The notes: generated from the sequence alone by a model not told the origin. A stretch of DNA of 64,000 bases from an uncultured Bacillota bacterium (GCA_902491575.1 CABUID010000002.1:22360-86359); one strand, 5' to 3'; numbered from the stretch's first letter, positions 1 through 64,000 are shown. A program made the numbers and translations.

Positions 1-2
1 AA

Positions 3-950
3 GTTCCTATTGGTGAAAATGATTCCCATAATGTAGAACTTCAAAAAATAGGTGAGCCTGCATTAAAACCTTTTGATATTCCTTATCATACTGAAATTAT
101 GGAAAAATTTAATGGAATTGATATTGATGCAGCGCGTCGGGTAGCAGGTAATGGCTTCTATTATCTTACAGGCGATATTGCTCGTTTACATTCTGCTGTT
201 TTAACTTATGCTCGTGATTTTATGATTGATAGAGGTTTTACTTATGTATTACCACCTTTCATGATTAGAAGTAATGTTGTAACAGGAGTTATGTCTTTTG
301 AAGAAATGGATGCCATGATGTATAAAATAGAAGGAGAAGATTTGTATTTAATCGGAACTTCTGAACATTCTATGATTGGTCGATTTATTGATCAAATGAT
401 AGATGAAAAAAATTTACCTTATGTATTAACATCTTACTCACCATGTTTTAGAAAAGAAAAAGGCGCTCATGGCATTGAAGAAAGAGGCGTTTATCGTATT
501 CATCAATTTGAAAAACAAGAAATGATTGTCGTTTGTAAGCCTGAAGAATCTAGAGATTGGTTTGTTAAATTATATACCAATACAGTAGACTTATTCCGCT
601 CTTTAGATATTCCTGTAAGAACTTTAGAATGTTGCTCAGGAGATTTAGCAGATTTAAAATGTCGTTCTATCGATGTAGAGGCATGGTCACCTCGTCAGCA
701 AAAATATTTTGAAGTAGGTTCTTGTTCTAATTTAACAGATGCGCAAGCAAGAAGATTAAGTATACGAGTAAAAGGACAAAACGGAAGTAAATATTTACCA
801 CATACTTTAAATAATACAGTTGTTGCTTCTCCACGTATGCTAATTGCTTTACTTGAAAATAATTTAAATGAAGATGGTAGTGTAAACATTCCAAAAGTTT
901 TGCAACCTTATATGGGCGGTAAAACGAAACTCGTTCCAAATCAAAAATAA
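3..950 (+). CDS. serS: seryl-tRNA synthetase, C-terminal catalytic part (5' end lies outside the window)
   Basis: The frame is open from the window edge (codons start at nt 3) with no stop. Class II aaRS core strings are present: FYYLTGDIARL, LIGTSEHS, SPCFRKEKG, HQFEKQE, VGSCSN. Confidence 0.9.
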   Translation, partial: VPIGENDSHNVELQKIGEPALKPFDIPYHTEIMEKFNGIDIDAARRVAGNGFYYLTGDIARLHSAVLTYARDFMIDRGFTYVLPPFMIRSNVVTGVMSFEEMDAMMYKIEGEDLYLIGTSEHSMIGRFIDQMIDEKNLPYVLTSYSPCFRKEKGAHGIEERGVYRIHQFEKQEMIVVCKPEESRDWFVKLYTNTVDLFRSLDIPVRTLECCSGDLADLKCRSIDVEAWSPRQQKYFEVGSCSNLTDAQARRLSIRVKGQNGSKYLPHTLNNTVVASPRMLIALLENNLNEDGSVNIPKVLQPYMGGKTKLVPNQK

Positions 951-957
951 AAGGATA

Positions 958-980
958 AGTGCACTAATCATTAGTGCACT
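958..980 (+). terminator. 11-bp perfect hairpin between serS and dusB (weak terminator or processing site)
   Basis: AGTGCACTAAT-C-ATTAGTGCACT followed only by TT. Confidence 0.35.
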
Positions 981-991
981 TTAATCATATT

Positions 992-1957
992 ATGGCATAT
1001 AAAATTAAAGATATAGAAATAAAAAGTAAAGTTGTTTTAGCACCTATGGCAGGCGTAACAAATATAGCCTATCGGAAAATGTGTAAAAAGTTTAATGCTG
1101 GAATGGTTACTACGGAGATGATTTCAGATAAGGGAATTTTTTATAACGATAAGAAAACAAAAGAATTAGCCAAAATTGATGCATGTGAACATCCTGTTGC
1201 TATTCAAATTTTTGGTGGTTCAGTCGATACTTTATTAAACGCAGCATTGTGGGTTGATCAACAAACAGAAGCAGATATCATCGATATAAATATGGGCTGT
1301 CCTGTACCTAAAGTTTTAAAAAGTAACGCTGGAAGTCAGTATCTTTTAGATGTTAATAGAATTTATGAGACGATTAAAACGATTACTTCTCATGTTAAAA
1401 AACCTGTTACTGTCAAAATTCGAATTGGTTGGGATCACCAGTCCATTAATGCTATCGAAGTAAGTGAGGCAATTATTTGTGCTGGTGCCAGTGCTTTAAC
1501 TATACATGGTAGAACAAAAAGTGACTTATATTCTGGTAAAGTAAATTATGAAATTATACGGCAAATCAAAGAAAGATATTTAGATTTTCCTATTATCGCT
1601 AATGGTGATATTTGTAGCCCTAAAGATGCAAAAACGGTTCTAGATTATACAAAATGCGACGCCGTTATGGTGGGCAGAGCTTCTTATGGTAATCCCTTTA
1701 TTTTTCAGCAAATTCATCATTATTTGGAAACAGGAGAACTGCTTGAAGACATGAAATTGTCCGATAAAATCGAAATATTAAAAGAATATGCGTCCGATTT
1801 AATACATTATAAGGGTGAAATCACTGCAATGAAAGAATTAAGAGGACAAGCTGGTTGGTTTATAAAAGGTTGTGAAAATGGTGCAAAAATTCGTAATGAA
1901 TTATCTTCAATTCATACTCAACAAGAATTATTGGATATTTTAGCAAAGGTAATTTAA
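992..1957 (+). CDS. dusB: tRNA-dihydrouridine synthase
   Basis: VLAPMAGVTN, IDINMGCP and LTIHGRT motifs typical of the Dus family. ATG 992 is preferred over GTG 974, which sits inside the 958-980 hairpin. No clear SD precedes either start. Confidence 0.85.
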   Translation: MAYKIKDIEIKSKVVLAPMAGVTNIAYRKMCKKFNAGMVTTEMISDKGIFYNDKKTKELAKIDACEHPVAIQIFGGSVDTLLNAALWVDQQTEADIIDINMGCPVPKVLKSNAGSQYLLDVNRIYETIKTITSHVKKPVTVKIRIGWDHQSINAIEVSEAIICAGASALTIHGRTKSDLYSGKVNYEIIRQIKERYLDFPIIANGDICSPKDAKTVLDYTKCDAVMVGRASYGNPFIFQQIHHYLETGELLEDMKLSDKIEILKEYASDLIHYKGEITAMKELRGQAGWFIKGCENGAKIRNELSSIHTQQELLDILAKVI

Positions 1958-1974
1958 GTATTTCAAAAAACAAG

Positions 1975-2000
1975 AAAAAGGATTTTTTATCCTTTTTTTG
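1975..2000 (+). terminator. intrinsic terminator after dusB
   Basis: AAAAAGGAT-TTTTT-ATCCTTTTT followed by a T-run. Confidence 0.6.
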
Positions 2001-2086
2001 TTTGTGCCAAATTAAACAAAAAATAAACAATTTTCAGTTAAATATTTTTATTTTGCAATTAATACTATGTATTAAGCGCTTTCATA

Positions 2087-2095
2087 TGTTATAAT
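2087..2095 (+). promoter_or_regulatory. extended -10 (TGTTATAAT) for the glycan locus
   Basis: Perfect TGnTATAAT 50 nt upstream of ATG 2145. Confidence 0.5.
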
Positions 2096-2144
2096 AAAAT
2101 CGCAATTAAAAATCAATATTTTTAATCAAATTGGAGGCTTATTC

Positions 2145-3650
2145 ATGAAGAAAAAAAATTACTTAGTTCTTTGCACTTTTCTTTCTATTACTCTTCTAGC
2201 ATGTAATCAAAATCCAAGTACGACTGATTCAAGCCTTGAATCCGCAGATTATTCGGATGTCAATTCTTCAGAAAGTAGTTTAAGTGAAGTAAATTCAAGT
2301 AGTGTGAGTGATGATGATATTTATGAAGTAGATGATACTTTTGATTTTGAAGTTCACGGATTTAAAAAGCCTTCTGTTGAAAGTATGGGTGTTTTATCTT
2401 CATATAGTCCAACGACTTTTGAAGTTTCTACTTATAAAACGACAAAACAAACCTTAAGTGAAGGAGTAGAAATGGTCAAGGTAGAATATACTTTAAACGG
2501 AGGTTCTATTATCCGACCTTATTGTATTGTGGTAGATTTAAAGCAAGCAAATATTGTGGCTGGTAGTTATAACAATACAACAAGTACGACAGAATATACT
2601 AAAAAATCTGTGCCTTTCAATCAAGCTATTGCATGGAGCAAAGATAATCCGACGAAAAAATTTTTAGCCGTTACTAATGCAGACTTTTTTGGCTGGGGGG
2701 ATACGATTCCTTGTGTGAATGCATTTGTGAAAGATGGTGTTGTATTGAAAGCATCTCATAATTATGATTACAATGATGTTCCTACATCAAAACCGATGTT
2801 ATTTGGGGTGAGTAGTGAAGGCGCTAGAATAGCTCCTATGACAAATTATGAAGACTATGACTCGAATTTATCTTCAAAATTAAGTAAAACAGCTTTATCA
2901 ATTTTTAGTCAATCTGGAACTTTACAAGGAATTTACTCTTATGGTTCAGATACAGCTTTGATTAATAGTGGTTATAGTATTATTACAACGACGAGTAAAA
3001 AATCGATTCCTGCAGGAAACAAAGTGTATCTTTTTAAAAAGATACAATACGAAAAATGTAAAGAAAAAGAAATTAGAGCTTGTATTGTAGAGGATGTTAC
3101 TGGAGTTACATCCGTAAAAATAGAAAATGAAAAATATGGTTATTTAGTCATTGGCTCACAAACGGAAGATACTTTACAAGTAGGTGATTATATAGCTACT
3201 GCTAGAGATACTGTTATTAGTGCAGATGGAATGTGGAATTATTATGATACAATTTTAGGATGCAGACATTCATTAATCGAAAATGGTGTTTTACCAGAAA
3301 CTTTATATCAAGAAGATTCCAATGGTGCCAAATCTAGAGTGCCTCGAACGGCCGTTGGCATTATGAGTGATGGTAAAGTAGTTATTGTTTCAGTAGAAGA
3401 TTTACATTACAATGCATCTTTAAGAGAAGAAAATCCAAATTGTACGGGACTATCGTTAGTACAACTTGCAGATTTTATGCGTTACTTTGGTTGCTATGAT
3501 GCAGCAAACTTTGATGGAGGAGGATCGTCTCAACTAGTAACTAATATTAATGGTTCTTATGTTGTACAAACCAAATCATCTGACACAGGTTCATCTTTAC
3601 CTGAAAGTACACGAAGTGTTTTAAATTCGATTATTGTTACAACGAAATAA
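2145..3650 (+). CDS. lipoprotein with C-terminal phosphodiester glycosidase (NAGPA/DUF2233-like) domain
   Basis: Signal peptide with lipobox LLAC. The C-terminal ANFDGGGSSQL motif is characteristic of the phosphodiester glycosidase family. Ser-rich linker after the lipobox. Confidence 0.65.
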   Translation: MKKKNYLVLCTFLSITLLACNQNPSTTDSSLESADYSDVNSSESSLSEVNSSSVSDDDIYEVDDTFDFEVHGFKKPSVESMGVLSSYSPTTFEVSTYKTTKQTLSEGVEMVKVEYTLNGGSIIRPYCIVVDLKQANIVAGSYNNTTSTTEYTKKSVPFNQAIAWSKDNPTKKFLAVTNADFFGWGDTIPCVNAFVKDGVVLKASHNYDYNDVPTSKPMLFGVSSEGARIAPMTNYEDYDSNLSSKLSKTALSIFSQSGTLQGIYSYGSDTALINSGYSIITTTSKKSIPAGNKVYLFKKIQYEKCKEKEIRACIVEDVTGVTSVKIENEKYGYLVIGSQTEDTLQVGDYIATARDTVISADGMWNYYDTILGCRHSLIENGVLPETLYQEDSNGAKSRVPRTAVGIMSDGKVVIVSVEDLHYNASLREENPNCTGLSLVQLADFMRYFGCYDAANFDGGGSSQLVTNINGSYVVQTKSSDTGSSLPESTRSVLNSIIVTTK

Positions 3651-3676
3651 TAAAAGTTTTATAAAGGAGGCTTTTT

Positions 3677-6600
3677 ATGAAAAACATGAAAAGAGCATGG
3701 GTTTCGCTGGGAATACTCTTTCTAGCAACCAGTTGTGGATCAAATCTGACAGAGCAAAGCATTGCGCCAGAAGTGCTTAATGCTAGCGTAGTAAGATTAA
3801 ATGAAAGGATTTCTGGTTCGACATTATCTTATTATAACTATATTGATAACGTTAACAATCAATATCAAGATAGGTACTTAACGGAAGATTGTGTTCAATC
3901 CATTTTCCCTGAGGGCATCAAGCCTACTGAGTATTTAACAGAAGTGGATGAAAACATGCCATCTTATGCTGTTGTTGCTTTAGGAAATACACCAGTGAAT
4001 TATGTTGCGAGTGAATTAAGTGAATCCAAATGTGGTAGATATCGTTTAGAGTTGGAATATTATGTTCCAACCACTTTTGCTTCTTCACCTAATATAACCA
4101 TTCGTATAAATCAACAACAACCTTTTACAGAAGCAGATACGATTATTTTACCTTTATTATATGAAGATAATGTTTCCTATGATGATGAAGGTAACAAAAA
4201 CTTTGATAATTATACAACAAAATATGGTGATCAAATGACTCCAACACAAAAAAGAGTTTTGAAATGGCAAAACGAAGGAATATATGAATCAAAATTTGCC
4301 ACTTCTGAGCCACTCGTATTCGACTTAAATGTTGCAAGACCAACCATATCGATTACGAATTTATCTACGGATTATTTTTATGTAGGTAAGTTGACTTTAA
4401 AACCAGTGACAGAAAGTTTATCTTATAGTCAGTATCTTTCTAATCAAGCTTTTAGTCAAGGAACAGATAATATCGAGTTGAATGCCATTGCATATTCTTA
4501 TAAAAATACAAACGATGCGACTTTAACGAACGAACAATCTCCGGCTGTAACTCCTTATTTAAATGACCGTAAATTACTCAATGTAACATCGGGTTGGGAC
4601 CAGTCAGGACAATCTATTTCGTGGGAGGTAGATGTAAAATCAGCAGGATTTTATCCAATTACGGTTCATTACTATAATGATAATGATAACTTCCCATTAT
4701 TTAGAAAAGTAGAAGTGAATGGAGAAGTACCTTTTAAGGAAATGGAAAATTATTCATTTCCTTCCACCGGCTCTCATTATGCAAATGAAACATTATCTAA
4801 TGAAAATGGAGAAGCTTATTATTTTTATTTGCATTCTGGGAAAAATACCATTACTTTAACTGCAACGATTGAGCCATTAATTGAAGTTTATACAAATTTA
4901 ATGACAGTCTATGATGATATCAATTATTTTTCCATAGAAATTCGTAAAATTACTGGAGCAACGATTGACCCATATAAGGACTATCAAATAACAAAATATT
5001 TTACAGACACAACTTCTGTTTTAAAAGCTTATAAGAATATTATTTTGGATTCTTATAATAAACTTCGAGATTTTGTTGGAAATAATAAATCCTCTAGCGT
5101 TTTATCTTATTTCCAACGTATGATTGAATTAGTCGATGAGTTATTAGAAAAACCAGATGATTTACCTCTAAAACTTTCTAAGTTTTCATCTGGTGATAAC
5201 TGCTTAGCAAAATTAGTTGCAGATACTGCCAATACTTTACAAGTTACGAATATGGTTTTAGATACCATTTATGTAACCAATGATAGTTCGAAAATTAGGC
5301 CAAGTAACGCATCTTGGTTTTCGTCATTTTATTCTTCTTTAGTCACTTTAGGTCAAACTTTTTCATCGGATAAATATAAAACAATTTTACATGATGGTGA
5401 ATTAAATGTTTGGTCTTCACGTTCTCAAGCTTATAATGATATTTTACAAACTTTCGCAGATAACGAATTTACTCCAAATACCAAATGTGCAGAATTTCCA
5501 GATGGTATTAAAGTCAATATTCGTCAAATGCCAAGTGAAGATAATTTAATTTATGCATATGCAGCGAATACTGTGCCTGATTTGGTTTTAGGCGTCAATT
5601 CAGGAAGAGCTTTTGAATTTGCTTTACGTGGGGATGCTGCTTATCCATTAAGTGATTTTGATTCATCATGGAAATATACGAATAATCATTGGGGATTTTC
5701 GCCATATTATTGGGATATTACAGGAAATATGCCACATGGACAATTAATGTCTATGCTTTATAATGATAAATTTTATTCTTTGCCTGAATCTACAAGTGCA
5801 CAATTGATGTTCTCTCGTGATGATATCATGAATGTTATGGGAGATAATGGGCAACCATTACAAGTTCCTTCAACATGGAAAGAGTTAATAGGTATGCTTT
5901 ATCGAATTCAATCATCAGGTATGAACTTTTATTATCCTACAAGTGCCTCTGGTTCTTTAAAAGGTTTATCCACAACTGCACAATTTATTTTACAAAATAA
6001 TGGAACAATTTTAACAGAAGATGGTTTTAATACGAATCTTCGTGATACAAAAACTTATGAAGGAATTAAACTATTAACGGATTTGTATACTATCTATGCT
6101 TTACCAACAGAAGTAGCTTCTTTTTATAACCATTTCCGATATGGAACTTATCCATTAGGTATAGGTGATGTTTCTATGTATTTGCAACTAAAGTATGTAG
6201 CTCCAGAATTATTAGGAAAATGGTCTGTTCATCAAATTCCAGGAATTGCTCAAGAAGCCTCCGAAGATGGAACTTATAAAGATTTAAATCATGATGGAAC
6301 ACCAGATGAGATTTCAAGATGGTATATTTCAAATGGTTCAGCGGCAATGATTTTCAATAATTCAAAATTAATTGATGAAGCTTGGTTGTTTTTACAATGG
6401 TGGATGTCAACAGAAATTCAAGAAGCATTTACTGAAGCTTTGCAATCTACCTTTGGACCATCTGTTGTTTGGTTCTCTGCTAATCTAGAAGCAGCTAAAT
6501 CTTTACCTATTGATTCAGATGTAAGAGAAACAGTTTTAGAACAAGTTAAATGGATTGTTGATTTACAACAAATTCCAGGTCAATATATGTTAGAACGTGG

Positions 6601-6877
6601 TTTATCAGATATTTGGAATACGGTCGTATTTGGAACAGCGACAACAGCAGGAACAAGTGGAAAATTAACAGTCGGTGAGGCGATTGATTTACAAAAAGTT
6701 TTAATGGATAGAGAAATCCAAAGAAAAATGGAAGAATTTGGATATTATGATACGAAAAAGAATACACCGACAAGAGAATATATTATCCGAAACTTCGATT
6801 GGGTTGAATCTTGTTTTACAAATTATCAAAATAATACAAAAGGTGGCAATAGTTCCACACCATATTGTGCTATTTAA
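3677..6877 (+). CDS. giant ABC-transporter extracellular solute-binding lipoprotein with N-terminal carbohydrate-binding-module-like region
   Basis: Strong SD (AAGGAGG) and lipobox LATSCG. The C-terminal ~500 aa resemble family-1 sugar SBPs. The N-terminal half has beta-sandwich/CBM-like strings (GRYRLELEYYVP, GFYPITVHYYND, GKNTITLTA). Sits directly upstream of a permease pair. Confidence 0.65.
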   Translation: MKNMKRAWVSLGILFLATSCGSNLTEQSIAPEVLNASVVRLNERISGSTLSYYNYIDNVNNQYQDRYLTEDCVQSIFPEGIKPTEYLTEVDENMPSYAVVALGNTPVNYVASELSESKCGRYRLELEYYVPTTFASSPNITIRINQQQPFTEADTIILPLLYEDNVSYDDEGNKNFDNYTTKYGDQMTPTQKRVLKWQNEGIYESKFATSEPLVFDLNVARPTISITNLSTDYFYVGKLTLKPVTESLSYSQYLSNQAFSQGTDNIELNAIAYSYKNTNDATLTNEQSPAVTPYLNDRKLLNVTSGWDQSGQSISWEVDVKSAGFYPITVHYYNDNDNFPLFRKVEVNGEVPFKEMENYSFPSTGSHYANETLSNENGEAYYFYLHSGKNTITLTATIEPLIEVYTNLMTVYDDINYFSIEIRKITGATIDPYKDYQITKYFTDTTSVLKAYKNIILDSYNKLRDFVGNNKSSSVLSYFQRMIELVDELLEKPDDLPLKLSKFSSGDNCLAKLVADTANTLQVTNMVLDTIYVTNDSSKIRPSNASWFSSFYSSLVTLGQTFSSDKYKTILHDGELNVWSSRSQAYNDILQTFADNEFTPNTKCAEFPDGIKVNIRQMPSEDNLIYAYAANTVPDLVLGVNSGRAFEFALRGDAAYPLSDFDSSWKYTNNHWGFSPYYWDITGNMPHGQLMSMLYNDKFYSLPESTSAQLMFSRDDIMNVMGDNGQPLQVPSTWKELIGMLYRIQSSGMNFYYPTSASGSLKGLSTTAQFILQNNGTILTEDGFNTNLRDTKTYEGIKLLTDLYTIYALPTEVASFYNHFRYGTYPLGIGDVSMYLQLKYVAPELLGKWSVHQIPGIAQEASEDGTYKDLNHDGTPDEISRWYISNGSAAMIFNNSKLIDEAWLFLQWWMSTEIQEAFTEALQSTFGPSVVWFSANLEAAKSLPIDSDVRETVLEQVKWIVDLQQIPGQYMLERGLSDIWNTVVFGTATTAGTSGKLTVGEAIDLQKVLMDREIQRKMEEFGYYDTKKNTPTREYIIRNFDWVESCFTNYQNNTKGGNSSTPYCAI

Positions 6878-6892
6878 AGGAGGGGATGAACA

Positions 6893-7855
6893 ATGAAATT
6901 GAATTTTAGAAAAAAGAACGAAAATAAACCTCCGAAAATAAAGATCAAAAAGAATTCCAGAACAAATGGAATTAATGGTTCGCCATGGTCAACGTTCTTA
7001 TTAGTTGCTCCCTATGTTACATTATTCTTCATTTTTATTGCTTTACCCGTTTTTATCTCAGCATTGTTATCTTTAACTTATTTCAATGCTATTGAATTTC
7101 CTACTTTTGTTGGATTAAAGAATTATGTAAATATGTTCTCGGTGGACCGTGATTTTATGCAATATGTTGTTCCACAAACATTAACTTTTTCCATTATTGT
7201 TGGTCCAGGAGGATATATATTATCTTTCTTAATTGCATGGATGTTGGCTCAATTACCTAAAACAATAAGAACAATTCTTGCATTAATTGTTTATGTGCCA
7301 TCTTTAGCAGGTGGTGTATTAATTGGTGTCATTTGGAAGTCAGTATTTTCTGGAGACCAATGGGGATATTTAAATGCCTTTTTAATGAATTTTGGTATTA
7401 TAAATGCCCCGATATCATGGCTTACAAGCCCAAGTTATTTATTAGGTATAACTATCTTCGTTGCCTTATGGAGTTCATTTGGTATCGGATTCTTATCTAT
7501 TTTATCTTCATTATGTAATTTAGATCCTGAACTTTATGAAGCTGCTCATATTGATGGTATTAAGAATCGTTTCCAAGAAACTATTTATGTTACTATTCCA
7601 CAAATGAGAGGTTCGATGTACTTTGCGGCTATCATGTCCATCACAAATGCTATGTCAGCAGGTACTTTAGCCATTACTTTATCTGGTTCAAATCCAACTC
7701 CACAAAAGTCTGCACAAACGATTTTAGCTCATATGAATGACTATGCATTTATACGAAATGAATTAGGTTATGCTTCAGCGATGTCGGTAGTATTATTGTT
7801 ATTTGTCTTATTATTCTCAAAAGTCGCCAATATGTTATTTGGCAATAAAGATTAG
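6893..7855 (+). CDS. carbohydrate ABC transporter permease (MalF/UgpA-like)
   Basis: Six predicted TM segments. EAA-type loop EAAHIDGIKNRFQETIYVTIPQM. Confidence 0.85.
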   Translation: MKLNFRKKNENKPPKIKIKKNSRTNGINGSPWSTFLLVAPYVTLFFIFIALPVFISALLSLTYFNAIEFPTFVGLKNYVNMFSVDRDFMQYVVPQTLTFSIIVGPGGYILSFLIAWMLAQLPKTIRTILALIVYVPSLAGGVLIGVIWKSVFSGDQWGYLNAFLMNFGIINAPISWLTSPSYLLGITIFVALWSSFGIGFLSILSSLCNLDPELYEAAHIDGIKNRFQETIYVTIPQMRGSMYFAAIMSITNAMSAGTLAITLSGSNPTPQKSAQTILAHMNDYAFIRNELGYASAMSVVLLLFVLLFSKVANMLFGNKD

Positions 7856-7866
7856 GAGGTGAAATT

Positions 7867-8733
7867 ATGGCGTTTCAGGTTATTCAATTAAATCCAAAAA
7901 AATTTCAAGCAAGTCAAATCAAATTTTTGGTTATTTTATTACCGATTTGTGCAGTCATGATTTTACCGATTATTTATACGATTTGTCAGGCTTTTAAACC
8001 TTTGGATGAATTATTTTATTTTCCACCAAGAATTTTTGTTTATCATCCTACATTATCTAATTTTTCTGAGTTATTTCGTTTGGCAAGAATTACTGGATTA
8101 CCTTGGATGAGATATTTATTAAATTCTCTTTTAATTACCATTATTTATGTAGTAGGTGTCTTATTTTTAACAGTTACAACAGGTTATGCTTTTTCTAAAA
8201 AAGAATTTAAAGTAAAGAAAATCTTTTTTACAATTAACCAATTGGCTTTAATGTTTATCGCCATCGCTGTGCAAATTCCTACTTATTTAATTGTTTCTTA
8301 TTTAGGATTAATTGATAATTTTTTAGTTCATATTATTCCTTCTTTAGCGGTTCCAGTTTATTTGTTTTTAATGAAGCAAAATATTGATGAAGTCCCTAAA
8401 GAAATATTAGAATCAGCGCGTTTAGATGGTGCGAATGATTTACAAATTATTTTAAAATTTGTTATACCTCTTGTTAAGCCAACCATAGCAACAATTTCTA
8501 TTTTGGCATTCCAATCAATTTGGAATTCAGGTGGTGCTAGTACAATTTATTTAAATTCTGAGAATTTAAAAACATTACCATACTATTTAGGATTATTATC
8601 TTCACAAGCCGGTATTCAGGCCACCGGTGTATCCGCAGCAAGTTCATTAATTCTATTTTTACCAAATTTAATTATTTTCATTGTTATGCAATCTAAAGTC
8701 ATGAATACAATGGCAAGGTCAGGTATAAAATAA
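7867..8733 (+). CDS. carbohydrate ABC transporter permease (MalG/UgpE-like)
   Basis: TM-rich. EAA loop ESARLDGANDLQIILKFVIPLVKP. Confidence 0.85.
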   Translation: MAFQVIQLNPKKFQASQIKFLVILLPICAVMILPIIYTICQAFKPLDELFYFPPRIFVYHPTLSNFSELFRLARITGLPWMRYLLNSLLITIIYVVGVLFLTVTTGYAFSKKEFKVKKIFFTINQLALMFIAIAVQIPTYLIVSYLGLIDNFLVHIIPSLAVPVYLFLMKQNIDEVPKEILESARLDGANDLQIILKFVIPLVKPTIATISILAFQSIWNSGGASTIYLNSENLKTLPYYLGLLSSQAGIQATGVSAASSLILFLPNLIIFIVMQSKVMNTMARSGIK

Positions 8734-8734
8734 T

Positions 8735-11188
8735 ATGAAAAAAGGTAAATTAAAATATATTTTAGGTCTGGTATTATCTACTATTATGATTGCTGCTGCG
8801 GTCATACCATTTGCAAATACAATAGTAGATGCAACAAGTGCAACAACTTATACAAGAACATTAGATGCAGATAATTATTATATCCGCTGTCAAGATGGTT
8901 ACTTACCACAAACTACTTACGATAGAATTGGTTTAGTATCTCCACAGGATATGGTCATTGATAAAGTAATGGAAAATGGTCAAGAAGTCGAATATGGTTA
9001 TATTTTAAATCAAGGAAAAAGTACCGATAATATAGGTCCATTTATCTTGAAATTTAGACTAGATGATGTAACCAATACATTACAAAAAATTGAATTAAAA
9101 GGTAATTTACCATATATCAATTCACCAACAGGTTTATGGATTCAAACGACGACGGTTAATGGAATCACACGTAAAGAATTATATATTGCTGATGGTTCTG
9201 CAACATTTAAAGAAAAATATGAAGCAACCGAAGCAGATAAAGCTTTTGGATTAGGGGATTATGAATATACCTATAATGGTTTAGTATATCGTGTTCAATT
9301 TGATTCAACAGGTACACAACCTCAATTAAATAACTATGATATCATTCATGAACCTACTCAACAGATTTCAAGAAATGACTATAGTATGTATGAATTAAAA
9401 ACTTTTGCTTCTTTAGAGGATTTTGAAGGTTATCAAATTATTCCAACAGGAAGCAACTTCAAAGATGTTAATGATCCTGGAACAAACACAACAACTTACA
9501 ATCGCGTTGTTTGTAAAGCCGGTGAAATTTGTGATGAAAGAATAGTTCCTTTAGGACAATATGTAATGAAGACCCCTTCATTTGGACAAAGTACTATTTT
9601 TAGTCCATCCAAAATTGCCGTGGATTCGGCAGGAAATATATTTATTGCTTCTACGGGTACAACTGCAGGTATGATTCAACTTGCTTATTCAGGAGAGTTT
9701 GTTTCATTCTTTGTTGTCAATTCAGTATCTTATAATTTCTTGTATCAATTTATTAAAAATTATGGTACACAAGAACAATTAGATAAATTAGATGTAGCTC
9801 AACCTAAAGCATTTACCAATGTTTTTGTGGATAAGAATAATCTTGTTTATTCCTTAACTGCAGGTCAATCGAAATTATTTGATAAATATTCAACTGGTGG
9901 AAGTTCCATTTTGGAATATGTTATCAATGGTAATGGAAACATTGAGATGACCGATAGTTATATTACAGATGATGGTCTTATATTCTTAACTTTAAAAGAA
10001 GGACAAATTTATGTATGTGCACCAACAGGACAAATTATTTTCTATTTTGGTATTAATGGTTCAGTTCCTTCTTCTACAAATATTATTGGTTTCTTTAAGA
10101 ATTTAACCTCTATCATGGTGGATAAAAATAATAATATTTGGGTAGTAGATGCAGATACAAATTATTTACAAACATTTGCTCCAACAAATTATTCAAAAAG
10201 TATTTTTAATGCCATTACATCATTCAATAATCATGATTATGAAACAAGTCGTCAATCATGGGAAGATGTGTTAAAATATGATTCTTTATCTGTTTTAGCC
10301 AATGATGGATTGGGCAAAGCTTATTATTATGATTTAGATTTTGAATCATCTTTAAAATATTTTACAGTATCGAAAAATAGAACATTATATTCCAATGTAT
10401 TCTGGGAATTAAGAAATGACTTTTTACAACAAAATTTAGTTACGATTGTATTAATTTTAGTGGGTATTATAGCACTTATTGTTTTATTAAAATATTTATT
10501 TAATCATAATAAGCACTTTAAGAAAGTAAAAGAGAAAACTTCAAAAATTAAAGAAAATCGATTCTTAAAAGATTTACTCGTTGGGTTTAGGTTAATTCGA
10601 AAACCAAATGATACATTCTATGAACTAAAAACACATAAACGGGGATCTATATTAGGAGCAACGATTTATTATATTTTAGCCATTGTTGCTTTCTTATTAA
10701 ATCTATATTGTTATGCATTACCATTCCAATATATGACAACGAATAAACTTAATCCTTCAACTGTATTATTTGCAATGATTGCTGTTTTAGCAATATTTGT
10801 ATTGTGTAACTATCTTGTTTCTGCAATTAATGATGGGGAAGGTACATTTGCTGATATTTATAAATTTACGGGTTATAGTTTATTACCAATGATTATTTGC
10901 TTACCTATAGCAGTAGGAATTTCATATGGCTTAACATTAAATGAAGAAGTGATTATTACTATTTTAAAAGCTATTGGTTTTTGGGGATCAGGTATTTTAT
11001 TGGTAATTGGTATTTTAGAAACACACAATTATACATTTGGTCAAACTTTAAAGAATATTATCTTGACAATTATCTTCATGATTTTATTTGCGATAATCTG
11101 TGTAGTTATCGTTGTTATGTTAGACCAAATCAAAACGTTTATTGAACAAATATGGAGAGAGGTGAAGTTACGTGCAGGCTGGTATTAA
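8735..11188 (+). CDS. membrane protein: N-terminal secreted NHL/beta-propeller-like region, TPR-like segment, C-terminal YIP1-type multi-TM domain
   Basis: Signal anchor. NHL-like strings (VDSAGNIFIAS, NNIWVVDADTNYLQTF). The C-terminal ~250 aa contain about 5 TM helices resembling the Yip1 domain. Confidence 0.5.
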   Translation: MKKGKLKYILGLVLSTIMIAAAVIPFANTIVDATSATTYTRTLDADNYYIRCQDGYLPQTTYDRIGLVSPQDMVIDKVMENGQEVEYGYILNQGKSTDNIGPFILKFRLDDVTNTLQKIELKGNLPYINSPTGLWIQTTTVNGITRKELYIADGSATFKEKYEATEADKAFGLGDYEYTYNGLVYRVQFDSTGTQPQLNNYDIIHEPTQQISRNDYSMYELKTFASLEDFEGYQIIPTGSNFKDVNDPGTNTTTYNRVVCKAGEICDERIVPLGQYVMKTPSFGQSTIFSPSKIAVDSAGNIFIASTGTTAGMIQLAYSGEFVSFFVVNSVSYNFLYQFIKNYGTQEQLDKLDVAQPKAFTNVFVDKNNLVYSLTAGQSKLFDKYSTGGSSILEYVINGNGNIEMTDSYITDDGLIFLTLKEGQIYVCAPTGQIIFYFGINGSVPSSTNIIGFFKNLTSIMVDKNNNIWVVDADTNYLQTFAPTNYSKSIFNAITSFNNHDYETSRQSWEDVLKYDSLSVLANDGLGKAYYYDLDFESSLKYFTVSKNRTLYSNVFWELRNDFLQQNLVTIVLILVGIIALIVLLKYLFNHNKHFKKVKEKTSKIKENRFLKDLLVGFRLIRKPNDTFYELKTHKRGSILGATIYYILAIVAFLLNLYCYALPFQYMTTNKLNPSTVLFAMIAVLAIFVLCNYLVSAINDGEGTFADIYKFTGYSLLPMIICLPIAVGISYGLTLNEEVIITILKAIGFWGSGILLVIGILETHNYTFGQTLKNIILTIIFMILFAIICVVIVVMLDQIKTFIEQIWREVKLRAGWY

Positions 11189-13877
11189 AAAATGGATATT
11201 TGCAGTGTTTGTAGCGATTTTAGCAATAGCATGTGTAAATATTGGCTTTGAACATATCACACGTGCTTTGGAATCTACAAATAGAAATGAATTATATGCT
11301 CCAGAAGAATATAATGTTTCAGTTTCTAATAGTGATGGGTATTCAAAAATATATGAGAATAATAATTTTGAATATTATTATTCTAATAATAAAACCATTT
11401 TAAGAATTGTAAATAAAAAATCGGGTTTTATTTGGTCAACTGGTGCAGATACAGAAAGATATACAACAATGACTACGAAGACTTGCTCAAGTGTTACGAA
11501 ATATTCACCAGAATATTATGCATGTGCTATTGATATTGGACCAACTCGTAATGGCAGAGACACCAATAGAAGTTTTGCAGAAATTAATGGCCTTTTATAC
11601 TTTTCATTAATAAGTTCAAATGGTAGTGAACCTATTTGGGTAATGAGTGATAATACAACATTTGGTTTGTATGGACATCAAACCTATGCGAATCAATGGA
11701 TGTTCAAATTACGTTATTATGTAGAAAATAGAAGTTCAAATCCTGGAAATAGTTCGAGTGCTAGTGAAAGTACAAGTGTGAGTATTATAGAAAGTGAAGA
11801 AAATTCATCTGAAAATAATTCTGAAACAAGCGAAGATTCATCTTTAGAAAATAGTGATCAAACTTCAAATTCAAGTGAAAATGAAGTTACTGTCCCATCT
11901 AGTTCCACTATAGAAGTGAATATTAATATGCGCTTTACATTTACAGAAGATGGCTTTGATGTCAATATTTATGATGAAGATATTACAGGTCAATCGAAGT
12001 ATTTAGTAGATGCTATCTATCCACTACCTCTATTAGGACAATCGGGTGGTAAAATGATTCGTTGTACGATTGACACAGTAGATGAAGATGGAAAAGGAAG
12101 TTGTCAATTTGATGCATCTACGATGATTGATAATCCAAGAACGAATTTGGATGGTTATATTTTTGTTCCAGATGGTTCAGGAGCTTTAATTCGTTATGAT
12201 AATGTAAAGTATTATGAACAAACGAATGAGGGAGTATATTTTGATATGTATAAAGATCCTTATCGTACTTATTATTTAGATAAGGAATTCCAAGACTCGA
12301 ATGTCGTACAACAGCCAGATTATATTGAAACAAAACATATCTCAATGCCTGTTTGGGGAGTAGCCTATGGAAATAATCAAGATGCTTTTGTTTCTTATGT
12401 AACGCAAGGCAGTGAATATTTTGGACTTGTTTATAGTGGTCGAAAGACTACACAAGAATATTCATCAATACGTCCTCGTTTTGAAAAAAATAGAACTTAT
12501 GTTTATCGTTATGGTTCAGATTCTTCAAGATCATTTAGTTTAAAAGAAAATGAATTGTACTATTATGATTACGATATTGGCTTAAGTTATAATTTTTTAC
12601 AAGGTGATGGTAGTGAAGATGATTACCCAGCAAATTATGTAGGAATGGCTTTAAAATATCGTTCTTATTTGCAAGATAATCATTTGATTAAAGAAAATGT
12701 TGCTTTAAAAACAGGTCCTAAAATTGATTTCTTAATTGGAGATGTAAAAGAAGGAATTTTTGGATATACAGATGTCAATGTTACAACATGTGAAGATATC
12801 GTTAATATTTTGACGGAATTGCATAATGATGGAATAGAAGATATTACCTCGACTTTATATGGTTGGCAAAATGGTGGAATTTCCAAAGCTAAACCATGGC
12901 AAACAAAATGGAATAAAGCAGTGGGTGGTAAAAAAGGTTTTAAAAGTATCGTGAATACAGCATCTGATTATGGTTACGAGATTCAGTTTTATCAACAATA
13001 TGGAATGATTAACAAAACACAAACATCTTCCTTTAATGCTTATGTAGTTAAAGCATTATCGAGAGACTATGGAACTTATCTTTTAGCTGACAAGGATAAA
13101 CCAATAACTTATTGGTACTACACTAATCCAGATGTTGCTGGAGAATGGCTAAATAAACAAGCAAAAACGCTTGCGAAATTAGGTGATAATGTCGGTATTG
13201 CTACAGGTGGAATTTCAACAATGTTAGTACCAGATTATAACAAAAAATTAAGTTATGCAATGGCTGCGAATTCCATTTATCAATCTACAAAAGAAGCAGC
13301 AAGTAAATTATCTTTATCTGGCGATACACCAAATGCTTATTTATGGAAAAACTATAATAGTTTTACAAATATATCGGTATATAATTCTCAATTACAATGC
13401 GAAACAGATTCTGTTCCATTTATGGAAATCGTATTTGGTGGTTTGATTAATTTATATGCAGATTATTCAAACTTCTCATTTTATGATAAAATATCGCAAT
13501 TAAAAATGATTGATTATAATTTAAATCCATCTTTTATAGTATCCGCATCGGAAAATTCGAATATTATGTATACGAATGCAAGAGATTGGTTTTCAACAAA
13601 TTATAGCAATTATCATGAAATCATCAATGAGATTTGTTCTACAACAATGCCATTTTTAAATAAAATTCAAGGTAAAACGATGATAAAACGTGAAGTAGTT
13701 GAATTTGAAGATTCATCTTTAGGTTTATACATTAATACTTATGCAACGTTTGATAAAGATGGAGTAGGTAGTGACAAAACTGTTTTAGCGATTAATTACT
13801 TTGAACATGCAGTTTCCTATCAATATAATAACAAAACATATACAATTCCTGCTTTATCAGCTATGGAACTCAATTAG
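11172..13877 (+). CDS. large membrane-anchored extracytoplasmic protein, possibly glycoside-hydrolase-like (resembles DUF5696-type partners of such ABC loci)
   Basis: GTG start preceded by GGAGAGAGG, overlapping the upstream stop by 17 nt. N-terminal TM anchor. Ser/Glu/Asn low-complexity insert. The family name is recalled from similar loci and is not verified. Confidence 0.4.
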   Translation: MQAGIKKWIFAVFVAILAIACVNIGFEHITRALESTNRNELYAPEEYNVSVSNSDGYSKIYENNNFEYYYSNNKTILRIVNKKSGFIWSTGADTERYTTMTTKTCSSVTKYSPEYYACAIDIGPTRNGRDTNRSFAEINGLLYFSLISSNGSEPIWVMSDNTTFGLYGHQTYANQWMFKLRYYVENRSSNPGNSSSASESTSVSIIESEENSSENNSETSEDSSLENSDQTSNSSENEVTVPSSSTIEVNINMRFTFTEDGFDVNIYDEDITGQSKYLVDAIYPLPLLGQSGGKMIRCTIDTVDEDGKGSCQFDASTMIDNPRTNLDGYIFVPDGSGALIRYDNVKYYEQTNEGVYFDMYKDPYRTYYLDKEFQDSNVVQQPDYIETKHISMPVWGVAYGNNQDAFVSYVTQGSEYFGLVYSGRKTTQEYSSIRPRFEKNRTYVYRYGSDSSRSFSLKENELYYYDYDIGLSYNFLQGDGSEDDYPANYVGMALKYRSYLQDNHLIKENVALKTGPKIDFLIGDVKEGIFGYTDVNVTTCEDIVNILTELHNDGIEDITSTLYGWQNGGISKAKPWQTKWNKAVGGKKGFKSIVNTASDYGYEIQFYQQYGMINKTQTSSFNAYVVKALSRDYGTYLLADKDKPITYWYYTNPDVAGEWLNKQAKTLAKLGDNVGIATGGISTMLVPDYNKKLSYAMAANSIYQSTKEAASKLSLSGDTPNAYLWKNYNSFTNISVYNSQLQCETDSVPFMEIVFGGLINLYADYSNFSFYDKISQLKMIDYNLNPSFIVSASENSNIMYTNARDWFSTNYSNYHEIINEICSTTMPFLNKIQGKTMIKREVVEFEDSSLGLYINTYATFDKDGVGSDKTVLAINYFEHAVSYQYNNKTYTIPALSAMELN

Positions 13878-13889
13878 GAGGATGTGACT

Positions 13890-16661
13890 ATGGTAAAAAA
13901 TGAATTAAGTATCAAATCACAACAATCTTATAAAGTTTCTTTAAAAATAGCTGAACATGAAATTGAAAAAATAAAGAAAAATACAAGTCTTGAAATCGCA
14001 AAATATAAGGGATTAATTAATTTTAAAAATGCTTCTCAAGAAGCAGAAATATTTAAAACTCAAAAGGAAATTTTAAGAGAAAATGTTGACTCGTTATTTT
14101 TAAAATGTAGTTATGCATCACAAGCCATCTATTATAAAAATATATATAGATTAAAAAAATTAGAATTTTCTTATATTACAATTAATAAAAATGATCCTTA
14201 TAAAGAAGAATTAAAGAAAACTGTTGCGAAAAATAGAAGTGTTTTGACAAAGCATGAAAATGATTATCTTAAGAGTCAATTTAATGCTGAATGGTATGAA
14301 AGAGAACAAGAAAGTCATCTCCAATTTCGCTTAGAATATGATAAACTTGTTCAGCAAGTGTATGGTGATCAACCTCACCTTGAAAGTCTTTCTTATCAAG
14401 AATTTTATGAAAATGTTCATCAAGAATATCAATCCCTAAAAGAAAATGCTCAAAAGGTTATGGAAAGTTTTTATCCTTTTGTTGAACAAGATATAGAGAC
14501 TGCTTATGCCATTACCTTTGCTAAAGAAATTAAAGATGAAATTGTATCTTTCACACAATCCATTGTTAATAATTTAAATGAAATTGAACAAATTTCTATA
14601 GACAATATTTATAAGAATATTGATTTGAAGATTTTGAAAGAGCAGGAAAAAGAAGGATTAGATATTCATGACGAGTATCATGAAACAGAGACTATCATTC
14701 AAAATAATGAAAAGAAAAAAGAAGAACTTTTGAATGAAATCACAAAATTAGATGCTTTACTTCATCAGTCTTTAAAAGAAAATGAAAATCGTAAAAACAA
14801 TACACCTATCGATTGTAAACATTCCAATTTAGACGAGAAGCAAGTAGAGTTATTACAAAAAATTGTAGAAAGTTTTCGATTATCCTATTTAGAAACTTTC
14901 AATAATATTTTTAATATATTAAAAGAATATATTTTGCAATTATGTCCTTTCTATTATGAGTTTATTAGTCAAAAAGAAAGTGAATATGAATCACAAAATG
15001 TTGAGTATCGTTTAAAAACGTCAGAGCAACTTGCTGAAGATATTAAAAAGTTATATTTAAAGGATAGTGATCAATACATTAATTATCTTGCAAATATAGG
15101 TAATCAAAAACAAATTGTAGATGAGATTAACGAAAATCATCAAAAATCAGTTGCAGATATAAAAGCACAATATGAATCAAATAAGAGTCAATTAAATGAG
15201 GATTTAAAAGCTCGAAAAGAAGATTATAGTGAAAGAAAGAAAAGTGCAAAGCTTAATTTAAAAGTTGCAGATGCTTCAAAGGCATCGGAGATTAAAGACA
15301 TATTAAAGTTATATAAGAAAGAGATTAAAGAAGATATAGCTTTACAACGTTCTAAAATAAAAGATGAATTTAGAAGAAAATTAAAAGAAGAAAAATTAGA
15401 ATACGATAGAAAAGTCTTTAAAGCTACTAATTCCGCACCTTTAGTCTATAAAAAAGATTATTTAACGAAAAAAGCTGCGAATAAAAAAATTAAAGATAAG
15501 GAAAGTCGTCTATTAACAAGAAAATTAAATAAAGAATATAAAACATCCAAATATCGAAAGAATTTTAACACAACTGCTCGTGAAAATCGTTTAGGATACA
15601 TCTTTATTAGTGTTTGGGCTATTGGATTTATAATTTTTACATTTTTACCAATTTTATATACTATATTGATGGTATTTTCAGAATCAGTTTGGACAAGTAC
15701 GAATGGATATTCTACGTTAATTGATTTTTCATTTAAAACGGGTTTAACTTTTCCAAGTTGGACAGGTACAACGAATTTTGAAACTTTATTTTTAAAAAAT
15801 ATCACTTTTGCATATACTTATGTTCCAAGATTTTTTAGAAGTTTATTGTTTTATGTTCCAATCGTTGTCTTTATTAGTTTTGTTCTTGCAATGCTACTAA
15901 ATTCAAAAATTAAAGGACGTACTTTCTTTAGAATTATTTATTTCTTGCCCGTTGTTATTGTTTCAGGTCCTGTATTATCGATGTTAAATTCGAACAATTC
16001 ATCAGGAGGATCTTCTATTGTATTGAACTTAAATGGTTCTTCCGTAGCAAAAATACTTGAGTCCATGTCACCAAAGGCATTAGAGTATGCAAATGAAGTG
16101 TTTTCTAATTTTATCATTATTTTGTGGATGACGGGTGTACCAATTGTACTATTTATTTCAGCATTACAAAAAATTAATCGTCAATTGTATGAGGCAGCAG
16201 AAATAGATGGAGCAAATAAATGGCAGATGTTATGGACAATTACTTTCCCATTAATTAAATCTGTATTATTAATTATTTGTTTATTTACCATTATGCAAGT
16301 AACAACGATTAACGTGGCCTTTGTTAATCCAATCAATGATTGGTTAGAAAATCAATTAAATAGTGTTGGTGCAAATTATGGTGTGATCGCCTTAGCGGCT
16401 TGGGTACAAACTATTATTGTATTATTATTTGTATTAGTTGCATTCTTATTATTCCGTGAAAAAGAATTTATTTCTAAAGATAAGAATTATGAAGAAATTG
16501 AAGAAGCAAAACGTAAGAAAGAACAAAAGAAAGCAAAGATGATTGAAACATTACATATTAATGAAATAAAGAATTTCTTTGCAAAAGTATTTGCTCCAAT
16601 TACGAGAGTGATTAATACAAGAAAAGAAAGAAAAAAACAAAAAAGAGAAATGGAGGGATAA
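13890..16661 (+). CDS. MalF-type ABC permease fused to a ~560-aa N-terminal Lys/Glu-rich coiled-coil domain
   Basis: AGGAGG lies 8 nt upstream of ATG 13890. The C-terminal third has TM helices and the EAA loop EAAEIDGANKWQMLWTITFPLIK. The N-terminus is highly charged and heptad-like. Confidence 0.7.
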   Translation: MVKNELSIKSQQSYKVSLKIAEHEIEKIKKNTSLEIAKYKGLINFKNASQEAEIFKTQKEILRENVDSLFLKCSYASQAIYYKNIYRLKKLEFSYITINKNDPYKEELKKTVAKNRSVLTKHENDYLKSQFNAEWYEREQESHLQFRLEYDKLVQQVYGDQPHLESLSYQEFYENVHQEYQSLKENAQKVMESFYPFVEQDIETAYAITFAKEIKDEIVSFTQSIVNNLNEIEQISIDNIYKNIDLKILKEQEKEGLDIHDEYHETETIIQNNEKKKEELLNEITKLDALLHQSLKENENRKNNTPIDCKHSNLDEKQVELLQKIVESFRLSYLETFNNIFNILKEYILQLCPFYYEFISQKESEYESQNVEYRLKTSEQLAEDIKKLYLKDSDQYINYLANIGNQKQIVDEINENHQKSVADIKAQYESNKSQLNEDLKARKEDYSERKKSAKLNLKVADASKASEIKDILKLYKKEIKEDIALQRSKIKDEFRRKLKEEKLEYDRKVFKATNSAPLVYKKDYLTKKAANKKIKDKESRLLTRKLNKEYKTSKYRKNFNTTARENRLGYIFISVWAIGFIIFTFLPILYTILMVFSESVWTSTNGYSTLIDFSFKTGLTFPSWTGTTNFETLFLKNITFAYTYVPRFFRSLLFYVPIVVFISFVLAMLLNSKIKGRTFFRIIYFLPVVIVSGPVLSMLNSNNSSGGSSIVLNLNGSSVAKILESMSPKALEYANEVFSNFIIILWMTGVPIVLFISALQKINRQLYEAAEIDGANKWQMLWTITFPLIKSVLLIICLFTIMQVTTINVAFVNPINDWLENQLNSVGANYGVIALAAWVQTIIVLLFVLVAFLLFREKEFISKDKNYEEIEEAKRKKEQKKAKMIETLHINEIKNFFAKVFAPITRVINTRKERKKQKREMEG

Positions 16662-16666
16662 TATAA

Positions 16667-17776
16667 ATGGAAAAACTTGCTTACCGTATAAAAGATTGGT
16701 TTGGTAACTTGAAAGCTTATTTTACTTCACCAAAGTTTATTCGTATCTATGATAAAGTAATGAAAGTATTAAGAAATATTGTTCCTAAAATCATCATTAT
16801 TGCCATTTTAATTATATTTTCTTATATTTTTATGTCTCCTATTCTACGTGTTTTAGTCGATTCAGTAAAATTAAAAGAAGATATTACTAATCCGGATGTT
16901 GTTTGGATTCCTACAAAATTAACTTTCCAAAACTATCTAGATGCTGGAAGCGGTCTTTGGTTATGGAGAAAAGATAAAGCTTTTGAAAATGCTATCGTAT
17001 CCACTTTATGGAATTCTACTATTTTCTCGCTTTTATCCGCAATTTTCCAGACAGTTGTATCCTGTATGGCTGGCTATGCCTTTGCAAGATTTAATTTTAA
17101 AGGAAAAAAATTCTGGTTTTTTGGTTTAATTTTAGCTTTTATTTTACCTACACAATTATTAACATTACCTCGTTCAATGATGTTAAGACCATTAATGAAT
17201 AAAACAGCGAGTCCATCTATCTTTTTGGGAATGAGTGGTAAAGATAAAGCTTCTTACTATGTTGATGCATCTTTATCTGTAATTTCTACAATTCCTGTTT
17301 TATTGTTAACTTTGTTAGGGCAAGGAATAAATTCTTCAATTTTGATTTTTATTGCCTTTAGTTTTTTCAAAATGATACCAGTGGCTTTAGATGAAGCAGC
17401 ACAAATAGATGGTGCAAATTTCTTTCAAATTTTCTACCATGTCATTTTAAAAATGTCTATTCCAACGATACTCGTTATCTTCTTGTTTTCATTTATTTGG
17501 AACTGGAATGATACTTATGTTTTAAATCACTTAACAGCATTGAGCAATAGCCAATTATCGTTCCAATCATTGCCACAATCATTAAGTGGATTTAATTATC
17601 GTGTTTCACAAGGGTCAGGTATGTCTGGTATTGATGCAGGCAACCAAGAGTCAAACAATGCGGGTCTACGATCAGCGGCAATTATTATTTCGATTTTACC
17701 TTTATTAATTTTATATGCATTTACACAACGTAAATTTGTAGAAGGTATCGAAAATACAGGTGTTACTGGCGTATAA
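16667..17776 (+). CDS. carbohydrate ABC transporter permease (MalG-like)
   Basis: TM-rich. EAA loop EAAQIDGANFFQIFYHVILKMSIP. Confidence 0.8.
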   Translation: MEKLAYRIKDWFGNLKAYFTSPKFIRIYDKVMKVLRNIVPKIIIIAILIIFSYIFMSPILRVLVDSVKLKEDITNPDVVWIPTKLTFQNYLDAGSGLWLWRKDKAFENAIVSTLWNSTIFSLLSAIFQTVVSCMAGYAFARFNFKGKKFWFFGLILAFILPTQLLTLPRSMMLRPLMNKTASPSIFLGMSGKDKASYYVDASLSVISTIPVLLLTLLGQGINSSILIFIAFSFFKMIPVALDEAAQIDGANFFQIFYHVILKMSIPTILVIFLFSFIWNWNDTYVLNHLTALSNSQLSFQSLPQSLSGFNYRVSQGSGMSGIDAGNQESNNAGLRSAAIIISILPLLILYAFTQRKFVEGIENTGVTGV

Positions 17777-17795
17777 ACACAATATTGCAAAAAGC

Positions 17796-17823
17796 CTAAT
17801 TCGAAATTGAATTAGGTTTTTTA
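17796..17823 (+). terminator. intrinsic terminator ending the glycan locus
   Basis: CCTAATTC-GAAATT-GAATTAGG followed by TTTTTT. Confidence 0.7.
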
Positions 17824-17919
17824 TAAAAAAATAATAGTATTCATGATAAAAAAGTTAAATTCTATTTTTTAAGTATGAATATTATAAGTATTAAATGTTA
17901 AAGTAAAAAGTGAAGCTAT

Positions 17920-17948
17920 AAAAAAACGAGAAAGAAAATCTTTCCCGT
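17920..17948 (-). terminator. intrinsic terminator after the SGNH lipoprotein gene
   Basis: Minus strand: ACGGGAAAGA-TTTT-CTTTCTCGT followed by TTTTTT. Confidence 0.6.
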
Positions 17949-17949
17949 T

Positions 17950-19047
17950 TTAATTTTTATAGATATGTTCAGCAAATACTTTATGACCTTCATTTGTCAT
18001 ATGAATTCCATCTTTGCAATAAATTTCCATACTGTTTTTATCCGTATTCCATAAATTGTAAGTATTGATATATTTACAATTTTTTTCTTGTGCCATTAAC
18101 TCTAAAGCGTTCATTAATTCTTCGCGAGTTTTAGCATAAACTCTATCCGTTGGTGTCGAATTATAAAAGTCCCATGTTGATGTTGTTAGACCAAAAACGA
18201 TAATTTTCGCATTTGGATTATAGGTATAAATCTTATCTATAATATATGAAATGGAACCAATAATGGATTCTTTTGATAAAGCGTTTTCATCGTTAATATC
18301 GCCAATTTTTCCAACAGTTGCTCTATAACCAAATTCATTTCCACCAAAATTCAAGAAAACAAAATCACTATTTTTAATGCTTTTAATGACATTATCTTGA
18401 TTAATTAAAGCTACACCAATATGGTTAATATAACCAGGATTTTTATTTATGAGTTCTTCACAATAGGTACCAGTAGAACCACTTACTGCATAATTATGTA
18501 AAGTCATTGTGCAATCTTCAACAAGTTTTTCGCACCAAAAAGTGGGTTTGTTATCGGGATAAGCGGTTGTTTGAGTGTCAGAGTTTGAAGCGCCAAGAAC
18601 CGTAAATGTTTTTAATGCAAGTCTACCTTTATCTGTTGTAAAATGGCTTTTCATATATTCATCGCTTAAAACTTTAACCATTACTTCATCATAAATTTCT
18701 TCATCCAAAATAATTCTAATTTTACTTTCACCAAATTTTTTGCCAACTAAAACATATGAATTATTCATTAAAGAAACGATAGATTCATCTTCGATTTCTA
18801 TTTTTGCTTTAAAAAATTCGTATTTTGGATTCATTATAAGTGCAATTCGATATGTTTCATTTATTCCTATTTCAATTGTTGAAATTTCAAATATTGTATC
18901 ATTAAATCGATAGGTTTTATCATTACTATTTTTTTCCTCTGTTACATTCGTTTTCATACTTCCATCTCCTTGGGTAATAGATTTTGATTCACATGAACAA
19001 AATGAAATCATACATAATAATGCTAAAGAACATAAACTTTTTTTCAT
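17950..19047 (-). CDS. SGNH/GDSL-family hydrolase lipoprotein
   Basis: Signal peptide with Cys. SGNH blocks are visible: VLGASNSD, FGGNEFG, DGIHMTNEGH. Confidence 0.65.
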   Translation of the reverse strand: MKKSLCSLALLCMISFCSCESKSITQGDGSMKTNVTEEKNSNDKTYRFNDTIFEISTIEIGINETYRIALIMNPKYEFFKAKIEIEDESIVSLMNNSYVLVGKKFGESKIRIILDEEIYDEVMVKVLSDEYMKSHFTTDKGRLALKTFTVLGASNSDTQTTAYPDNKPTFWCEKLVEDCTMTLHNYAVSGSTGTYCEELINKNPGYINHIGVALINQDNVIKSIKNSDFVFLNFGGNEFGYRATVGKIGDINDENALSKESIIGSISYIIDKIYTYNPNAKIIVFGLTTSTWDFYNSTPTDRVYAKTREELMNALELMAQEKNCKYINTYNLWNTDKNSMEIYCKDGIHMTNEGHKVFAEHIYKN

Positions 19048-19273
19048 ATTTTATACTCCTTAGGATAATAAAGGATATCCATTAAAATTATAACATTATG
19101 GTGAGTCGTTGTACATGAAATAAATTTTTTTTAACATTCAAATATTTTCTTTGAAGCTTTCAATGAAAAAGAGGTTTTTTGCTTTCTAGTTTGCTTAAAA
19201 TGTTATAAAGTAAGAAAATTTTTGTTTCCCGGTTTACTTTTTTTTGAATGAGATATATATTTTAAATAAATTA

Positions 19274-19282
19274 TGTTATAAT
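19274..19282 (+). promoter_or_regulatory. extended -10 (TGTTATAAT) for lysS
   Basis: Perfect TGnTATAAT 26 nt upstream of ATG 19308. Confidence 0.5.
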
Positions 19283-19307
19283 TTATAAGAAAAGGGAGTT
19301 GATTTAC

Positions 19308-20810
19308 ATGGAAAATAATAACCAACCTATTTTGACTTTACAAGAGCAAACAAAAATTAGAATTGAAAAATTAGAAAAATTAAAAGAAAAAGGTGTAAAC
19401 CCATTTGGTTCACGTTTTGATGTTAAAGATAAGATTATTGATATAAAAGCAAAGTATAGCGATAAGACAAAAGAAGAATTAGAAAATGATATTGTTTTTG
19501 CAACAATAGCAGGACGTATTATTACCAAAAGAGATATGGGTAAAATAGCTTTTTGCAATTTGCAAGACCGTGATGGTAATATGCAAATCTATATTCGAAA
19601 AGATGTGATTGGCGAAGAAGCTTATAGTATTTTTAAATTATCTGATATCGGTGATTTAATTGGGGTAACGGGTGAAGTAATGAAAACAAACACTGGAGAG
19701 TTAACAATTAAAGTAACAAATTATACCCATTTGGTTAAAGCTTTACGTCCTTTACCTGAAAAATATCATGGACTTCAAGATGTTGAAGAAAGATATAGAA
19801 GGAGATATGTTGATTTAATTGTGAATGAATCCTCACGTAAAACTGCAATGAATCGTTCACGTATCATCAGAGAAATGCAATCCTATTTTGATTCTTTAGG
19901 ATTCATAGAAGTGGAAACACCTTGTCTTACTGGAATGGTAACAGGTGCAGCAGCACGACCTTTTATTACTCATCATAATGCTTTAGATCGAAATTATTAT
20001 TTACGTATAGCAACAGAATTAAACCTTAAAAGATTACTTGTTGGTGGTTTAGAAAAAGTCTATGAAATTGGTCGCATTTTTAGAAATGAGGGAATGGATA
20101 CAAAGCACTCACCAGAATTTACAACGGTTGAATTATATCAAGCTTATGGCGATTTAAGAAGTATGATGGAATTAACAGAAACATGTTTTAAAAGAATTGC
20201 TTTAAATGTGTTTCATCAGCAAGAAGAATTCAATTGGAATGGTCATACGATTAATATTGCTAAACCTTTTAGCGTCATTTCAATGGTTGATTTAGTAAAA
20301 AATGTTACCGGAATTGATTTTTCAACAATTCATTCTTTTGAAGATGCAAGAAAAATAGCTCAAGAAAAAGGATTATTTGTTCCTGCACACTTTACAGGGG
20401 TAGGACATATTTTAAATTTATTCTTTGAAGAATATTGTGAAGAAACTTTGATTCAACCTACTTTTTTAATTCGTCACCCAATTGAGATATCGCCATTAAC
20501 GAAAGCATGTGAAGATGACCCACGTTATGTTGATCGATTTGAACTTTATATTGCTGGTTGTGAGTTTGCAAATGCATATAGTGAATTAAATGATCCAATA
20601 GACCAAAAAAATAGATTTTTAGAACAATTAAAAGAAAAAAGTCTTGGTAATGATGAAGCTGGAGATATCGATAATGATTTCTTAGAAGCTTTAGAATATG
20701 GTATGCCACCTGCTGGTGGAATAGGAATGGGAATTGATCGAATTGTGATGTTTTTTACAGGTTCTGCGTCTATTCGAGATGTCATCTTATTCCCGTTGAT
20801 GAAGGATTAA
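19308..20810 (+). CDS. lysS: lysyl-tRNA synthetase, class II
   Basis: FRNEG, ELYIAGCEFANAYSELNDP and GGIGMGIDRIVM motifs. GGGAG SD 9 nt upstream of ATG 19308. Confidence 0.93.
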   Translation: MENNNQPILTLQEQTKIRIEKLEKLKEKGVNPFGSRFDVKDKIIDIKAKYSDKTKEELENDIVFATIAGRIITKRDMGKIAFCNLQDRDGNMQIYIRKDVIGEEAYSIFKLSDIGDLIGVTGEVMKTNTGELTIKVTNYTHLVKALRPLPEKYHGLQDVEERYRRRYVDLIVNESSRKTAMNRSRIIREMQSYFDSLGFIEVETPCLTGMVTGAAARPFITHHNALDRNYYLRIATELNLKRLLVGGLEKVYEIGRIFRNEGMDTKHSPEFTTVELYQAYGDLRSMMELTETCFKRIALNVFHQQEEFNWNGHTINIAKPFSVISMVDLVKNVTGIDFSTIHSFEDARKIAQEKGLFVPAHFTGVGHILNLFFEEYCEETLIQPTFLIRHPIEISPLTKACEDDPRYVDRFELYIAGCEFANAYSELNDPIDQKNRFLEQLKEKSLGNDEAGDIDNDFLEALEYGMPPAGGIGMGIDRIVMFFTGSASIRDVILFPLMKD

Positions 20811-20813
20811 ATT

Positions 20814-21764
20814 ATGCTAGAGTATATAACGGCTCGAAAGTATAGACATACGAAGCATTTAATTAATTTGTGGAATAGTGAATTTCGAATAACTTATCCT
20901 ATTAAAAAAGTTTTATTTCGAAAATTTATTTTAGAAGATATAAATTTTAACCAAGATGCTTCTTTTGTTGCCTTATATGATAATGAACCTGTTGGCTTTA
21001 TTTTTATTAAAACTTGGATTGATGAATCAGGATTGGCAAATGAGAATGATGCTGCTCATATTTCTTTAATATTTGTTAAAAAGGAAATGAGAAATATGGG
21101 AATTGGAAGTGATTTATTACAATTAGCTATATCCGAATTGAAACAATATCGTAATATTAATACTTTAGTTGTAGGCAATGAAATGAATCGAATTTTTTCG
21201 GGTATTCCAAGTGAGTTAAATAGTGCTGCCATCTTTTTTGTGAATAAAAATTTTATTCAAAAAGAAGCTGTTGTGGATATGATAAGAGTGGCGAGAAATG
21301 ATAAAATTGAGACACTATCCAATAATGAATTGAATATCAGTATTGCCACAGAAGATGAAAAAGATGAAATATTGCAACTTTGTGTGAAAAATGGATGGAA
21401 AAGAGAAGCTTATCTCGTAAATCAATACTATGAAAAAGGTGGCTCAGGACGAAGAATTGTTACAGGTAGAGTAGATAACAAAATTGTTTCATTTGTTCGT
21501 TTTAATGATGAAAATCGAATGCCTTTTAAAGCAAGTACTTTTGATAATGATAAGAAAATAGGAAGTATTAATTTTGTAAAAGTTGATTCAAATTATCAAG
21601 ATAGAAATTTTGATGTATTGATGAATAAAGCAGCAAAGAATTATTTATTAAAAAGAGGATGTAAGAAGATTATTATTTTAGCTACTAAAGATGTAAAATT
21701 TTATAAATCTTTAGGTTTTAGTGCCTATAAATATTATCTTCAATTTGAACTACCTTTAAATTAG
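20814..21764 (+). CDS. GNAT-family N-acetyltransferase (two-lobed)
   Basis: Acetyl-CoA-binding motif RNMGIGSDLL within a GNAT-like fold pattern. Confidence 0.6.
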   Translation: MLEYITARKYRHTKHLINLWNSEFRITYPIKKVLFRKFILEDINFNQDASFVALYDNEPVGFIFIKTWIDESGLANENDAAHISLIFVKKEMRNMGIGSDLLQLAISELKQYRNINTLVVGNEMNRIFSGIPSELNSAAIFFVNKNFIQKEAVVDMIRVARNDKIETLSNNELNISIATEDEKDEILQLCVKNGWKREAYLVNQYYEKGGSGRRIVTGRVDNKIVSFVRFNDENRMPFKASTFDNDKKIGSINFVKVDSNYQDRNFDVLMNKAAKNYLLKRGCKKIIILATKDVKFYKSLGFSAYKYYLQFELPLN

Positions 21765-21778
21765 AAAGGAAAGAAAAT

Positions 21779-22411
21779 ATGGAATATCAAGCAATTGTCC
21801 TTGGAGCAGGAAATTCTACTCGATCAGGTTTGAAATATAATAAAGTATTATTTGAAGTAAATAATATACCCATTATTTATTTATCGACGAAAGCTTTTAT
21901 CGATGATTTGGCTTGTAAGAAAATAATTTTAGTTTGTAAAGAACAAGATTATAACGACATGAAAAAAATCTTTAAAGATGTCGATAAAATAGAATATGTT
22001 ATAGGAGGACAAACTCGTCAAGAGTCTGTTGCAAATGCTTTAGATAAAGTCGACGAAGATTATGTTTTAATTCATGATGGAGCAAGACCTTATTTTACAC
22101 CAATTTTATTAAATCGTTTAATTGCAAAATTAAAAGATTGCGATGTGGTTATTCCTGTTTGGTCCATGACCGATACAATTAAAGTTGTAAGGGATAATGT
22201 AGTCGTTAAAACATTAAAAAGAGATGAATTAAAACGTGTTCAAACGCCTCAAGCATTTAAAACCTCCATTATTAAAAAAGCTCATCAATTAGCAAAAAAT
22301 AAGAATTATACAGATGATTCAGCAATGATTGAAGATTTGCTAGATACTAAAATTCATACGATTGATGGTGAATATACCAATATTAAATTTACATTTAAAG
22401 AAGATTTTTAG
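21779..22411 (+). CDS. ispD: 2-C-methyl-D-erythritol 4-phosphate cytidylyltransferase
   Basis: AIVLGAGNSTR, VLIHDGARP and VQTPQAF motifs. Confidence 0.8.
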   Translation: MEYQAIVLGAGNSTRSGLKYNKVLFEVNNIPIIYLSTKAFIDDLACKKIILVCKEQDYNDMKKIFKDVDKIEYVIGGQTRQESVANALDKVDEDYVLIHDGARPYFTPILLNRLIAKLKDCDVVIPVWSMTDTIKVVRDNVVVKTLKRDELKRVQTPQAFKTSIIKKAHQLAKNKNYTDDSAMIEDLLDTKIHTIDGEYTNIKFTFKEDF

Positions 22412-22423
22412 GAGTTGATGAAT

Positions 22424-23875
22424 ATGAAAAAATTTGCAAAAGTTTTATCTTCTCCCAATTTAAAACTAGCAGCAATAAGAAATAAGGATGTTTTACCAAA
22501 ATACCAGTACAATAGCGTCGTGATTGATGAAGATATAGCCAATATTGGAGTGAATCGAAAGTATTTTATTCGTACTTATGGTTGTCAGGGAAATTTAAGA
22601 GATTCTGAAATTATAGCGGGCATTTTAGAAAAATTACACTATCAAGCAAGTAATGATATTCAAGATGCAGATATAATTATTTTAAATACATGTTGTGTTC
22701 GGGAAAATGCAGAAAAAAAAGTATTTGGTGAAATAGGAACTTTAAAAAGTTTAAAGCAAAATCATCCAGAATTGATTATAGGAGTTTGCGGATGTATGGT
22801 TCAGCAAGAACATATCGTATCTACTTTATTAAATCAATATCCACAAGTGGATTTAATTTTTGGCACACACAATATTTATCAATTGCCTTCTTTAATTAAA
22901 GAAACGATTTTAAGCAATCAAAGAATTTGCAACGTTTTATCCAATCAAGGAGATATACAAGAAGATTTGCCTTCTTGTCGTGCTTCCAGTTTTAAAGCAT
23001 GGGTAAATATTATGTATGGTTGTAATAAGTTTTGTACTTATTGTATTGTTCCATATACAAGAGGTAAAGAAAGAAGTCGTAAATCTATTGATATTTTAAA
23101 TGAAGTCAAAGCATTAAAAGAATTAGGTTATAAAGAAATTACTTTGCTTGGTCAAAATGTAAATGCCTATGGTAAAGACATTGATGATTTATCTTTTGCT
23201 CAATTAATGGAACAAGTAGCTTTAACAGGTATAGAAAGAATTCGGTTTACAACTTCTCATCCATGGGATTTTAGTGATGAATTAATTGACGTCATTGCGA
23301 AATATCCAAATATAATGAATCATATTCAACTTCCAGTTCAATCTGGAGATGATGGCATTTTAAAATTAATGGGTCGAAGATATAATCGTGAACAATATCT
23401 TCATTTAGTAGAAAAAATACGAAATAAAATACCAGATGTAGCTTTGACAACGGATATTATTGTTGGTTTTCCTAATGAAACGGAAGAAGCATTTGAAAAC
23501 ACTTTATCTTTATGTGAAAAAGTGAAATACGATAGTGCTTTCACTTTTATTTATTCACCACGTGTAGGGACTCCAGCAGCTAAAATGAAAGATAATATTT
23601 CGATGGACATAAAAAAACTAAGGTTTAATCGATTAACGGCTTTAATTGCCAAATATGAATTAGAAAAATACAAAACTTATGAAAATAAAATTGTCAAAGT
23701 ATTAATAGAAGGACCATCAAAGAAAAACCCAGAGATTTTATCGGGTTATACAGAAGATATGAAATTAGTTAATTTTAAAGGAAAAAAAGAAGACATTGGT
23801 CAAATTGTAAAGGTCAAAATAATCAAAGCAAAAACTTACACACTAGAAGGAGAACAAGTTGAAGAAAACAGCTAA
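22424..23875 (+). CDS. miaB: tRNA (i6A37) methylthiotransferase, radical SAM
   Basis: UPF0004 N-domain (FIRTYGCQGN), radical-SAM cluster CNKFCTYC, C-terminal TRAM-like domain. AGGAG SD 9 nt upstream of ATG 22424. Confidence 0.88.
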   Translation: MKKFAKVLSSPNLKLAAIRNKDVLPKYQYNSVVIDEDIANIGVNRKYFIRTYGCQGNLRDSEIIAGILEKLHYQASNDIQDADIIILNTCCVRENAEKKVFGEIGTLKSLKQNHPELIIGVCGCMVQQEHIVSTLLNQYPQVDLIFGTHNIYQLPSLIKETILSNQRICNVLSNQGDIQEDLPSCRASSFKAWVNIMYGCNKFCTYCIVPYTRGKERSRKSIDILNEVKALKELGYKEITLLGQNVNAYGKDIDDLSFAQLMEQVALTGIERIRFTTSHPWDFSDELIDVIAKYPNIMNHIQLPVQSGDDGILKLMGRRYNREQYLHLVEKIRNKIPDVALTTDIIVGFPNETEEAFENTLSLCEKVKYDSAFTFIYSPRVGTPAAKMKDNISMDIKKLRFNRLTALIAKYELEKYKTYENKIVKVLIEGPSKKNPEILSGYTEDMKLVNFKGKKEDIGQIVKVKIIKAKTYTLEGEQVEENS

Positions 23876-24173
23876 AGAATTAAATGATGAATTAAAAAAA
23901 ACAAATGAAGCTCAACAATATTTTGCATTAAAAGAAGCCTTGAAAAAAGATGAATATGTTTTATCTTTATTACAAGTTATACAACAAACACAAAAAGAAG
24001 CAAAAGAGTGTTTAAAAGAAAATGATATGGAAAATTATAAAATAAAAAAACAAACTTTAAATATTTTACAGGATGAATTTATTCGCCATCCTTTAATTCA
24101 TAATTATATAATATGTAAACATGATCTTTTTGAAATATTGGAACAAATTGTCCATATATTAAGTGACAATTAA
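23859..24173 (+). CDS. YlbF/YmcA (RicA)-like small helical protein
   Basis: 104-aa helical protein immediately after miaB, as ymcA is in Bacillus. TTG start overlaps the miaB end. Similarity was judged by eye only. Confidence 0.5.
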   Translation: MKKTAKELNDELKKTNEAQQYFALKEALKKDEYVLSLLQVIQQTQKEAKECLKENDMENYKIKKQTLNILQDEFIRHPLIHNYIICKHDLFEILEQIVHILSDN

Positions 24174-24184
24174 AGGAGAATAAG

Positions 24185-26554
24185 ATGAAAAAAAAGTTAA
24201 GATATTTCCTCTTTTTAATCTCATTATGCATTCCTTTTTTGGGTTTTAGTAGACTCAATGTTAATGCAGCGGCTAATGATATTGTAGCACCATCTCCGAC
24301 TTATTTATCTGAAAATGAAAATGTTGAGGCTTTTTATACTTCCTCAGAAAATGGAAGTATAGAAGGTTTGAAGAATCAAGAATTGCTTGAAAGACTAGCC
24401 AGCCTATTAAGTGAAAAGCATCGTTATTATACTACTTATGGTGAATGCAGAGGTGCACTCGCTTTTTCTGATGAAGATTTAAATGATGAAAATGCTATTC
24501 GTTTATTCTATGCTGGCATACCTTTTTCTAATGTTTGGGGAAGTGGTTATAATTATAATAGAGAGCATGTCTGGTGTAAAAGTCTTTCAGGAGGATTATA
24601 TACAAGCGTTAATAATACAACGCGAAATGCTGGAAGTGATATTCATCAAATAAAACCTTCTATACCTGCTATAAATAGTTCAAGAAATAATTATCCTTAC
24701 GCTGATTTGAATCATCAAGGAACTGAAATTGAATATCAAAATCAAAAAACAGGTAATTATTTTGCTAATGAAACTTTTGAGCCAAGAGAGGAAATTAAAG
24801 GAGACATTGCTCGAATATTGATGTATATGTATACACATTATTCAACGGAAGTAAAACATTCAACAACAGGAAAGAATGGAAATTTAAGTATTACAAATAT
24901 AGTTTATACACCAACTCAATCTCCTCAGGATGCATGGGATTTACTTTTATATTGGAATCAAATTGATCCTGTGGATGAATTTGAAATGAATCGTAATCAA
25001 TATTGTGCTTCCATAACAGGTGTTCGTAATCCTTTTATTGATCATCCAGAATTTGCTATAATGATTTGGGATGAAAATTATAATGGCAACGGTGCTTTAC
25101 TTGATGAAGATTTTTTCACTTTAAAAGAGACAAAAATAACTTTATCTTTAAACCATACATATCAAATCGAAACAAGTATGGAAATCGATTCTTCTTTATT
25201 TTCTTATACTTCTTCCGATGAGACGATAGCAACTGTCACCTCTTCAGGTAAGATAGAAGCTAAAAAGACAGGACAAGTCAATATATTGGTTTCTTATAAA
25301 AATTATACTCAAATGTTATCCGTCAATATTATCGATGAACAACAACAATTTACCATTCATTTTTATTTAAATGATGAAGCAAATCAGCTTTTAGATACAA
25401 AAATCATACAATATGGCGATAATTTATTCAAACCAAATAATCCAAAACGTACTGGTTATGATTTTTTATATTGGTCTACTTCAAAAGAAGGTAATAAAGC
25501 TTATGATTTTTCTAAAAGCATTACTTCTTCTTTTGACTTATACGCTATTTGGCAAATATCGGCTTTATGGAAAAAAGTAAGTAATACGGATGAATTATCT
25601 TTAAATCAAACTTATATTATTGTGGCTACAAATTATCCAAAAGCATTAAGTACCTCTCAAAATACGAATAATCGTGTGGCGGTCGAAATAGAAAAAATAT
25701 CGGATGATACATTAAAAGTGAATGATCAAGTACAAATGATACAATTATCGAATGGAATACAAGAAAACACCTATTCTTTTAGGGTTCAAAATGAGTATTT
25801 ATATGCTGCTGGTGGAACGAATAATAATTATTTAAGAACTCAATCTACATTAACAATGCAAAGTAGTTTTCATATTGAAATTAGTGAGAAAGGTAATGCT
25901 AGTATTGTTTGTGCAGATGAGGCCACTACAAGAAATACGCTTCGCTATAATGCAGCCAATGATTTGTTTTCTTGCTATTTAAGTACAAATAGTCAATATG
26001 ATGTTTGTTTATATCAGTTAATTCAATCAAATGATATTTCTTTTCAAATGCAAATGCAACTGGCGTTTAAAGCCAATTGGGATAAAGAAAACTTTTCAAA
26101 TTTTAGTCAATATCAAATTATTTTTGAATCTTATTTATCTTCCATTGATGAGAATATGAGTTTTGGTTGTATATATATTCTAAATAGTAATTTAAAACAA
26201 AATGGTTATCATTATTTTGAAGAGGTTTATGAAGATCAACAAGAAAATATAAATCTAGCAATAGATAAGGTACAGGCTATTGAAAATTCCATTGATTTGC
26301 AAAAAATAGAAAATCAATTTAAATTACAATTTAAACTCGAAGATATCCGTCAATCGAGTGAGATTTATTCAATTGTTTTTTATGCAAGGGAAATGGATTC
26401 CAATCAATATTTCTTTTCTAGTCAAATCGATATTTCTTTAGAAAAGATTGTGGATATTTATTTAGAAAATGAAAGTTTATTGGATACTTTTGAAAATAAA
26501 GAAAAAATTTTATTCGCATTAGCACAAATAAAAGAAGAATTTGCAATGGCTTGA
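24185..26554 (+). CDS. secreted multidomain nuclease: endonuclease I domain, Ig-like (Big_2-like) domain, Listeria-Bacteroides-type repeat and an uncharacterised C-terminal region
   Basis: Signal peptide. Endonuclease I strings NREHVWCKS, DIHQIKPS, GVRNPFIDHPEF. Repeat string GYDFLYWSTSKEG. Confidence 0.7.
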   Translation: MKKKLRYFLFLISLCIPFLGFSRLNVNAAANDIVAPSPTYLSENENVEAFYTSSENGSIEGLKNQELLERLASLLSEKHRYYTTYGECRGALAFSDEDLNDENAIRLFYAGIPFSNVWGSGYNYNREHVWCKSLSGGLYTSVNNTTRNAGSDIHQIKPSIPAINSSRNNYPYADLNHQGTEIEYQNQKTGNYFANETFEPREEIKGDIARILMYMYTHYSTEVKHSTTGKNGNLSITNIVYTPTQSPQDAWDLLLYWNQIDPVDEFEMNRNQYCASITGVRNPFIDHPEFAIMIWDENYNGNGALLDEDFFTLKETKITLSLNHTYQIETSMEIDSSLFSYTSSDETIATVTSSGKIEAKKTGQVNILVSYKNYTQMLSVNIIDEQQQFTIHFYLNDEANQLLDTKIIQYGDNLFKPNNPKRTGYDFLYWSTSKEGNKAYDFSKSITSSFDLYAIWQISALWKKVSNTDELSLNQTYIIVATNYPKALSTSQNTNNRVAVEIEKISDDTLKVNDQVQMIQLSNGIQENTYSFRVQNEYLYAAGGTNNNYLRTQSTLTMQSSFHIEISEKGNASIVCADEATTRNTLRYNAANDLFSCYLSTNSQYDVCLYQLIQSNDISFQMQMQLAFKANWDKENFSNFSQYQIIFESYLSSIDENMSFGCIYILNSNLKQNGYHYFEEVYEDQQENINLAIDKVQAIENSIDLQKIENQFKLQFKLEDIRQSSEIYSIVFYAREMDSNQYFFSSQIDISLEKIVDIYLENESLLDTFENKEKILFALAQIKEEFAMA

Positions 26555-26584
26555 CAATTTATAGAATTAACTTTTTAAATTTTA

Positions 26585-26614
26585 TTGACATTAAATCTTG
26601 ATAGGTGATAGAAT
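26585..26614 (+). promoter_or_regulatory. pyrG promoter
   Basis: TTGACA (26585-26590), 18-nt spacer, TGaTAGAAT extended -10 (26606-26614). Confidence 0.6.
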
Positions 26615-26652
26615 AAAAACGTTTTAAAATGATGAATTGAACCAAATAGAAT

Positions 26653-26701
26653 AAGCGTTTTTAGCAAATGATGATTTGTTAAAAAAAAACGCTTTTTTTT
26701 A
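26653..26701 (+). terminator. leader terminator (attenuator) upstream of pyrG
   Basis: AAGCGTTTTT...AAAAACGCTT stem followed by TTTTTTT, located between the promoter and the pyrG SD. Confidence 0.6.
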
Positions 26702-26726
26702 TTGGAAGATAAGAAAGAGGTAGACT

Positions 26727-28331
26727 ATGAAATACATATTTGTTACAGGTGGAGTGGTTTCTGGATTAGGAAAAGGAATTGTCGCAGCGTCTTTAGGAAG
26801 GCTTTTAAAAAATCGAGGTTTAAAAGTAGCGGCACAAAAGTTTGATCCTTATATGAATATTGACCCTGGAACAATGAATCCTATACAACATGGAGAAGTC
26901 TTTGTAACAGAAGATGGTGCAGAAACAGATTTGGATTTAGGTCACTATGAAAGATTTATTGACGAGAACTTAACAAAGTATTCTAATTTAACAAGTGGAA
27001 AAGTATACTGGAAAGTTTTAAATAAAGAAAGAAATGGAGAATATAATGGTCAAACTGTACAAATTATTCCTCATGTTACCAATGAAATAAAGTATTTTAT
27101 TAAAAAAAATGCAGAAGTAACACAAGCCGATATTATGATTACTGAAATTGGTGGGACGATTGGTGATATTGAAAGTCAACCATTTTTAGAAGCTATCCGT
27201 CAATTTGCATTGGATGTAGGTCGAAAAAATTGTCTTTTTATACATGTTTGTTTAGTCCCGTTCATTGCAGGTTCAAATGAATACAAATCAAAACCAACAC
27301 AACATTCTGTAAAGGAATTACAATCAAATGGTATTCATCCAGATATGATTATTGTGCGTTCTGAACAAGATTGTGGTGAATCAATTCGAAAAAAAATAGC
27401 CCTATTTTGTAATGTAGAAGAAAATTGTGTTATTCAAAATTCAACGATGGATTGTTTGTACGAAGTTCCATTAATGCTTCATCAAAATAAATTGGATGAA
27501 ATCGTATGTGATAAGTTTCAGATTCATAAAGATTGTGACTTGAGACTTTGGGAAAAAATGATTCAAGACATACATTCCAGAAAAGGAAAAGTTTTAATAG
27601 GTATTGTCGGAAAATATGTTACTTTACATGATTCTTATTTATCCGTTGTAGAAGCTTTAAATCATGCGTCTTATGCCCATCATATTCATGTTGAAATTAA
27701 ATGGATTGATAGCGAAACAATAAATGAAAATACAAAAGAAGAAATGTTTAAAGAAGTAGATGGTATCCTTATTCCAGGAGGCTTTGGAATTAGAGGAATA
27801 GATGGAATGATACAAGCATGTCAATATGCAAGAGAGAAAAAAATTCCTTATTTTGGGATTTGTTTAGGCATGCAAATTGCCGTGATTGAATTTGCTAGAA
27901 ACGTAGCTGGTATTCAAGATGCAACAAGTGGCGAATTTTCAAATTATGGATCAAAAGTGATTGATATTTTAGAAGATAAAGTAAATCAAAAATTAGGAGG
28001 TACAATGAGACTTGGAGCTTATTCATGTAACATTGAAAAAGGAAGTAAAATATATTTATCTTATCAAAAAGAACAAATTGAAGAAAGACACCGTCACCGT
28101 TATGAATTTAATAATCAATATAGAGAAAGTTTAATACAAAAAGGTTTATGGATTACTGGAACTTCTATGAATCAGCAAATAGTAGAAACGATTGAAATGA
28201 AAAATCATCCATTTTTTATTGGTGTTCAATTTCATCCTGAATTTAAAAGTAGACCGAATCGAGCACATCCACTATTTTATCAATTTATAAAAGAATCCAT
28301 AGAAAATAAAAAAAGGAGGGATAACCGATGA
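26727..28331 (+). CDS. pyrG: CTP synthase
   Basis: [18 protein letters not shown]-terminus. GATase motif GICLGMQ and HRHRYE. Confidence 0.95.
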
Positions 28332-30415
28332 AAAATAAGATTTTAGATATTTTTGCAGAGGATGTTTTTACAGAAAACTTAATGAAAAAGTATTTATCCA
28401 ATAAAATTTATAAGCAATATAAAATGCTCATTCAGCAAAGAAAACCATTAACCCTTGAAGTGGCAGATGAAATGGCTCAGAAAATTAGACAATGGGCTAT
28501 GGCTAAAGGAGCTACTCATTTTGCACATTGGTTTCAACCAATGACAGGGATAACGGCCGAAAAGCATGATAGTTTTTTAGATAAAGATTTAAATAATCAA
28601 CCGATAAGTATTTTTACAGGAAGATCTTTAATTAAAGGTGAGCCTGATGCTAGTTCTTTTCCTAGTGGAGGAATTAGAACAACTTTTGAAGCCAGAGGAT
28701 ATACGGTATGGGATCCCACTTCTTATGTTTTTATTTTAAATCGAACGCTTTATATTCCTACTGCTTTTTGTGCATATAGTGGTGAGGCTTTGGATAAAAA
28801 AACACCTTTATTAAAAAGTATAGAAGTCTTAAATCATCATGCTAAAAGAGTATTGAAAATCTTAGACTTTGAAGAAAAAGATGTTTTTGCAACAGTCGGA
28901 ACGGAACAAGAATATTTTTTAATTGATAAATCAATCTATGAATCTAGACCTGATTTAATGATTTGCGGGAGAACATTATTTGGCAATAAACCAGTGATTG
29001 GGCAAGAAATGGATAATCATTATTTTGGTAAAATAAAAAGTAGAGTAGTTTCTTATATGGCTGCGTTAAATAAAAAATTGTGGAGTCTAGGAATTTATTC
29101 AAAAACAGAACATAATGAAGTTGCACCCGCTCAACATGAACTAGCTTCTGTCTATACATATGCCAATGTTGCAACAGATAATAATCAATTAGTAATGGCT
29201 CTTATGAAGCAAATTGCTACAGAATTTGATATGGTTTGTTTACTTCATGAAAAACCATTTGAATATATTAATGGAAGTGGAAAACATAATAATTGGTCTT
29301 TAGCAACTCAAAATGAAAACTTACTAGAACCGGGGAAAAATCCTAAAAATAATTTAAGATTTTTGTTATTTTTAGTAGCCATTATTAAAGCTGTAGACCA
29401 ATATAGTGATTTATTAAGAATTTCTGTTGCCAGTGCAAGCAACGATCATCGTTTAGGAACTCATGAAGCCCCTCCAGCAATTGTTTCTATCTTTTTGGGG
29501 GACGAATTAACGAAAATTTTAGATTCTATCGAAGAGGGAAAAGATTATCACGGAAAGATTAAAGAAAAACTGAGTTTAAAAGTACCATTTATCCCTTTAT
29601 TAACGAAAGACACAACAGACCGTAACCGCACATCCCCTTTTGCCTTTACGGGAAACAAGTTTGAATTGAGAATGGTCGGATCAAAACAGTCGATTGCAGA
29701 TCCTAATATGGTATTAAATACGATAGTAGCTAGTGTTTTAGATGAATTTGCAAATCGTTTAGAAAATGCCGAAAATGTTCAAGAATGTATTTTAGATTTA
29801 ATCAAAAATGAATATAAAATACATAAAAAAATTATTTATAATGGAAATGGTTATTCTTTAGAATGGTTAGAAGAAGCTAAAAATAGAGGACTTTTGAATT
29901 TAAAAGATACGATGGAAGCGTTAGATCATCTTTTAGATAAGAAAAACATTGATTTATTTGAAAAATACGATATCTTTACGGAAAGAGAATTAAGAGCAAG
30001 ATATGATATTTTATTAGAAAACTACTACAAAACAATTTATATAGAAGCTGAAACAATGATGGAAATGTTACATCGTTTACTTCTTCCAGGTATATTTGAG
30101 TATAAAAATGTTTTAGCAACGGAAATTCTTCACTTAAATGAATTGCATATAAAAACAAATTTAGAAAAAGAAAAATTAGAGATAATCACTAATTTATGCG
30201 ATAAAATCCATTATCATGAGAATTTATTAACAAAATTTATTCATAAATGTAATCAATTATATACAGATTATGAAAAAGCTACTTTTTGTCATGAATCGAT
30301 TTTACCAGCTATGAACCATCTACGTAAGGTAGTAGATCAGTTAGAAATTCATGTTGCTAAGAAGTATTGGAATGTTCCTTCTTATTTTGATATGCTCTAT
30401 AGTATTAAGTATTAA
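28328..30415 (+). CDS. glnN: glutamine synthetase type III
   Basis: ~695 aa. GSIII-type N-terminus ([13 protein letters not shown]). Catalytic core strings [10 protein letters not shown] and [12 protein letters not shown] overlap with the pyrG stop. Confidence 0.85.
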
Positions 30416-30500
30416 AAAAGCATCTTAACACAAAAAATAAAAAAAATAATTTTATTTGAGGTTCAAATTGAGTATAATGCTACTATAAGGGGTGATAAAA

Positions 30501-31895
30501 ATGCAAAAGAAACAAATTTTAGACATTCTCAATGCAGCTTTGGCTACGGGTGGGGATTATAGTGAATTATTTTTTGAAGATACATCCTCTAAAAGCATTT
30601 TGTTAGAAAATTCTAAAGTTTCTCGTTCTTCCACATCGAATGTTTATGGTTGTGGAATTCGTATTTTAAAGAAAGACAAATGTGTATATGGATATACAAA
30701 CGATATATCTTATAAAAATTTATTAAAATTAGCAAATACATTAAAAGATAGTTTTTCTGGAGAAAGGGAATATAGTGTTTCTGATTTGAAGGCTGTTAAA
30801 ACAAGAAATAAAAATAGACCAATGGTTTCTTATGATAGTGTTCCAATGGAACAACAAATAAGTTTGTTAAAAGAAGCATCCGACGTAGCTTTAAATTATG
30901 ATGAAAGAATTAAAAAAGTTGATGTTAGATATGCTTTTAATACACAAAATGTAACCATTTATAATAGTGATGGTAAAATAGCAAAAGATTCAAGAACACG
31001 TGGTCGATGTTATTTATCTGCTATTGCAATGAAACCTGGAGCGATGCAAACAGGTGGAAAAGGGCCAGGAGCACAACGAGGATTTGAATTTTTTAATGAA
31101 TTTATTAATTTAAAAGAAATTGCAAAAGAAGCTGCTAAAACAGCGATTACAATGTTAGATGCTGATGAATGTCCATCTGGTGAAATGCCTGTTATTTTAG
31201 ATAATGGTTTTGGTGGTGTTATTTTCCATGAAGCTTGTGGACATGGTCTAGAAGCGAGTGCTGTGTCTAAAAACTTATCTGTTTTTGCAGGTAAAAAAGG
31301 TCAAAAAATAGCTTCAAACATTGTAAATGCTTTTGATGATGGAACCATTGATGGTGCTTGGGGATCTGGTAATTTTGACGATGAAGGGAACCCAACACAA
31401 AGAAATCAATTAATCAAAGATGGTATTTTGATGAATTATTTGGTTGATAATTTTAACGGCAGAGCAATGAATGAAAAAGGAAATGGTGCTTGTCGAAGAG
31501 AATCTTATAAATTCTTACCAACTTCACGTATGTCAAATACTTTCATTGGTAATGGAAAATCAACTAAGGAAGAAATGATTGCAGCCACTCCATTTGGATT
31601 ATATGCAAAATCTTTAGGTGGAGGATCTGTCAATCCAGCTACAGGTGATTTTAACTTTGCTGTACAAGAAGGTTATTTAATCGAAAATGGAAAAATCACT
31701 AAACCTGTAAAAGGTGCTACACTGATTGGTAATGGTGCTAATATTTTATTCAATATTGATATGATTGGTAATAATTTGTTACGTGAACAAGGAGTGTGTG
31801 GTGCATCTTCAGGTTCTATTCCAGCAGATGTTGGTCAACCTACCATTCGTGTTAAATCCATTTTAGTAGGTGGAACAGGAGGTAAAATTCAATGA
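30501..31895 (+). CDS. tldD: TldD-family metalloprotease
   Basis: HEACGH (HExxxH) motif and typical TldD length. SD AAGGGG upstream of ATG 30501. Confidence 0.85.
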   Translation: MQKKQILDILNAALATGGDYSELFFEDTSSKSILLENSKVSRSSTSNVYGCGIRILKKDKCVYGYTNDISYKNLLKLANTLKDSFSGEREYSVSDLKAVKTRNKNRPMVSYDSVPMEQQISLLKEASDVALNYDERIKKVDVRYAFNTQNVTIYNSDGKIAKDSRTRGRCYLSAIAMKPGAMQTGGKGPGAQRGFEFFNEFINLKEIAKEAAKTAITMLDADECPSGEMPVILDNGFGGVIFHEACGHGLEASAVSKNLSVFAGKKGQKIASNIVNAFDDGTIDGAWGSGNFDDEGNPTQRNQLIKDGILMNYLVDNFNGRAMNEKGNGACRRESYKFLPTSRMSNTFIGNGKSTKEEMIAATPFGLYAKSLGGGSVNPATGDFNFAVQEGYLIENGKITKPVKGATLIGNGANILFNIDMIGNNLLREQGVCGASSGSIPADVGQPTIRVKSILVGGTGGKIQ

Positions 31896-33211
31896 ACTTT
31901 GACAAATATTTTGAATATGCAAAAAAAATAGGTTTTTCCGATATTGAATTTAAATGTCAAACAAGCAATAAATTATCGATTCAAGTTTTTCATAAAAAAG
32001 TTGAAAATTATAGTGTTTCTGAAAATGAAACGATTTACATTCGTGGTATAGTGAATGGTAATATGGTTTCAGGATATACGGAAAATAAAAATTCCATTAT
32101 GAAAATTTTAGATGACATGGTCGTTAATGCTAGTCTGATTGATGATAAAAAAGTTCAAGAAATTTTTTCTGGTTCTAAAAAATATAAAAATTTTAAAACT
32201 TATAGTGATAAGTTAGAAAAGACAAATGTAAATGATAAGATTCAATTATGTTTAAAAGCAGAAGAAATGGCATACAAGTATCATGATAAAATTTCGGATG
32301 TGGATGATGTGACTTATGAAGAAGTCGTTTCTGCTTTAAAAATTGTTAATTCAAAAGGATTAAAATTATCTTATAAAGTAAATTATGCAATGTTCATTTT
32401 ATCTGTTGTTGCTAAATCTACGAATGATGTAAGAACAGGTTGGGCTTATCAATTTGCACAAGATCTTTCTTCTTTTGATTTAAATAAGATTGTAAAAGAA
32501 GCTTGTGATAAGGCTGTTCATGCTTTAGATGGTAGCCAATGCGAATCGACGAAATATAAAGTTTTGCTTTCACCAAGTGTCTTTTCTTCCTTTACGGCTT
32601 TCTTATTAAATTCTGTATCTGGTGAAGCGGTGAATAAAGGTAAATCTTTATTGAAAGATAAACTCAATGAAGTAATTGCTTCAAAAAAATTAACGATAAT
32701 CGAAAACCCTCATGAAAAAAATTATCCTTATTTTTATCGAGCATTTGATGATGAAGGAGTAGCTACTTACAAGAAAGCAATCATCGATAAGGGAGTATTA
32801 AAAACATTTTTGTATAACATTGAGGCTGCAAATGAAGCGAAAACATCTTCTACAGGTAATGGATATGGAGGTTCGTCCATTGGAATCACTACAGCTTTTG
32901 TTGAAGTTAAACCTGGTAGAAAATCTTTGGAAGAATTATGTGATAAAATTCAAAATGGTATTCAAATAACAGATGTTCAAGGATTACATGCTGGTATGAA
33001 TCCTCTTTCAGGTGATTTTTCTTTACAAGCTAGTGGTTATCTTATCGAAAATGGTAAAATTACGACACCTGTTAATTTAATTACGATAGCGGGTAATTTA
33101 TTTACTATGTTTAAAGATATTGAAGATATAGGAAATGATACATTTGTCACATATAATGGAATTTCATCACCATCTATTGTGATTAAAAAATTAGCTGTTT
33201 CTGGAAAATAA
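31892..33211 (+). CDS. pmbA: PmbA/TldE-family protein (TldD partner)
   Basis: Paralogous fold without the HExxxH motif. ATGA-coupled to tldD. Confidence 0.8.
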   Translation: MNFDKYFEYAKKIGFSDIEFKCQTSNKLSIQVFHKKVENYSVSENETIYIRGIVNGNMVSGYTENKNSIMKILDDMVVNASLIDDKKVQEIFSGSKKYKNFKTYSDKLEKTNVNDKIQLCLKAEEMAYKYHDKISDVDDVTYEEVVSALKIVNSKGLKLSYKVNYAMFILSVVAKSTNDVRTGWAYQFAQDLSSFDLNKIVKEACDKAVHALDGSQCESTKYKVLLSPSVFSSFTAFLLNSVSGEAVNKGKSLLKDKLNEVIASKKLTIIENPHEKNYPYFYRAFDDEGVATYKKAIIDKGVLKTFLYNIEAANEAKTSSTGNGYGGSSIGITTAFVEVKPGRKSLEELCDKIQNGIQITDVQGLHAGMNPLSGDFSLQASGYLIENGKITTPVNLITIAGNLFTMFKDIEDIGNDTFVTYNGISSPSIVIKKLAVSGK

Positions 33212-33215
33212 TTAA

Positions 33216-33252
33216 AAAAGATTATAACGATCAAAAGTTATAATCTTTTTTT
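33216..33252 (+). terminator. intrinsic terminator after pmbA
   Basis: AAAAGATTATAAC-loop-GTTATAATCTTTT followed by TTT. Confidence 0.7.
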
Positions 33253-33303
33253 GCACAAAAAAAAGAAAATTTTGGTATTATTAATAAAAAGGAGGAAGTA
33301 AAA

Positions 33304-33615
33304 TTGAAAAAAATATTTTCTTTTTTAATATGTTTTATTTGTTTAATAGGTTTTAATTCATGTAATATTGTAAATAAAAATAATGATAATGAACAATTAG
33401 ATAATAAGAATTCGCATGGTTATAATGGTGCTGCCCATTCTTTAATTGTGAAAGAAAATCAAGATGCAACTTGTCAAAAAGAAGGTTATCAAATCATAGG
33501 ATGTGCGAGTTGTGATTGGGTATATAGAATTTATGTGTTACCTATTGTTCCTTGTCTTTATGAAAATGGAATCTGTAAATGGTGTGGTCGAAAAAATAGT
33601 GATTATGATTTTTAA
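33304..33615 (+). CDS. small Cys-rich lipoprotein, unknown function
   Basis: Signal peptide with lipobox-like GFNSC. Several CxxC pairs (CASC, CKWC). SD GGAGGAAG upstream of a TTG start. Confidence 0.45.
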   Translation: MKKIFSFLICFICLIGFNSCNIVNKNNDNEQLDNKNSHGYNGAAHSLIVKENQDATCQKEGYQIIGCASCDWVYRIYVLPIVPCLYENGICKWCGRKNSDYDF

Positions 33616-33622
33616 AAGAATT

Positions 33623-33913
33623 TTATTGATTTATTTCATATATGCAGTGATTACTATATTTTGATTTTATATAATCATATAATCTATGATATTCTAAATA
33701 TTCTTCAAATTCTAATTTATTAAAATCTATATAAATTACATTCGAATCATAATAATTCATAATTAAATATTCGTTAAATATTTCTAACAACTTAGATTTA
33801 CCACAACGTCTTACACCTGTGATTACTTTAATGACTGGAGTTCCCATAATATCAATCAAATCATTTAAATATTTTCTTTCAATTATTTTCATTTTTTTAC
33901 CTTCTTCCAACAA
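33623..33913 (-). pseudogene. N-terminal fragment of an AAA_14/DUF4143-family ATPase gene
   Basis: Only ~96 aa, including Walker A GVRRCGKS. It ends before the expected DEIQ Walker B. Paralogous to the fragment at 62831-63049. Confidence 0.65.
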
Positions 33914-34272
33914 TATTATACTAATAGTAATTCGAAAAATTAATATTTTTTATATTTTTCGAAATGCAACATACACAATATTTCGAAATTAATAATTTAT
34001 CTAAATATAGTTTTCTTTCAACCATGTTATCTCTCACCCACGCCTTTACTGTCCTTACTTCTATGTATATCACAGATTTATTCTTTTTAAAAATTAAGTT
34101 TTGATTATAAAAACATATCTATGCCTTCTAATTTGTTAGCCTAATGTTTCTTAGAATATCTTCTATAACGGAATCAGCAAAGTTGACTTGCCAAATGAAA
34201 AAGCGTATTCACATTTAGGAATAAAACCTGTTTGTAACTACGCAATTTTATACTGGACTAAAATCCCTAACG

Positions 34273-34310
34273 GGCTTGATACTTGTATCAAACCTATATG
34301 TTCTTAATGG
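34273..34310. repeat. direct repeat copy A (distal boundary of the tRNA-Thr-associated islet)
   Basis: GGCTTGATACTTG+TATCAAACCTATATGTTCTTAATGG. It matches 38248-38260 plus 38283-38307 at 37/38 positions and lacks the 22-nt loop segment of copy B. Confidence 0.8.
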
Positions 34311-34336
34311 CAAAGATATACTACTATGATACAATT

Positions 34337-34397
34337 TGCATACCCCTAGTTTTTCTGCATACCCTTTATGAAAAAGTGCATACCCCTCTAGTTTTTA
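34337..34397. repeat. three phased TGCATACCC(C)T.. direct repeats
   Basis: Copies start at 34337, 34357 and 34378 (20-21 bp phasing). The first and third extend to ..TAGTTTTT. Confidence 0.7.
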
Positions 34398-34429
34398 CTG
34401 ACTGGTGCAATTAAATATTTCTTTAAAAA

Positions 34430-35416
34430 TTATTTTTTGTATATTCTATAATTTAGTGTATCATTATCATCAATATAACATTCAAATATATTTTCTATAC
34501 CAGCAAGTTTAGCATTATGATAAACTAAATCTTTATCTTGGAAAGCCATATTTAATCCTAAAATAATTCCATAAGGTTTCCATTCAATTGTTATGGGTTT
34601 ATTATTCCATACTGAAGAAATCATTCTCCACTCTTGGTCATACATGTGACATTTTTTCTTTATCAATGCTATTTTTTCTCTTTCCCATTTCATTTGTGGA
34701 AACATAGAAAATATTACATCATTTGCAATTGTTTCTGATAAAATTTTTTTAAGAGCCAAAGATGCAGTAAACCATTTTGCATATTCTGTTGCATCATATG
34801 GTTCATCAGAATAATAAATTGGATATAAGGATGCGGTTTGATTGCTTAATGGACATTGCATGCATTTGTTTTGTTTTCCACATAAAAACTTTGATTCATC
34901 ATATGGATCATATATAACTGCAAATCCTTTGTGCCGATCTGCATACTTAATCCATAAAGATTCATTTAATCCATTTTCAGAAAAACATACTGATAAAGTA
35001 TAACTTCTTAAAATATTTCTACTATTTTCATTCATTATTTTAAGAACAAAATGATAAACTTCATCTAAGTTGAGATTTTTTATTTTATTTAAAATCTCCA
35101 CCTCGCTCATTTTTGCTCCTATCTTGTTAAAAAAGCTTTTGAAATTTTCAATAAGATTATCTTGTTCAAAAATTTTATCAATATCATTTTTTAATTTTTC
35201 TCGGTTAATTCTTAGATAAGTATCGAAAGGATCATCATAATAATTAGATGTTGAAAAAGTTAATCTATTATTTTTTATATCTTCTAGACTTTTTAAGGTT
35301 AAACTTCTATATCTATAAATGTATCTTGGATATTTTATAACATTTTCAATGGAATCATTACCATTTTTTAAAGAGCATAATCTTTCCCAAAATACTTCCC
35401 TTTCATCAATATTCAT
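34430..35416 (-). CDS. DUF2971-like protein
   Basis: N-terminal signature YRYRSLTLKSL...RLTFSTSNYYDDPFD resembles the DUF2971 consensus. Lies 25 nt downstream of the GmrSD-like gene on the same strand. Confidence 0.5.
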   Translation of the reverse strand: MNIDEREVFWERLCSLKNGNDSIENVIKYPRYIYRYRSLTLKSLEDIKNNRLTFSTSNYYDDPFDTYLRINREKLKNDIDKIFEQDNLIENFKSFFNKIGAKMSEVEILNKIKNLNLDEVYHFVLKIMNENSRNILRSYTLSVCFSENGLNESLWIKYADRHKGFAVIYDPYDESKFLCGKQNKCMQCPLSNQTASLYPIYYSDEPYDATEYAKWFTASLALKKILSETIANDVIFSMFPQMKWEREKIALIKKKCHMYDQEWRMISSVWNNKPITIEWKPYGIILGLNMAFQDKDLVYHNAKLAGIENIFECYIDDNDTLNYRIYKK

Positions 35417-35441
35417 TGCTATGCACCTACCCGTTTTTTGA

Positions 35442-37829
35442 TTATTTGTGTCGATTGAACCAGTTTAACAAATCATCTCTACTTTCTTCGAACCATTGGC
35501 TAGTTATAAAATAATTTTTGCCATTTATAACCACTGGATCTTTATAATATCTTACTTGAATACTATTTCCTCTATTTGCATTTTTGGATTCGGCCAATAT
35601 TGGATAAACGACCTTCTTGAAGTTAGCTCTTGTATATTCTTTAGTCATAAGGTCAGCTATTTCTTGAAATGACAGTCTATCATTTTCTAAAAGCCATTTA
35701 ATTAATTCATATGCTAAATAGCCAATTTTAACATCTTGAAAAGAAGCTTCATCAAGAATATTGAATGCAGACTTTTCTTTTTTTATTTTCACCAAAAACC
35801 TTAAATCTTGGGGATCTAAATCAAAGTGTTTTAGATATTTTCTTATTTCGTTGACTTTTGATTGAGAACTTAGATTTGTTTCTATAAATAAAGAATTAGA
35901 AAGTTTATAAGGTTTTCTCATATCGTGTTCATTAGAAGAGATATATTTAGATTCTATATTCAAGTAATTTTCCGGATCTAGCATATAAAGTTGTACATTA
36001 ATCTTATTATATGCATCTGATATATTATTAGTTGAAATTTCATCTCCTAAAAATACCATTTTAACAATTGTTTTACCAGTATAATCATATTCGTCATCTA
36101 AATCAATCCATTGTTCGTTTTCTTTATGACTAAAATTTGTAATCGGCATAGTCCAAATATTTTTAGCAACGGAAAATAATAACTCTGCCCTTTCAACAAT
36201 TGTATTTTCATTCCAAATAGTTGCGTTTTTAATATAATCATTTAAAAACAGTTTAGAATATATAAATCCGTTTTCTGGTTTTTCTTTCTTCCTTTCAAAA
36301 CTTAAATTACTGTAATCACTATTGTATGCTGTTAATGTTAAATTCCCTATTGTATGAAGATATTTTGCATAAATCAATTCCCATGTATCACCAAGATATG
36401 TTTTCCATTCTTGCGTTAAGGTTTGTGGCATCACATGCTCTATAGTCAATGTACCACTATTTATTTGTTCTTCAACTGCGATTCTTTCTTTTGAATTGCT
36501 ATTTTCTAACCGCTCTAAGATATATTTTTTAAACGCTGGCTTAGCATTGTAAAGTTCGAACGAATGAAAACAATTATTAAACTCATGGTCATTTGGAAAT
36601 CTAGATTTTCCAGTTCTTGCTAATATAGAAAATTTAAAAGCGTCTAAATATGTTGCATTATCTTCAGTAATATACTTTTCTACCTCTGCTCCAATAGAAA
36701 CAAAAGTTCTATTTAATGATGAAATTGGTAAGCCACAAATTATTCTTCTAACATAATAAGACTCAATAAGTTTAGACGCTTCACAAATCTCTTTGTCTTC
36801 TAATAAATTATTTTTATAAGCAAATAGCAAATCAAATAATAAAGGGATTGCTGTATTAACTTCTAAATGCATTAATCTCCCAAAAGCACCTTTATATCCA
36901 TTATCATATGGGTTGCATTTTATTATTTCATTATAGAATTGTGCATATATAATTATATCTTTTAAAATATTCTCAATATCAATATTATTACTTATCTTAT
37001 ATTTTTTGAATTCAAAATATAATTTATCTTCTTTAGGCAATTCTCTTGTTTTTATTGCTAAATAGTACCGAATGAACTTTGACATATCTTGCTTTCCAAC
37101 AAACAATTCGATTTTTTCCCAATATTTTCTATAAAGATTCTCTTGACGTTTTGAATCTAACCCCATTAAAATATAGTTTCTAATTTTATCCGATTCTTGC
37201 AAATCTAATCCAGTTGAATTAAGACTTTCAAAAATCAATTGTGGATCATCTCCATTTTGTGGCTTTAAACTAATAGCAACTATAATTAATTTAGTTATTG
37301 CTTCATATAATTTAGAAATTTCTGTCAGTTCCATTTTTTTAAGTTGGTCATAAAAAAACATATAGTTAATGGTAATACTATTATTTTCTATTGGAGTATC
37401 ATTTTCAATTAGTCTATTGTAAGCTTCATCATCGCCTTGAACTAATTTAAGCTTTAATTTTTTTTCGTCGTTAGCATATTCGTCTATCAAATAAGCTTTC
37501 ATGATTTTTGAAATATTAATTCCATTAGCAATAATACGATTATTGTCTAAATAGTTTCTAATGGCTAATAAAAGAATTGATACAGTCGTAATTCTTTGTT
37601 GTCCATCAACAATTATATATTCATTACATCCTCCTACATCCTCTTCGACATAGACAATGCTTCCAAAAAAATGAGAATCATAATTATTTTGATATATTGC
37701 CTTTAAATCTTTTAATAGTTGCTCACAGTTTTGCCTTTTCCAACTATAGGTCCTTTGATAGACTGGAATAATAAATTTTTTATCCCCACCATCTAAAAAT
37801 CTTATGATACTATACGCTCTTGCATCCAT
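35442..37829 (-). CDS. GmrSD-family (DUF262 + DUF1524 His-Me finger) putative type IV, modification-dependent restriction enzyme with extra C-terminal region
   Basis: DUF262 motifs IPVYQRTYSW and DGQQRITT. DUF1524 motifs TIEHVMPQT and HTIGNLTL. An additional ~200 aa follow. Confidence 0.75.
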   Translation of the reverse strand: MDARAYSIIRFLDGGDKKFIIPVYQRTYSWKRQNCEQLLKDLKAIYQNNYDSHFFGSIVYVEEDVGGCNEYIIVDGQQRITTVSILLLAIRNYLDNNRIIANGINISKIMKAYLIDEYANDEKKLKLKLVQGDDEAYNRLIENDTPIENNSITINYMFFYDQLKKMELTEISKLYEAITKLIIVAISLKPQNGDDPQLIFESLNSTGLDLQESDKIRNYILMGLDSKRQENLYRKYWEKIELFVGKQDMSKFIRYYLAIKTRELPKEDKLYFEFKKYKISNNIDIENILKDIIIYAQFYNEIIKCNPYDNGYKGAFGRLMHLEVNTAIPLLFDLLFAYKNNLLEDKEICEASKLIESYYVRRIICGLPISSLNRTFVSIGAEVEKYITEDNATYLDAFKFSILARTGKSRFPNDHEFNNCFHSFELYNAKPAFKKYILERLENSNSKERIAVEEQINSGTLTIEHVMPQTLTQEWKTYLGDTWELIYAKYLHTIGNLTLTAYNSDYSNLSFERKKEKPENGFIYSKLFLNDYIKNATIWNENTIVERAELLFSVAKNIWTMPITNFSHKENEQWIDLDDEYDYTGKTIVKMVFLGDEISTNNISDAYNKINVQLYMLDPENYLNIESKYISSNEHDMRKPYKLSNSLFIETNLSSQSKVNEIRKYLKHFDLDPQDLRFLVKIKKEKSAFNILDEASFQDVKIGYLAYELIKWLLENDRLSFQEIADLMTKEYTRANFKKVVYPILAESKNANRGNSIQVRYYKDPVVINGKNYFITSQWFEESRDDLLNWFNRHK

Positions 37830-37931
37830 TTTACTTACCTCTCAAAAAATGCACTTTATATATTTCGTCTTTTAAAATGAATATATCTTCATTTCTTGGC
37901 ATATTATGAAACTACTTTTATGACTTTTTAT

Positions 37932-37940
37932 ATTGTATCA
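37932..37940 (-). promoter_or_regulatory. extended -10 (TGATACAAT) for the GmrSD-like operon
   Basis: Minus-strand TGnTAcAAT about 100 nt upstream of the start at 37829. Confidence 0.35.
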
Positions 37941-38240
37941 TATTTTAATCATTTGCACTATTCTTTTGCAAAATTAAATAATAAAAAGTATGACTAATAA
38001 AAATCATTTACTCAATATTGATAAGCAATGATCAAAATTATAAAGATAAAATATACAGATTTAAATTTCAAAACACCTTTCGTCTGATAGTATAGGCTTT
38101 CGCTTGACTGTTGATTTAAAGTGAAGAATACTTATCTTAAAATGGTGTTAAAAAAGCTCTTGTTGTGGCAAAGTGCTTCTCAGTTTGAACTCAAAACATC
38201 AAGTGATGCTAAAATGGTTCAAAATCACTAAAGTTGCAAA

Positions 38241-38291
38241 GAAAAAAGGCTTGATACTTGAAAATCTGCTCAATTTTCTTTGTATCAAACC
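38241..38291 (-). terminator. intrinsic terminator of tRNA-Thr
   Basis: Minus strand: GGTTTGATAC, 24-nt loop, GTATCAAGCC, then TTTTTTTC. Confidence 0.65.
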
Positions 38292-38307
38292 TATATGTTT
38301 TTAATGG
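38248..38307. repeat. direct repeat copy B (tRNA-proximal)
   Basis: Same sequence as copy A but with a 22-nt insert at 38261-38282. Ends on the TGG complementary to the tRNA CCA. Confidence 0.8.
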
Positions 38308-38378
38308 TGCCTCCTACTAGAGTCGAACTAGTCACGAATCCTTACCATGGATTTATTATACCGATTAACTAAGGAGGC
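38305..38378 (-). tRNA. tRNA-Thr (anticodon GGT), CCA encoded
   Basis: Hand-folded cloverleaf: acceptor GCCTCCT/AGGAGGC, D-arm GTTA/TAAT, anticodon arm AATCC-ATGGTAA-GGATT, T-arm ACTAG-TTCGACT-CTAGT, discriminator A plus CCA. 74 nt. Confidence 0.85.
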
Positions 38379-38390
38379 AAGTGCGAATAC

Positions 38391-38419
38391 ATAATACTAA
38401 TTAATTTTAAAGTTGTCAA
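38391..38419 (-). promoter_or_regulatory. sigma-70-type promoter for tRNA-Thr
   Basis: Minus strand: TTGACA, 17 nt, TATTAT, about 12 nt before the tRNA 5' end. Confidence 0.6.
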
Positions 38420-38440
38420 TACTTCAAGAAAAATCATAAA

Positions 38441-38473
38441 GAAAAAATCTAAAAGATTGAGGCCTTTTAGATT
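38441..38473 (-). terminator. intrinsic terminator after nrdG
   Basis: Minus strand: AATCTAAAAG, 8-nt loop, CTTTTAGATT, then TTTTCTTT. Confidence 0.6.
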
Positions 38474-39003
38474 TAATTCATTAAGGATTGGATTAAAGTA
38501 ACTTGATTTTTTTTTAAAGATTGTTTTACATCAATAATTCTTTGATTTTTTGATCCTCTAAATTTTAAAGTGATATCTTTTTGTTCTATAATGAAAGGAC
38601 CATCTACTAATACATCAATATATTGAAGAAGTTCATTTGTAATTTCGCAGTGTGCTTTAGAAGGACGAAGCAATTCGGTTTCAAAAATATAACCTGAATA
38701 AGCCCATATATCTTTATTTGGAAATGTTTCTTTTACTTTTTGAATAAAAGGTAATAATGCTTTTTGATTCACAATTTCAAAAGGCTCACCTCCTAATATC
38801 GATAAACCTTTTATATAATCTTTAGAAAGCATTTGAAGGATTTGATTTTCTACTTCTTCAGTAAATTCTTTTCCATAATTAAAGTCAAATGCAATGGAAT
38901 TAAAACAGCCTTTGCAATGGTGGGTGCATCCTGAGACAAATAAAGATACGCGAATTCCTAATCCATTAGCAATATCATATTCTTTAATAGAAGCATAATG
39001 CAT
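38473..39003 (-). CDS. nrdG: anaerobic ribonucleoside-triphosphate reductase activating protein
   Basis: CTHHCKGC (CxxxCxxC) and ILGGEPF motifs. Starts 1 nt after the nrdD stop. Confidence 0.9.
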   Translation of the reverse strand: MHYASIKEYDIANGLGIRVSLFVSGCTHHCKGCFNSIAFDFNYGKEFTEEVENQILQMLSKDYIKGLSILGGEPFEIVNQKALLPFIQKVKETFPNKDIWAYSGYIFETELLRPSKAHCEITNELLQYIDVLVDGPFIIEQKDITLKFRGSKNQRIIDVKQSLKKNQVTLIQSLMN

Positions 39004-39004
39004 A

Positions 39005-41182
39005 CTAAAGATGAAGAACCCTTTCTTTTATTTCTTCTGTCCGTCCTTGATTCCAAAATTGAGTTCCAATATAGCCACAAGTACGTCTAGCGACATTTAA
39101 ACGGCTTTGATCTCTATTTTTACAATTTGGACATTCCCAAATGAGTTTTCCATCCTCATCTTTGACAATCATGATTTCGCCATCATATCCACAACATTGG
39201 CAATAATCACTTTTAGTATTTAATTCCGCATACATAATATTGTCATAAATATATTTCATGACCTCTAAAACTGCTTCAAGATTATTTTGCATATTTGGAA
39301 CTTCAATATAACTTATAGCTCCACCTGGAGATAAACGCTGAAATTGAGCTTCAAATTTTAATTTTTCAAAAGCATTGATGGGTTCAGTAACATGCACATG
39401 ATAACTATTTGTAATATAATTTTTATCCGTAACACCTTCGATAATACCAAATCGCTTTTTTAAACATTTTGAAAATTTATAAGTTGTACTTTCCAATGGT
39501 GTACCATAAAGAGAATAATCAATATGTTCACTTAATTTCCATTGATTAGTGTACTCATTTAATTTTTCCATTATCTTTAAACCAAATTCAGTGCCTTTAA
39601 TAGAAGTCATTTTTTCTTTCGTCATATAATATACAGTTTCCCATAAACCAGCATAACCTAAAGATAATGTAGAGTAGCCATTATAAAGAAGTTTATCAAT
39701 TTTTTCACCTTTTTTAAGACGTGCTATCGCTCCATATTGCCATAAAATAGGGGCTACATCACTCGTTGTTCCCTTTAAGCGTTGATGGCGAGCTTGTAAA
39801 GCAATATGACATAGTTCCATTCTTTCATCAAATATTTTCCAGAAAAGATCTATATTTCCTTTAGAAGAGCAAGCAATATCCACCAAATTAACTGTAACTA
39901 CGCCTTGATTAAAGCGACCATAATATTTTGGTTTACCATTTTCATCAAGATAAGGTGTTAAAAAGCTTCGACACCCCATACATGGATAACAGTTCCCGTT
40001 ACCCTTTTTATCAATTTTATATTCGAGCATTTTCTTTTCAGAAATATAATCTGGTACTAAACGTTTAGCTGAAACTTTTGCAGCAAGTTTAGTTAAATAC
40101 CAATATTTGCTATCTTCATGAATATTGTCTTCTTCTAATACATAAATTAATTTTGGGAAAGCAGGTGTATACCATACGCCTTGTTCATTTTTAACGCCTT
40201 GATATCTTTGGTTAAGGCATTCTTCGATGATTAAAGCTAAATCATTCTTAGTTTGTGGATCATTTACCTCATTTAAATACATGAAAACAGTTACAAAAGG
40301 GGCTTGTCCATTTGTTGTCATTAAAGTGACAACTTGATATTGTATCGTTTGTACACCTCTTTTAATTTCTTCTTTTAAACGCGATTCAACAACATGCTTT
40401 ATTTGTTCTTCACTCATGTGTAATTGTATTTCTTCGTTTTCTTTTAAAACTTCTTGAGTAATTTTTTCACGACTTATTTGCACAAAAGGAGCAAGATGAG
40501 ATAAAGAAATCGATTGACCACCATACTGACTAGAAGCAACTTGAGCAATAATTTGTGTGGCAATATTGCATGCTGTAGAAAAAGATTTTGGTTTTTCAAT
40601 CAATGTTCCAGAAATGACAGTACCATTTTGCAACATATCTTCTAGATTTACTAAATCGCAATTATGCATATGTTGAGCAAAATAATCTGCATCATGGAAA
40701 TGAATGATACCTTCTTCGTGAGCTTTTACAACTTCATCAGGTAGCAAAAATCTTTTTGTTATATCCTTACTCACTTCACCGGCCATATAGTCCCTTTGGA
40801 CAGAATTTACAATTGGATTTTTATTGGAATTTTCTTGTTTTACTTCTTCATTATTACATTCAATTAAAGATAATATTTGAGCATCTGTTGTGTTTTGCTT
40901 TCTTAATAATTCTCTACTATAACGATAAGTAATATAATTTCGGGCAATTTCAAAAGCTTGAATGGACATTAATTCATTTTCTACAAAATCTTGTATTTCT
41001 TCTACACTTAAAGATTGCTTTAAACTTTTACACTTTGTAGATACTTTACTCGCTATTTCGTCAATCATTTCTTTTGATAGTCTTTTTTCTGCTTCCACTG
41101 TATGGTTTGCTTTTGTAATTGCATTGATGATTTTTTTTATATCAAATCTAACTTCTTCTCCGCTTCTTTTTATAACTTTCAT
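39005..41182 (-). CDS. nrdD: anaerobic ribonucleoside-triphosphate reductase (class III RNR)
   Basis: N-terminal ATP-cone. C-terminal Zn ribbon CQCCGY..CPNC and glycyl-radical motif RRTCGYIG. Confidence 0.93.
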   Translation of the reverse strand: MKVIKRSGEEVRFDIKKIINAITKANHTVEAEKRLSKEMIDEIASKVSTKCKSLKQSLSVEEIQDFVENELMSIQAFEIARNYITYRYSRELLRKQNTTDAQILSLIECNNEEVKQENSNKNPIVNSVQRDYMAGEVSKDITKRFLLPDEVVKAHEEGIIHFHDADYFAQHMHNCDLVNLEDMLQNGTVISGTLIEKPKSFSTACNIATQIIAQVASSQYGGQSISLSHLAPFVQISREKITQEVLKENEEIQLHMSEEQIKHVVESRLKEEIKRGVQTIQYQVVTLMTTNGQAPFVTVFMYLNEVNDPQTKNDLALIIEECLNQRYQGVKNEQGVWYTPAFPKLIYVLEEDNIHEDSKYWYLTKLAAKVSAKRLVPDYISEKKMLEYKIDKKGNGNCYPCMGCRSFLTPYLDENGKPKYYGRFNQGVVTVNLVDIACSSKGNIDLFWKIFDERMELCHIALQARHQRLKGTTSDVAPILWQYGAIARLKKGEKIDKLLYNGYSTLSLGYAGLWETVYYMTKEKMTSIKGTEFGLKIMEKLNEYTNQWKLSEHIDYSLYGTPLESTTYKFSKCLKKRFGIIEGVTDKNYITNSYHVHVTEPINAFEKLKFEAQFQRLSPGGAISYIEVPNMQNNLEAVLEVMKYIYDNIMYAELNTKSDYCQCCGYDGEIMIVKDEDGKLIWECPNCKNRDQSRLNVARRTCGYIGTQFWNQGRTEEIKERVLHL

Positions 41183-41510
41183 ATGCCTACTCCCTTTACA
41201 TCTTCTTATTTATTGTTTTATTATTTTTACTATACATACTAGAAAAATGGTACAACAAAAAAAGCCAATTCCTAAAATCCTTTAAAATAGAAGGTTTATT
41301 TTTGACGTGTTGTGCATAATCCATTTATCTTATATGCATATTAAAATAATATCATAAAAAGGGAATAAAAAAAATAAAAATTTTAAAAAAATTTTATAGC
41401 AACATTTTTGATTTTTTTGTCCATTATTTTTTAATAAAAAATCATTTCATTCATCAAAATGAAAAACAATATAAAAACAACGTTTTCATATGGTTAATGA
41501 TAAAAAATAA

Positions 41511-41519
41511 TGCTAAAAT
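41511..41519 (+). promoter_or_regulatory. extended -10 (TGCTAAAAT) upstream of the helicase-kinase operon
   Basis: TGnTAnAAT about 27 nt before ATG 41546. AGGAG SD at 41531-41535. Confidence 0.4.
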
Positions 41520-41545
41520 AAAAATAATATAGGAGTTGATAATCA

Positions 41546-44500
41546 ATGGCAAACATTCAAGAAAAGTTCGAAATTTGGTGCAAAAAGCTTTATGATATTT
41601 CAAAAAGAAATTATATGATGAATTTTACAGGGCAACATAATCGTTCTTTATTGCTTAACCAACCAGATATGTTTCAGTTGTATCGTCTTTTAGTATTAGA
41701 AGACAAATCCCTCTCCTTTAAAAGAAATATTACCAGAGAAAATAATTTTAATGTATTTGCTATTGAAACTTTAATACAAGCTTTAGGAAGTGATTTTTCA
41801 TTTAAAGAGGGTGATATTGACACGACTACCTTTAAAGATAAAAATTCCTATGATGTTTTAAGAAATATCAAAAGAGTTGCAAATGAATTTAAAATGGAAC
41901 AAGGAATAGATGTAATGTATATTACCTTTGCTTATCTTCGTTGGCAACCTCCTTTTAGTAATGAATATTATAAAACACCTTTAATCAATGTTCCTGTAGT
42001 TTTAGAACAAGAAAATATGAATGCTTTATATAGTGTTTCACGAATTGGAGATCCAGAAATAAATCCGATTTTAAAATATATGCTGGAACAACAAGGCATC
42101 TTTTTGCCAGAAATGAATGAATTATCTTTAGAAGAATATTTAACAAATTTAGAAAAATTAGTTAATGAAAACGGATGGGAAATTCTTCAAGAAGCGACTT
42201 TATGTATTTTATTTTTTCAAAAAATGGTTATGTTTAAAGACTTACAAACTAATCAACAAAGAATTTTTAATCATCCTATTTTAAAGGCTTTTTGCGATGA
42301 AACTTTATTCGATATGTCAGAAGATGATTTGGATTTTGATCATGACCATGAAAATGAAAAAGATCGATTAATTGTTGTCCAGGCAGATTCTAGCCAAATG
42401 GATGCTATTTCTTTAGCAAAAAAAGGAAAATCTTTTGTATTACAAGGGCCTCCAGGTACTGGAAAATCGCAAACAATTACCAATATTATTGCTCAAGCGA
42501 TTGGAAATGGTCAAAAAGTATTATTTGTTTCCCAAAAAACAGCAGCTTTGGAAGTTGTTTACAATAAATTAAAAAATGTAGGCTTAGATGAATTTTGTTT
42601 ACCTCTTCATAATCATAAAATAAATAAAACAAAAATTGTCAATCAAATTTACCATCCTTATTTATTGAAAAAAACGATGGTGAAACAAGAAAAATTAAAT
42701 GAACTAGACCGTTTACAAACTTTAAAAGTTGAAATTAATCAATATGCACAAAATATAGCTCAAAAAGTATATCATTTAGATATGTCTTTTCTTGATATGA
42801 TAAACAGCTATTATGAAGTTTGTGATGTAGAAGATGGCGATTTTGATATTTTAAATTGGGCGACCATTACACAAAATCAATTGAATGAAACGTTAACGAC
42901 CATTAAAATGTTTGAAGAGCAATACCAAAACTATCAACAAGAAAATCACCCTTGTTTTGATGATTGCTTAATTGTTTCTTTAACATTACTTGAAAAAGAA
43001 AATCTTGAAAAAAAATTATTAAAAACAAAAGAAAATATTCAAAGTGTAATCACTTTATTAGATAGTATTAATTTTTATATTGCTGATTTTCAAATTGCCT
43101 TTAAAGATTCATGGCAAGCAATAAAAGATTTACAAATGGTCATTGAAAAGAATAGGAATAATTTTAATTTTTTACAAAATCATGATGGTAAAAAAATAGT
43201 TCTTTTACTTGAACAAATTCAAAATAAAAAGAATCTTTTACAAGAAAATGAAAGATATTTAAAAAAGATTTTTAAAGAAGAAATATTGACTTTAGATTTA
43301 AAAGAAATTGCACTTCCAATACAAGAAAATTTACAACTTGTCAATCAATCTGTTTTATTTTTTAAAAATCAAAGTCATGAATATATTTTTACGCATTTAA
43401 TGGATTATCAAGATGCTTTAGAAAGGCATATTCGTTATCAAAAAGAAATTTCTGATGCAAAATCTACATTAAAAAGGATGTTAAATCTAACGACGGATGA
43501 ATTTGAAAATTTAAATTATTATGAACTATGGGAAGAATTAAATAACAATTCTTATGATTTAACTTTTATTGATATCGTATATAAAGATTATGAAACCATA
43601 AAAAAGCAATTGATGCAAGTGAATCATACGCAACAAGAAATAAAAGATATCCAAGATTTAATTCGTTCATATGCTATACTTTCTATTTTAAACATCGATA
43701 AAGATGCTCTATTAAATTATCAATTTATCATCAATAATACAGAAAATTCTTTTACATTGCTTTTTAATTCTGCTAAAAGAGAATTGCGAAAAGATGTTTT
43801 TAATACCCTTAGTGTATATTTAAAAGAAAATGTAAAGGTTAATCAAGAAAACATAGAAAAAGTTTTAAATTTATTAGTGAAGTATCACCAATTAAAAGAA
43901 CAAATGGACAATGAACTTACTTCTTTAAACGATCAAATTTTAGAAGGCAAGGAATTTACAATTGATATGGATTTTGCCAATCTATTAAAAGAATTCGAAA
44001 AAATACATCATATTTTCAATTTATTACCCAATATTCAATTAGAAACATTAAAAAATATTTTAAGTTTTGCAAGTAAAGAAATCATTAAAGAGCAAATTCA
44101 TATTTATATCGAAGCAAAAGCTCAATTATTTAATAATGATAAAAAATATTCTATTTTCGTTTCTAATCAAAATCTTGAAGAAAACGTAGAATATCTTCAC
44201 CGTCTTACTCAATCTCTTCAAAAACTATCTTGTTATCTTACCAATTCATTTGAAATGAATCATTTAGATGAGTATTTAAAGAGGATGATGGTGTATCAGG
44301 AAACGAAAGAAGAATATGAAAAAAATGGCAAATTGTTATCTTCTATTTGTCCAGACTCTACCCTTTATCATCAATTTATGGAGCAAAATGAAAATATTCG
44401 TTTTTTCTTTGCCTTTTGTGAAAAATATTCTATACAAGAACGTTCTTTCTTTCAATTAAATGAATCTCACTTTCATGAAATTACAGAAAGTATTCAACAT

Positions 44501-46987
44501 TTTTTAAAACGATATCCAAGTGCAATGGAAAGTTATACTTATTTTCTTTCTTTATTTAATGAAAATAAGCATATTGAACTTTATAATAATGATGAATTAT
44601 TACAACTCATTGATGATTGTAGCCAAAATGTTTCTGCATTGAAAAATAAGATATTTTTTCAAAAATCGATGAGGGATTATGAAAATAATGAAGAGTTATC
44701 CGATTTTATTCAATATTGTTTACATCATACTATAAATGAAAAATTGACGTCAGTATATCTTAAAAAATTTTATTTAAAAACGTTACAAAATTTTATTTAT
44801 GATAATGATTATCTTGAAAATACGAGTAAAGCAAAATTATTATCAAAAATCGATGAATTTACTTTGCTATGTAAAGAACAGCTTGAAATTAATAAAGCAA
44901 AGATACGGAGCACTTGTTTAGAAAACATTCCACCATTAAAAACCAATTTGGCCAGCAGTGATGAAAGAAATTATTTGCTTCGTGAATATAAAAGAAGTAG
45001 AAAGAGACCGATTCGTCAATTATTTGACCATATTCCTCACCTTCTTTTAAATTTAAAACCATGTTTAATGATGTCTCCTTTAACGGTTAGTAATTATTTA
45101 GAAAATGACAACTATCAATTTGATTTAGTCGTATTCGATGAAGCTTCGCAAATTCGTCCTGAAGAAGCAATTGGCTCTATTTACCGAGCAAAACAAATTA
45201 TCATTGCTGGAGATAGTCGACAACTTCCACCAACCAGTTTCTTTTCTAAAAGAATGGAAGAAGATATTGAAATGGATGAAGAGGAATATGAATTGGAAGA
45301 TTTGGATGAATCGATTTTAGAATATGCTGCTCGTAAATTACCTTCGATTACCTTATTATGGCATTATCGTAGCAAAAACGAAAGTTTAATTGCTTTTTCT
45401 AATCATTATATTTATGAAAATAATTTAATTACATTACCTAGTGTAAAACAACCTAGTAAAGATTTTGGAATGGAATACATTTATGTACAAGGAATTTATT
45501 CGAAAAAGAAAAAATTAGCCAATAGTATTGAAGCAGAAAGAGTGGTAGAGTTAATTGAAGAACATATATTAAAATATGGAACTTCTCGATCTTTAGGTGT
45601 TATTGCTTTTGGAGAAAGACAAAAATATACGATTGATAAAGCAATTTTAGAATTTAGAAAAAATCATTTGCAAAACGAGCAATACGAAGCATTTTTTTCT
45701 GGAGACTTAAAAGAGCCATTTTTTGTAAAAAATATTGAAAATGTACAAGGTGATGAAAGAGATACGATTATCTTTTCGATTGGGTATGGAAAAGATGAAA
45801 ATGGTGTTTTCCGTTATCATTTTGGACCTTTACAACAAGCAGGAGGAGAACGTCGTTTAAATGTAGCCATTAGCCGTGCTAAATATAATTTAAAAGTAGT
45901 TGCTTCTTTTTACCCAGAAGAAATTGATTTATCTAGAATTGAATCCGAGGGCGTTAAATTATTAAAAAAATATCTTGAATTTGCTTGTCAAGCCTCATCA
46001 CTTGATTTTTTACCATGTCAAAAAGAAGAAAACGAAGGATTAAAAGACAAAATAGCTTCATTTTTGAAAAAACATGATTATGATGTTGTATTTAATTATG
46101 GCTATTCTTCTTTTAAAATTGATCTTGCTGTTTTTGAAAAACAAAATCATCAACAGTTTATTTGCGGAATATTACTCGACGGAAAACGTTATGTTCAAGA
46201 AAAAACTTGTAGGGATCGTGAATTCATTAAAAATGAAATGTTAAAAGAAAATGATTGGAGAATTTATCGAATTTTTTCAAAGTTTTATTTAGAAAATGAA
46301 GAAATGGAAAATCAAGCCTTATTACAATTCATTCAATCAAAAGCACTAAATGAAGAAGCTCATACTTTTAGTGAATCCTATGTGATTGAACTAGAAGAAA
46401 CTAATGAAAAAAAGAATGATTATGGATTTGAAATTTATCATTTATTTGATTTTAACCAATATAAAAAAGAGCCATTAAGTTTTTTAGGTTTTTCTTTAGC
46501 TATGATCAATGAAAAATTAATTGAAGCTGTTTTACAAGATATGGGAGTTATGCATATTCATGATTTATCCCTTCAAATAGCCAATGCCTATAAAATTAAT
46601 GAATATCGTGTACAAAACCGTATCTTAAAAATCATTGAAAGTGAAAAATTTGAAAAAGATAGATTTTTTATTTATTTAAAAGGTAGTAATCTTCATAAAG
46701 TAAGACAAGTTCAAGGCCAAGACAAACGTTTATTAGAATATATTTATCCACAAGAAATTCATGAATGTTTACGGGTTATATTAAAAAATAATATGGGACT
46801 TGATCGAGATGGACTGATTCGTGAGGCAATGATGATTTTTGGTCAAAAAATCAAATCTTCAAAAGTAACGGATTTCTTTAATAAATATATTAATCGTTTA
46901 TTGAATGAAAAAGAAATTATAGAAATCGATGGCATGTTATCTATTGCTGGAACAGGAGGTGAAAATGATGAATCAAGAAGAAAATAA
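41546..46987 (+). CDS. 1813-aa SF1 (Upf1/Dna2-like) helicase: DUF4011-like N-terminus, helicase core split by a ~770-aa coiled-coil insert, C-terminal PD-(D/E)xK-like (DUF559/MTES_1575-type) module and DUF3320-like tail
   Basis: Walker A GPPGTGKSQT (nt ~42446). Other helicase motifs: VVFDEASQI, IAGDSRQLPPT, VQGDERDTIIFS, RRLNVAISRAK. Nuclease-like strings KIDLAV...LLDGKRY...DWRIYRI. Confidence 0.8.
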   Translation: MANIQEKFEIWCKKLYDISKRNYMMNFTGQHNRSLLLNQPDMFQLYRLLVLEDKSLSFKRNITRENNFNVFAIETLIQALGSDFSFKEGDIDTTTFKDKNSYDVLRNIKRVANEFKMEQGIDVMYITFAYLRWQPPFSNEYYKTPLINVPVVLEQENMNALYSVSRIGDPEINPILKYMLEQQGIFLPEMNELSLEEYLTNLEKLVNENGWEILQEATLCILFFQKMVMFKDLQTNQQRIFNHPILKAFCDETLFDMSEDDLDFDHDHENEKDRLIVVQADSSQMDAISLAKKGKSFVLQGPPGTGKSQTITNIIAQAIGNGQKVLFVSQKTAALEVVYNKLKNVGLDEFCLPLHNHKINKTKIVNQIYHPYLLKKTMVKQEKLNELDRLQTLKVEINQYAQNIAQKVYHLDMSFLDMINSYYEVCDVEDGDFDILNWATITQNQLNETLTTIKMFEEQYQNYQQENHPCFDDCLIVSLTLLEKENLEKKLLKTKENIQSVITLLDSINFYIADFQIAFKDSWQAIKDLQMVIEKNRNNFNFLQNHDGKKIVLLLEQIQNKKNLLQENERYLKKIFKEEILTLDLKEIALPIQENLQLVNQSVLFFKNQSHEYIFTHLMDYQDALERHIRYQKEISDAKSTLKRMLNLTTDEFENLNYYELWEELNNNSYDLTFIDIVYKDYETIKKQLMQVNHTQQEIKDIQDLIRSYAILSILNIDKDALLNYQFIINNTENSFTLLFNSAKRELRKDVFNTLSVYLKENVKVNQENIEKVLNLLVKYHQLKEQMDNELTSLNDQILEGKEFTIDMDFANLLKEFEKIHHIFNLLPNIQLETLKNILSFASKEIIKEQIHIYIEAKAQLFNNDKKYSIFVSNQNLEENVEYLHRLTQSLQKLSCYLTNSFEMNHLDEYLKRMMVYQETKEEYEKNGKLLSSICPDSTLYHQFMEQNENIRFFFAFCEKYSIQERSFFQLNESHFHEITESIQHFLKRYPSAMESYTYFLSLFNENKHIELYNNDELLQLIDDCSQNVSALKNKIFFQKSMRDYENNEELSDFIQYCLHHTINEKLTSVYLKKFYLKTLQNFIYDNDYLENTSKAKLLSKIDEFTLLCKEQLEINKAKIRSTCLENIPPLKTNLASSDERNYLLREYKRSRKRPIRQLFDHIPHLLLNLKPCLMMSPLTVSNYLENDNYQFDLVVFDEASQIRPEEAIGSIYRAKQIIIAGDSRQLPPTSFFSKRMEEDIEMDEEEYELEDLDESILEYAARKLPSITLLWHYRSKNESLIAFSNHYIYENNLITLPSVKQPSKDFGMEYIYVQGIYSKKKKLANSIEAERVVELIEEHILKYGTSRSLGVIAFGERQKYTIDKAILEFRKNHLQNEQYEAFFSGDLKEPFFVKNIENVQGDERDTIIFSIGYGKDENGVFRYHFGPLQQAGGERRLNVAISRAKYNLKVVASFYPEEIDLSRIESEGVKLLKKYLEFACQASSLDFLPCQKEENEGLKDKIASFLKKHDYDVVFNYGYSSFKIDLAVFEKQNHQQFICGILLDGKRYVQEKTCRDREFIKNEMLKENDWRIYRIFSKFYLENEEMENQALLQFIQSKALNEEAHTFSESYVIELEETNEKKNDYGFEIYHLFDFNQYKKEPLSFLGFSLAMINEKLIEAVLQDMGVMHIHDLSLQIANAYKINEYRVQNRILKIIESEKFEKDRFFIYLKGSNLHKVRQVQGQDKRLLEYIYPQEIHECLRVILKNNMGLDRDGLIREAMMIFGQKIKSSKVTDFFNKYINRLLNEKEIIEIDGMLSIAGTGGENDESRRK

Positions 46988-48674
46988 AATTACGATGCTA
47001 AATCCCTTTTTATCATTTAGCGAAGAGACAGTGAAAAATGATCCTGTAAATACAATTTCTTTCATTGAAATACAGCCAAATCAAATTCTTAATCAACGTT
47101 ATCATATTCTTCAGCAACTGAATGTTCGTTCTGGAGAAGCGTTATTATACACTTGTCAATATCAAAATGAATTTTATATTGCCAAAGTTTTTCATCCTGA
47201 AAATAAAATTGAAGAAGAAGTTTTAAAAATTCTTCAACGGATAGATTCAAAATTTATTGAAAAGGTCATCGATTATTTTTATTTAGAAGATGGTCGGTTT
47301 GTTGAAATTACACCTTATTATCATCAAGGATCTTTAGATAATAAGAAAATGAGTGTTCAAGCATTAAAAGAAATAGTGATTCCTTCTTTAAATGAAGCTT
47401 TACATATTTTACACGAAAATGGTTTGATTCATATGGATATTAAGCCTGCTAATTTAATGATGAGTAACGACTTAAGTCATATTATTTTGATTGATTTTGG
47501 CTCGGCAATAAAAGTACGTAATCATCAAGAAATTGTGGTGACAAATCACTCCTTTACGCCTGTATATAGTGCAATCGAAACAATAACATCGAATCAATGT
47601 TCGATTTATTCCGATTATTATTCAATGGGAATTACATTATATGAATTACTATTAGGTCATACCCCTTTTAATGATTTAGATAAAGAGCAAATCGTTCGTT
47701 TTATGCAAACCAATCGAATCGCTTTTGATGATCATACGAATTTAGAAATGAAAGATTTAATTTTAGGGTTAACTTACCGAGATATCGCGAATCGTAATGA
47801 TTATCAAAATGTCAATAATCGTTGGAGTTATCAGCAAGTGAAAGATTGGTTAGAAGGTAAAACTTTGATTGTTCCTGGAGAAGGGATTTTAAGCAACACA
47901 AATATGATTCCTTTTGTTATAAATGGACAATACTATACAGAAGTAGATCGTTTAATAGAAGCTTTAGCGCTTTCTTGGAAAGATGGAATTCGCTATTTAA
48001 GTGACAAACATTTATCGAATCATTTTAAAAATATTAATCATCATTATTATGAAATTACGATTGAATTTGAAAGTCATTTTTTTACTCAAAAGGGTAAAAT
48101 CGATAAAGATAAAGAATTTTTTACCTACATTTATACATTATTACCGAAACTCAATAAGTTTTATTTTAAAGGTTTAGTTTATGAGTCTATTCAAGATGTA
48201 GGATTCACCTTGTTTGATTTACTCGATAATAAGAAAACAAAAGATAATGATTTTGATATTTACGAGCAAATGTTAAAAAGCGAAATTCTATCTACTTATT
48301 GTCAATTAAAATCCATAGAAGACGAAAGTCTACTTCAACTCATTCATAATTTGGAATTATCGAGCAAAATAAACTTTACCACAGCTAGAAATAAGACACA
48401 AATATTGTATGCTTTAAGTTATGTTTTAACAGGTCAAAAAGAATATATTTTAGATGATAAAGTTTTTAAAGATAAAGATGATTTCATCGATTATATCCAT
48501 GAAATTTATAATAAATCTTTTAATGATTTAAATCAACTTTGTAAACGTTTAATGCCAAGAAGATTATTGGATGTTAAACTTGAAGCTTGGCTTTGTTCTT
48601 TAGGTTATCTTGATGCAATTACGCTTTTTAAGCAAAAAATTAATGCTACATCACAAGAGGAGGAAATCGAATGA
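46965..48674 (+). CDS. Hanks-type Ser/Thr protein kinase (non-RD) with ~290-aa uncharacterised C-terminal domain
   Basis: AGGAGG 5 nt upstream of ATG 46965. Kinase motifs: YIAKVF (catalytic Lys), HMDIKPANLM, DFGSA, DYYSMGITLYELL. The start overlaps the helicase stop by 23 nt. Confidence 0.8.
   Translation: MMNQEENKITMLNPFLSFSEETVKNDPVNTISFIEIQPNQILNQRYHILQQLNVRSGEALLYTCQYQNEFYIAKVFHPENKIEEEVLKILQRIDSKFIEKVIDYFYLEDGRFVEITPYYHQGSLDNKKMSVQALKEIVIPSLNEALHILHENGLIHMDIKPANLMMSNDLSHIILIDFGSAIKVRNHQEIVVTNHSFTPVYSAIETITSNQCSIYSDYYSMGITLYELLLGHTPFNDLDKEQIVRFMQTNRIAFDDHTNLEMKDLILGLTYRDIANRNDYQNVNNRWSYQQVKDWLEGKTLIVPGEGILSNTNMIPFVINGQYYTEVDRLIEALALSWKDGIRYLSDKHLSNHFKNINHHYYEITIEFESHFFTQKGKIDKDKEFFTYIYTLLPKLNKFYFKGLVYESIQDVGFTLFDLLDNKKTKDNDFDIYEQMLKSEILSTYCQLKSIEDESLLQLIHNLELSSKINFTTARNKTQILYALSYVLTGQKEYILDDKVFKDKDDFIDYIHEIYNKSFNDLNQLCKRLMPRRLLDVKLEAWLCSLGYLDAITLFKQKINATSQEEEIE

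Positions 48675-64000: not shown

Follow-up and report, generated by a model that had tools for sequence, protein, structure and literature searches.

Integrating elements are classically specific for one tRNA gene each and carry their own integrase. Among recombinase-less islets, CIMEs, which occur at the attachment sites of streptococcal ICEs and IMEs, lie at the 3' ends of tRNA or other genes, accrete in tandem, are thought to be moved in trans, and have at their borders genuine attL/attR direct repeats that stem from a known ICE. Integron cassettes and CALINs are small, recombinase-less and arranged in tandem, with a structured, partly palindromic site between the units; they often carry defence or toxin-antitoxin genes, and new cassettes enter proximally. 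Mobile insertion cassettes and MITEs (e.g., MIC231 of Bacillus cereus) have inverted-repeat ends around passenger genes, with a transposase presumed to act in trans; they occupy numerous sites and show the target duplication typical of the parent IS. REP and BIME palindromes are short intergenic hairpins, dispersed in hundreds of copies and possibly active as terminators, that have no fixed partner end or cargo. The attP sites of large serine integrases span about 50 bp and form an imperfect dyad around a 2-nt crossover, with little other identity with attB; to our knowledge, every large serine integrase described so far acts at one specific site and not at many tRNAs. The tycheposons of Prochlorococcus contain, by definition, an inward-facing site-specific integrase, with a separate integrase lineage for each tRNA, and on either side of the element lies a repeat of about 40 nt that corresponds to part of the tRNA (Hackl et al., bioRxiv 10.1101/2020.12.28.424599).

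In the window analysed here (the whole stretch of 64,000 nt from an uncultured Bacillota bacterium), the 4.0-kb segment at about 34308-38304 is probably a single unit from a family, so far undescribed, of modular and non-autonomous cassettes that carry cargo genes and sit exactly behind the CCA of tRNA or tmRNA genes. A preliminary description had reported a direct repeat around two genes next to tRNA-Thr(GGT), and this repeat is real. Positions 34273-34310 read GGCTTGATACTTG followed directly by TATCAAACCTATATGTTCTTAATGG, and both blocks recur at 38248-38307, where they are 22 nt apart; the 28-mers at 34283-34310 and 38280-38307 are identical at 27 of 28 positions, to which a 13-nt arm is added, and the repeat, used as a 25-mer pattern with up to three mismatches, matched twice in the window and not once in 100 shuffles. 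The reported overlap with the tRNA end and the role as its terminator are likewise borne out. The TGG at 38305-38307 is the CCA of tRNA-Thr(GGT), the docking site, which ARAGORN and Rfam (52.3 bits) place on the minus strand at 38305-38378. Read along the tRNA strand, the proximal copy contains a hairpin, GGTTTGATAC...GTATCAAGCC, followed by TTTTTT (-18.6 kcal/mol, RNAfold), and this terminator hairpin (38242-38291, minus strand, including an inner GAAAAT/ATTTTC stem and the T-run) is predicted to end the tRNA-Thr transcript. As had been noted, the distal copy (34273-34310) keeps both hairpin arms and lacks the T-run; its loop is 2 nt long. Among the other copies, the 5' arm of the hairpin is invariant and at least six different loops and 3' arms occur, always with pairing and T-run retained.

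The repeat always forms the first 26-28 nt of an element end of about 250 nt. This left end (LE) consists of CCA followed by TTAARAACATATAGGTTTGATAC, then the terminator hairpin, and then an arm some 200 nt long in which CGAAAG repeats are phased at 20 nt, while the right end (RE) consists of phased GGGTATGCA repeats and finishes with TTGTATCA-N16-CCA; a unit comprises LE, one to several cargo genes and RE, in this order. In the GmrSD cassette, the left-end core (TTAAAAACATATAGGTTTGATACAAA on the tRNA strand; 38279-38304, minus strand) is near-identical in all family members (identical or with at most two mismatches in 8 copies in this genome and at 15 loci elsewhere). The inner left arm ('P', 38070-38241, minus strand) contains conserved blocks with BLAST identities of 74-82% over 235-280 nt to four or five other copies and to loci L039, L049, L035 and L042, and its two CGAAAG-type repeats, at 38076-38084 and 38095-38105, are spaced by about 20 nt and lie about 200-230 nt away from the CCA; in other copies, the left-arm repeats are found at +200/+220/+240/+260/+285. 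A promoter consensus scan yielded a candidate promoter of tRNA-Thr(GGT) itself (TTGACA-17-TATTAT, 38419-38391) and, on evidence that is weak in AT-rich DNA, a candidate cargo promoter just downstream of the left-arm repeats (TTTAAA-17-TATAAT, 10/12 consensus matches, 38037-38065, minus strand). The RE of the cassette (34308-34400, minus strand) is defined by three phased TGCATACCC(C) repeats (34337-34346, 34356-34364 and 34377-34386, minus strand) and a terminal block, TTGTATCATAGTAGTATATCTTTGCCA, whose last position on the tRNA strand is 34308; the RE consensus is also present in copies C8, C1, C4 and C18 of this genome (G000) and at L039, L041, L049, L044, L083 and L095. The repeats of the left and right arms differ in sequence, which is unusual for a single recombinase.

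Where an RE adjoins an LE, the joint reads TTGTATCA-N16-CCA-N16-TGATACAA, a dyad of about 53 bp with perfect 9-bp outer boxes and 16-nt inner parts that is centred on CCA; the two cassette ends pair only in part, via an outer stem of 8 bp and an inner one of 4 bp. In the B-type, the ends form inverted repeats of 27 bp (22-24 of 27 positions matching) with CA on both sides, and A-type ends are imperfect 25-bp inverted repeats. The dinucleotide CA is the only sequence common to the tRNA/LE, RE/LE and RE/flank junctions.

Both genes of the preliminary description are real. The first (35442-37829, minus strand) encodes a single 795-aa protein with DUF262 (GmrSD_N, 3.3e-34) and DUF1524 (GmrSD_C, 1.5e-26), both above the Pfam cut-offs, and about 240 extra C-terminal residues; it matches Orf5, HEC-06 and mREase_IV in PADLOC and is predicted to be a GmrSD-family type IV restriction enzyme, in line with the GmrSD likeness proposed. 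The second (34430-35416, minus strand, 328 aa) matches PDC-S31 in PADLOC (2.7e-21), and the suggested likeness to DUF2971 stays below threshold (E 0.028, 16.2 bits versus a cut-off of 22); a homologue with 75% identity is present in another tRNA-linked islet of genome G010. The cargo of the family is mostly defence, including five type I RM systems, a C5 methylase with MTaX1, AbiEi/AbiEii, Abi_2 and GmrSD. No recombinase was found inside any LE-to-RE unit, and about 20 units examined contain neither an integrase nor a replication gene. The earlier statement that the islet lacks an integrase holds, as neither PF00589 nor PF00239 has a match in 33600-38400, and the genome's 8 tyrosine and 9 serine recombinase matches lie elsewhere. 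The GC content, for which a comparison with the flanks had been proposed, is lower in the islet, but only slightly (0.25-0.29 versus 0.27-0.33).

The repeat is dispersed, with nine copies in this 2-Mb genome versus none for the reversed control (about 8-12 copies of LE), and with 15 loci in about 11 other species; a search at other tRNA-Thr loci had been proposed. Of the refutation named in the preliminary description, a REP-like repeat dispersed over unrelated sites, one half applies, the dispersal. The distribution is nonetheless neither random nor REP-like: all strong LE copies follow either the CCA of a tRNA or tmRNA gene or an RE, which does not fit a dispersed terminator at many unrelated sites without a fixed neighbour. 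In G000, LE adjoins the CCA of three different tRNAs (Gln-CTG, Thr-GGT and Ile-GAT), and in other genomes it lies directly at the CCA in 12 of the 15 loci retrieved with a 23-mer. An order-wide scan added more, the list comprising Thr-CGT, Ser-GGA, Ser-GCT, Gly-CCC, Gly-TCC, Leu-CAG, Leu-GAG, Leu-CAA, Ala-CGC, His, Tyr, Gln-TTG, Glu-CTC and tmRNA. In other species, at least 15 different tRNAs and one tmRNA have LE directly at their CCA. Copies away from tRNA genes are preceded by an RE ending in CA, and the RE partner of an LE is fixed, 1-7 kb away, and always finishes in CA.

Within the order, LE was detected in 12 of 401 genomes from four families, and with up to two mismatches it was absent from all five congeners. 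Its 26 nt are near-identical across families with genes of about 70% identity, and the ArsR+DUF5714 cargo is 87.8% identical between species with core genes of about 70% identity, at different tRNAs. The presence in few genomes and the high cargo identity relative to core genes point to horizontal spread of the cassettes. Three trailer families occupy about half of the ends of tRNA transcription units in G000, and thus part of the LE conservation could reflect the biology of tRNA 3' ends. At its tRNA-Thr(GGT), the congener G004 carries a tandem array and an LE of a sister subtype. The hosts are uncultured low-GC gut Bacilli (Anaeroplasmataceae/'Mollicutes'-type MAGs).

The two repeat copies had been likened to an attL/attR pair. 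In such a classical island, a tyrosine integrase would have used a 38-bp attB downstream of tRNA-Thr, duplicated it as attL/attR, and later been lost; two direct copies do bracket both genes, the phased repeats beside the distal copy resemble arm-type sites, and an islet with a duplicated tRNA 3' end exists in this group (G410, which at the same type of locus has a 20-nt repeat of the tRNA-Gln 3' end). Yet the complete single units L039 (tRNA-Leu) and L049 (tRNA-Gln) have no second LE at the far end and share only the CCA, and the DNA beyond their RE is unrelated (L039, ArsR+DUF5714; L049, GNAT, then mnmE). Moreover, the same 'repeat' stands behind many different tRNAs and behind the right ends of other units, and the distal copy is followed by a diverged arm of its own and by a cargo gene in decay. 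The classical reading is therefore largely refuted and very improbable, and identity with a classical tRNA island was rejected on the lack of an internal integrase and of a direct repeat at both ends of L039 and L049.

The 'direct repeat' is instead the LE of the GmrSD unit plus the LE of an older, decayed neighbour unit; because complete single units have no copy at their far end, the distal copy is the left end of the next unit. Its core (34273-34307, minus strand) is fused to a short-loop hairpin that belongs to another subtype, and the sequence that follows, CGTTAGGGAT...GCGTAGTTACAAACAGG, recurs in the congeners G003 and G005. The decayed remainder of the older unit (33623-34272, minus strand) comprises a non-coding arm and, at 33623-33913, an AAA_14 ATPase gene in truncated form (a Pfam AAA_14 fragment); intact AAA_14+DUF4143 genes are cargo of sister units, with an intact homologue in the C1 unit and in strain L110.

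Of the proposed decayed or trans-mobilised defence islet, it stands that the 4-kb segment is inserted, recombinase-less and tRNA-linked, and that it has probably moved in trans, although its repeats are not attL/attR. The inserted status is indicated by conspecific strains, 99.2% identical in nrdG and the tRNA, that have another end type and other cargo directly after the same tRNA-Thr CCA, which is the switch point. The search for an empty site that had been suggested found none in strains of the same species, where the alternative tRNA-Thr allele is another cassette type, but between species (about 70% identity) the syntenic tRNA-Gln/mnmE site has about 75 nt from CCA to mnmE in G406 (empty) and a 1.14-kb unit in G401.

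Strains differ in the tRNA-Ile array by irregular replacements with ends that do not coincide with LE or RE, and thus homologous recombination clearly contributes to array turnover. It could be argued that LE is altogether a REP-like or terminator module without a role in transposition that is spread by gene conversion, the islets being exchanged by homologous recombination via flanking core genes and repeats. This would agree with the strain boundaries at the tRNA-Ile array, with the appearance of LE as a functional intrinsic terminator, with the three conserved trailer families and with the failure to find a recombinase. However, it leaves unexplained the fixed RE partner, the single LE-to-RE units between a tRNA and its native trailer, the near-identity of 26 nt across divergent families in so few genomes, and the inverted-repeat symmetry of both ends, and we consider it unlikely.

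Several described systems resemble the cassettes in part. With tycheposons they share linkage to tRNA and tmRNA genes, streamlined genomes, tandem arrays in which newcomers displace decaying units outward, defence or adaptive cargo and strain-to-strain differences; they differ in lacking an integrase, in using one end sequence at many tRNAs, and in having only CCA or CA common to both junctions, and tycheposon identity was rejected on the same end sequences and on the absence of integrase and hallmark replication genes from about 20 units. CIMEs are likewise recombinase-less, tRNA-linked and accreted in tandem, but here single units lack a distal repeat, and we know of no parent ICE. Like integron cassettes and CALINs, the units are small, recombinase-less and tandem, with defence cargo and apparent proximal entry; unlike them, they have no adjacent IntI, dock at the tRNA CCA instead of attI, and bring their own terminator and probably their own promoter. 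An integron array was excluded, since IntI and attI are missing and the junction TTTGCCA/TTAARAACATA has no GTTRRRY core. The mobile insertion cassettes also have inverted-repeat ends around passenger genes and no transposase, whereas the present cassettes always lie at a tRNA CCA end or where a sister unit ends; we know of no parent IS. REP and BIME elements share the dispersed, hairpin-forming and terminator-capable intergenic repeat, in contrast to which LE is present about 10 times, extends over about 250 nt, is fixed in position at CCA and has an RE as its counterpart. Finally, the RE/LE joint is similar to a serine attP in that only 2-3 nt are common to joint and target, but its two arms contain extra phased repeats that are absent from the canonical site.

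The CA at all junctions and the 25-27-bp dyad ends suggest a serine recombinase or transposase acting in trans. Such an enzyme would recognise the imperfect inverted repeats at the ends, whose 53-bp joint resembles a large-serine-integrase attP, and strands would be exchanged at CA, beyond which the four junction types share no sequence; the target might, speculatively, be recognised via features common to all tRNA genes (T-arm and CCA). New units seem to be inserted directly at the tRNA CCA, with older ones displaced outward into tandem arrays, and the left end restores the tRNA terminator at once (13 nt, the GGTTTGATAC hairpin and the T-run), followed by the arm of about 200 nt with its 20-nt phased repeats and probably the cargo promoter. 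That a trans-acting system recognises the T-arm and the CCA end, which every tRNA and tmRNA gene has in common, and swaps DNA at the last CA, making any tRNA operon end a docking port for interchangeable defence cassettes, is put forward tentatively.

No mobilising enzyme was found near the arrays in this genome or at the approximately 25 loci examined. The three large serine recombinases of G000 (C6, C41 and C42) are not linked to arrays, and that of L041 is part of a foreign, GC-rich element and is without an orthologue in G000; the arrays start at tRNA genes, with no tyrosine recombinase within 10 kb. Mobilisation in trans of the IS200/IS605 or IS110 type was rejected, as PF01797 (Y1 HUH transposase) has no match in the genome and the only DEDD recombinase is a 93-aa PF01548 fragment (broken IS110) on a 2-kb contig. 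The same applies to Xer-dependent elements (IMEX, pdif), which have a 28-bp dif-like border (11-6-11): the RE/LE joint matches dif consensuses at just 13-16 of 28-31 positions, and a separate good dif candidate lies at C5:84833. The units might also be MITE-like mobile insertion cassettes, moved by a DDE-type or other transposase with a 2-3-bp duplication (CA/CCA) and steered to tRNA ends by a target-selector protein, similar to Tn7. The terminal inverted repeats, which in the 27-bp B-type start with TGT or TAT and end with ACA, the CA on both sides and the subterminal phased repeats would be in accord with this, but there is neither a 5-bp duplication nor a TnsB-type repeat common to both ends, the rve-family genes of the genome are IS copies away from the arrays, no Y1 transposase was found, and IS110 is present only as a broken fragment, which makes this origin distinctly doubtful.

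The cassette family combines one pair of ends at the CCA boundary of at least 15 tRNAs and a tmRNA with units that carry cargo only, mostly for restriction and abortive infection. It explains assembly breaks right behind tRNA genes in many of these organisms, and the LE and RE consensus sequences give annotators a concrete signature for delimiting such islets. If the ends are recombination sites, a generic docking system at tRNA ends would shuffle defence genes among little-known, uncultured gut bacteria with small genomes, and it would also offer a compact and portable design of terminator plus cargo. If docking indeed occurs via T-arm and CCA, insertion would be harmless because each cassette brings its own tRNA terminator, and these bacteria would possess an integron-like cassette economy without an integron.

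The repeat around the islet is composed of two blocks, GGCTTGATACTTG and TATCAAACCTATATGTTCTTAATGG, which adjoin each other at 34273-34310 and recur at 38248-38307 with 22 nt between them. The 28-mers at 34283-34310 and 38280-38307 match at 27 of 28 positions, and none of 100 shuffled sequences contained two such matches. tRNA-Thr(GGT) is encoded at 38305-38378 on the minus strand, so that the repeat ends in the CCA of the tRNA. The proximal copy reads CCA-TTAAAAACATATA-GGTTTGATAC...GTATCAAGCC-TTTTTT on the tRNA strand, which represents a strong hairpin with a T-run behind it. Thus, the preliminary description was correct about both copies of the repeat and about the overlap with the tRNA 3' end. 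The two copies enclose a gene for a 795-aa protein with GmrSD_N and GmrSD_C domains, in agreement with the GmrSD-like enzyme proposed earlier, and a gene for a 328-aa protein that was assigned to PDC-S31; its match to the proposed DUF2971 family was below threshold. No recombinase gene is present between the copies, and the GC content of the islet is barely below that of its flanks.

In BLAST searches, the repeat proved to be the outermost part of a conserved element that extends over about 240-280 nt and whose copies are clustered, and alignment of the copies yielded the anatomy of a unit, read here on the tRNA strand. The left end (LE) opens directly after CCA with TTAARAACATATAGGTTTGATAC. 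The 5' arm of its hairpin is invariant across copies, the loop and the 3' arm are variable (at least six versions) with the pairing always kept, and a T-run follows. In the inner left arm, conserved blocks come first, and between about +200 and +285 the CGAAAG-type repeats follow, two to five of them with a spacing of 20-21 nt. The cargo genes lie between this arm and the right end (RE), which carries between one and four copies of the repeat GGGTATGCA at intervals of 21-23 nt (GGGTGCG in their place in one subfamily) and terminates in TTGTATCA-N16-CCA. Every LE copy that does not adjoin a tRNA is preceded by an RE, and the resulting RE-LE joint, TATCTTTGCCATTAARAACATATAGG, is a 53-bp dyad of the form TTGTATCA-N16-CCA-N16-TGATACAA. 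An Rfam search of the islet and eight array loci retrieved only tRNAs and one unrelated Staphylococcus-1 RNA, and gave no match within LE, the left arm or RE. The idea that the left arm encodes a small RNA or a small peptide was rejected, as the short open reading frames lack frame conservation among the copies (alignment read by eye); a simple promoter/terminator scan was uninformative in DNA of such high AT content and does not detect the hairpin with the long loop.

The preliminary description had interpreted the 38-bp direct repeat as attL and attR of a decayed or trans-mobilised islet. An inserted defence islet devoid of a recombinase is indeed present, but the repeat represents two left ends rather than att sites. 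Locus L039 (UMGS268) contains a complete single unit, in which the CCA of tRNA-Leu(CAG) is followed by LE, ArsR and DUF5714 genes, RE and a terminal TCTTTGCCA, and then by unrelated DNA. The same arrangement is found in L049 (MGBC107741), with tRNA-Gln(TTG), a GNAT gene and the terminal TCTTTGCCA, followed by 296 nt and mnmE. Neither locus has a second LE, and CCA alone is common to both junctions, which speaks decisively against attL/attR. On the tRNA strand, the distal copy in the window is followed by its own diverged arm, with a motif also found in the congeners G003 and G005, and by the remnant of an AAA_14 ATPase gene, which is truncated. As intact genes, AAA_14+DUF4143 are carried as cargo by a sister unit at tRNA-Gln and by the strain represented by L110. 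Therefore, the array consists of the tRNA, the GmrSD unit and an AAA_14 unit in decay, and the left ends of these two units form the direct repeat.

AAA_14+DUF4143 genes, intact or truncated, recur in three arrays, where they are the cargo nearest to the tRNA or the oldest (33623-33913 in the window, C1:21663-22934 and C8:35182-35817 on other contigs of its genome, and L110 11707-12921), and the copy at tRNA-Ile has an internal deletion of 429 nt relative to a conspecific strain. In Logan/ENA contigs of the same species from other samples (L099, L104, L120 and L108), the assembly breaks coincide with the 28-nt LE copies (38277 and 34268-38296 in the window); same-species assemblies also break at about 33332, inside a 103-aa open reading frame. 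Metagenomic samples containing the species include ERZ28657564, ERR912089 and ERZ28616105.

A 26-mer of the repeat occurs nine times in the 2-Mb genome, versus zero for the reversed control. The dispersal that the preliminary description had set against its own reading was thus found, but in very particular positions: three LE copies adjoin a tRNA at its CCA, a different one each time (Gln-CTG, Thr-GGT and Ile-GAT). A scan of one genome per prokaryotic species retrieved the exact 23-mer at 15 further loci, all in MAGs of uncultured Bacilli, 'Mollicutes' or Anaeroplasmataceae, and in 12 of the 15 the element begins precisely where the CCA of a tRNA or tmRNA ends. An order-wide scan and fetched flanks added further tRNAs, so that at least 15 tRNA species and one tmRNA precede LE. 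With up to two mismatches allowed, 12 of 401 genomes from the order, distributed over four families, contain LE, and none of the five congeners does. Searches of phage, plasmid and IMG/VR sequences with LE, RE and the B-type end gave no genuine match; three matches from IMG/VR lie in coding DNA with a GC content of 38-39% and were dismissed as chance.

The B-type ends follow five tRNAs of the genome of the window and are 27-bp inverted repeats (22-24 of 27 positions matching) with CA directly at both outer sides; one B unit lies between tRNA-Ser and an LE of the family described here (A-type). Among all 40 tRNA genes of this genome, the 3' trailers form at least three conserved families, at about half of the tRNA operon ends: family A is LE, family B (TGTAAAGCATACGAAAAGGCTATTTAGCCTT..., with two hairpins) follows five tRNAs, and family C (...ATACCCCCATTTATTGGAC...) follows three. 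The first 12 nt or so after CCA are similar in A, B and the subtype of the congener G004 (TWTARAARCATA). Example trailer loci are C1:264671, C6:82615, C8:59741, C8:67678 and C17:10970, and C8:55162, C21:1776 and C3:90947.

Comparison of genomes revealed turnover at these sites. At the syntenic tRNA-Gln/mnmE site, about 75 nt separate CCA from mnmE in G406, 390 nt with an LE-like trailer in G408, and a 1.14-kb LE-to-RE unit in G401. In G410 (L087, contig C9), the site holds a different islet of 860 nt with one small membrane-peptide open reading frame. Its two flanks repeat 20 nt of the tRNA-Gln 3' end perfectly and in direct orientation (GAATCTTGTTAGTCCTGCCA), so that a remnant of the classical att type occupies the position of the LE-to-RE unit in G401. 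Among conspecific strains with identical NrdG, four contigs carry the window allele. Four more are 99.2% identical as far as the tRNA, but from the same CCA onward they have TATAAAGCATACGAAAAGGCTATTTAGCC..., a B-type end, and different cargo. G004 has a tandem array of a sister LE subtype at its own tRNA-Thr(GGT). The ArsR+DUF5714 cargo sits at different tRNAs in L039 and in the genome of the window, with 87.8% identity versus about 70% for core genes. In the species-level relatives, nrdDG, tRNA-Thr and pmbA are unlinked, so that they offer no empty site for comparison. A conspecific comparison of the tRNA-Ile array showed complex replacements and no clean gain or loss of a unit, and homologous recombination certainly also reshapes the arrays.

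The cargo, in this genome and elsewhere, includes defence and restriction genes (GmrSD, a C5 methylase with MTaX1, AbiEi/AbiEii, Abi_2, and type I restriction-modification systems at five loci, one with an hsdS shufflon), nucleases and toxins (HNH, GIY-YIG, Fic and a Pol-beta nucleotidyltransferase), as well as GNATs, AAA_14/DUF4143, ArsR, MarR and redox genes. The shufflon (L076 13888-19633, contig C1 of G010) is a phase-variable type I system with four hsdS genes in alternating orientation beside a 307-aa tyrosine recombinase, lies inside an LE/RE array and is interrupted by an IS21 element (rve and IstB). The Staphylococcus-1 RNA (RF03112, 132 bits; C1:15378-15501, L009 7378-7501, minus strand) is located within the tRNA-Gln array, directly upstream of a 318-aa HNH_4 gene and a short way downstream of tRNA-Leu(CAG). 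A Fic gene at C4:5127-6353 (L013) immediately precedes a diverged copy of LE (C4:6292-6353), and C4:10471-10509 holds a copy of RE; the Fic gene may thus be surrounded by ends of the cassette family, and the direct repeats and hairpins there may not be Fic operator sites.

None of the units examined contains a recombinase or transposase, and the tyrosine and serine recombinases and IS remnants of the genome are not linked to the arrays. A genome-wide search with PF00589, PF00239, PF01548, PF01797 and PF00665, combined with phmmer of all its recombinases against the open reading frames of 29 LE-bearing loci, gave only two matches, a TndX-like serine recombinase in L041 and the shufflon invertase in L076, neither of which explains the family. 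The former (Resolvase, Recombinase, Zn ribbon and DUF4368 domains) belongs to a GC-rich foreign segment at 5519-8000 (sense) of CAAEFC010000043.1, about 2 kb beyond a second LE; the tRNA-Ala array around it is otherwise AT-rich. The recombinases of the genome include three large serine recombinases (C6, C41 and C42), five small serine recombinases and three Xer-like proteins. Contigs C41 and C42 are small and encode one large serine recombinase each, and their ends have nothing in common with LE or RE. Since MAGs often lack plasmids and phages, a helper may simply lie outside the bin.

The junctions themselves bear on the mechanism. The tRNA-LE, RE-LE and RE-flank junctions have no sequence in common except the dinucleotide CA, and the ends are 25-27-bp imperfect inverted repeats, with the dyad centred on CCA. 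Judged from these sequence features, the ends have their closest resemblance to the attP of a serine recombinase, with CA as the crossover; the main alternative is that a transposase making a 2-3-bp duplication moves the units. The T-arm, which is common to tRNAs and lies at a fixed distance from CCA, would be a candidate recognition feature. The junction sequences do not agree with an integron model, and neither the IS200/605 nor the IS110 model passed its defining test. Xer/dif recombination was rejected, because the dif-likeness of the RE-LE joint is at chance level; a plausible chromosomal dif, ACTTCGCATAATGTTGATTATGTCAAAT, is present at C5:84833-84860, 6 kb from a XerC/D-like gene (C5:77692-78609).

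The arrays resemble tycheposon islands and integron cassette arrays in proximal entry, distal decay and defence cargo, but lack the features that define the two: an integrase, partial-tRNA repeats and an attC core. With CIMEs and mobile insertion cassettes they share the lack of a recombinase of their own. In a limited check of the literature, we found no description of a family with a single end sequence that docks to many tRNAs, at their CCA. This cassette family is worth following up.
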